IMG/VR virus record: IMGVR_UViG_3300048599_000798
Location: 1-36,887 of that record
DNA: 36,887 nucleotides
Reading direction: 5' to 3' (one strand)
Source: a virus
Taxonomy: Duplodnaviria > Caudoviricetes
Made by a program: the position numbers and the translations under genes. Of the stretch, positions 1 to 36,887 are shown one piece after another (the first letter of the stretch is position 1; each line of letters starts with the position of its first letter). The notes under the pieces are model-generated. The model did not search any database and was not told where the DNA came from. It saw only the letters and a list, made by a program, of their open reading frames with translations.

Positions 1-414
1 TTAGAATTCATATATCCCTTCAATGTAAACCCCACTCGGTATTTCAGTTCGTTTCAAAGAACCGCTATAAACCGGATGGTTACACCATTGGGATAGTTTT
101 ATGGAAATGCTATCACCGAGGTTGAGCTGTATGTAAAATTCATAAAGTTGGCCATTTGGACTAAATGCCGGTACCGTCGAAAAATATGTTTCATACCCGT
201 TGGTAAAGGTTTTTTCGGTCGTTCCTAGTGCAAGCCAATTATTAAACCTATAATGAAGGTCTAATGTCCATACTTGACCGGGAAATTCATCTGCCAATTC
301 ATAACGGAATCCGGCATACCCGTGTATACCGTTTGTTTCTATGGCATAAACCGAACCGGTATAGATTAATAAAAGCGTTATTAAGCACATTGACAGCAAG
401 AAAAATTTCTTCAT
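1..414 (-). CDS. Secreted, small outer-membrane beta-barrel-like protein
   Basis: Sec signal MKKFFLL...SVYA; amphipathic aromatic-rich strands; C-terminal YEF; SD AAGGAGG upstream. Confidence 0.6.
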   Translation of the reverse strand: MKKFFLLSMCLITLLLIYTGSVYAIETNGIHGYAGFRYELADEFPGQVWTLDLHYRFNNWLALGTTEKTFTNGYETYFSTVPAFSPNGQLYEFYIQLNLGDSISIKLSQWCNHPVYSGSLKRTEIPSGVYIEGIYEF

Positions 415-450
415 AGGATATCCCTCCTTATTGTGAATTGTGGAGTATTA

Positions 451-495
451 TTCCTTGCCTCTATTAGGCTTGGAACCGGCTTTGCCGCCCTTACA
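451..495 (-). ncRNA. Degenerate twister-ribozyme-like motif
   Basis: UAA-GGGCGGCAAAGCC-GG-UUCCAAGC-CU...AGGAA resembles the twister P4/L4 core (GGUCCCAAGCC type); UUCC can pair with GGAA, but P2/P1 pairing and the catalytic GA are disrupted. Confidence 0.45.
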
Positions 496-566
496 TGCTT
501 ATAAAATATATAAATTTTTCAAGGAGCAATTTATATAAAAGGGGCGGCATTTTCCCCCTACGCCGA

Positions 567-630
567 CGGGTTCCCGCGACGCCCCAAAGGGCGTTTCGGC
601 CTGGTCCCGGCAGGCCATCGTCAGGTGGGT
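567..630 (-). ncRNA. Hammerhead ribozyme (type I, U inserted after A9)
   Basis: ACCCAC CUGACGA U GGCCUG-CCGGGAC-CAGGCC GAAA CGCCC-UUUG-GGGCG UC/GCGGG; predicted cleavage after GUC (578/577); loop II CGGG can pair with downstream CCCG. Confidence 0.85.
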
Positions 631-633
631 TAT

Positions 634-810
634 TTATTTCGTGTAAACGTTCAATCCCACTTTTACCGATTCCCGTCCTTCAACCGCCTGGTTGCCTTCC
701 GTGGTGGCAATTATCATTGTCTTGCCGCTGGCGCTCGGGCCAAAAGTCTTACTGAGGTCAACTGTCAGGGTCAAAATGTCTCCTTCTACCTTCATTGCTA
801 CGTTTTTCAT
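634..810 (-). CDS. 58-aa small protein (not in ORF track)
   Basis: MKNVAMKVEGDILTLTVDLSKTFGPSASGKTMIIATTEGNQAVEGRESVKVGLNVYTK; SD AGGAGG at 821-826; near-consensus promoter upstream. Confidence 0.85.
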   Translation of the reverse strand: MKNVAMKVEGDILTLTVDLSKTFGPSASGKTMIIATTEGNQAVEGRESVKVGLNVYTK

Positions 811-853
811 AATTTACATGCCTCCTAAATTTGAATATTAATATTCATTCCCT

Positions 854-933
854 ATAATCATTTTAAATGATTATTTTAATCATGTCAAGTAATTTATTTA
901 ATTATTGAAAGGCTTGAAGAACCATAGTAAAAT
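854..933. promoter_or_regulatory. Divergent sigma-A-type promoters with palindromic operator candidates
   Basis: Minus: TTGACA(888-883)-17-TAAAAT(865-860), overlapped by inverted repeats ATGATTA-N3-TAATCAT and ATAATCATTT-N-AAATGATTAT. Plus: TTGAAA(905-910)-17-TAAAAT(928-933). Confidence 0.75.
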
Positions 934-951
934 ACAATTGAGGTGTTTATC

Positions 952-1455
952 ATGGATATTGTTGAGTTAAAAAAGACTGTTGGCGGTAGATTGCAGGAGC
1001 TTCGAAACAGCAAAAAATTATCCCAATATCAACTTGCCGAGAATGTTAGTATTAATCAATCCAGCATTGCAGAATATGAACGCGGGAATCAATTACCCCC
1101 GGTAAACAATTTAATTATTTTTGCCAATATTTTTCATGTCAGCCTTGACTATCTCACTGGCCGGACCAACGATCCGGCTCTCCATCAAATGGCCGAATTT
1201 AACAAAGCGAATTTTCAAGGATGTTCGGAACGAGAGCTTAAATTTTTAAGCATCATGTTTTCCGCTGTAAATCAATTTCTTGATGATGATGAACCAAAAG
1301 CGGTTATCGAGACCTTAACGGCAATGGCTGACCGCGCCGAATTGTCGGATGAATTTAAAAATCTAGCTGTGATTTTATCGAAAATGGTTGTTGAGCGGTA
1401 TAAAAAAGAATTATTAGCCATGGAAGAAAAGATAAATGAGCTGGGGAAAAAGTAG
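952..1455 (+). CDS. XRE-family HTH transcriptional regulator
   Basis: RLQELR..LSQYQLAE..IAEYERG..VSLDYLTGRT; SD GAGGTG before ATG 952. Confidence 0.9.
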   Translation: MDIVELKKTVGGRLQELRNSKKLSQYQLAENVSINQSSIAEYERGNQLPPVNNLIIFANIFHVSLDYLTGRTNDPALHQMAEFNKANFQGCSERELKFLSIMFSAVNQFLDDDEPKAVIETLTAMADRAELSDEFKNLAVILSKMVVERYKKELLAMEEKINELGKK

Positions 1456-1490
1456 GGAGATATTTAGCAACCTAGAGTAGCATATTAAAT

Positions 1491-1530
1491 AAAAAACCGA
1501 GGTTATTAATCCTCGGCTTATCTTTTTATT
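1491..1530. terminator. Bidirectional intrinsic terminator
   Basis: CCGAGG-8 nt-CCTCGG flanked by A- and T-tracts, between convergent genes. Confidence 0.75.
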
Positions 1531-1548
1531 TATTTATCTTTTATTTGA

Positions 1549-1980
1549 TTATTCATGCCCATGATCGGGTCTTGGTGGTTGGGAAACGCCTAAATATTCC
1601 ATCAGAGCCGCTTGAAATACCTTAGAATAATTCACGCCTTGAGCTTCTGCCATCTCCTTTAACCATGCCGGTATCGTAAGATTTGTTTTAACCGCCCTAT
1701 TATCCAATTCATTCCTTACAAGATCAGGAAAAATTGTTACGGGAGATACTAAATATCCGGCGGTGGTTTCAGGATCTACCTGTGGTGTTTTAGATGGTAT
1801 AGGTATTTCGTCTCCGTCCTTTTCCATACCATATATATGCAGTTCTAATGCTTCAGTAGCCTGCTTTTGCGCTTTTTCAAAATCCTCTCCATAACTTATA
1901 CATCCTGGAATGTCAGGAAAATATACACTATACCCTGTTTTGGCCGGTTCAAATACAGCTAAATAGGTGAGTTTACGCAT
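1549..1980 (-). CDS. hicB: HicB-family antitoxin
   Basis: YSVYFPDIPGCISYGE..A.EAL N-domain; C-terminal VKTNLTIPAWL..GVNYSKVFQ DNA-binding domain; follows hicA. Confidence 0.95.
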   Translation of the reverse strand: MRKLTYLAVFEPAKTGYSVYFPDIPGCISYGEDFEKAQKQATEALELHIYGMEKDGDEIPIPSKTPQVDPETTAGYLVSPVTIFPDLVRNELDNRAVKTNLTIPAWLKEMAEAQGVNYSKVFQAALMEYLGVSQPPRPDHGHE

Positions 1981-2016
1981 AATCATCAATCTCCTTTCTT
2001 TGGGTCAAGCAGAGCT

Positions 2017-2205
2017 TTACTTTAACCCTGCTTGCTTTAGTATGCTATTAAGTGTACCGGGAGCAATGTCGCCTGTATGATTTGGCACTGTGACTTTACC
2101 GGGCTTAGTAGGGTGTTTCAGTTGAATATGAGATCCTTTGGTTCTCGCTTCGACCGGCATCCATCCATCTTCGTGTAAAATTTTTAATATCTCTCTTACT
2201 GTCAT
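2017..2205 (-). CDS. hicA: HicA-family mRNA interferase toxin
   Basis: KGSH..LKHPTKPGKVTVPNH..GTLNSILKQAGL. Confidence 0.95.
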   Translation of the reverse strand: MTVREILKILHEDGWMPVEARTKGSHIQLKHPTKPGKVTVPNHTGDIAPGTLNSILKQAGLK

Positions 2206-2229
2206 TTTTGCTCCCTCCTTACACTTAAT

Positions 2230-2287
2230 ATTATACGCCTAATCTATGCGTATGTAAAGAAAAATATACGTGTTTATTATGCGTATA
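2230..2287 (-). promoter_or_regulatory. hicAB promoter with two inverted-repeat operator candidates
   Basis: TTTACA(2258-2253)-17-TATAAT(2235-2230); IRs ATACGC-N9-GCGTAT (2233-2253) and TATACG-N11-CGTATA (2265-2287). Confidence 0.7.
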
Positions 2288-2375
2288 CTACCTAATTTTA
2301 CCATATCCAAGCTAAACTAGCTTATAGTGTGTAACTGCCAATAGCCGCGAAGGGTAAAATTGGCTAAAATTATTC

Positions 2376-3000
2376 TTAAAAACTGACTTCCATTCCAATC
2401 TTCAGGCGTCGATCATAATCCTGCTCATACCGGCCATAAGCAACCCAATTCCGCCAGAATTGAAAATCCTTTTGAATGTAGCCACCTATTCCAACTTCAT
2501 TGAAATTTGTTACTACACCCAGACCAATATGCCAAAGTTTTTTTGGTTGATCCGGAACGTCTATAGCCACTATCGTAGAATTCTGAAATTGGGTAGATAT
2601 ATCCAAATATTCCTGGCCGACTATGACCGTGGTTTCTCCAGTAAGCGGATGAACCCCTTCACCTATTTTCTGGCCGGAGAAATCCAAATAAATGGTTTTA
2701 ACCTCCCCGGTTGCTGGCGCCGTAAATTTATCCCCGACCGCCAAAGTTAAAACAGGTTTCAGCGCCGGTAAATCGTCCGGGATAGGGATAGGTTGCGGAG
2801 ATTGGTTTCACCGGTACCCGGCTGGTTAATTGTCCTGTTTTTTGCTCCTGGATAATAACATCGGCCTTTTTTTCTTCGGCCTTGGTCGGATTTTCAACCA
2901 CCTTCACAGGCTTCCCCGGGCCGGGCTTTGGCTGAAATCGGATAAATAAAAAAGTCGTAATCAATGCGCCGATTACGACCCCAATTAATATTTTTTTCAT
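2376..3000 (-). pseudogene. Spanin-position membrane protein split by a frameshift (track ORFs 2728-3000 and 2376-2744)
   Basis: Upstream ORF has an N-terminal TM. Downstream frame is open from 2807, has no SD and reads as a natural continuation (SPQPIPIPDDLPALKPVLTLAVGDK), ending in beta-strands and terminal Phe. Confidence 0.6.
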
Positions 3001-3019
3001 TATACAAAAGCCCTCCTTT

Positions 3020-3721
3020 TTAACCTAATAATATAAAGTCTTTGTTATCATAGGCCCGGATTCTCTGACTTACTTCATATCCTTCCGGGCTTCCATCATC
3101 ATTCGTGTTACCTTCAATAGCAACAAAATGATCCGATTGAGCCTCTATGACGATCCCGGTATGAACCCATTGACCCGGCTTCCGCACAAAAAAGAGCGCC
3201 CCGTTCAATTCTGTGGAATTATGATTTTTTATGTCAGTCCCAGGAAAATACATCCCCTTACTTTTTGCGCTTTCGGCCATTAAAGCGCATGATGGAGAAG
3301 TAGTAAAGGGAAGGGGTTTATTTAGGCTTTGGCATGCTTGCCGGAGTAAAAAACTAACAAAGCCCGCACACCAAGGCCATTCAGCGCCTTCTTTATCGTT
3401 CATATATAATCTTACCCAGGGGCCTTTATTCTGTCCTCCGACTTCTCGTGGGTGAAGTGATAAATGCAATCGGGCATATTCAACCATCATTTTACCTAAA
3501 GAATTTTCACCAACTCCGGGGGTAAGTATTTGTTGGGCCGATTTTAACGGAGATAATAAACATCCCATTGTCTCATCGGTTAATTCTCCAGTTGGGGGAA
3601 GATGTTGGGCCTTTTGAAAATTAATTAAGGCTTGTTTTGTAGCCGGTCCATATATCCCATCAATTATTACACTAAAGCCAGATAAACAAAGCCATTCTTG
3701 AGCTAATCTGACATTATTCAT
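3020..3721 (-). CDS. Endolysin: peptidoglycan-binding domain plus CHAP-type catalytic domain
   Basis: DGIYGPATKQALINFQK..TG (PG-binding); PWCAGFVS, HTGIV, IEGNT (CHAP Cys/His). Confidence 0.92.
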   Translation of the reverse strand: MNNVRLAQEWLCLSGFSVIIDGIYGPATKQALINFQKAQHLPPTGELTDETMGCLLSPLKSAQQILTPGVGENSLGKMMVEYARLHLSLHPREVGGQNKGPWVRLYMNDKEGAEWPWCAGFVSFLLRQACQSLNKPLPFTTSPSCALMAESAKSKGMYFPGTDIKNHNSTELNGALFFVRKPGQWVHTGIVIEAQSDHFVAIEGNTNDDGSPEGYEVSQRIRAYDNKDFILLG

Positions 3722-4193
3722 TGCTTGGACCTCCATCAAGATGATCAAGTTTTCCTTGAATTATCTTCATGATTCCGCTTAAAATTGGGATCTCCGCCCC
3801 ATGCAAAACAGCTATTTTTTGAATATTTTCCAGAATTGAATAGGCTTCAGTAAAGATAATCGAGCTTTCAATAATTCCCTGAATAAATGCCGCGAATTCT
3901 ATCCGGCTGCATTGGTAACCAATAATTAATAAAATGCCATAGATTGCCCATTTAACAAGTCCATGATATAATCGACGGCTTTCCGGCTTAATCGTTGGAT
4001 TCGCCCAAGCATGATAATAGCCGGTAATCATATCAAATAGACACAATGTAATAATTGCGCCATATGCCGCCCGGAATGCTTCACCAAATAGTGCATGAAG
4101 TATCCAAAGAAAAATCCCGGCCATGATTTTCCATGCCGGGAATTCCCCGAGACGCTTAAAAAAATGAACAATAACATCAAAATCCGAGTTCAA
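3714..4193 (-). CDS. Phage holin (holin 4 / toxin-secretion-lysis type)
   Basis: Several TM segments; D.ITG, S..L..GLVK and EAYSILEN motifs; directly upstream of endolysin; TTG start after AAGGCGGTGG. Confidence 0.88.
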   Translation of the reverse strand: MNSDFDVIVHFFKRLGEFPAWKIMAGIFLWILHALFGEAFRAAYGAIITLCLFDMITGYYHAWANPTIKPESRRLYHGLVKWAIYGILLIIGYQCSRIEFAAFIQGIIESSIIFTEAYSILENIQKIAVLHGAEIPILSGIMKIIQGKLDHLDGGPSNE

Positions 4194-4220
4194 ACAAACC
4201 ACCGCCTTTTGATTTTTTAA

Positions 4221-4250
4221 AAATAAAAAACCGCCATTTCGGCGGCTTTT
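4221..4250 (-). terminator. Intrinsic terminator-like hairpin between tail fibre and holin
   Basis: CCGCC-5 nt-GGCGG followed by a long U-tract on the minus strand. Confidence 0.7.
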
Positions 4251-4417
4251 ATGCATTAGTAAAAGTATTTCTATGTCGTATTACATAGATGGGAAGAGGT
4301 AAAAAGAATTTGTAAAGACAAATGCTTTAATTTTCATTACAGCATTGAGGTGATGAAATGAAAAACCCTCTTCCCAAAAATATTGTAACATTGATTAAAT
4401 GGAAAATAAAGTTAATA

Positions 4418-6025
4418 TTATTCAAAACTCGAATATAAATCCCGTTGATATATTTTAGCTGGATTATTGCTTGTCCCAAAATAAAGGTTTGCACCATCAG
4501 TCGTTAGAGCTTTGATATTACTGTCTATGCTTAATAAACTTACTCTTGCAAAGTTATTGGGATCGATCTTTACTACTCTCCCAGGGGTCATAGCAAAACA
4601 CGCATATAAAAATCTTCCATCATAACTCAAATCTTTAATACCTTGATCATTAGTATCAAGAGTTAAAGTTGTTCCAATCTGCGTCATAGTTGTAGGATTT
4701 AGTTTAACGATTTTTGTTGCCGATCCTAAATCCGGGCCAATAGCTATATATAAATAGGTCCCATCTGAAATGGCCTTTTGACCCGTATTTTCACCCGCAG
4801 CTGCCGTAAATGTGGTAACTTTAGCCATCGTAGAAAGATTTACTTTTATTACTTTAGCAGGATTACTAACCATAGGACATACAGCATAAGCAAAACTGTT
4901 TCCCATATATACTAAATCGTAGCATCCGTTTTCTCCCGTATCAAATGCAACATGTGATACTCTGGATAAATCTCCAGTCCCGTTAGGATTAATTTTTACT
5001 ATTCTACCAGGTTGTCTGTTACTTCCCACGTAAACATATGTACCATCTGTAATCATACTTGTAATGGCATCTTCATTCGGATCTGTTAAAGTTAAGGTAG
5101 CACCAACCTTGGTCATAGTATTTGGATTAAACTTGACAATACTAGCAGTTCCGTTGGTAATATAAAGATATGTTCCATCGGTAATTATTTTCTTTATTAA
5201 GCCAATGGTTGAGGATACACGAGAATCGATAGTCATATTTGATATATTAATTCTTATGAGGTAGCCAGTTTGTGTTCCGGCGTAAAGATAGTTATTATAA
5301 AACAAAAGCGTATTACACGTATTGTCATCGGTAAGAGTCATTGAATTTTTTTTAAGTTTCAATACAAGATCAGGCCAAACCGCTAACATCTTTACTTCAT
5401 CCGCTTGACTTTTTTTAGATAATAAAGCGTTTTGGGCTGTAGTAGCTAATGTTGCAGTCGCCGCATTACCAGTTATATCCTCTACTAAATCACCGTCTAC
5501 ATTTCTTGTAACATGAATTCCGGTATTATTGGTATGACTTATAATCTTTTGATCTTCTATGGCGATTTCCTGATCTACGTAAGACCTCGAAGCCAATACA
5601 ACAGCAGGATCAATCTTTAAGGTAACTGTTGAAACATTGGTAACTTCTAATATCATCCGGATATAAAGGTCTTTCCCTGAACCTTCGGCCAAAGTCGGTT
5701 TATAGGTCTCCGGATATTTTCCGATAGCGATCATATTCCCGGCGTCATCGAATACGCCAGCCTCACGAACAGTAAAACCGCCTTCAGTGGTAGGAATAAT
5801 CATTTCGATAACTATCCAGTTGGGATTAGTCTGATCAGTAATAATCCGGTTTATATTTCCCCGCCATTTTTCTCTTACAAGTGCTGTTTGGGCTTCTGTC
5901 GGCTCATAATATGCCCCGTTTCCATCCCCGACAGCCATTTGAGTTAAATTTACAGCGGTTCCTTGCACCTGAGCATTTGCAAGTTTAGCCTTACCTATGG
6001 CAGTTAAAATAGTATAAAAACTCAT
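4418..6025 (-). CDS. Tail fibre / receptor-binding protein with beta-propeller-like C-terminus
   Basis: P2 gpH-like collar N-terminus (ILTAIGKAKLANA..GGFTVREAGVFD..KIDPAVVLASR); repeated (T/S/Y)DGxYLY blades. Confidence 0.9.
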   Translation of the reverse strand: MSFYTILTAIGKAKLANAQVQGTAVNLTQMAVGDGNGAYYEPTEAQTALVREKWRGNINRIITDQTNPNWIVIEMIIPTTEGGFTVREAGVFDDAGNMIAIGKYPETYKPTLAEGSGKDLYIRMILEVTNVSTVTLKIDPAVVLASRSYVDQEIAIEDQKIISHTNNTGIHVTRNVDGDLVEDITGNAATATLATTAQNALLSKKSQADEVKMLAVWPDLVLKLKKNSMTLTDDNTCNTLLFYNNYLYAGTQTGYLIRINISNMTIDSRVSSTIGLIKKIITDGTYLYITNGTASIVKFNPNTMTKVGATLTLTDPNEDAITSMITDGTYVYVGSNRQPGRIVKINPNGTGDLSRVSHVAFDTGENGCYDLVYMGNSFAYAVCPMVSNPAKVIKVNLSTMAKVTTFTAAAGENTGQKAISDGTYLYIAIGPDLGSATKIVKLNPTTMTQIGTTLTLDTNDQGIKDLSYDGRFLYACFAMTPGRVVKIDPNNFARVSLLSIDSNIKALTTDGANLYFGTSNNPAKIYQRDLYSSFE

Positions 6026-6047
6026 GGACGTTACCACCTCTCATAAT

Positions 6048-6707
6048 TTATAATGGATAAATATCGACCGTTTCAACTGATTGATATCCGATCCCTGTAT
6101 ATCGATTGCCGACGCTCTCTATACCCGCAACATTCCAGGGATAAACCGTAATTTCTTCGCCAAGCATTACTCCGACAGCATAACAGGGAGTTTTTCCATG
6201 GACGGTTAAATAGATATTTAACCCGGTAAGCTTGGAACGAACATTCTTATGGAGATTAATCAGTTTATCCAATAAGGAATTAGTTTCAGCCGTCAGTCCC
6301 CGGTCACTAATCTCCAAAATTGCAATCCTAAACCGATATGGACTGTCCCCGTATTCAAACCATTCCTCAATTACTCCCCGCATTGATAATAGTTCAAAAA
6401 CCCGCAACAATGCTGCTTTTGTGCCGTTAATTTGATGAATTTGATCCGCTTCCTTAACAGCCTGGCGTCTATATTCGATAGGCATGGTTTGATCGTAAAA
6501 ATCAATATCAGATTCAACAGCCATTAAATCAAGTACATCTGAACGAACATTATCAACATCAGCATAAGTAATACAGTTTTTAATCGCCTGAAGCATTTGT
6601 GAAAATTCTTTGTCCATTACTTGGCTGGCTGCGATTATATCCGGATTGCTCCGAAGGTTCTCCGGCAGCAGTTCACAGAGAGTAACATCATATATTGTTT
6701 TACTCAT
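6048..6707 (-). CDS. Phage tail protein I (P2 gpI-like)
   Basis: GTKAAL..IEEWFEYG..PYRF..KNVRS motifs; follows baseplate J. Confidence 0.88.
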   Translation of the reverse strand: MSKTIYDVTLCELLPENLRSNPDIIAASQVMDKEFSQMLQAIKNCITYADVDNVRSDVLDLMAVESDIDFYDQTMPIEYRRQAVKEADQIHQINGTKAALLRVFELLSMRGVIEEWFEYGDSPYRFRIAILEISDRGLTAETNSLLDKLINLHKNVRSKLTGLNIYLTVHGKTPCYAVGVMLGEEITVYPWNVAGIESVGNRYTGIGYQSVETVDIYPL

Positions 6708-7848
6708 CTTCAAGGCCCCCATACTGAACCGTTGCATTGATTAATTTTGCCTGTTGTATTTTAGTCAATGCGGTAAATACCGGAGCGGTTATAACACATC
6801 TTTTCGCTCCCGCTTGCCTAATTCTGTGGTCCAATTCACCCGGGTCAATATCTCTCCCAATTTTCACCTTCTGCCATAATTTATAATCTTCAACAGCTTT
6901 ATTTACAGCGGTTTGAATGGTGGCAGCGATATTGCTATCCGAAGATTTAATATAATAAGTCAGGTTAATATCATAATTAACTTGATCCGCCGCCCCAGTT
7001 AATACTTTATCCGTTAAAGGTCTCCTATTATCGGCAGAAAGGTACTCTTTTAAGCCTGTAATCATCGAAGCTTCCGGGATTTCTCCATTTAATAAGGTGA
7101 ATCGAATATCAACCACGCCATCACTGGGGGAGGTAGGACTTACATCATCAATAGCCTGCGAATACTCCTTGGCGAAATAAATATAAGCATTTTCCGGGCC
7201 AGCAACACTAAAAGACTCGGGTTTCAAGAAAATTCTTTCCCGTAATGAATCATCACTTTCAATATCTGCCCCGCCCTGGCTTTTATCAATATTCTGAGTG
7301 CTTGCGATATAGGGAACTGGGTCTACTAAAATATTAATCTGTCCGGCCAGATACCCATTGCCAACCGCACCAATCGACATACAATTAACGGGAACATCAA
7401 TATAAGTTTCCCCAACTGGGATTTCAGCATAATCAGCCGTTTCAAAAAATACGTTATCGCCTGCGCTAACACGAATTCCCTTTGAAATGGGTACTACAAA
7501 TAACTGAGCAGCCGAAAGAAAAAATCTTTGAGTAGCCACCGCAGTGGATGCTGCAAGCCTGATTACTCCTTTTCCTGCGCCAAGATGGTCCAAAAAAGTA
7601 CCAGAGGAATATTTCAATAGGTTATATTTCGCAGACCGATCAATGAGCTGATATGCTGTGTATAGCTTTAAAGTCTGGGTATAAATCCAAATCCGAATCG
7701 GATCGCCGGCCGCCAATGTCTTATGTATGCCATTTTGTTGAAAATAAGCATCCTCATATCCGGAAACAGCTTCGGCCAACATGGTTTCAACGTCTTTATC
7801 CACAAAATTTATGTCAGGTAAATTATAAAGCTTTTGTATGTCACCCAT
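6700..7848 (-). CDS. Baseplate J/gp47-family protein
   Basis: GGADIESDDSLRERI..SVAGP..AY..RPLTDKV. Confidence 0.93.
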   Translation of the reverse strand: MGDIQKLYNLPDINFVDKDVETMLAEAVSGYEDAYFQQNGIHKTLAAGDPIRIWIYTQTLKLYTAYQLIDRSAKYNLLKYSSGTFLDHLGAGKGVIRLAASTAVATQRFFLSAAQLFVVPISKGIRVSAGDNVFFETADYAEIPVGETYIDVPVNCMSIGAVGNGYLAGQINILVDPVPYIASTQNIDKSQGGADIESDDSLRERIFLKPESFSVAGPENAYIYFAKEYSQAIDDVSPTSPSDGVVDIRFTLLNGEIPEASMITGLKEYLSADNRRPLTDKVLTGAADQVNYDINLTYYIKSSDSNIAATIQTAVNKAVEDYKLWQKVKIGRDIDPGELDHRIRQAGAKRCVITAPVFTALTKIQQAKLINATVQYGGLEDE

Positions 7849-8149
7849 TGAGACCTAACACCACCTTTGGAGTTAAACTGCCATTTAGAGCATCATCAGT
7901 AAATGTAACCTTCTCGATTTTTGCTCGTGGCTCGTATTTTCGAATTTTTTTGACGTATTCCATCGCCAATTTTGCTTTTGCCTGAACAATTGGCAAATCT
8001 AAAAAGCTCACATCAATGCCGAATTCCCGATCAAAGGGGACCGTTCCAATGGGAGTAGCGAATAGCGTTCTAACATTTTGAATAATTTCTTCATTCCCAG
8101 AGGCATTAAAATTTATTACAAGCTGCGTATTATCAATAATCACGCTCAT
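7841..8149 (-). CDS. Baseplate wedge protein (gpW/gp25 family)
   Basis: QNVRTLFATPIGTVPFDREFG..YEPRA. Confidence 0.9.
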   Translation of the reverse strand: MSVIIDNTQLVINFNASGNEEIIQNVRTLFATPIGTVPFDREFGIDVSFLDLPIVQAKAKLAMEYVKKIRKYEPRAKIEKVTFTDDALNGSLTPKVVLGLNG

Positions 8150-8151
8150 TT

Positions 8152-8553
8152 TTAAACCTCCGAAATATATTCTTCCAGGGTCACATCAATTTTCCCGGAA
8201 TAAAGTTCCCCGCCGTTTAAAATGGTATCCCATGCCTCACTGACAGATTTTACACACCATCGGTCATCTCCCAAAAGCTGATCGTTAATCATTAAATATT
8301 CAGCCTGGCCGGTCTTGGCTAGTGTTAACCATTTCTGCATTTCATCAGACGGCTTAACTCCCAATTTCCCATTGAGATTAATTGTAAATGACAGACTTAA
8401 TAATCCCGGACCGACATATTCAGTCCTTGGCTTTTTACCAATAATCTCATGGGAGCCATATCGCGCAGCGGAATCTATTTTTAAACCGGAAAAAGTTAAG
8501 ATCCGTTTATCTGATGTTTCAAAGACAATACTTCCGAAATTACCAAGCATCAT
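8152..8553 (-). CDS. Tail protein (P2 gpU-like)
   Basis: LGNFGSIVF..HEIIGKKP..EYVGPGL..VTLEEY. Confidence 0.85.
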   Translation of the reverse strand: MMLGNFGSIVFETSDKRILTFSGLKIDSAARYGSHEIIGKKPRTEYVGPGLLSLSFTINLNGKLGVKPSDEMQKWLTLAKTGQAEYLMINDQLLGDDRWCVKSVSEAWDTILNGGELYSGKIDVTLEEYISEV

Positions 8554-8578
8554 AACAAAGGATCACCTCGATACATTT

Positions 8579-9079
8579 TTATACGGGTGGGCCGGTCGTT
8601 CCGGAGCCTCCCGGATCGGTCCATGAATAAGGATGACCATGATTCAAAAAACTGATTCCGCCTATTGTTGCATCACCAGTAACGGTTAATTCACCGTTTA
8701 TAGTTACATTCCCATTGATTACAATATTTCCGTTAAAAACTCCGTTGGCCGATGTTATGGTAAGCGTTTTGCTTGCCCGGTCATATTTCAAAGTAGCATC
8801 TTTCATGAACCGCTTAAAATAAATATCCTTGCCGGACTCTACCGGAGGATCAGCATTATAAAAATATCTCCCCAAGCAAAACCCTTTTGTGATTCCATTG
8901 CCCAGAAACAGACACAATACCATTTCGCCAACATTAGGCATCTCATATTCGTGAGATAACATTGGCAGCTCGTCTGTAACTATTTTGTCCTGGTCCGTAA
9001 AACAAACTCGAACCCTGCCGGCAGGATAATTTATAGATGATACGGTACCAATACGCAAAAGATTGCCTAAGTTAATCAT
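8579..9079 (-). CDS. Baseplate spike (gpV-like)
   Basis: RIGTVSS OB-fold start, MPNVGEMVLCL, beta-helix repeats, terminal HxH..TGPP. Confidence 0.88.
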   Translation of the reverse strand: MINLGNLLRIGTVSSINYPAGRVRVCFTDQDKIVTDELPMLSHEYEMPNVGEMVLCLFLGNGITKGFCLGRYFYNADPPVESGKDIYFKRFMKDATLKYDRASKTLTITSANGVFNGNIVINGNVTINGELTVTGDATIGGISFLNHGHPYSWTDPGGSGTTGPPV

Positions 9080-10089
9080 CAATAACCCTCCAAACAATGA
9101 TGAGCTTCCAAGCTGCAAGTAAAACTATTTCCCAAACTGCGGGTAATTTTGTCTATATAATACTTTCCTTTGAAAATACCCAAATCATCAAGGTAAAAGG
9201 TTTGGCTGGAAAATAAGCCGAGGTTTCCGGCCATATCAAACGAAATTGCAAACTCCTTTTTATTTAATTCTCGAAGTTTAGCCTTGGTAAGCCGCTCCGC
9301 TTCCGCTAAATTCGTGGCCGTTTCATTGACTTTAAATATCTTTTTGCCAGTCCGTCCTGGAGCCATGAAAGTATAAGTCAATGTCGCTCCGGAATTAGGA
9401 TCAGTATAGGAGATATTGCAACCATCATAACCGGTATCCGTAAATGTAGTTTTAGCGTCCCACCTTGTCATATCAGTTTCATAAAGAGTTGTAGCCGCTT
9501 CTTTTGCCTCATATTCCCTTTCACTGAATATCACAATCTTTTGATTATAAAGCTTCATAGCCAGGCCATATTTATTGCAAACATCAAATAAAAAGGAAAC
9601 GTCCGGCTCCTTGCTTTGTTCGATAAAATCAATAATTGGATTAACTTTTGAATCAAATAGCAGGCTTAATTTGGCATTGGAAGAAATATTTCTGGCAATT
9701 TGTTGCACTGACGCTCCTTGCCAAGTCCTACTTTTTTCGGTAGTCATAAAATCAGTATTAGATGGAGTAGATACCGCTCCGATATTAAAGACCCGGGGCC
9801 GTCCGGTATAACTTAATTCATCAACTAAAAAAATCCCACAATCCAGGCTTTGATGGTCATTTTCTCCTCGCCAATTAGTAGTAAGTATCTTTGGTATAAC
9901 GATATCGCCTTTCTGTGGAGCCCAGTCAGAGATCCATTTCCCCGTATCATCCTTTAATTCGATTGCAACATCATCAGCTGTTCCGGAAGCATTATCGGTG
10001 ATCCTGAAATTTTTCAAATCAGGCGCAACATCTTCTGTGATATTAACTCCTCGATATTTAAGTTCAATTGTGGCTCGCCTGGTATCCAT
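9079..10089 (-). CDS. Baseplate hub (phage late control D family)
   Basis: Size, synteny and motifs (D.ASG.ADD, Q..E.D..FL, F.GKYYID). Confidence 0.88.
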   Translation of the reverse strand: MDTRRATIELKYRGVNITEDVAPDLKNFRITDNASGTADDVAIELKDDTGKWISDWAPQKGDIVIPKILTTNWRGENDHQSLDCGIFLVDELSYTGRPRVFNIGAVSTPSNTDFMTTEKSRTWQGASVQQIARNISSNAKLSLLFDSKVNPIIDFIEQSKEPDVSFLFDVCNKYGLAMKLYNQKIVIFSEREYEAKEAATTLYETDMTRWDAKTTFTDTGYDGCNISYTDPNSGATLTYTFMAPGRTGKKIFKVNETATNLAEAERLTKAKLRELNKKEFAISFDMAGNLGLFSSQTFYLDDLGIFKGKYYIDKITRSLGNSFTCSLEAHHCLEGY

Positions 10090-10090
10090 T

Positions 10091-10267
10091 TTAACTCCTT
10101 ATTCTAATTGGATTCGGCCCTCCGGCAGTTTTAGGACATGCATCCGCATTATGATCCCTTGCTCCGCAATAATCACATCTCAATCTGGCCCGATTTCCTT
10201 GCCCGTTCCATGTCTTAGGGCAGTAATCCGTGGTATGCCCATTAGACCCGCAATATCCGCATCTCAT
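10091..10267 (-). CDS. 58-aa tandem CCHC zinc-knuckle protein (not in ORF track)
   Basis: MRCGYCGSNGHTTDYCPKTWNGQGNRARLRCDYCGARDHNADACPKTAGGPNPIRIRS; two CX2CX4HX4C motifs; SD GGAGG; fills the gap between gpX and gpD. Confidence 0.88.
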   Translation of the reverse strand: MRCGYCGSNGHTTDYCPKTWNGQGNRARLRCDYCGARDHNADACPKTAGGPNPIRIRS

Positions 10268-10271
10268 TACT

Positions 10272-10478
10272 TTAAATCCTCCAAGGCGGTAAGTTTGTGG
10301 TGGTTGTCGCCGACTCGGTTACGTCGGGAATGTTAATGATTATTCCCCCTGAAAATATGACTATATCTAAATAATTGGGATTTGACTCCATTAATTCCTT
10401 GGTATACCGCCGATTACCAAGCACATTAAAGGCGATACTATCAAAAGTATCGCCTTGTTTTGTGGTGTAGGAAGCCAT
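10272..10478 (-). CDS. Tail protein X (P2 gpX, LysM-like)
   Basis: YTTKQGDTFDSIA..LMESNP..LPPWR. Confidence 0.9.
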   Translation of the reverse strand: MASYTTKQGDTFDSIAFNVLGNRRYTKELMESNPNYLDIVIFSGGIIINIPDVTESATTTTNLPPWRI

Positions 10479-10592
10479 GGGATCACCACCTAAATGAAAT
10501 TAATTCAATCAGTAAGCTGACGGAGCACATTAAGCATATTAAAGAAATTGCTTTGCCGATAAAATCAACTACTTCCAAATTAAACACTTCCT

Positions 10593-12254
10593 TTAAGCAA
10601 ATTGCAGTCGCTTCCGCCGCCCAAAATAAGCATTCATTCGCCGTTCAAAGTCAGCAGAGGATTCTTTGTTTGCTTCCATTACCGCTTCCTTGTCAGTCGG
10701 GCCATAAAAATTTTGAACCGGTGAATAAACGATTGAAGGTGATCCGCCCTGACCGGTCAGCCCGGCCATCAAATCTTTAGTCCGACTATTGGAAAATATC
10801 TGACTTCCGCGAGGTAAATTAACCAATTCCGGGCCATTCTCCCCGGCCCAGGTTAAACCACCGGCAAAATAGGGGGTCCCCCGGGCATGATTAGGTGTCT
10901 TTTTGGGAGTTTTACCTTTAGACCCGCCACCAAAAAAGCCTACAATTTTACTCCAGTTCTTTATAATAAGCATCGGTATGCCGATAAATGGCATAAAAAC
11001 CGCCATTAAAACATCTTGCCAGTTCTTCTTAAGCCAGGTCCAAAGGCCCGAGAAAAATTTCTTTACCTTGTCCCAATTCTTAATCAAAAGGTATGCTCCA
11101 ACCACTAAAGCAGTAATCCCTGCAACAATCCAGGTTATTGGGCACGCCCACATAGTTCCATTTAAAACCAATTGAGCGACCGCCGCCAGAGAATTGCCTT
11201 CACGAAGCAAGGCCAAAGCAGCTGAAGCCGTCTGCCATCCGGAAATTAGTTTATTAATTATCATACCTTTTGTCTGAGCGGAAACTAACGCCCATGTAGC
11301 AACTTTATTCGCAATAAGCGCCGTTGTTACACCAATGACAATAGGCTCTATCATGTCCCAGTTTTTAACGACAAAAACTATGGCATCAGCAATCTTATTG
11401 ATAACCGGAGGTATATAGTCAAGCAATGGAAGCATTTTATCAATTGCCGGCGAAATTTTCAGAAAAGCTTCCGCCATTTTCACCTGGAGAGGGATGATCT
11501 TAAATCCAACCTTCTTCTGGATGTCCCCCAGCTCCATATTGGCTTTTGCCAGTTTGCCATCATCAGTTTTTGCCAACGCTGCATTCATCTGGCCTACATT
11601 TTCAGTGATAACTTGGGCCAACATAGCCGCTTTTTGCTGTTCATTGCCATATTTTAATACTTGTTCCTGTGCTTTGGAAAACGTAATGCCAACGCGCGTA
11701 AGCGCCCCAATCTGCCCGGTAAATACTTTTCCCATCATATTACCGATGTTTACCGCATCTTCTTCAGTTGCATTAACCCCTTTTTGTTGAGCAAGAAGAT
11801 TATTCATGGCAGGCATTAACACTTTAAGTGAATCGGCTCTATTGATAAATGTTGCCAATTGCTGCGCCCCGGCTATTTGAGCATCATCGTCAACAACTCC
11901 CAAATTCTTTTGAGCATCAGCCAGTTGTAAAACAGCTTTAATTTGCGTATCTGTGGCTTTGGTCCGTTGCCTCATAATTGTAGTTAATTTGGTTGTGTTA
12001 GCGATCTCTCCTTGAGCCGCTTCGGATGATGCTTTGGAATAATTTAAAATTGCACTTACCCCTAAATAAGTCCCGGCTATTCCACCAACCCATTTCAAAG
12101 CATTGCCCATACCGCTGGACGCCTTTTGACTAGCTGCGGCCTGTTGCTGAATAGCTCTCATATTCTTCTGCACAGCTCCAAAACTGGTTCCAACAGAACT
12201 CTGCACTTTTGCGCCAAGAAGAAACTGGGTTTCATATATTTTTCTATCAGCCAT
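10593..12254 (-). CDS. Tail tape measure protein
   Basis: Ala/Gln-rich helical, hydrophobic segments, KNWD repeats, HARGT..AGENGPEL motif; follows chaperone. Confidence 0.9.
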   Translation of the reverse strand: MADRKIYETQFLLGAKVQSSVGTSFGAVQKNMRAIQQQAAASQKASSGMGNALKWVGGIAGTYLGVSAILNYSKASSEAAQGEIANTTKLTTIMRQRTKATDTQIKAVLQLADAQKNLGVVDDDAQIAGAQQLATFINRADSLKVLMPAMNNLLAQQKGVNATEEDAVNIGNMMGKVFTGQIGALTRVGITFSKAQEQVLKYGNEQQKAAMLAQVITENVGQMNAALAKTDDGKLAKANMELGDIQKKVGFKIIPLQVKMAEAFLKISPAIDKMLPLLDYIPPVINKIADAIVFVVKNWDMIEPIVIGVTTALIANKVATWALVSAQTKGMIINKLISGWQTASAALALLREGNSLAAVAQLVLNGTMWACPITWIVAGITALVVGAYLLIKNWDKVKKFFSGLWTWLKKNWQDVLMAVFMPFIGIPMLIIKNWSKIVGFFGGGSKGKTPKKTPNHARGTPYFAGGLTWAGENGPELVNLPRGSQIFSNSRTKDLMAGLTGQGGSPSIVYSPVQNFYGPTDKEAVMEANKESSADFERRMNAYFGRRKRLQFA

Positions 12255-12422
12255 GACCGCTCCCAGCCTCCTTTATGTCCTCGGCAATCTCAAAAAAATC
12301 ATCTATCGGCAAATTCATGAAGAATTCAATGCTCGTGAAAGAAGATACAGCAAGACGGACGGCACTTTTTCTTAGTTTCCGCCCGTCTCCCTCGGGATTA
12401 TTTTTTAAAACAGGGCTTATGC

Positions 12423-12731
12423 CTATTCGTAGAAAAAACTTGTCACCAAGTTTTTAATTTTAATGCCTTCTCCGGCCGGTAATCCATTAAAAAACTCTAC
12501 CGGCTTTTTAGTGACAGTAGCCGCGATTATTGCGGCATAACCAACGCTCATTTCGTTTACCGTGGCGATCTGACCGCTGGAAATAAACTTTTTATCCGCA
12601 TCGGCCAAATCATTAACCGTTAAATCTTCAATCCCGGATAAATCAACCTCGGTATATTCTTTTTCCTCATAGAGATACGGCTTTTTAAAGACCACCAGAT
12701 AGGGATTATTCTTTTTCTTTTCTTCGCTCAT
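12423..12731 (-). CDS. Tail assembly chaperone (gpE/G-like); -1 frameshift form extends to 12247
   Basis: Lies between tube and tape measure; T TTT TTC slippery site at 12438-12432 just before the stop. Confidence 0.85.
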   Translation of the reverse strand: MSEEKKKNNPYLVVFKKPYLYEEKEYTEVDLSGIEDLTVNDLADADKKFISSGQIATVNEMSVGYAAIIAATVTKKPVEFFNGLPAGEGIKIKNLVTSFFYE

Positions 12732-12743
12732 AACAGTCCTCCA

Positions 12744-13262
12744 TTAAATTTGTTCTTTGATTTGGGAGAAAACATCGACCCCATTCACAATATAGACGAA
12801 GTTGAGCTTATCCAGCTCAAGAAGCGTTTTCCTGTTTTCCTGAATTTTAATATACAGGATTTCCAGGGCATTAGTGCTTTCGGTCGGCTTTCCAACTCCC
12901 AAGGTCCCAAGTTCCAGATTCTTCGGCATGACTTTTAAAACAATCTTCAACGGTCTGAAGTTTATTTTTCCGCCTGCCGAATCGAAACTCTGTTGTGAAG
13001 CGCGAAGTGTAATTGTTTGACCGTTCGGCACCGCCAGGCTGAATGTGGGATCATAAAGAATCCTGAAAGGAATCTCTATCTGCATACTCTTGAAATGCCC
13101 CGGGGTGGCGCTTTCAATTTCTCCAGCGATTCCTGCGCCAGTAATATTCTCGGTAATTGCCTCCAAGCTTGGTAATTTCACCTCACCGGAAACGCCTACC
13201 AATTTCTCACCTTCGGCATAAACATTAAAATTTACGACTTTTTCCGGAATTGGATTGCTCAT
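12744..13262 (-). CDS. Major tail tube protein (P2 FII-like)
   Basis: EVKLPSL..GAGIAGEI..ELDKLNF..VNGVD. Confidence 0.92.
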   Translation of the reverse strand: MSNPIPEKVVNFNVYAEGEKLVGVSGEVKLPSLEAITENITGAGIAGEIESATPGHFKSMQIEIPFRILYDPTFSLAVPNGQTITLRASQQSFDSAGGKINFRPLKIVLKVMPKNLELGTLGVGKPTESTNALEILYIKIQENRKTLLELDKLNFVYIVNGVDVFSQIKEQI

Positions 13263-14725
13263 TATTGGCCACCTCCTAATGATGCGCTTAACGCATCGGG
13301 ATCAAACTCCAAAACATCGGTAATCGTTTCAGCCGGAGGATATGGAGTTAAGTACTGATTAAATCGAATCTTGCCGTTGAGTAAATCAGTAACCGGATTT
13401 TGGTCCTTAATAAACTCAATTCGCGCATCCGCCAATTGATAACGGGCCTTATATCCATTGGCCCTGATATTCTCCGAATCAACAATTGATTCAATTAACC
13501 GGTTATTCATTGGGTCATCGACCTTTTGGAAATAGGTCAAAATGAAGGTGTTTCCCCACCAGTCAAACATCCGGCGCACGGGAATAAACCGATCTTTAAT
13601 ATCGGTGCTTCCCGGATACACCCCGGTATTATTTCCCCAAGACCGCCAACCATTGATATTAATAGACGTGGTAATACCTTGCCCATTAAGTAAGTTGGCT
13701 TGTTGCTGGTCAAGATAAACCTCCGTACCGTCTTTTAAACAAGTCCCAGTAATCCGGAATTGTTTATTTGAAGGCGATACATAGGGAACGCCATCATTAA
13801 GAGCGTCAGTATAGGCAATCAAAGCCGCCATCATAGCGCTCATGTAATACTTTTTACTGCCTACCTGGACCATCGGCCAACATACAATGTTATGTCGATT
13901 GGTATATGAGTTATTGTTTTTCCAGGTATTGCAGTCCGTGTAAACCTTAACGGTATTGGAATCGATATCCGTCAAAAAATTACACTTGAAAACGCCGTTG
14001 ATACCTTCAACCTTGGCAGTCATAACCGCATTAACTTCCGGATCTTGACTCCATCCAGGGCATAACATTAAGCCAGGCACGATCCCAAGTCGTGGATAAA
14101 CCTGACCGATGTTTTCTAGCCCGGTATATTTTCCGGTTGCGGTATCATATCCGCCGATAATATCGGTTTTGGTAACCATTGATGGATCTAATTGATGATA
14201 GGAAAACGATAATTGAGTCGCATTAGCCGGAATCGTGCCGGGAGCCTTCAAAACCTTTAATAAAACATATCCGTCATCTGTGAATTCAACGGTATAATCC
14301 CTATCCTTCACATAAGTAGTAGTCCCGGTGGAATCTTTCACAACGAAATTGGCATCTAATAAAATGCCTTCCTCGTCAATTGTTATCTGGCCGTTAACAA
14401 TTGCCTTGAGTTCAGTCAATACAGGAGTAAAATGTTCTGCCGGGTCAAGCACGTTAACCAATACCAAAGGCGCAACATTAAAGACCCGAAAGGATGCATC
14501 GATGGATTGGCAAAGAGTAAATTTATCAAAGCTGTTGGAATATCCGATATTTAATTTGGCTTCGACAAAACTATTAACCAGAATGGGTTTATTCACCGCG
14601 CCGGCCGGATTGGCAAGTAAGTTTACCGGAGCGGTACCGACAACAAATTGAACGGCACTGTCGGCAGTAATAGGCGCTATAATCGAAGTCGGGTTTTCTA
14701 AAACTTTAATGCCATGTTCATACAT
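13262..14725 (-). CDS. Tail sheath protein
   Basis: HGIKVLE..VGTAP..ANLLNGQGITT..WGN..RRMF..PPAE. Confidence 0.94.
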   Translation of the reverse strand: MYEHGIKVLENPTSIIAPITADSAVQFVVGTAPVNLLANPAGAVNKPILVNSFVEAKLNIGYSNSFDKFTLCQSIDASFRVFNVAPLVLVNVLDPAEHFTPVLTELKAIVNGQITIDEEGILLDANFVVKDSTGTTTYVKDRDYTVEFTDDGYVLLKVLKAPGTIPANATQLSFSYHQLDPSMVTKTDIIGGYDTATGKYTGLENIGQVYPRLGIVPGLMLCPGWSQDPEVNAVMTAKVEGINGVFKCNFLTDIDSNTVKVYTDCNTWKNNNSYTNRHNIVCWPMVQVGSKKYYMSAMMAALIAYTDALNDGVPYVSPSNKQFRITGTCLKDGTEVYLDQQQANLLNGQGITTSININGWRSWGNNTGVYPGSTDIKDRFIPVRRMFDWWGNTFILTYFQKVDDPMNNRLIESIVDSENIRANGYKARYQLADARIEFIKDQNPVTDLLNGKIRFNQYLTPYPPAETITDVLEFDPDALSASLGGGQ

Positions 14726-14753
14726 ACTTTCTTTCATCTCCTTTTTTAATATT

Positions 14754-14777
14754 AAAAACCGCCCTGGTTAGGCGGTT
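14754..14777 (-). terminator. Terminator-like hairpin upstream of sheath gene
   Basis: AACCGCC-7 nt-GGCGGTT followed by U-tract on the minus strand. Confidence 0.6.
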
Positions 14778-14781
14778 GATT

Positions 14782-15246
14782 TCAAATTAATGGGTCATCC
14801 ATTGTAATCTTTCCAACGGTCCAGTTGGTCTCCAGTCCACCAATGAAATGCGGAAATAGATCTTCTTCGCTTAGAGCCCATAGAATAGGGTATTCAATCT
14901 CATATTTATTTTGAAAAATCTTAGTTCTCATCAGGTGATCGTAGATCTTTTGAATAATGTTACATAGATCGCGATAACCTTGATAATTGGGATTATTATC
15001 ATTCACTCCAATTTCAATTAAAACCTTGCATGAATTAGGATCGGTTTCAGTAGTATCTGCGCCATCAGTAAGAATGACTCGGATATATGGGTAATGCTTG
15101 GTGTCTTTCGCCCCGGTTTTAGCCGGTAAATATTGAGGATAAATATTCAATAAAGACAACTCACCGGCAGCATTTTTTAAATAAAGATCCGCGAAGAGAT
15201 CTTTAAATTCGCTTACTAAAAAATCTTGTAACATTAAGGGTATCAT
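14782..15246 (-). CDS. Putative tail terminator/completion protein
   Basis: Position between gpZ-like and sheath genes; size. Confidence 0.6.
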   Translation of the reverse strand: MIPLMLQDFLVSEFKDLFADLYLKNAAGELSLLNIYPQYLPAKTGAKDTKHYPYIRVILTDGADTTETDPNSCKVLIEIGVNDNNPNYQGYRDLCNIIQKIYDHLMRTKIFQNKYEIEYPILWALSEEDLFPHFIGGLETNWTVGKITMDDPLI

Positions 15247-15809
15247 TAATTCCCCTCCTGAATCCTCTTTATCTCATGATCTAGCCGCTTTTGATATACT
15301 GCATAAGATTCTTTTTCGACCAGCTGGCGAATTTTGGACCCACCAAGCAATGAGGGAATAGCTGGACCCATAAGCCTGGTTATTGGTAAACGGCTTTTAT
15401 CAACCCTTTCAAAAACCTTTGGGCCATTAATATCAGCGACAAAGGCATGAATTAATTCCTTTACACTGCCTTTTTTGACCGCTACTTTAAGAATTGGCGG
15501 GTTTTTTGGCCGGGGCTTTAATGGCGTGACTTTAAATTTATCAAGCGGCAATTTATTATCCCTTGAAACCACCATAGCTCCCAACCTGGAAGGTGAGGCC
15601 CGGTATATTCTTATGGTCCCTCGGGCATCTTTAGCTTTAACATAGTAATTTGCGGTTACGCTTTTTATTGCTTGCGTCCTGGTCGCCTCTGCCGTCCGGT
15701 TAAGCGCTCTAGAAATAGCAGTTGGGGCCTTTTTATAGTAAGGCCCCAATTTAAGCTCCGTTTTTCTGAATTCGGTCGCATCAACGATAACCCGAAATAG
15801 ATCACTCAT
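15246..15809 (-). CDS. Minor tail protein Z-like
   Basis: Basic; AISRALNRTA..VFER..RLPI..GPAIP. Confidence 0.82.
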   Translation of the reverse strand: MSDLFRVIVDATEFRKTELKLGPYYKKAPTAISRALNRTAEATRTQAIKSVTANYYVKAKDARGTIRIYRASPSRLGAMVVSRDNKLPLDKFKVTPLKPRPKNPPILKVAVKKGSVKELIHAFVADINGPKVFERVDKSRLPITRLMGPAIPSLLGGSKIRQLVEKESYAVYQKRLDHEIKRIQEGN

Positions 15810-16126
15810 GATTCATTCGCCGCCAATGTAATGGTATATAAGCCTTCATCTTCTTGAGCATCGGCCACCCGGTAAGGATCTCCATCCAGGTTTATGATTT
15901 GACCGGGCACCGGTTTGTCGCCAAAAACAGACTTTGCAACATGAAAAAGTATATCTCCGATATAGATACCTTCCGGATCTTTGAGCTTCGCTTGGCGTTC
16001 TTTTATAAGGTCATTATCAATAATGATCGACATTTTAACGCCATTTACCATATGGTCGGTCGCGAATTCATCTGAATTTATGAAGGTATCCATATCGGAT
16101 TCAAAAAAATCCTTTAACTTTGCCAA
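15806..16126 (-). CDS. Head-tail joining protein (head closure type)
   Basis: Size, synteny; F.N.DEFA..G..Y.V......G...ITL pattern. Confidence 0.7.
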   Translation of the reverse strand: MAKLKDFFESDMDTFINSDEFATDHMVNGVKMSIIIDNDLIKERQAKLKDPEGIYIGDILFHVAKSVFGDKPVPGQIINLDGDPYRVADAQEDEGLYTITLAANES

Positions 16127-16132
16127 AGAAAA

Positions 16133-16564
16133 TCACTTCCCGACAATTACATCTTCCGGCTTGAATTCAATATTAATTGATTCCGGAGAGTCCGACGTTT
16201 CAGCGCCTTCTGCGTTTTCTTGATTTTCAGAGTTTCCGGAGTTATTTGCTCCTTCCTGATTCTCTGAATTGCCTTGGTTATTGGAGTTCTCCTGGTTTTC
16301 GGGGCTTTCCGGTGTTTTTGTCTTATCTTTACCGGATTTATCAGCTGGTTTACCTGCTTTATTTGCCGACTTGTCGGGTTTATCCGCTGATTTAGCTCCC
16401 TTTTTATCATTATCAGGAGTCTCTTTTTCATCCGATTGAACTTCTTCGGCAACTTCCAGGGAAATTAATCGGGCCTCATCTTCTTTAGAGAGGCCCGGAA
16501 TGTTCTCGCCGACGTTGTAATATATGCCACGTGCTTTTACTTGCCCTTTTGTAACTCTAACCAT
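16133..16564 (-). CDS. Head-associated small-domain protein with low-complexity tail
   Basis: Directly after capsid gene; Y..GE.I..L...ARLI..VAEE domain, then K(S/P)ADK and NSENQE repeats. Confidence 0.7.
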   Translation of the reverse strand: MVRVTKGQVKARGIYYNVGENIPGLSKEDEARLISLEVAEEVQSDEKETPDNDKKGAKSADKPDKSANKAGKPADKSGKDKTKTPESPENQENSNNQGNSENQEGANNSGNSENQENAEGAETSDSPESINIEFKPEDVIVGK

Positions 16565-16580
16565 TAATTTTCCTCCCTCC

Positions 16581-17621
16581 TTATGCCAATACCTTCGCGG
16601 ATACCCAGCTATCAACTTCGCGGGGAATCGGCAAAGGTCTGGAGGAAAGATTTACAATCCGGCGAGTCGGGCGCTTTTCCACCCAACTATCGGGGACACG
16701 AGCGGCCTGGACGGTTCGAATAATATTGCTTTCCTCATCGGCAATATCGACTGCGCCATAAGCCATCTCGTAATTGGCTCCGGATGATAAAAGAACAACC
16801 TGGCCGTTCGGAATATACGGCAATATGTTCCCGGTCACATCATCCTTGTAGGTCTCGGCATATTTGTAGACATCTATGCCCAAAGTCGGGATACTGCAAA
16901 CAAAAGTAATACCCGGTGCGATGATTCTCGGAGCCATGTTGATGATGGATTGGCTTTGATACGATTTTAAAATCTCTTTGACGCTGGCATTATTCAAAAA
17001 TGCGTTGATAGCGTCAACTGCGCCAACCAGGGTATCGCCTTTTTGGTAACCGTATTTCAAGATATTGTTATTCTGCCAGTTCTCGATGTCGCCAAGCGGA
17101 TCGCCGTCAGCGTCTACCCAGAACTTATCAGTTAAGGTAACAATATTCTTGAAATTAAAATCAACCTGGTATTTAGTATCCTCCGATTTATAGACGATTT
17201 TCCCGGTAACCATCGCCACGGCGCACATCCATTCTTCACGCCGGATGATTTCTCCATCCATTTCTTGGAGGGCTTCAGCTACCAAAGCAGCATCGCGATC
17301 TTGGGAAGTTGCTCCACCATAAGGATTTTCCCCCGGAAGTCTTACGGCCAAATCGGCGCTGGTAAAAACTTTATCCGGAGCCACAAGCGGAGTCGGTAAT
17401 ACATTGCTGGTGTAACCCGGCAAAGCGGTAGTTTTTCCCCCAACAATCTCATTCACAATAGGGGCCAAGGATGCGCCACCGCGTTTAAAATCCGCCTGTA
17501 CAGTCTTAACCGGTGACTGCCGGACATTTCTCATGAAGAAAGTCCGAAAAAACGTAGTACGAGGTTTCATGATTCGTACAGCTTCAAGCATAGTGCGCGG
17601 ATCAAATACCACGTCATTCAT
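16581..17621 (-). CDS. Major capsid protein (lambda gpE family)
   Basis: LAPIV, RLPGE, I.RREEWMCA..TGKI, SRPLPIP. Confidence 0.93.
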   Translation of the reverse strand: MNDVVFDPRTMLEAVRIMKPRTTFFRTFFMRNVRQSPVKTVQADFKRGGASLAPIVNEIVGGKTTALPGYTSNVLPTPLVAPDKVFTSADLAVRLPGENPYGGATSQDRDAALVAEALQEMDGEIIRREEWMCAVAMVTGKIVYKSEDTKYQVDFNFKNIVTLTDKFWVDADGDPLGDIENWQNNNILKYGYQKGDTLVGAVDAINAFLNNASVKEILKSYQSQSIINMAPRIIAPGITFVCSIPTLGIDVYKYAETYKDDVTGNILPYIPNGQVVLLSSGANYEMAYGAVDIADEESNIIRTVQAARVPDSWVEKRPTRRIVNLSSRPLPIPREVDSWVSAKVLA

Positions 17622-17694
17622 TTTGATTCATCTCCTAATCTTAAATTTTTAATTGATAAATAATGATTTTGAACAATATCGGCCTTAATTTGTA

Positions 17695-18048
17695 TTAATG
17701 AGAGATAGTGGTATCAACTACATCAACCAAATAAATGCCGATATTCCGTAAGGGGACTTCATAATCAGCGAATCCTTTGGTGGCCGGGTAAACGACTTTA
17801 TCCTTATTGAATTGGCCGTTTACTAAAACCGGTACAAATGAAGTCTCACCAGCTCCGGTCGTTACCGCTTCCAAGGCAATACCATAAGCGTTAGCCGCAG
17901 TTCCGCCACATTTTGCAATCGCTCCAGCGGTTGCGCCTTTGTCAACAATTTCTCCCGGCACCAAGCTGATACTGGCCGGGACTTCTCTCATAACAACCTC
18001 ACAAGCTTCTGAGCCGGTAAAGAAATTTTGATAAGTCAGATCGGACAT
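17695..18048 (-). CDS. Head decoration protein (lambda gpD-like)
   Basis: Between protease and capsid; YGIALE..G.FN..LRNIGIYL. Confidence 0.8.
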   Translation of the reverse strand: MSDLTYQNFFTGSEACEVVMREVPASISLVPGEIVDKGATAGAIAKCGGTAANAYGIALEAVTTGAGETSFVPVLVNGQFNKDKVVYPATKGFADYEVPLRNIGIYLVDVVDTTISH

Positions 18049-18117
18049 TTTACTTTCCCCCTTTGTTTTGAAATAATGATATTCTTTAGTTCCACCGCAT
18101 TTTTAAAGGCTTAAATC

Positions 18118-19287
18118 TTAACTTCTGAAGTTTTTGGCGATCTTCTGTGCGGCATTGTGGATTTCAACGTTTTCAGTTGAAGTATGCTCACCCTCGCCGG
18201 CCGCAGAAGTTACGGTATTGGTTTTACTGTTGGTGACATCCGTTGCATGGTCGGCAAGGTATTGCTGACTTTTTGCCGCATTCGCTTGCATAGCTTGAAA
18301 TGCCAATTCTTTGGCATCAATTGGCGTTTCAAACTTGGATTTATTAACCAAAGTAGGGTCAATGTTTTTCGAGATAGCCTCGATATTTTTGATTCGATCC
18401 CGTTCCGTACTGGCTCCCTGGTCCCGGGCGGCAGTTTCAATTTGATTAACCAATTCCGGATATGCCTTTTTTAAATCATCAACCGTTTTAATTTCCATAT
18501 CGGTACTCCCTTCATTCGAGATTTTATTTGCAACAGGCGGGTTGTCCGTCTGATTTGCACTGTTCTGACCTTCGGCTTTTTGCTTCTCTTTCAACATTTC
18601 AAAAAACTTTTTCACTGAGTCATTAGCCGAATTTGTAACATTCAAGACCATCTGCCGATTAAATGAAAAATTCATAACATCAGATGACTTTTCTTCATCT
18701 TTAGCATATTTCATACCCGTTGCAAAGCCTTCTTTTATGGCCATACTTGCACCCATATATGTCTCGCCCGCCATTAATTTCGCTAACCTTTCGCGGGGTA
18801 TACCCGTCGAAAGTGCATAGATATTAATAATAGACTCTTCAATCGTGTCAAGAACGTCGGCGGTCTTTCTAAGGTCTGTCGCATATCCGGATGCATCCGC
18901 AAGAGGCTTATGTACCATAAACACTGCGCCCGGAGTTAATAGTCTATCATCACCGGCTAAATACGGCAACGTCGCCGCGCTCATTATGTGACTATCTCCA
19001 ACGGAAGTAATTTTAACACCTACACCGCTTGCTTTATGCTCCATCAAAGCATTATAGATTCCTACGCCTGCGTAAACACTGCCGCCATAGCTATCAATCC
19101 AAAGGGTAATACTCTTACCCGCATATTTTGCCAGCTCACTTCGAAAAGCATTGGGGGATGCCGCTGGCATGCCCAACCAGTCATAAATCCAGGCCCAATC
19201 ATCGTCTATAATATCCCCGTCCAGCCTAAGCACTACGCCTTCACTGGCTGTGTTTGTAAAATTCCAAAATCTAATCGGTTTGCTCAT
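18118..19287 (-). CDS. ClpP-like head maturation protease with scaffold-like C-terminus
   Basis: IDSYGGSV, MSAAT (Ser), FMVHKP (His), ETYM; ERDRIKNI scaffold-like segment. Confidence 0.92.
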   Translation of the reverse strand: MSKPIRFWNFTNTASEGVVLRLDGDIIDDDWAWIYDWLGMPAASPNAFRSELAKYAGKSITLWIDSYGGSVYAGVGIYNALMEHKASGVGVKITSVGDSHIMSAATLPYLAGDDRLLTPGAVFMVHKPLADASGYATDLRKTADVLDTIEESIINIYALSTGIPRERLAKLMAGETYMGASMAIKEGFATGMKYAKDEEKSSDVMNFSFNRQMVLNVTNSANDSVKKFFEMLKEKQKAEGQNSANQTDNPPVANKISNEGSTDMEIKTVDDLKKAYPELVNQIETAARDQGASTERDRIKNIEAISKNIDPTLVNKSKFETPIDAKELAFQAMQANAAKSQQYLADHATDVTNSKTNTVTSAAGEGEHTSTENVEIHNAAQKIAKNFRS

Positions 19288-20914
19288 TGATTTTGCCTCC
19301 TTCTTGAGTTTGAACATTAGTATTCATTGTAATGCCGGCCTTTGAAAGAAGGTCATTTTCTCTCTGAATTTGAGTAATATTTCTGTCCCAGTCGCCTCCA
19401 GTGAGTTCAATAGTCTCCCTTTCACGAGTAGAAAACCCTTGGCCGACTCTCATGGTAGCCGCTTGAACCTCTTTAACCGGATCTAACTGACCCGGAGCCG
19501 GGCCGTTCCAATCAGCTTGACACCATGCTTTTCTGATAGCCGGATCAACAAAAAAACCCGGAGCATTTACTCGCCCACGGGCCACGGCTTCAGATAGCCA
19601 TAATTCATAAACCGGCTGGCAAAAATCATTAGCAAACCAGGTTCGCCGCATCTTAAAAGCTTTCCATGCTTCCAATAGCGCCGCCCTTGATGCTGAATAA
19701 GAAGCGGTAAAAGCTTTAGAAAGTAATTCATAAGGGACTTCCAATGCTGCGCCTATTTGCCTCGACATTACAGTAACAAAAGCATCAAAGCCGCTTGCCG
19801 GACGTTTCGGATCTGCAAATACCGGTTCTTCCCCCAGCCCTAGCATGTTAACGGTTCCCGCTCCCATTTCATAAGCGTTTGAATCGGTTTCAATCTTTTG
19901 TTCCGGCTGTATTGAATCACCAAAAGGCATTTCTGTGGTCGGGCGCGTTTGTTTTATAAACACTGTGAAGAATGCCGTTATTACCGCCGCCATCAATTCC
20001 GCTTCGGTATAACGAGTAATTTGTTTTAAGGCTTCAATAACCGGGGCTAAATATGGAACTCCGCGATATTGTTCGCAACGTTCATTCTCCATTAAATGCA
20101 AAATGTTTGGCTGTCCGGTTAAACTTCCAAAGGCTTCAACCCTGGTCCATTCCCAGAGCTTAAAATCTATAAAGCTGTTTGGATAATGACTGCAAACATG
20201 ATAAGCTACTATGGCCCCGTCGCCGTCAATCTCAATGCCGTTTATAATTCGATTGCCATTGTTGGCTATAACAATGGGAATAATATCGCCAGAAATATAA
20301 TTTGGATTGCTGAACCGGTCTGCTTCAATCAAATGCAGCCGAAGGCTATAGGGCATCCATGGTTTTAGGTCGGCGTTTTTTATTAACGTAAATCCTTCGC
20401 CATTCATAAGCCAGGAAATAAGCGCAATTTGTTGCAGCTCATAAAAATTATTCAGCCTGAGCGAATCACACCAGATCGAATCCGCCCAAACTCCAAATTC
20501 CCGTTCAGTATTCATCTCCCATTCATCGGCCTGGTCTTGCGTAATGCCAAGGTATTTAAAATTAATCCGGCTTTTAAGTTTTAACCCGGACCCAACAACA
20601 TTAGTCCTATTGGTCTGGATGGCCGACCGGGCCAACGGTGATCCCATGTATAAATCGCGGGACCTTTGTCGCAATGTATGCAGATTAAAATCAATATCCT
20701 CTTGGGGTGTCCGGCTCTGTGCGGTCCATCCTCTCATTGATTTTTTAATCCGACTAGCGCCGCTCTCTGAATACCCCGAATTTTTTACCGTCCGTAAAAT
20801 TTGGCGAGAGGATTTTGCCAGCTCTATTTTTGCATTGGCTTCAGCTACCCTTGCTCTTGCTTGCATTTGAGCGGCTTTTGCTTCCGCCATCCTGGCTCTG
20901 TTTTCAATATCCAA
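19271..20914 (-). CDS. Portal protein (lambda family)
   Basis: LRQRSRDL, NVVGSG, QYRGVPYLAPV, SYSASRAALLE, DPVKE. Confidence 0.95.
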   Translation of the reverse strand: MDIENRARMAEAKAAQMQARARVAEANAKIELAKSSRQILRTVKNSGYSESGASRIKKSMRGWTAQSRTPQEDIDFNLHTLRQRSRDLYMGSPLARSAIQTNRTNVVGSGLKLKSRINFKYLGITQDQADEWEMNTEREFGVWADSIWCDSLRLNNFYELQQIALISWLMNGEGFTLIKNADLKPWMPYSLRLHLIEADRFSNPNYISGDIIPIVIANNGNRIINGIEIDGDGAIVAYHVCSHYPNSFIDFKLWEWTRVEAFGSLTGQPNILHLMENERCEQYRGVPYLAPVIEALKQITRYTEAELMAAVITAFFTVFIKQTRPTTEMPFGDSIQPEQKIETDSNAYEMGAGTVNMLGLGEEPVFADPKRPASGFDAFVTVMSRQIGAALEVPYELLSKAFTASYSASRAALLEAWKAFKMRRTWFANDFCQPVYELWLSEAVARGRVNAPGFFVDPAIRKAWCQADWNGPAPGQLDPVKEVQAATMRVGQGFSTRERETIELTGGDWDRNITQIQRENDLLSKAGITMNTNVQTQEGGKINEQTD

Positions 20915-20925
20915 AGTTTGTCACC

Positions 20926-21165
20926 TCACAGATCCCTTGGTGTAATTCTATATGCTCTTCGCGGACCATTGCCGGCTGCCATCGATTCAAGTTGTGACAC
21001 TAAAATTTCAAGTTCCTTAATTGCTGCCCTTATTTCTGCAATATCGGCCCTTTGTAACTGTCGAGTGCCTATTTTATACATTTGGCCGCTTAAAACGGCT
21101 AATTCTGCCTCATAATAGGCGTCTAATCTAGTCTTTGCCTGTACTAAACGTTCTGAGGTAGTCAT
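20926..21165 (-). CDS. Head completion protein (gpW-like)
   Basis: AELAVLSGQ.Y.IG.R.L.RAD; between TerL and portal. Confidence 0.85.
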   Translation of the reverse strand: MTTSERLVQAKTRLDAYYEAELAVLSGQMYKIGTRQLQRADIAEIRAAIKELEILVSQLESMAAGNGPRRAYRITPRDL

Positions 21166-21191
21166 TTTATCACCAAATTTCCCTTATAAAA

Positions 21192-23048
21192 TTAAAAATC
21201 GACGCCTTTTTTGATTACTCCGCGCCGTTTTTGGGGTTGTTTTGGAGCCGGATTTGTTGTTTCCTGGTTCTTTTGACCATCTGTTAATTGCTTTTCAAAC
21301 ACATCTAGCCAGCTCTCTGGGAGCAAATAAAAGGCCGCTTGTGCGTAATTTCTCACGTCGAGCGGCTCATTTCGGATATCGGTTGTTCGTTTTTTCCATA
21401 CAAGCTTTAACTTTCCACCATTTTTTTCAGTTACTTGATGTTCGGAAAGCAGTCCTTTGAAATAAATTTGGTCATAACCGCGCTTTTCGTCAAGCGGGAA
21501 ATGGCAATACCCATCTCCCGACTGTTTTATTTGTAACCGGGAAAGAATTCTTGCTTTGCCGCCATCAACTCCAAGGTTAAAATAAAGACAGTTTTCGTTT
21601 TTGCTGCGGTTCTTACTGTAAATTATGGGGAGTCCAGGCTTTGGCATACCGCGAATTGCAAATACTTTTCTATGCTCATTCTTCCGGCAGAATTTATAAA
21701 CATCGCTGGTATGATGTCCACCGGAATCAACGAAAGTACAGGCAATTTTAAGACCAATTTCAGATTTAAAATGATAAGTAGCGCCCAAAATATCACTCAA
21801 ATCATTCCAAACCTTTTCTTGGTCGGGTTTACCCAATATTATGCCATATTTAACCCCCCATGATTGTTCGCCCCGGCCCCAGCCAACTATTTCGTACTCA
21901 AGGCGATCATCTTGGGTATCAACACCACAAGTTAAAATTAACACCCCATCCGGCAAATCGGCGGAATATTCTTCCCGACGTTCGAGCAGGAAATTATATT
22001 CATCATCGCTGATATTTTCTTCCCAACTCTCACCGAGCATAGTATTTTTAAATACTTTATACTTTTCCGGATCGTTTTTGACTTGAAGCCATTCAATAAT
22101 AATGCTTTCCCAATGAACCCATGGCGATACAAAAGCATTTAAGTGAAAACTGCGAATACCTCTTGCTCCCGGATTATCAGGAATCCATTCGCCCGGTTGG
22201 ACTTTCCAGGTATATTCATCAAACTTTTCAAGACAAGCAGGACATTGAAAAGTAATGTCCCAAACGCTGTAATTTCCTTTCTCATCTTTTTCATACTCAA
22301 ACTTAATTCCATGGATATTAATAAAAGCAAAATGCCCGCAATGCGGACATTCTAAGCGCCATCTTTCTTGGGTTCCTTTTTCATATTCAGTGTCTATCCG
22401 GGACGCCCCTTTAATTGTCGGGGTTGAAGTATATATTTTCTTTTTATTCCAGAAGGTGATTGTCCGCTTTTCAACAATAAGGAGCGGATCGCCTTCGGTC
22501 CCGGCAGAGGGAGGAAAACGATCAATCTCATCCGCTAATATTATCCGGATATTTCTACTAGCAAGACCGGCAGGACTGTTTGCCCCGGCCAGAGCCAGAG
22601 AGCCACCGGGAAACTGTTTCATCAGAATAGTATTGTTAGTATCCCGCGTCTTACTATCGGCTACTTTTTTGGTTAATACCTCAGTATCCTTGAACATCGG
22701 CGCAAGTCGCCGCTTGGAATAATCCTCCGCCATTTCAATTGTCGGCTGGATCATCAATATCGGACAAGGATCGTTGTCAATAAAATAACCAGCAATATTA
22801 TTGACGATTTCGGACTTACCAACCTGGGAGGAAGTTTTGAAAACGACCTCTTCGATCTCCGGATCATTTACCGCGTCCATCATTTCCCGTTGGTATGGAG
22901 CGCGGTCGGTATGCCATTGACCAGGTTCTGCCGAAGTTTCCGATGATAATTTACGATATAAATCAGCCCACTCGCTAACCGTTAAGGCAGGAGGTGGGCT
23001 AATATTTTTAGCTATCCGATTGAATAACTTGATTGTTTTCCGGTTCAT
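21192..23048 (-). CDS. Terminase large subunit (lambda gpA family)
   Basis: SSQVGKSE Walker A, ADEID Walker B, STPT, CPHC, GVDTQ, DSGG, RNEPLD. Confidence 0.97.
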   Translation of the reverse strand: MNRKTIKLFNRIAKNISPPPALTVSEWADLYRKLSSETSAEPGQWHTDRAPYQREMMDAVNDPEIEEVVFKTSSQVGKSEIVNNIAGYFIDNDPCPILMIQPTIEMAEDYSKRRLAPMFKDTEVLTKKVADSKTRDTNNTILMKQFPGGSLALAGANSPAGLASRNIRIILADEIDRFPPSAGTEGDPLLIVEKRTITFWNKKKIYTSTPTIKGASRIDTEYEKGTQERWRLECPHCGHFAFINIHGIKFEYEKDEKGNYSVWDITFQCPACLEKFDEYTWKVQPGEWIPDNPGARGIRSFHLNAFVSPWVHWESIIIEWLQVKNDPEKYKVFKNTMLGESWEENISDDEYNFLLERREEYSADLPDGVLILTCGVDTQDDRLEYEIVGWGRGEQSWGVKYGIILGKPDQEKVWNDLSDILGATYHFKSEIGLKIACTFVDSGGHHTSDVYKFCRKNEHRKVFAIRGMPKPGLPIIYSKNRSKNENCLYFNLGVDGGKARILSRLQIKQSGDGYCHFPLDEKRGYDQIYFKGLLSEHQVTEKNGGKLKLVWKKRTTDIRNEPLDVRNYAQAAFYLLPESWLDVFEKQLTDGQKNQETTNPAPKQPQKRRGVIKKGVDF

Positions 23049-23523
23049 CTTCTTCGACCTCAATTCCGTCGCCAGAAAACATTGCCGCGTCATAATCCGA
23101 CAACTCTGTCAGTGCCTCTCTTACCTCTTTATCTATAATTTCACGTATCTTGCCGATATTTTTTTGACCAACCAAAAGAGGAGCGACCTTTGAAGGAATA
23201 CCCAGTATTTTATTCCGGAATGTTATAACCATATCAGTTAAGGCTTTTTCAACATCGGCTGCTTCATGTAGTTCGCCCTTCATTTTAGCAACTAATAGTT
23301 CAGTCTTTTCCCGCTTAACTATTTCATGCAAAGCTCTCTCGCGATCAAGATCTAAACCTGTATGAAAAAGATCATGATAATAAGCCTCAACGCATTTTGC
23401 AACATCAAACTTCCCGTTTAACTCTCTATCGAAGGTATGCTTTTCGGTAACTATCTGATTGACCCTACGTTCAGAAATGCCAATGATTTTACCAAGATCT
23501 TTGGCTGTTATATATTGGTCCAT
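23008..23523 (-). CDS. Terminase small subunit (Nu1-like)
   Basis: N-terminal HTH (LGKIIGISERRVNQ), coiled coil, RNKILGIP; overlaps TerL start. Confidence 0.88.
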   Translation of the reverse strand: MDQYITAKDLGKIIGISERRVNQIVTEKHTFDRELNGKFDVAKCVEAYYHDLFHTGLDLDRERALHEIVKREKTELLVAKMKGELHEAADVEKALTDMVITFRNKILGIPSKVAPLLVGQKNIGKIREIIDKEVREALTELSDYDAAMFSGDGIEVEEDEPENNQVIQSDS

Positions 23524-23702
23524 TTTCAAACCTCCGGGAAGGAAGTCGATAAAAAAATTTTTATGCCTAGAAAGAGTTTGGGGTCGATTCGACTCCGCAA
23601 GCTGCTGTTTCACGGAAGAACCTACCCATATAGGAATTTATATATTTATGTCAAATGTTTTTATGATAATTCTTAAATACGCTATTAGGAGATGTAATAT
23701 TA

Positions 23703-24473
23703 ATGAATCCATTACTTGATAAAATTGAATATTTAGACCTAAAGTTCTATATATCCAAAATCAAAGATGATGAAGTTATTATTCTTTTAGAGAAACTTGC
23801 ACGAAGCATGACAAGTCACTTAAATTTAATAAAAAAATCTTTCCCCGATTGGAAAGATGACGATATACGCATTCGTGTATTTACAAAAAGTCTAGAAACA
23901 TTATCCGCCTATAAAGTTGACTTATATTATGCTTTGGGCATGTTAGTAGAAATAAATAATTTTAATAATATCTTACTCCCTTCATTAGCACCTAATCAGG
24001 TTGTCAGCCGTGATGACCTCCAAGCCTTTCATGGACATTTCTCACGATATATAACATTTGGTTTCTTTCATGTGTTCTTTTCTACAATTGAAAGCAGTAT
24101 TAGAATCTTTATTCGCCCTTTAAAAATTAAAAACAAAAAGGGGGTTATACTCGATGGCACCGGAAGTATAACAGAAATATGGAATTATCTAATCCCAAAT
24201 CTTGATATTAATGAAGATTATGCTAGTTTATTAATACTTTTAGCCCTTATAAGAAATTGTATTCATAATAGAAGTTTTTATTTCTCACCCCGTGGTAATC
24301 AAGAAGTTAAATATAAAGGAAAAACATATAAATTTGTACAAGGGAAACATATTGATTTTGACCATATTAAAATAATCCTAGAATTATTCTTTGACATAGA
24401 TCAAATGTTTTTTGATATAGTAAATTCAAAAAAAATCTCTAAAATTACATATTTAGCAGACATTTTTGGATGA
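23703..24473 (+). CDS. Moron; HEPN-like hypothetical protein
   Basis: AT-rich, opposite strand, SD AGGAG; helical, with IESSIR and RNCIHN motifs. Confidence 0.55.
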   Translation: MNPLLDKIEYLDLKFYISKIKDDEVIILLEKLARSMTSHLNLIKKSFPDWKDDDIRIRVFTKSLETLSAYKVDLYYALGMLVEINNFNNILLPSLAPNQVVSRDDLQAFHGHFSRYITFGFFHVFFSTIESSIRIFIRPLKIKNKKGVILDGTGSITEIWNYLIPNLDINEDYASLLILLALIRNCIHNRSFYFSPRGNQEVKYKGKTYKFVQGKHIDFDHIKIILELFFDIDQMFFDIVNSKKISKITYLADIFG

Positions 24474-24527
24474 TATGTTTAATGGAAACCATATAATTTT
24501 TACGGAAGTATTCTCCAAAATATTATG

Positions 24528-24556
24528 TTTCTATTTATCGTAATAAGACCTATAAT
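24528..24556 (+). promoter_or_regulatory. Sigma-A-type promoter for the YjzC-like moron
   Basis: TTTCTA-17-TATAAT. Confidence 0.55.
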
Positions 24557-24598
24557 TGAATCGAGTGGGAGAATTCTATAATTTCGAGGTGATGATAT

Positions 24599-24787
24599 AT
24601 GGCGAATAAAAAATTACTTTCTCCTGGCCAAAAATCGCCAGATTCTGGTCAAGGTAAGATTGTAGGTCCCCGTGGTGGGAAAACTAATAATAGTGAAGTT
24701 ACTTTGGTAAAAGGCAAAACTGTTCCGCCAACTCCAGAGCCCGGCCAGAAAATTAAAATAACCGACCCTACGAAACATAAAAAGTAA
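24599..24787 (+). CDS. YjzC-like small protein
   Basis: PGQK.P.SGQ..VGPRGG..EVT..KG..PPT..GQ..D.TKH; SD GAGGTG. Confidence 0.8.
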   Translation: MANKKLLSPGQKSPDSGQGKIVGPRGGKTNNSEVTLVKGKTVPPTPEPGQKIKITDPTKHKK

Positions 24788-24810
24788 ATAAACACTCTCC
24801 CACTCATTAA

Positions 24811-25188
24811 TTAAAACGGATTCAACGGTTTTTCATGTTTCAATCGACTTGCTATTGTAATCAAAAGCGTATCAAGGGTATTAACAGTTTGCTTAATTTG
24901 GCGCAATAAAATAGCTTCATTTTTTACCCGGCCCTCCGCCACTCTACCAATAAGCATAGGCGAAAACCCTGCCTCTTTTAGTTTAGTCATTTCATCGGCC
25001 AAAGCGGATAAATAAAACCCTTCTGCGGTTGCCAAGGGTTCAGTTAAACGAGATAAATAGGAACTATATTTTATTTGCCTATCTTTCATTTGGGCTAAAT
25101 CTTCGCCGATTCCTTCGGCCATATCTTCCTTAACTGTTTTAAACCATGGCATAAAATCATTGGCCCAATTTATAAATGCTTCACTCAT
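24811..25188 (-). CDS. Hypothetical helical protein
   Basis: 125-aa ORF with SD AGGAGG; start overlaps upstream stop (ATGA). Confidence 0.75.
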   Translation of the reverse strand: MSEAFINWANDFMPWFKTVKEDMAEGIGEDLAQMKDRQIKYSSYLSRLTEPLATAEGFYLSALADEMTKLKEAGFSPMLIGRVAEGRVKNEAILLRQIKQTVNTLDTLLITIASRLKHEKPLNPF

Positions 25189-25352
25189 TGCTCCTCCTGG
25201 ATAATTTCATAATTCCCCAATCTTCGGGAATCCCATCGAGTTCCCTTTTGTTTCACTAATTCATCAGGATATTTAATTAAAAGAAGTTCCAAACTACTCA
25301 ACATTAAATACCCTTCAACTACAATTTTCTCAGGAATCAATAATACTTTCAT
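25185..25352 (-). CDS. 55-aa hypothetical protein (not in ORF track)
   Basis: MKVLLIPEKIVVEGYLMLSSLELLLIKYPDELVKQKGTRWDSRRLGNYEIIQEEQ; stop overlaps next ATG. Confidence 0.65.
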   Translation of the reverse strand: MKVLLIPEKIVVEGYLMLSSLELLLIKYPDELVKQKGTRWDSRRLGNYEIIQEEQ

Positions 25353-25376
25353 GTCATTGATCGCCTTTATCCTCTT

Positions 25377-25538
25377 TCAAAATGTCACCATTACAGATAA
25401 AATACCAGCTGCCAGCCAATATATTATCTTCCGCCAGTCACCTGTCGGAATATATCCTATGGCTGCACAAATATCTAAGATAATAAGAATCGTTGGAAAT
25501 AGTTTACCGGTTTGCCATAGCCAAATTATTGGTCTCAT
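25377..25538 (-). CDS. 53-aa two-TM small membrane protein (not in ORF track)
   Basis: MRPIIWLWQTGKLFPTILIILDICAAIGYIPTGDWRKIIYWLAAGILSVMVTF; SD AAGGTG. Confidence 0.75.
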   Translation of the reverse strand: MRPIIWLWQTGKLFPTILIILDICAAIGYIPTGDWRKIIYWLAAGILSVMVTF

Positions 25539-25626
25539 ATCAATTCACCTTTAACTGAAATTATAAAGCCCCAGGGTTGGCCTGGAGCTTTTTGAAGAAC
25601 TATTAAATACTTAATTCCACAATGAA

Positions 25627-25671
25627 ATTTTATCATATTTATAAGGGTAAAAACGGACACATTTCGGACAC
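25627..25671 (-). promoter_or_regulatory. Putative late promoter with activator-binding direct repeats
   Basis: GTGTCCG x2 at 11-bp spacing just after the activator stop, then extended -10 TGATAAAAT. Confidence 0.7.
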
Positions 25672-25678
25672 CTACAAT

Positions 25679-26245
25679 TTATATCACAAAACCCAGTCGT
25701 TTCGCTATTTCATAGATAGTTTTGTTTCTCCAACGTCGGGCAGTTCTTTCGCATATATGTAATTCATCTGCAATAGCGCCAAGGGTTTTATTTTGTTTGA
25801 AATAATATTCTCGTATCAAAGTGGCCCGTAAATTATTATCTTGTATCGCCGATTTATCCAGAATTTCCAAGACTTCTTCTATTGCGTTTATCCGTCTCAC
25901 TGATTCTTTATATTCAGTATTACCTAACATTATTTGCCGGTATTTTCTTATGGTTTCGGCTTTATCCGCTGTCGGATCACCGGACCCGTGTATAGGTTTG
26001 CCGATAATAATTGAAGTATTGAAACCGCCATTAAATTGGACTTGCTTTGATTGGGTATATATGTTTTCCCGAATATCGGTAGCAGAAGGAGCGGCCATAT
26101 CTTCTATTTCCTCCATGACTTTTTCAATGTTCTTTTTTACTGATTCATACGTGAAGAGGTCCCATTCTATGACCTTTCGAGCCGCCCAGCGTTTTTCTTT
26201 AGGCCAAGGATTTTTAACTTTACTTTTAGGTAATGTTTGTCTCAT
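25679..26245 (-). CDS. RinA/ArpU-like late transcriptional activator
   Basis: GDPTA motif; C-terminal HTH (IADELHICERTARRWR..IA.RLG); upstream of packaging module. Confidence 0.85.
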   Translation of the reverse strand: MRQTLPKSKVKNPWPKEKRWAARKVIEWDLFTYESVKKNIEKVMEEIEDMAAPSATDIRENIYTQSKQVQFNGGFNTSIIIGKPIHGSGDPTADKAETIRKYRQIMLGNTEYKESVRRINAIEEVLEILDKSAIQDNNLRATLIREYYFKQNKTLGAIADELHICERTARRWRNKTIYEIAKRLGFVI

Positions 26246-26921
26246 TTTCGGCCTCCATAGTTGTATTGATTTTATATGCTTCCGATTTGCTCAATGTGGT
26301 TGCAACTCGATGCCGTATTTTACCGTTGTAAATTGGTTTATCAATTCGGGATTTTTCCTTAATTGCTTCAATGTCTCTTGGATTAAATAAGATCAATTTA
26401 ACTCGATGCTCCTGTTTCTCATTCAATTGATAGTTTTTGTTTAATATCGTCAGTAATTTAAACCATTGATCCGACATATAAAGCCCTTTAAATTCATTTG
26501 ATTTAATACCTAAAAGATTGGCGCAAACAGTGCGGAATTTTAAAACATGCCGTGATTGCGGCTTGTCCATTAAAACTTCCAAAAGTAATTCACGGATACT
26601 CTTGATGTCATTAATTTCTTTCTTTTTCTTTTCGAAATATCGATTGGAATCTTCCTGGCTGCCTATATCTTTAAATTTCACAAATCGTTTAATGCATTTA
26701 CTGCCTACATTAGCGGTCGCCCCATTTTTAAGATATCGAATCAGATAATTATCATTTAAATGAGTTTGGCCGCATATAGTGCAGTTATTTTTAATATTTG
26801 TGTTATCATCCGCTTTTATAATATCTTCAAGCTCCCAACCCTTGCATGCAAATTCAAAATCGGTTTCGCCGGTGATTCGATATAAATTATCTTTAGCTTT
26901 TGGCCCTTTTCCGTTGCTCAT
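26226..26921 (-). CDS. Hypothetical Zn-binding protein
   Basis: CTICGQTH..Y.I..VGSKCIKRF. Confidence 0.7.
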   Translation of the reverse strand: MSNGKGPKAKDNLYRITGETDFEFACKGWELEDIIKADDNTNIKNNCTICGQTHLNDNYLIRYLKNGATANVGSKCIKRFVKFKDIGSQEDSNRYFEKKKKEINDIKSIRELLLEVLMDKPQSRHVLKFRTVCANLLGIKSNEFKGLYMSDQWFKLLTILNKNYQLNEKQEHRVKLILFNPRDIEAIKEKSRIDKPIYNGKIRHRVATTLSKSEAYKINTTMEAENETNIT

Positions 26922-26940
26922 TGCCTTTTTTCCTTTCTTA

Positions 26941-27240
26941 CTGTACGGTTTTACTGGACAGTGCTGTACGGTGTTAAAAGTACATCAAAGTCATATATAT
27001 CAGTGGTTTTGGTTCTTGCTGTACAACTGTACGGTAATTTTTGATACACATACTATTTTTTTTACGATCATGATCGTGATCATAAAACTCTAAACTCAAC
27101 GCGCGCGTAGCGAGGTATATATTTACTGTACATACTGTACAGTACCGTACAGTTATATATATAATCCCTGTAACGACGCGGTTTTTTAACTGTACGGTTA
27201 TTGTACGGTACTGTACGGTTCTATTAAACATAAAACCGCG
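26941..27240. repeat. CTGTACGGT iteron-like cluster; putative replication origin
   Basis: Exact copies at 26941, 26964, 27027, 27190, 27211, inverted at 27144; variants at about 26954, 27019, 27126, 27135, 27201; directly after primase-helicase. Confidence 0.8.
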
Positions 27241-27244
27241 CTTC

Positions 27245-29983
27245 CTATAACACACCTTTTTTTATTGCATAAAAAGTAGACATAGCGCCACTATTATAAG
27301 GGTCAGCTTTTCTTATCTTAATCCGTGGCCATTTTTCATTAGTTCGAGTCTCGGTAATAATCCATCCGAGGTTTTTCCAATCATTTATGATGCGTTTCAA
27401 ATTGAATCCGCCCAGCTCCATAATTTCTTGAAATGAAGTGGGATATAAATAAATCGCATTTACATCATAGAACCCATATTTAGAACCGTTGCTAAAACCC
27501 GTTTTAAAGCGTTCAATATTTGAATTAAAGAACGATTCAAGATATTCATATGCCCGATTTGCATCATCGACGCTGGCCGCAGTTTCTAACTCATTAAAAA
27601 TAGCTTCAATCAGCTTAATACTTTCCTCCGCCGCCTGGTTATCCGGAATATTAAATATCCATTGCGAAGCAAGCAGATCGGCGACCGCCACACAAGCCAA
27701 GGCGGTTAAATGTGAACCAATTTTAGTCGCATGTCGTTTATTTAGATTATCGATTAAGCTTTCATACATACGCGATAACCAAGCCTTATCGGTTTGAATA
27801 AGCTTTTTAACAAATAAGGGGCCGGCGAATCCAAAATGTTGGCCGGAGAAAGCATGTAATTTTCGGGCGAATACTTCATCAGAAATGGGTTTACCGTAAA
27901 TCTCCAAAACTCTGGTTTGTATTCCTGATGTTGATGATTCATTTGCTAGAGGCTCTTCTCCTGATGTTAATACGATGCTTCTCCAAGTTGCCGTATATTG
28001 TAATCCTCCATTTTTCGAACCCCGAGCCTTCCCTTTACCAAGCCCTAATAAATATACAATCCCTTCAATAAATCCCTGATGGTCGCCAACTGCTTGGCGT
28101 TCATCGATACCCAAGGGAAGATCGGTGAAGAATCCCGCCGTTTTTTCTATTGCAACCTTCGTACTATTAAAGTTCAGCATTAAATCTTCCGGATTGCCCC
28201 ATGCAGATAGAGCCATTTTAATGGCCGATGTTTTTCCGCCTCTAGTCGGTCCCCAGTTATGAATAATGAAAACTCTTTGATTGAGAAGTTTTAAAAGTGG
28301 CGCTGCAAAAGAGGCCGACATGGTTAAACGAGCTAAAGGGAATTCCTGGCGAACTTTTAAGGCCATTTTTACCCATTCTTCCTCTGTTCCATGGGAATAA
28401 TATCCGGACGCATATGGATTGAATTCGGTAATATCGCTTACTATTTCATCAGCATAAAACGGTACAAAGAGATTATCATCTAGCCATCCCATTCTGCCAA
28501 TTGAGCGCGCCGATTGTATGGAATTGAGATTAACTCCCTGGTATTGAGTAAGATATTTAACAAATTCCCGCGCATTAGAACCGGAAATAGGGAGACCCAT
28601 ATCAGCCAGGCTTACACAGCTTTGATTACTAAATAACTGTGAATTATTGCAGATTAATCTTTTCCAAACACCATCCCGCAAAAAAACAATTTCAGTTTTT
28701 TCCGTCCCCGTATCTGCATTTATTAATCGACGAGATAAGCCAACCGGGACCGGGCAAGCGTAAACAGTTCCTTCTTTGTCTGAATAGCGCCAAATGCCTT
28801 CTTTTTCATCGATGTTCCAAAACGGTGGTTTACGATGCTGTTTAATATCATCAGGGCAATTAGTCAAACTATCTGACATTAAAGCATATTTGGGAGATTG
28901 GGTAGGGAGAGGGTCATTCGCAATAGCCTCTTTTAAGAATCCCTGCACAATACCCAATGCCGCTTCCCCTTCAATGGTCTGCGTACCTTTTCTCGCCGCC
29001 AGGACATCGTCGATTCCCTTAAATGAGGTATCCCATATTTCCAAACATACTGATTTCAGAGAGAGCTCATTATCAGGATTTAAAAGTTCGATAAAAAGGT
29101 TTAATAGGTGATTGGCAACATTTCTATTGTTGTGGGCATCGGCATCAAGCGCCACAAACACCTTTTCAACTCCCAATTCTTTGATAGTGGAAAGAGCCAA
29201 CCGCCAGGAGCCGACACCCGGCAATGATAAAGTTAAAATTCCACTCAATGCGGTAGCAATGTCGGCTTTTAATTCTCCTTCAGTAAGTCTTAAAATTTCG
29301 GATTTATCGCCATTGAATAAAGGAATATGTAAAAGGTTAGCTTGTCCCGTCCCCCCGGGCTTGCCGGATGAAGATAGCCAAATATATTTTTGGTCCGGCT
29401 CCTTCGGAGAATCAACTCGGATTTTCAAGCCAATGATCCTTCCTTGACAATCACGAACCGGTATCAAGATTCCGGGAGAACCGGCTATGGTGACCCATGG
29501 TTTTCCTCGTTCTTCTTTTTGAAAGAATCCGGGAACATGAAAAAGGGTATCAGTGCTGAATTTACTTTTTAATGTTTTTGCTAGTCTGCTCCGCCCCTGT
29601 AATGGTAAACTTTTATAACCATGCCGGTTAATTTCATCATCTGAAAGCCCCCGGCCATGTAAATTTTCCCGGTGTTCCGTGGATAAGGTTAATTCATTGA
29701 GCAAAGAAGAATAAACCTGGTTCAATGTATCCAGGTCAGCTCGTTTACTATCGCTCCGATCCGGAGGAAGGATGATTTCGTCATCACCCCGGCGCTCTGG
29801 AGATTCTTCGCCAAGATAGTAATACCAAAATATGCCGCCGCTTTTGTCGGTTTTTTCGAGTCCACTCCCATCACCACGGCGGCAACAAACATGATTATGA
29901 TCTGTGGATATAGAACACCATGTACTACGGCCACAAATTGGGCAAGGATTATGTTTATTTACTTCAGTCCATTCAATAGACAT
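27245..29983 (-). CDS. Primase-helicase replication protein (Zn finger + TOPRIM/DUF3854-like + DUF927-like helicase)
   Basis: CPICG..WC..C; TEGELKAD, ALDAD, KGIDD; GPTRGGKT Walker A, GIDE Walker B, TSGEEP. Confidence 0.9.
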   Translation of the reverse strand: MSIEWTEVNKHNPCPICGRSTWCSISTDHNHVCCRRGDGSGLEKTDKSGGIFWYYYLGEESPERRGDDEIILPPDRSDSKRADLDTLNQVYSSLLNELTLSTEHRENLHGRGLSDDEINRHGYKSLPLQGRSRLAKTLKSKFSTDTLFHVPGFFQKEERGKPWVTIAGSPGILIPVRDCQGRIIGLKIRVDSPKEPDQKYIWLSSSGKPGGTGQANLLHIPLFNGDKSEILRLTEGELKADIATALSGILTLSLPGVGSWRLALSTIKELGVEKVFVALDADAHNNRNVANHLLNLFIELLNPDNELSLKSVCLEIWDTSFKGIDDVLAARKGTQTIEGEAALGIVQGFLKEAIANDPLPTQSPKYALMSDSLTNCPDDIKQHRKPPFWNIDEKEGIWRYSDKEGTVYACPVPVGLSRRLINADTGTEKTEIVFLRDGVWKRLICNNSQLFSNQSCVSLADMGLPISGSNAREFVKYLTQYQGVNLNSIQSARSIGRMGWLDDNLFVPFYADEIVSDITEFNPYASGYYSHGTEEEWVKMALKVRQEFPLARLTMSASFAAPLLKLLNQRVFIIHNWGPTRGGKTSAIKMALSAWGNPEDLMLNFNSTKVAIEKTAGFFTDLPLGIDERQAVGDHQGFIEGIVYLLGLGKGKARGSKNGGLQYTATWRSIVLTSGEEPLANESSTSGIQTRVLEIYGKPISDEVFARKLHAFSGQHFGFAGPLFVKKLIQTDKAWLSRMYESLIDNLNKRHATKIGSHLTALACVAVADLLASQWIFNIPDNQAAEESIKLIEAIFNELETAASVDDANRAYEYLESFFNSNIERFKTGFSNGSKYGFYDVNAIYLYPTSFQEIMELGGFNLKRIINDWKNLGWIITETRTNEKWPRIKIRKADPYNSGAMSTFYAIKKGVL

Positions 29984-30013
29984 AGAGACCTCCGAAGTCA
30001 ATTTCTTGACAGA

Positions 30014-30298
30014 TTAATCCATTGTTTGGATATTGGTTATGAGCTGCACTCCTTCTTTAAAACCCTTACGATAAGCGTATTCGATAGCTTCAGTATACAA
30101 AGCGGTATTAGCATTTGAATAATTTATCAGAACTTCCTGTTCCGTCGCTGATAAACAATTCTTTAATTGCGTTTCAAGAATATCAATCTCTTGATTGTAT
30201 TCAGCTAATTGAGGGGCTTCAATTTCAAGAGGTATTGGACTTATAATTCTATCTCTTAAAAATCCCCTTAAAGCCTGTAAGAATGTCGGATTTTCCAT
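30014..30298 (-). CDS. Small helical hypothetical protein
   Basis: EYAYRKGFKEG motif. Confidence 0.75.
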   Translation of the reverse strand: MENPTFLQALRGFLRDRIISPIPLEIEAPQLAEYNQEIDILETQLKNCLSATEQEVLINYSNANTALYTEAIEYAYRKGFKEGVQLITNIQTMD

Positions 30299-30301
30299 AG
30301 T

Positions 30302-30799
30302 CTAAATTACCCCCTCTTGATTGTTTTTGTCGCTCCCGTGCCTGGATTCATACCCCGCTGCATATTCTTTGACCGCTCCCATCATTAGGGCCAGAATATC
30401 TTCGGGAGGCAAATCATAATCAGAAATTGCATTTAATACCTCATCATTGAATACTTCCTGTATTTCCCTAGAAAGTTGTGCTGACGTTACTGGGTATGCA
30501 TTAAATAAATTATTATTAGTGATACTTGGAGAATCAAAGTTTCCGAATTTTATTGCATCAGATATTCCGAGGCGATAAGCGTATTCCATTTGCCTATTGC
30601 GTAAATTTGTTTCGGAGCTTTCAAATTGAGAAATCACCTCAAAACTAAGGAGGCTATTTATCTTATCAAATTCTTTGTGATATTCTTCCAAAGCCTCTTT
30701 AACATCAGGCGTATTCGCGCCAAATATGCGATCATCGAGCCGATGCATAATAAAATTCAAAAAAGCTTTATCAAATTTGGAATCATGACCTTTTATCAT
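30302..30799 (-). CDS. Hypothetical protein, N-terminal part related to its neighbour
   Basis: EYAYRLGISDA motif. Confidence 0.75.
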   Translation of the reverse strand: MIKGHDSKFDKAFLNFIMHRLDDRIFGANTPDVKEALEEYHKEFDKINSLLSFEVISQFESSETNLRNRQMEYAYRLGISDAIKFGNFDSPSITNNNLFNAYPVTSAQLSREIQEVFNDEVLNAISDYDLPPEDILALMMGAVKEYAAGYESRHGSDKNNQEGVI

Positions 30800-30825
30800 C
30801 CGGGATCACCCTTTCATAATTTGAT

Positions 30826-31248
30826 TTATATACAAGCGCTAAGAGTGTTAAATTTTGAATCTAACAACGCTATTAATCGCTTGCCAAAACGATCCGGCCA
30901 CTCATCCCTAACGCCCTTTAATTCTTCACACCAAATCTCAGCACGATCACCATTGTTATTGATAATGCGAAGATTTTTTAAATTAGGGTTAGGCTTTGAA
31001 GTTTTCAGCATGAAACAGCCGAGATTGATGGCTAAAGATTGAATTTTATTTTCAATGCTTAATTCGGGATTCAAGAGTATAATGCGATAAAATGACTCTT
31101 TCGGATCTCCCGGAAGTATTAACATATAAAGACTTTTTTTAAGTGCTAAATCTTTATCCGAAGGGACAATATAACTATCATCAACAATAATGCCTCTTCG
31201 CTCTGCAGTTCTTTTTAAATAAGCATAAAGCAAGTCAGTATTATTCAT
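30826..31248 (-). CDS. ImmA/IrrE-like protein lacking HExxH
   Basis: IILLNPELS.E.K..SLAINLGC matches I.IN..LS..R.RFTLAHELGH pattern; SD GGAGG. Confidence 0.6.
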   Translation of the reverse strand: MNNTDLLYAYLKRTAERRGIIVDDSYIVPSDKDLALKKSLYMLILPGDPKESFYRIILLNPELSIENKIQSLAINLGCFMLKTSKPNPNLKNLRIINNNGDRAEIWCEELKGVRDEWPDRFGKRLIALLDSKFNTLSACI

Positions 31249-31352
31249 AGTTTTTTACCTCCATTTCCGAATATGTGATATAATTTGATTGGATGTTTTT
31301 TCATCTGCGCTTCGGGTGGCTCCGTGGCGTTTTTTTGCGGAAATGATACTCA

Positions 31353-31616
31353 TTAGCTAGCCTTGGCACCTCCCTCCGGAATTCCATCCTTACCCTTTGG
31401 GAGAATCCCAAATAACTCACAAAGCTTGTCCTTAATTATCCGATATTCATCCGACACTTTGTAATAATGGACATCCTCTAAAATTGGGCCAAACGGCGTT
31501 TTACCGCTAACCAACCAAGGCATAAACTTTGGCTTAGATACTCCAACCAAAGCGGCAGCCTCAGCCGGCTTTAAAACTTCAGGGAAATCTTGATATTGAC
31601 GTGGTTTTTTAGACAT
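31353..31616 (-). CDS. Excisionase-like HTH protein
   Basis: PEVLKPAEAAALVGVS..YRI.K..L. Confidence 0.75.
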   Translation of the reverse strand: MSKKPRQYQDFPEVLKPAEAAALVGVSKPKFMPWLVSGKTPFGPILEDVHYYKVSDEYRIIKDKLCELFGILPKGKDGIPEGGAKAS

Positions 31617-31662
31617 GGAATCAACCCCTATCTTTCATCTTCTGGCTTTTCCAATGTTGGTA

Positions 31663-31899
31663 TTAATAATCGCCGCTTTTTTCGATCATCTGGTATACCG
31701 TTAATCCTTTATTTTCTGGGAGGTCGAGCATAGAATGTACTTCAAAAATCTGATTGTAATAACTTAGGCATCCGGCAATATGAGCATGAATCCATCCGTT
31801 TGTTTTGCCCTGCTTTTTATATTCTTCAATAGCTTCATAAACACCAAGGATCAGATCTTCGACCGGCTCCTTTTTAACTAAACTAACAACTTTGCCCAT
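31663..31899 (-). CDS. Hypothetical protein, paralog 2
   Basis: YEAIEEYK..GK..WI...I.GCL..YN...GDY; SD GGAGG. Confidence 0.75.
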   Translation of the reverse strand: MGKVVSLVKKEPVEDLILGVYEAIEEYKKQGKTNGWIHAHIAGCLSYYNQIFEVHSMLDLPENKGLTVYQMIEKSGDY

Positions 31900-31915
31900 G
31901 TCGATCCTCCATTTC

Positions 31916-32110
31916 TTAATAATCACCGGTTTCCTTGACAATTTGTAATACCGACATATCGGCGCAATCTCCAGTATGCTTTTGAATTGTTGCAAAAAGG
32001 TTATAATGCGCTAAACAACCAATAATCCGCGATTGTATCCATTCGTCACTTTTGCCAATATTTTTATAATGCTCTATAGCATGATAGATTTTTAAAACCG
32101 GGTCTTTCAT
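31916..32110 (-). CDS. Hypothetical protein, paralog 1
   Basis: YHAIEHYK..GK..WI...I.GCL..YN...GDY; SD AAGGAGG. Confidence 0.75.
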   Translation of the reverse strand: MKDPVLKIYHAIEHYKNIGKSDEWIQSRIIGCLAHYNLFATIQKHTGDCADMSVLQIVKETGDY

Positions 32111-32177
32111 TTGATAAACCTCCTTACAGGAATTTGTTTCCTCCCGGCGAATAAAATATCTAAAGGAGTTGATTACT

Positions 32178-32399
32178 ATGCAAAACTTTAAAGAATGGAT
32201 TGCTAAATACAAAGATGAAGATACTATAAAAGGCGATCTTGCCCGCGATATCCTTCGGGATAAAAATTTTCCGGAAACCAACGATAAGGAGCAAATTTTT
32301 AATTACATCGAAACACAGTTACATCGTCACGGAATAAGTCACGCATTTAAAGATTTCAAAAGTATGTATGCCTCTTATTTAAAGTCTCACCCCTTATGA
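32178..32399 (+). CDS. YozE SAM-like domain protein
   Basis: F.EWI......GDLARDI..D.NFP; SD AAGGAG. Confidence 0.8.
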   Translation: MQNFKEWIAKYKDEDTIKGDLARDILRDKNFPETNDKEQIFNYIETQLHRHGISHAFKDFKSMYASYLKSHPL

Positions 32400-32406
32400 T
32401 TAGGGG

Positions 32407-33231
32407 TTAATTCAACCCATAAAGCTGGCTCACTAATTCTTTCACATCATTTTCATATAGCTTGCAGGCTATTTCGTAAAGCTCCGGGACCTTATTCATC
32501 ACACGATCAATATAATCAAGCTTGTTTTTTAGTCTTGGTTTATTGCTCGTATTATAGGCTTCGAGTCTCCGAGATAAATCAATGTGGTATTTCATTTCAA
32601 ACTGCCGATACAACTCTGCCCAGCGTTCTACATAATTGGCACCTTTATAGCGGACAACCCGATTGAGAACCTGGCGTTTACTGGCAAGGTCAATTTCATC
32701 TACGAGGCCAATAATGACATCTTGTTTGTGGTCGATCTCTTTTTGTTGGTGGGCGTTTTTCAATTTTAATGATTCATTTTGTTCCCACTGATCGGCAGCA
32801 ATTCGCAAAGCTTCTGCGAAGTTACGGGGTACCGGGAATTGAGTTTCCTTCATCTCAAAGTATTCATCCAAGATTTGTTCGTACTTGTCCCAGGCTTGAT
32901 CATCATTAAAGATTTTGAGGAGTTTACCATAGCCGATTCGGGAGAGAACATAGATGTTTTTTGAAGCGTTAACCGCATCTTTGGTTATAATCTGGCTATC
33001 GACCAAATCGATAACCAATTTGGTTCCCTTGATATCAATAACATCAATATCATCCCGGAATTTTGCTCTGTGATTGTTAATTGCTTCATTCACATGCATT
33101 GGTTTCATATTATGTAATTCAGCTATTGTTTTAGCCAACATAGCCGGTTTATCTGGGCCAAATCCCCCGGCGATTTTTGGGACTTCGATCCCACATACGA
33201 TTGTTTTGCCTTGGATGATTAGATTGTTCAT
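32407..33231 (-). CDS. Phage antirepressor-like protein (ORF6N-type N-terminus)
   Basis: IAELH..VNEAIN..IYVLS..GY..L.K; PRNFAEALR coiled coil; follows cro. Confidence 0.8.
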   Translation of the reverse strand: MNNLIIQGKTIVCGIEVPKIAGGFGPDKPAMLAKTIAELHNMKPMHVNEAINNHRAKFRDDIDVIDIKGTKLVIDLVDSQIITKDAVNASKNIYVLSRIGYGKLLKIFNDDQAWDKYEQILDEYFEMKETQFPVPRNFAEALRIAADQWEQNESLKLKNAHQQKEIDHKQDVIIGLVDEIDLASKRQVLNRVVRYKGANYVERWAELYRQFEMKYHIDLSRRLEAYNTSNKPRLKNKLDYIDRVMNKVPELYEIACKLYENDVKELVSQLYGLN

Positions 33232-33232
33232 T

Positions 33233-33457
33233 TTAACCCCTCCCGAAGATCTCGGATTCCGGAATACCAAATGCCATAGCTATGGCTCTCCTGCTGTTAC
33301 GCCGGGGATAACTTCTTCCAGAAGCCCAAAGCCAATAATTTTTCTTGGTTGTTCCGCAATGCTCTGCTGCTACGTCCTGCGACCATTTCTTTACTGCTCT
33401 TAAAACTTCCATTCTTTCATTCCATGGCATATTTTGAATCAAAGAATTGATATCCAT
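33233..33457 (-). CDS. Cro-like XRE regulator
   Basis: LR..KKWSQ..AAE..G..Y..W..G..P; first gene of the leftward operon. Confidence 0.85.
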   Translation of the reverse strand: MDINSLIQNMPWNERMEVLRAVKKWSQDVAAEHCGTTKKNYWLWASGRSYPRRNSRRAIAMAFGIPESEIFGRG

Positions 33458-33473
33458 AGAATTCACTCCTTTT

Positions 33474-33638
33474 TGTCTCTCATTGGCGTCATTTTATTCT
33501 ATTGTAACATAGAATAATTATTAAACAAATAATTTTTGACGCCATTAAGAGTCATTTTTCGTCAATGTGGTTTATTAGCGTCTTTAATTGTCCTATTCTT
33601 TAATTCTTATTGACACATTGACGCCAATGGCGTAAAAT
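33474..33638. promoter_or_regulatory. Lysis-lysogeny switch: divergent promoters and TGACGCCA-based operators
   Basis: Plus TTGACA(33610)-17-TAAAAT(33633); minus extended -10 TGTTACAAT (33509-33501); operator-like sites at 33474, 33537 and 33619. Confidence 0.75.
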
Positions 33639-33663
33639 ATCAATGAGAGAGGTGATTATTGCA

Positions 33664-34299
33664 ATGGTTTTATCAAAAAAAGACTTAGGAGAAAAGGTAA
33701 AAGCAGCTAGAGAAGTCAAGGCAACTAGTATTGGAAATAAATATACTCAAGCAAATTTGGCTGATGATATAGGAATTTCAAGAAGTTATTTGGGGGATAT
33801 TGAAGCGGGGAGAAAATATCCAAACTATGTCCTATTAAGTAAAATTGCAGACGCCTGCAATGTAGCATTAGATTTTTTTGATGATGAAGAATTAGAAAAA
33901 ATGGAACATGAATATGAGATGTTAATTCGACTGTCGGAAGAATTAAGAGTTGAAGGGAGAAAATTAGAGGAAGACTTATTAGAAAAACCCGATCAAGAAA
34001 AAGAGAAAATGCTTATGATAAATAATGAAAGGTATATCGACGCGGAAAGACATTTACATTATTTACGCGATAAAATCAAATATAGGCGATCTTCTTTAGA
34101 GCTACTTGGTGAAAATGAAATGGTTAATTCATCTGGTTTAGAGAAAGAAGATGTCGTAGATAAGTTACCAAAAAATCAAAGACTGATAAAAGCAATTGCT
34201 AGAGCAGAAGATTTACCCGAGGATGATATAGATGATGTCGCGGATGCTTTAGATTTTTTAATTCAACAAAAGAAAAATAAGCTTAAAAAGGAGAACTAA
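33664..34299 (+). CDS. CI/ImmR-like repressor
   Basis: TQANLADDIGISRSYLGDIEAGRK.P HTH; no S24 peptidase domain evident; precedes ImmA-like gene. Confidence 0.9.
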   Translation: MVLSKKDLGEKVKAAREVKATSIGNKYTQANLADDIGISRSYLGDIEAGRKYPNYVLLSKIADACNVALDFFDDEELEKMEHEYEMLIRLSEELRVEGRKLEEDLLEKPDQEKEKMLMINNERYIDAERHLHYLRDKIKYRRSSLELLGENEMVNSSGLEKEDVVDKLPKNQRLIKAIARAEDLPEDDIDDVADALDFLIQQKKNKLKKEN

Positions 34300-34302
34300 G
34301 TC

Positions 34303-35364
34303 TTGCCAAAGCCCATGCCAACTGGGCCTAATTGGTTCAGATCGGTACGATTAGCCCAAAATTTTCTTTTGCAATCTAATGTTTGTTATCTTCCTATAAA
34401 TCCGGCTATATTTTATAAAACTAATGATAACTGGGTTCTAAGTAATTGTAAAAGTATGCTCAAATATAGAAAAAGCAATAAACTAGCTCAAAGAATACTT
34501 GACCAAGATATTGATGCAATAACATATTTTGAAGCAGAACAAGGTTTTTATGTTACGATATATAATGGAAACTTTTCAATAAATCGAATACGGTGGACAT
34601 TAGCCCACGAGATTGGACATATAGTACTTGGACATTTTGAATTTGATGAAACTGCTTTATTAAGAGGCGGTCTTGATGGAAAGAAATATAGTATATTAGA
34701 AATTGAAGCCCATACTTTTGCCGCAGAATTATTGGCTCCAACATTTATAATAAATAATTTAGGGAAATTAAAAGCTGATTTAATAAAAAAAATATGTATA
34801 ATCTCCGATGAAGCAGCATCTAAACGCGCAAAAACGTTATCTAAGTTCAAATATTCCGAAAAACAATCTGATATTAGACAGCAATTTGAATACAAATTCG
34901 CTCCATTTTTAAAACGAATTCCAATGTGCTCGAATATAAATTTTTTACCTGTAATGCTCAACTATCAAAAATATCCAGAGGTGAATTTATTGAAGAAAAA
35001 AAATTTATATGTTAGAACTGATGATAATGGAAGATTTCTCGAATGTCCCCAGTGCGGAAATACTTACTTCTCAGCGGGGGCAAAATTTTGTAAGATGTGC
35101 GGCTTATATTTATATAATTTTTGTAAATACGAAGATAATTCAGATTCTTTCCGAGACTATTGTGGAGCCCCAGCTTCTGGAGACGCTCGGTATTGTGAGC
35201 TCTGTGGGTCCGAAACTTTTTTATTAGCAAATGGATTACTAGAGACTTGGAAGGAAATATTGGAATCGGGGCAGCAGATTGCGGCCGGAGTGGTGTCAGA
35301 AAATGAAAATGGAAACAGCGAAAATGATTTAGAAGGGATTAATCTAGATGATCTACCTTTCTAA
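34303..35364 (+). CDS. ImmA/IrrE-family metallopeptidase with C-terminal zinc ribbons
   Basis: RWTLAHEIGH and EIEAHTFAAELLAP; CPQC, CKMC, C..C, CELC. Confidence 0.9.
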   Translation: MPKPMPTGPNWFRSVRLAQNFLLQSNVCYLPINPAIFYKTNDNWVLSNCKSMLKYRKSNKLAQRILDQDIDAITYFEAEQGFYVTIYNGNFSINRIRWTLAHEIGHIVLGHFEFDETALLRGGLDGKKYSILEIEAHTFAAELLAPTFIINNLGKLKADLIKKICIISDEAASKRAKTLSKFKYSEKQSDIRQQFEYKFAPFLKRIPMCSNINFLPVMLNYQKYPEVNLLKKKNLYVRTDDNGRFLECPQCGNTYFSAGAKFCKMCGLYLYNFCKYEDNSDSFRDYCGAPASGDARYCELCGSETFLLANGLLETWKEILESGQQIAAGVVSENENGNSENDLEGINLDDLPF

Positions 35365-35421
35365 AATAAACTTGTTAAATCATTAATTCGAAAGTCAAGT
35401 TTGAATAGAAGGTGATGTTTA

Positions 35422-35670
35422 ATGGAAAATTCAAACAAGCTACCCCCAGTGGCGGTATGTACCATATGCGGAAAATACGTATGCGATGAACGTTTACTTG
35501 ACCAAAGATGTAACCAAATTTATGATGGCAAACGTTGCAAAGGTTGGTTTGGCAGTACTATCGGAATAAACGATTGGATCAAATGCACCATTTGTGGTGG
35601 AAATGGAATGGAGGCTTCTATAAAATGTGAAGCCTGTCAAGGTACTGGTTGGCTCTTTGTCCGAAAATAA
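35422..35670 (+). CDS. Small Cys-rich zinc-finger protein
   Basis: CTIC, C..C and two CxxCxGxG motifs; SD AAGGTG. Confidence 0.75.
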   Translation: MENSNKLPPVAVCTICGKYVCDERLLDQRCNQIYDGKRCKGWFGSTIGINDWIKCTICGGNGMEASIKCEACQGTGWLFVRK

Positions 35671-35711
35671 TTTTAATTTTGTAAATGCAAGTTAAAGAAG
35701 GTGATATTTTT

Positions 35712-36887
35712 ATGAAAGGCTCCAAAACTAAACGTGGGGAAAATTCATGGTTAATCAGAATTTATGACGGGGTAGACCCTGAGACTGGAAAGAAAAAATA
35801 TATTCCCGAAACTTTTCACGGAACTGGAGACGAAGCTGACAATCGAATTCATGAAATTATTGCTGACCTAACCCGGGGAGAATACATTGACCCATCAAAA
35901 ATAACTTTTTATGAATTCCTGGTTACTCGGTGGCTGCCGGCCGTCAAGGCTAATGATAGTGATGGTACTTATAAAGAATACCAAATGATTGTGACTAAGC
36001 ATATAAAAAATGATTCAATAGCCAGGGTCATTTTGACCAAAGTAGAACTACAACACATTGAGGATTATAAGATAAGAAAATTAAACTCACCGCGGCTCGA
36101 TGGGAAAAAAGATAAAGACGGTAAACCGTTAAATTTATCTCCCAAAACGGTTAAAAATCATATTATAGCAATTAAAGCTGCTTTCGTTTATGCCTGTAAA
36201 CTTCGGGTATTAAAATATAATCCGGCCCAATACGCTGAATTCCCTTATGTTCCCAAGTATAAGGCAAAGACTTGGACCGAAGAACAGGCAGCTCGTTTCC
36301 TTGATGTTGCTTTTTATGACCGATTTTATTTTCTATTTCTTCTGGCGATATTTTATAGTAAACGAAAGGGAGAACTTAGAGGAATTAGAATTCCGGATGT
36401 TGATTTAGACAACCTTACAATGATGGTATGGAGATCTGTCAGAAACTCAGGTTATTCGGCACAATTTAAAGATACAAAAACAGATGAAAGTGAGCAGCTG
36501 CTAGAACTTGAAGAATGGATGATTCCGTTTTTTAAACGGGAATTTGCGGACAGAGCAGCTGAAAAGTTGAAATATGGGGAAGGTTATAGCAATAATCAAT
36601 TAGTGTTTGCTTCATTTAATGGTAATCCAGTTAAAGAGCGAACTTTGGACGAGCATTACAAGAAAATAATAGATCGATCCGGGGTTCCTGAAATACGATT
36701 TCACGATTTGCGGCATACATGTATAACTATTATGCTAAAAAGAGGTTGGAGTTTAAAACATGCTCAAACAAGGGCAGCACATGCAAGCATAAAGACAACA
36801 GGAGATACTTACGGGCATGTAACGCCAACTATGCAGCGTGATGTAAATAAGGACATGACAAAGGCTCTAAGAATTAAAACTAAATAA
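35712..36887 (+). CDS. int: Tyrosine recombinase / phage integrase
   Basis: R.GE box, KT, FHDLRHT, H....T...YGH. Confidence 0.96.
   Translation: MKGSKTKRGENSWLIRIYDGVDPETGKKKYIPETFHGTGDEADNRIHEIIADLTRGEYIDPSKITFYEFLVTRWLPAVKANDSDGTYKEYQMIVTKHIKNDSIARVILTKVELQHIEDYKIRKLNSPRLDGKKDKDGKPLNLSPKTVKNHIIAIKAAFVYACKLRVLKYNPAQYAEFPYVPKYKAKTWTEEQAARFLDVAFYDRFYFLFLLAIFYSKRKGELRGIRIPDVDLDNLTMMVWRSVRNSGYSAQFKDTKTDESEQLLELEEWMIPFFKREFADRAAEKLKYGEGYSNNQLVFASFNGNPVKERTLDEHYKKIIDRSGVPEIRFHDLRHTCITIMLKRGWSLKHAQTRAAHASIKTTGDTYGHVTPTMQRDVNKDMTKALRIKTK

Follow-up and report, generated by a model that had tools for sequence, protein, structure and literature searches.

An apparently undescribed, portable hammerhead–pseudoknot–boxA RNA unit in Bacillota prophages

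Genes and regulatory features of the locus

The window, i.e., the whole stretch of 36,887 nucleotides analyzed here, is a complete IMG/VR provirus record (IMGVR_UViG_3300048599_000798). Genes for an integrase, a repressor and an ImmA-like protein occupy its right end, and the head, tail, holin and endolysin genes are encoded on the minus strand. Past the lysis genes lies an accessory region with an ORF for a 58-aa protein, a divergent XRE-family regulator gene and a gene for a 137-aa barrel-like protein (Table 1), all of which were found, each with a ribosome-binding site (RBS), the genes and the RBSs of the two minus-strand ORFs being as the original prediction had stated. The 219-bp spacer between the two small ORFs contains a three-part RNA of about 115 nt (positions 629–517, minus strand), composed of a type I hammerhead, a 9-bp pseudoknot and a boxA; the pseudoknot and the boxA, which directly follow the hammerhead, had been missed in the original prediction.

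A near-consensus promoter covered by a palindrome had also been proposed for the 58-aa gene, and both elements were recovered. The perfect 10-bp inverted repeat (854–874) was matched by only 9 of 1000 shuffles, and the operator-like repeats overlie the −10 box, the spacer and the −35 box, with the third half-site placed on the −35 box. Promoter-like sites across the region are not above chance, with 9 found and 8.1 expected. The regulator contains the HTH_3 domain of XRE/Cro-C1 repressors, together with an RstR-like match below the cut-off, and its position makes control of the 58-aa gene promoter plausible; it likely regulates the divergent promoters locally. A two-way terminator (1494–1519) closes the XRE gene and is shared with a HicAB toxin-antitoxin pair (1549–2205) that has its own near-consensus promoter (2258–2230). 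Two further ORFs past the endolysin gene (2376–3000) matched no family; the second has a beta-rich, Phe-terminated end and may encode a barrel-like or spanin-region protein. Should the two ends of the record lie near the att sites, circularization of the phage would place the integrase gene in the path of a minus-strand transcript of the accessory region, which would enter it in antisense (window 1–414 and 35685–36887).

Table 1. Features of the accessory region, in window coordinates.
Feature	Position	Strand	Remarks
137-aa protein gene, small beta-barrel-like	1..414	−	RBS 429–423; N-terminal hydrophobic leader, predicted beta strands, C-terminal Phe
Twister-like sequence without twister helices	457..493	−	L4-like loop letters only
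Copy-specific inverted partial repeat	483..516	−	Inverted repeats I7 and I16; can pair with 548–528 and hide the boxA in a loop
U/A-rich linker and boxA-like motif	517..539	−	boxA 528–517; rRNA-operon match
Second module, 9-bp pseudoknot	540..565	−	Crossing helices 565–562/548–545 and 559–555/544–540
Type I hammerhead fold	567..629	−	Core, three stems, covariation; predicted cut between 578 and 577 (after C578)
Hammerhead stem I	629–625/577–573	−	4 of 5 pairs; A–C mismatch; pair 1.1–2.1 intact
Hammerhead stem II	616–611/603–598	−	6 bp
Hammerhead stem III	594–589/584–579	−	6 bp
Hammerhead core letters	624–618; GAAA 597–594; 579; 578	−	C3–A9, G12–A15, U16 and H17 all present
Hammerhead extra U after A9	617	−	Seen in the sequence
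Hammerhead loop II–tail pseudoknot	609–606/570–567	−	Seen as pairing
58-aa all-beta protein gene	634..810	−	RBS 826–821; unnamed widespread family; predicted homodimer
Operator-like repeats	854..883	.	Perfect 10-bp inverted repeat 854–874; third half-site 877–883
Near-consensus sigma-70-type promoter of the 58-aa gene	860..888	−	TTGACA-17-TAAAAT; 11 of 12 matches
Candidate promoter of the XRE gene	905..933	+	10 of 12 consensus matches only
XRE-family HTH regulator gene, 167 aa	952..1455	+	Divergent; likely start ATG 952, after RBS 940–945 (read from the sequence); HTH_3 in Pfam, E 5e-12

Proteins encoded beside the RNA

The 58-aa protein has 421 homologs, and no Pfam, PHROG or NCBIfam family matched it. 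Its structure was modelled with a pLDDT of 90, and fold searches with the monomer gave no named match. The domain is highly conserved and is distributed over Deltaproteobacteria, Planctomycetota, Methanoperedens and phages, so that the family is worth separate study. Tandem pairs of the domain were present in all 120 longer homologs examined, and Desulfomonilaceae proteins of about 330 aa carry it in this form. A two-copy model reached a dimer score of 0.50, as compared with 0.00 for the best control. Of 30 solved pairs, 20 attained the mark used for this score, as did 1 of 23 single chains. At least 97% of contacts were shared between runs, and the pLDDT was 78. The modelling supports a homodimer at the level of a prediction. 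In two viral loci, type III hammerhead folds unrelated to the window unit lie just 5' of homologs of this gene (L055, 2407–2476; L057, 2428–2482).

The 137-aa product had been described as secreted and outer membrane protein-like. The protein has a hydrophobic leader, predicted strands and a terminal Phe, the last being invariant in the family (8/8, the protein and its 7 homologs), whereas the barrel itself is unproven: the model shows a leader helix and 7 strand elements, as compared with the roughly eight antiparallel strands of a small outer-membrane barrel, at a pLDDT of only 52, and the best Z of 6.9 in the fold comparison is not decisive. Its Atlas look-alikes (0.94–0.95) are Phage_OMP (49% of members), PagL and OMP_b-brl, and a small exported beta-barrel is a plausible reading of these models. 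Homologs of the gene were not found in 151 genomes of one Bacillota order; the label of one homolog invites the guess that the host is a diderm member of the Bacillota.

A hammerhead ribozyme fold downstream of the 58-aa gene

Two ribozyme motifs of different classes had been predicted in the spacer, and the hammerhead is the one that covariation upholds. All core letters of the definition in the available text of Perreault et al. (2011; PMC3088659) are present. Three helices, supported by covariation, enclose the core and are paired beside it. From the strict consensus, which allows no insertion between A9 and G10.1, the copy departs at the extra U617. This U is invariant in alignment A3, in part because the search patterns forced it, and it is also present in the 8 loci of the boxA-end search described below. 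An extra nucleotide after A9 is reportedly tolerated in viroid hammerheads. Owing to the same U, the window copy escapes a strict hammerhead descriptor; a relaxed descriptor finds it, but also yields 6 matches in 20 shuffled windows, and for this reason the case for the hammerhead is built on covariation and not on the descriptor.

A search with the core pattern returned 65 viral stretches. Leaving the window aside, 54 of these are distinct, and a complete hammerhead fold with compensatory changes is present in nearly all. In an alignment of 37 rows that was fitted to the model, two-sided changes occur at 16 of the 21 nested pairs. The loop II–tail pseudoknot is paired in 97% of cells in A3, where its changes are one-sided only, and two-sided changes were seen by eye in the wider hammerhead set. 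The window copy, alone among the 37, has position 2 of stem I unpaired, and it may be weakened by this mismatch. Rfam did not detect the element: a single-family search of the window with Hammerhead_1 gave no match at E ≤ 10, nor did the hammerhead models match any of 20 other copies. The hammerhead fold is real, and self-cleavage is predicted from it. The phage loci L164–L228 form a large group of type I hammerheads that have the extra U after A9 and are undetected by Rfam, and many of their 3' products could form a 5' hairpin.

The second motif, a twister, found no such support. The letters at 479–467 resemble the L4 loop of twister beyond chance (1 of 100 shuffles, judged against the Rfam consensus line), and in this the window is like the twister families RF03160, RF03154 and RF02684. 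A helix test left P4 with 2 pairs, P2 with 2 of 3 pairs at best and T1 with no fitting L1 partner. With the L1 partner absent, and likewise P2 and the greater part of P4, two stems given as essential in PMC5408937, the stretch is not a member. Searches of the window with the Rfam models for twister-P1, -P3, -P5, twister-sister and pistol yielded no match at E ≤ 10. The stretch may be a decayed relic. A search with the twister-loop pattern gave one viral match, apparently a fortuitous one within a coding sequence. Elsewhere, a twister-sister match above the cut-off (56.7 bits) lies about 430 nt upstream of a hammerhead–boxA unit (L328, 992–1060), and a weak twister-P5 match was noted at L325 (1819–1873). 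Self-processing between the two cistrons, as originally proposed, is a fair inference for the hammerhead, which begins 4 nt past the stop codon of the 58-aa ORF; the contribution of a second ribozyme is unsupported.

A pseudoknot and an rRNA-type boxA past the predicted cleavage site

The second module is a pseudoknot (type A) in 25 of the 35 copies, as compared with 39 of 3500 shuffles; in the remaining 10, a hairpin takes its place. For 5 of the type A copies, the automatic scoring used a different register. When 24 of these 25 copies were aligned independently with MAFFT, 6 of the 9 pairs were seen to change on both sides and 98.6% of cells were paired, above every slid control. A U-run follows the second helix in most copies (it is missing in L309 and L313), the boxA lies 8–15 nt 3' of that helix in the 25 type A copies, and the conserved part ends exactly with the boxA. 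In the window copy, the inverted partial repeat that could hide the boxA was seen to do so in predicted folds. Two loci, L307 and L336, carry a second, type II-like hammerhead directly past the boxA, about 125 nt from the start of the unit, and L207 (517–643) keeps the hammerhead and the pseudoknot with the boxA damaged or lost, providing a natural control.

In two Bacillota genomes, G027 and G382, the boxA motif recurs about 105–155 nt before 16S and in the 16S–23S spacer. G272 and G354 gave no match to a longer boxA pattern, and the rRNA leaders of G272 have a boxA variant that the search pattern missed. With reference to B. subtilis, as given in the available part of PMC13753749, the window boxA matches 10 of 13 consensus positions and the family consensus 11 of 13. 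According to the same excerpt, the boxA of B. subtilis rrn operons follows a small hairpin and binds NusB, and antitermination at these operons has itself not yet been demonstrated. By its letters, the conserved motif appears to be the rRNA-type boxA of Bacillota, and NusB–S10 binding is putative.

In rRNA operons, the boxA letters overlap the processing stalk, and a TTNTTT run is a NusG pause motif. The element could accordingly be something other than a Nus site, namely a NusG pause signal, a mimic of the RNase III stalk or a site that acts at the DNA level. Complementary spacer letters are visible in rRNA operons and the commonest variant of the motif contains a TTNTTT run, both as such a site would have it, but variants that do not contain the run, the window copy included, retain the boxA signature. 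As to the DNA level, TTGA(C/A)A downstream was considered as a −35 box and rejected, as visual inspection of a number of copies revealed no −10 box at the distance expected of a promoter. We regard a site of this kind as very unlikely.

Distribution of the unit and fate of the cassette

The association of hammerhead and boxA was examined from both ends. Among 53 distinct core-pattern hammerheads, a set collected blind to the boxA, 4 have a boxA 45–95 nt downstream, as compared with 0 of 888 control windows. The test from the other end was the stronger one: a boxA-end pattern containing no hammerhead letters identified 8 loci, and a hammerhead lies upstream in all 8; seven were new, and the eighth, L290, on the same contig as L180, had helped to shape the pattern. 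A combined pattern matched 33 viral loci, of which 30 are distinct, as well as 2 genomes in a set of 401 from Bacillota, and model R1 scored 66–139 bits in all 40 sources searched, some of which had been used to build it. The total is 35 distinct copies, with the window, L300 and L226 included; because the patterns were built from the window copy and its first relatives, and the copies are related, such counts do not represent independent events. A pattern made of the 3' half of the hammerhead and the boxA proved too loose, with a core upstream in 12 of 61 matches, 2 of the 12 being false, and a plasmid search gave no full match to the unit.

An isolated phage, the Flavonifractor phage Castelnaud, carries one copy, a typical one at ON453903.1, 1212–1337, which ends 52 nt before the stop of a convergent holin gene; its GenBank record annotates a hypothetical CDS across the unit on the opposite strand. 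The stop codon of an upstream gene lies at most 14 nt away in 22 of the 35 copies. Among the 22 contigs of at least 25 kb, some of them related, 19 have the unit directed inward and no more than 8 kb from the contig end at its back, where 4.2 would be expected; this count does not include 11 shorter contigs. Unlike most copies, that of the window is directed outward. The family consists of three parts in fixed order and spacing, its helices covary, its boxA matches that of rRNA operons, and it is positioned past stop codons, close to the ends of prophages. Neither the window unit nor those at 20 other loci are covered by an Rfam family, and no paper describing a ribozyme followed by a boxA was found in the open literature; the hammerhead or the whole unit could be contained in papers under subscription, in catalogues of candidate RNAs or in the gapped alignments of Dataset S1 of Perreault et al. 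The composite RNA is real and portable, and it is apparently undescribed.

The genes around it behave differently. The original prediction had treated the promoter, the ribozymes, the two ORFs and the regulator as one cassette. This linkage is not conserved: no XRE or barrel-gene homolog occurs within about 2.5 kb of the 150 loci with a match to the 58-aa protein (152 examined), and none of the 152 loci examined for the 58-aa protein carries the RNA unit, nor does any of the 7 loci known for the barrel-like gene. Where upstream DNA of the barrel-like gene is available (4 loci, 3 distinct), AT-rich, promoter-like DNA stands in place of the unit, and at one locus of this gene (L156) a small HTH-like gene is divergent. 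The cassette is a local mosaic, and the genes flanking the RNA are best explained as interchangeable passengers, the genes beside the other copies being otherwise unrelated save for those discussed below. That a dedicated, conserved, XRE-controlled cassette with two ribozymes serves lysogenic conversion or superinfection exclusion has in its favor the shared orientation of promoter, operator-like repeats, hammerhead and exported-protein gene at a prophage end; with no pair of parts conservedly linked and the twister anatomy not found, it is largely refuted as a conserved system, and we consider it very improbable.

Proposed mechanism and alternatives

Structured 5' ends of RNA hinder RNase J. 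In the mechanism that we propose, and to which we assign an even chance, the unit would cut the growing transcript just past the upstream gene and load NusB–S10 antitermination on the piece still attached to the polymerase. Cleavage after C578 would uncouple the upstream message, the 5' piece departing with the upstream gene. The 3' piece would open with a predicted 4-bp hairpin, followed by the pseudoknot, and would in this way hinder 5' exonucleases; its new 5' end would resemble the hairpin-plus-boxA start of rRNA operons. Recruitment of NusB–S10 by the boxA could then allow transcription of untranslated or AT-rich DNA to continue without termination by Rho, and the protected transcription might reach a further gene, here the barrel-like one, or, in other phages, proceed antisense into lysis genes. 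According to the available part of a review, Rho acts against antisense RNA (PMC12360218). A same-strand gene with an RBS lies within 160 nt downstream in only 15 of the 35 copies, which argues against read-through into a gene as the general purpose, and for the window copy the stem I mismatch, the boxA-hiding repeat and the outward orientation weigh against the proposed mechanism.

A broader version, which we hold to be possible but somewhat doubtful, would make the unit a portable device that places a fake rRNA-operon start in mid-transcript in Bacillota prophages: the ribozyme cuts, the pseudoknot shields and the boxA loads antitermination with no phage protein, driving either downstream genes or antisense RNA that silences lysis genes in the lysogen.

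The same boxA could have the opposite effect, since the portion of the review available also records that a boxA can promote Rho termination or block translation (PMC12360218); the main rival is that the unit ends the transcript. The cut would shed the upstream ribosomes, the helix and U-run would pause the polymerase, and boxA-bound NusB would terminate transcription or block translation as at E. coli suhB, thereby insulating the accessory region from the lysis operon. The surroundings of many copies suit such a role. A convergent ORF lies within 300 nt in 13 of the 35 copies (doubtful in L313), and 5 of the 12 convergent proteins scanned, L313 being left out, match holin or endolysin families; furthermore, an opposite-strand terminator stands right after the boxA in 16 of the 35, and most copies have the U-run. 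The genes with a good RBS that follow 15 copies speak against it, as do the two copies with no U-run and the scarcity of same-strand terminators, found within 110 nt in 4 of the 35 copies only. On balance, we judge termination unlikely as the function of the unit.

Alternatively, the released 3' piece could itself function in trans as a stable small RNA, either as a decoy for NusB–S10 or as an antisense to the lysis message. Cleavage would give such an RNA a defined 5' end that is predicted to fold at once, conservation stops exactly where the boxA ends, and many copies lead directly into a hairpin or into lysis genes. Its 3' end is not conserved, however, and a gene lies downstream in half of the copies, and we consider this quite improbable. 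The co-transcriptional cut followed by antitermination, if true, would give phage ribozymes a testable job. The unit measures 115 nt and exists in 35 natural variants, one of them carried by an isolated phage whose host is a gut bacterium in culture, properties that make it suited to simple reporters, and those who express genes in Bacillota could use it as a compact insulator.

Comparison with known systems

The closest relatives are the pseudoknot-stabilized hammerheads between prophage genes, for which cleavage has been demonstrated in tandem examples (Perreault et al., 2011; PMC3088659, available in part). They share with the window copy the type I fold, the loop II–tail pseudoknot and a location between small, variable prophage genes, and they were proposed to cut polycistronic RNA. 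The portion of that work consulted makes no mention of a second module and a boxA past the cut, whereas the window subfamily has both, which look obligatory, as well as the extra U after A9.

The B. subtilis rRNA leader, as far as described in the accessible part of PMC13753749, likewise has a boxA just past a short structured element near the 5' end. Its 5' end comes from a promoter, whereas that of the unit would come from a ribozyme; its structured element is a hairpin, whereas the unit has a 9-bp pseudoknot (25/35) or a hairpin and resides in phage accessory operons.

Finally, the lambda nut sites, in which boxA and boxB act with the N protein (PMC12360218, available in part), are also phage elements that combine a boxA with a structure and recruit host Nus factors, a recruitment that is putative for the unit. 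A shared N-like gene was not seen beside the copies when flanking genes were scanned. In lambda nut the boxA precedes boxB, whereas here the structure precedes the boxA, is fused to a ribozyme and is found in hosts of the Gram-positive type.

Follow-up and report, generated by a model that had tools for sequence, protein, structure and literature searches.

Do the two overlapping frames that close the lysis cassette of a temperate phage encode two proteins or the broken remains of one, and what would an intact product do to the envelope of its host? The stretch of DNA analysed here (hereafter the window) is a complete virus record of 36,887 nt from a temperate phage, which has an integrase, head genes of the lambda type and a contractile tail; its structural genes appear whole. 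Along the minus strand, the order is tail-fibre gene, holin (PF05105), endolysin, split gene and HicAB pair (Table 1). An earlier note on this DNA had named the split gene the third gene of a lysis cassette, and its position after holin and endolysin on the same strand bears this out. The holin is 47–62% identical to the holins ahead of intact homologs of the split gene, and the endolysin is 54% identical to the enzymes directly ahead of two of them (L010 and L011). The first frame, a 90-aa ORF, starts at 3000, 20 nt past the endolysin stop. On the plus strand, the ORF at 2460–2750 had no PHROG match.

Table 1. Lysis cassette of the window and features of the split gene.
Feature	Position	Strand	Basis and remarks
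Holin (Phage_holin_4_1)	3714..4256	-	PF05105, E 1.4e-8; longest ORF given, real start probably slightly downstream
Endolysin, PG_binding_1 plus weak CHAP-like domain	3020..3748	-	Pfam
Shine-Dalgarno AGGAGG of third cassette gene	3012..3017	-	Sequence; just past endolysin stop
5' half of gene, 90-aa ORF	2728..3000	-	Residues 1-66 are family sequence; remainder is an off-frame tail
3' half of gene, +1 frame	2376..2807	-	143 codons plus stop; ends KIGMEVSF
N-terminal membrane helix with GxxxG, without lipobox or AxA signal-peptidase site	2938..2997	-	
Terminator-like hairpin followed by T run, within helix codons	2951..2982	-	Candidate element
Interval with one extra base, start of hypervariable linker	2799..2807 (most likely 2802-2799)	-	Homology
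Predicted periplasmic long beta-strands	2559..2729	-	P0002 residues 78-134, mapped from model by alignment
Predicted outer-membrane anchor: four amphipathic strands at the C-terminus, the last ending in Phe, with beta-signal	2379..2534	-	Model and alignment

One extra base splits a single gene

The +1 frame is open from 2807 to a stop at 2376, scores as coding by phage codon usage from about 2804, and joins the upstream frame into 207 aa if one base is skipped, the length that had been estimated for the joined frames. An intact homolog, P0002 (198 aa), covers both halves, with 62% identity to residues 1–66 of the 90-aa ORF and 52% to the +1 frame over 141 aa. Homology in frame 0 stops at 2803, and homology of the +1 frame to another intact copy, L008, begins at 2798; L008 shares the Pro-rich linker, where 14 of 25 residues are identical to the +1 frame and at most 5 to frame 0. 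As homology changes frame between 2803 and 2798, the extra base most likely lies at about 2802–2799, at the start of the linker. The break had been put at about 2807–2731; it does fall within that range, which can now be narrowed to these few positions.

Judged by homology and coding signal, the 90-aa ORF and the +1 frame are halves of one gene. We rejected the reading as two separate genes, as the intact homologs span both halves in one ORF. We likewise rejected a classical Rz/Rz1 pair, which the split superficially mimics: the downstream ORF has no Cys and no signal, and the homologs are single ORFs. The 122-aa ORF that could start at TTG 2744 lacks both Cys and a hydrophobic segment (its highest KD mean over 19 residues is 0.79), no SD-like motif precedes this TTG, and the coding signal of the +1 frame begins well upstream of it. 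Our scan thus agrees with the earlier view that the absence of Cys, lipobox and SD makes this ORF no classical Rz1.

The homologs form an unnamed family

A full phmmer scan returned 58 matches, of which 52 full-length proteins (174–263 aa) were aligned. The alignment included the query P0002 and left out P0001, P0003, P0050, P0072, P0061, P0066 and P0067; these are the two window halves, a member of 297 aa, two fragments and two proteins that are repetitive and very long. None of the 52 had a Pfam match at E 0.1, and neither PHROGs nor Pfam assigned a family. Locus scans of viral contigs and annotated phages found no relatives, and those of metagenomes gave only two short chance matches. A full-text search, judged from titles and the starts of abstracts and with most subscription papers and supplements outside it, found no published description of the family. 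Among 58 genomes of the bacterial class of G001, 14 carried 31 family matches, and 18 of these, in 11 genomes, are intact single ORFs; together with the 52 database proteins, they answer the question raised earlier of whether homologs are single ORFs. One subfamily (L003, L010–L014 and L019) has about 11 residues fewer at the tip of the main periplasmic hairpin, a natural length variant.

The frameshift most likely reflects damage

The shift had been left open as mutation, assembly error or recoding. If it were programmed, the gene would yield a short anchor-only product and a rarer full-length one, a reading to which we give hardly any credence. Speaking for it, L016, which lies in a complete holin–enzyme cassette, is likewise broken by a +1 shift in the linker, and the 90-aa truncated protein occurs on 2 contigs, as against 1 contig each for 7 other window proteins. 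Against it, the closest homologs (P0074, P0002, P0018, P0020, L002 and L008) are single ORFs, and the interval 2807–2762 contains no slippery heptamer and no run of four or more identical bases. The break sites of the window, L016 and L021 have no evident common motif, P0067 and L009 are broken elsewhere, L021, L026 and L031 are remnants with several breaks, and decay extends to neighbouring lysis genes, the amidase of L014 being itself split. A conserved split with a slip motif was not found: 18 copies are intact, and the two linker-broken cassette copies (window and L016) have no evident motif in common. Recoding is thus disfavoured by the intact homologs and the missing motif, which leaves mutation or assembly error.

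We conclude that the frameshift most likely marks one damaged copy and is in itself probably unimportant, and that the window copy is probably dead, by mutation or assembly error. The second contig with the 90-aa protein slightly favours a real mutation, with the proviso that the contigs may not be independent. Since a truncated product would lack the outer-membrane part, the window prophage is likely defective at that step.

Other genomic copies are also degraded. Two are near full length with a single shift: L009, broken near its end, and L016 (1245–2043, plus strand, G003:C22), a distant member that follows a holin and a glucosaminidase and has a +1 break of its own in the linker. The rest comprise copies with several breaks (L021/L030, L026 and L029/L031), one with an internal deletion (L005) and short pieces (L004, L024, L028 and, at the end of its contig, L017, plus one place left uninspected). 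A search for split halves among proteins of 30–94 aa, an insensitive one, scored none. P0066 was rejected as a split half, being 99% identical to residues 58–210 of the intact L007.

An N-terminal helix, a predicted beta-rich periplasmic part and a C-terminal beta-signal

We consider the intact product likely to be an inverted, lipid-free single-chain spanin, and the anatomy of the family is one basis for this reading. An N-terminal hydrophobic helix of 17–20 residues is found in 49 of the 52 members, no member has a canonical lipobox, and P0002 has no Cys at all. The C-terminal residue is F, W or Y in 44 of 52 members, compared with 8 of 45 other window ORFs taken as a control; the remaining 8 members have no aromatic last residue. 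Position –5 is hydrophobic in 48/52 and position –6 is Gly in 40/52, and the last strand shows a strict alternation of hydrophobic and charged columns, so that the family carries the aromatic C-terminal beta-signal with alternating hydrophobics that is a feature of BAM substrates. The N-terminal transmembrane topology and C-terminal beta-signal claimed for the window gene thus hold across the family. No C-terminal transmembrane helix was seen: the second-best stretch of 17 residues has a KD mean no higher than 1.52 in any of the 52. Between the helix and the C-terminal strands lie 79–167 residues (median about 131 in the 52 members), including a linker of 3–55 aa.

An AlphaFold2 model of P0002 (pLDDT 91.6, monomer pTM only 0.61) comprises a helix, four long strands (predicted at residues 44–59, 78–92, 98–114 and 118–134) and four C-terminal strands. 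The predicted periplasmic part is rich in beta structure, with one 6-residue helix and no coiled coil in the model; modelled alone, it reaches a pLDDT of 65. The earlier description of a membrane anchor, a Pro-rich linker and amphipathic strands thus stands for the anchor, the strands and the KIGMEVSF end, and needs amending for the middle, most of which is predicted to be beta-hairpins. As four strands cannot close a barrel, the C-terminal part would have to assemble as an oligomer; a three-copy prediction of residues 22–198 (score 0.00 in two runs, mark 0.42) speaks neither for nor against this. Foldseek found no match in the PDB at E 0.001. With VIA, the whole model reached a best Z of 5.4, and the periplasmic part (pLDDT 65) one of 3.2; these results do not demonstrate a new fold, and residues 139–198 align alike to barrels and soluble sheets (best Z 5.4, rmsd 8.2, 58 aligned).

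The same anatomy could belong to an outer-membrane lysis factor that forms no bridge, its helix being cleaved or released and its strands forming an oligomeric pore that weakens the outer membrane. The single N-terminal hydrophobic stretch, with lysines ahead of it, could be a signal peptide as well; there is no coiled coil; and the cassette context and host evidence presented below would be identical for a pore and a spanin. What makes the pore unlikely is found around the helix, which at 17–20 residues contains GxxxG in 30 of the 49 members that have it and is followed by AxA in only 3 of 49 and by PxP in 31 of 49, and in the 79–167 periplasmic residues, which a free pore would not need. The rarity of AxA and the frequency of PxP and GxxxG favour an uncleaved, self-associating anchor.

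Intact homologs mostly follow diverse endolysins

A peptidoglycan hydrolase identified by Pfam stands immediately ahead of 15 of the 18 intact copies, and two more (L015 and L008) are separated from one by a single small membrane gene; the enzyme of L008 has no Pfam match and is nonetheless 34% identical to the M15 peptidase of L013. Like a u-spanin, then, the family is a single gene within the cassette, with 17/18 intact copies within two genes of a hydrolase, and the homologs are lysis-linked, a point on which the earlier note had asked for a check. The preceding enzymes are of five unrelated types (Amidase_2, Amidase_3, glucosaminidase, PG-binding plus CHAP, and M15 peptidase), which indicates that the gene holds its place while the enzyme is exchanged. 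The exception, L018 (1336–3377, plus strand, G052:C170), is intact, has a small membrane ORF ahead of it and terminase genes immediately after it, and its 1.5-kb flank contains no hydrolase.

This exception bears on a different possibility, that the gene is a late-operon passenger with no part in lysis, such as an envelope protein for lysogenic conversion or superinfection exclusion, or a virion component. In the window, the gene is the last ahead of a moron-like region (HicAB), L018 sits before terminase, and a Foldseek search gave a weak match to a 'structural protein' of a Cellulophaga phage (E 0.024). A passenger would hardly be expected to sit so close behind the endolysin stop whichever of five enzyme types precedes it, or to accompany both a contractile-tail module (window) and a different tail module (L001), and no promoter-like match lies between endolysin and gene; we regard this explanation as quite improbable.

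Two lipobox pattern scans found no spanin-type lipoprotein ORF in the window or in 19 cassettes, with one loose match that proved to be the helix of the L018 gene itself; the patterns, used without a positive control, overlooked a lipoprotein-like ORF in L001 (4988–5815, plus strand), which has tail genes on either side and precedes the lysis cassette.

The gene might instead act at the inner membrane or the wall, as a holin helper or a glycopolymer-targeting factor like Lcc6 of LambdaSo or LysZ of corynephages. Such factors do occur in lysis cassettes, according to the accessible parts of bioRxiv 2024.01.23.576932 and 2025.06.24.661397, and the family has one inner-membrane helix. We find this very doubtful, as it would leave unexplained both the conserved amphipathic four-strand C-terminus with its terminal aromatic residue and the absence of any spanin-like gene from these cassettes.

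The hosts have two membranes and no LolA match

One copy, L001, comes from a Bacillota MAG. Throughout the class of G001, Omp85 is present in 58/58 genomes and LpxC in 54/58; for the 14 genomes with family matches, the counts are 14/14 and 13/14. These figures fit the expectation of diderm rather than monoderm hosts, which had been put forward as a check. Among 401 genomes sampled across the phylum, full-length matches were found only in G001, and four borderline matches were unrelated longer proteins. Going by the genomic matches, the hosts appear to belong to one two-membraned Bacillota class, a confinement that may reflect descent as much as envelope type. Protein similarity would place the host of the window in the same class, through the holin and endolysin identities given above and a left-end ORF 70% identical to a G051 gene.

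LolA was matched in 0/58 genomes (completeness unstated) by a model that matched two archaea and missed Bacteroides among 14 controls. The corresponding result for LolB (0/58) was set aside as evidence, since its model matched only E. coli among the 14 controls. With no LolA match in the hosts, lipoprotein spanins likely cannot work there. The accessible text of PMC11784454 likewise describes diderm Terrabacteria, Halanaerobiaceae excepted, as lacking Lol and outer-membrane lipoproteins.

A proposed route across the envelope

The proposal of an inverted spanin starts from what is observed: one gene, placed after the endolysin, with this sequence anatomy, in hosts that have Omp85 and LpxC and give no LolA match. 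The N-terminal helix would be an uncleaved inner-membrane anchor, N-in and C-out, and about 130 residues of beta-hairpins and linker would cross the periplasm. Host BamA would recognise the aromatic C-terminal beta-signal and insert the four strands, which would oligomerise to close a barrel. The cell wall would restrain this bridge until holin and endolysin remove it, whereupon the bridge would draw the membranes together and rupture or fuse them. The beta-strand anchor would thereby stand in for a lipoprotein anchor that the host cannot deliver to its outer membrane. Localisation, oligomerisation, dependence on BAM and membrane fusion are the steps that we infer.

We counted several points against a spanin: the position of L018 away from a hydrolase, the lack of a coiled coil, the pTM of 0.61, the pLDDT of 65 and the 8/52 non-aromatic ends. 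Whether the family amounts to a third spanin class, with an N-terminal helix, a self-assembling BamA-inserted barrel and an all-beta periplasmic stalk that fuses membranes, seems to us an even question.

Comparison with known envelope proteins

The coiled coil is the fusion-driving element in lambda Rz. The family shares with lambda Rz the N-terminal type II inner-membrane helix and the place after the endolysin, as given in the accessible text of PMC6139136, and differs from Rz/Rz1 pairs in lacking coiled coils, a conserved Cys and a lipoprotein partner and in having homologs that are one ORF. To the u-spanin gp11 of T1, as that text describes it, the family is similar in being one chain that ends a holin–endolysin cassette, with a predicted beta-rich periplasmic part and predicted anchors for both membranes. 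It is inverted relative to gp11, with its inner-membrane helix at the N-terminus and neither a lipobox nor a C-terminal helix, and its outer-membrane anchor is predicted to consist of BamA-inserted beta-strands rather than a lipid delivered by Lol. Because it lacks the defining features of u-spanins and of Rz/Rz1 pairs, we file the family in neither class; it may still work like them.

A more distant resemblance is to DUF6808 (PF20647) and related uncharacterised phage proteins, which have a similar predicted architecture (Foldseek E 5.6e-4), whereas none of the 52 members matches Pfam at E 0.1 and the TM-score is only about 0.23. Unnamed phage clusters in Atlas are look-alikes (feature score 0.91–0.92), with the DUF6808 family on 12–15% of cluster members. 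DUF6808 is functionally uncharacterised, and a literature search found no paper on it. Four amphipathic C-terminal strands per chain with an aromatic end also recall the anchor of trimeric autotransporters and other barrels with four strands per subunit. Such proteins have a cleaved signal and a surface-exposed passenger; in the family, by contrast, the N-terminal part is predicted to be periplasmic and tied to the inner membrane. The disruptin gp28 of phiKT, in the accessible part of bioRxiv 10.1101/515445, offers another route of outer-membrane disruption by a non-lipoprotein; as a 56-aa cationic helical peptide, it has no architecture in common with the family. The accessible texts of PMC10367356, PMC8354205 and PMC10136315, which mention spanins of Bacteroidota phages, contain no such design.

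Possible outer-membrane lysis without lipoproteins

Its position makes the unnamed family, with its predicted all-beta stalk, a good candidate for outer-membrane lysis that needs no lipoprotein. Every spanin described to our knowledge requires an outer-membrane lipoprotein. Diderm Terrabacteria are reported, in the accessible text of PMC11784454, to be without such lipoproteins, so that the way their phages breach the outer membrane needs explaining. The available text of Kongari 2018 (PMC6139136) counts 91 of 677 phages without spanins and raises the possibility that an outer-membrane protein could act as an o-spanin, for which the family supplies 18 intact, cloneable candidates. If the proposal is true, it would describe how phages can lyse diderm hosts whose outer membrane carries no lipoproteins, through a bridge between the two membranes that uses no lipid anchor, and would provide an annotation rule for 'spanin-less' phages. 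It would also extend BAM to a new type of substrate, one that is inserted while still anchored in the inner membrane.

Other features of the window

The hairpin within the helix codons (2982–2951, minus strand) has 13 pairs followed by a T run and may attenuate expression of the split gene. Pairing holds in 96.6% of cells over 9 related copies, and one change is two-sided; this does not exceed letter shuffles (138/500). Synonymous-codon shuffles reached the hairpin energy in 2–9 of 500 cases for 5 of 7 motif-selected copies and in 81 and 176 for the other two; because the copies are related, this evidence is weak.

Directly after the broken gene lies a HicA–HicB toxin–antitoxin pair (1549–2205, minus strand) with its own strong promoter-like site at 2258–2230, which could help to keep a prophage with impaired lysis. 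The left-end ORF (1–414, minus strand) encodes a 137-aa protein with a signal-peptide-like start, a C-terminal Phe and no Pfam or PHROG match, and looks like a small outer-membrane protein at the prophage end. In the tail fibre (4418–6037, minus strand), the only Pfam match is an N-terminal collar domain, and the repeat-rich C-terminal part is common to L007. Between tail genes, a 58-aa ORF (10091–10267, minus strand) contains two CxxC-x-H-x4-C zinc-knuckle-like repeats.
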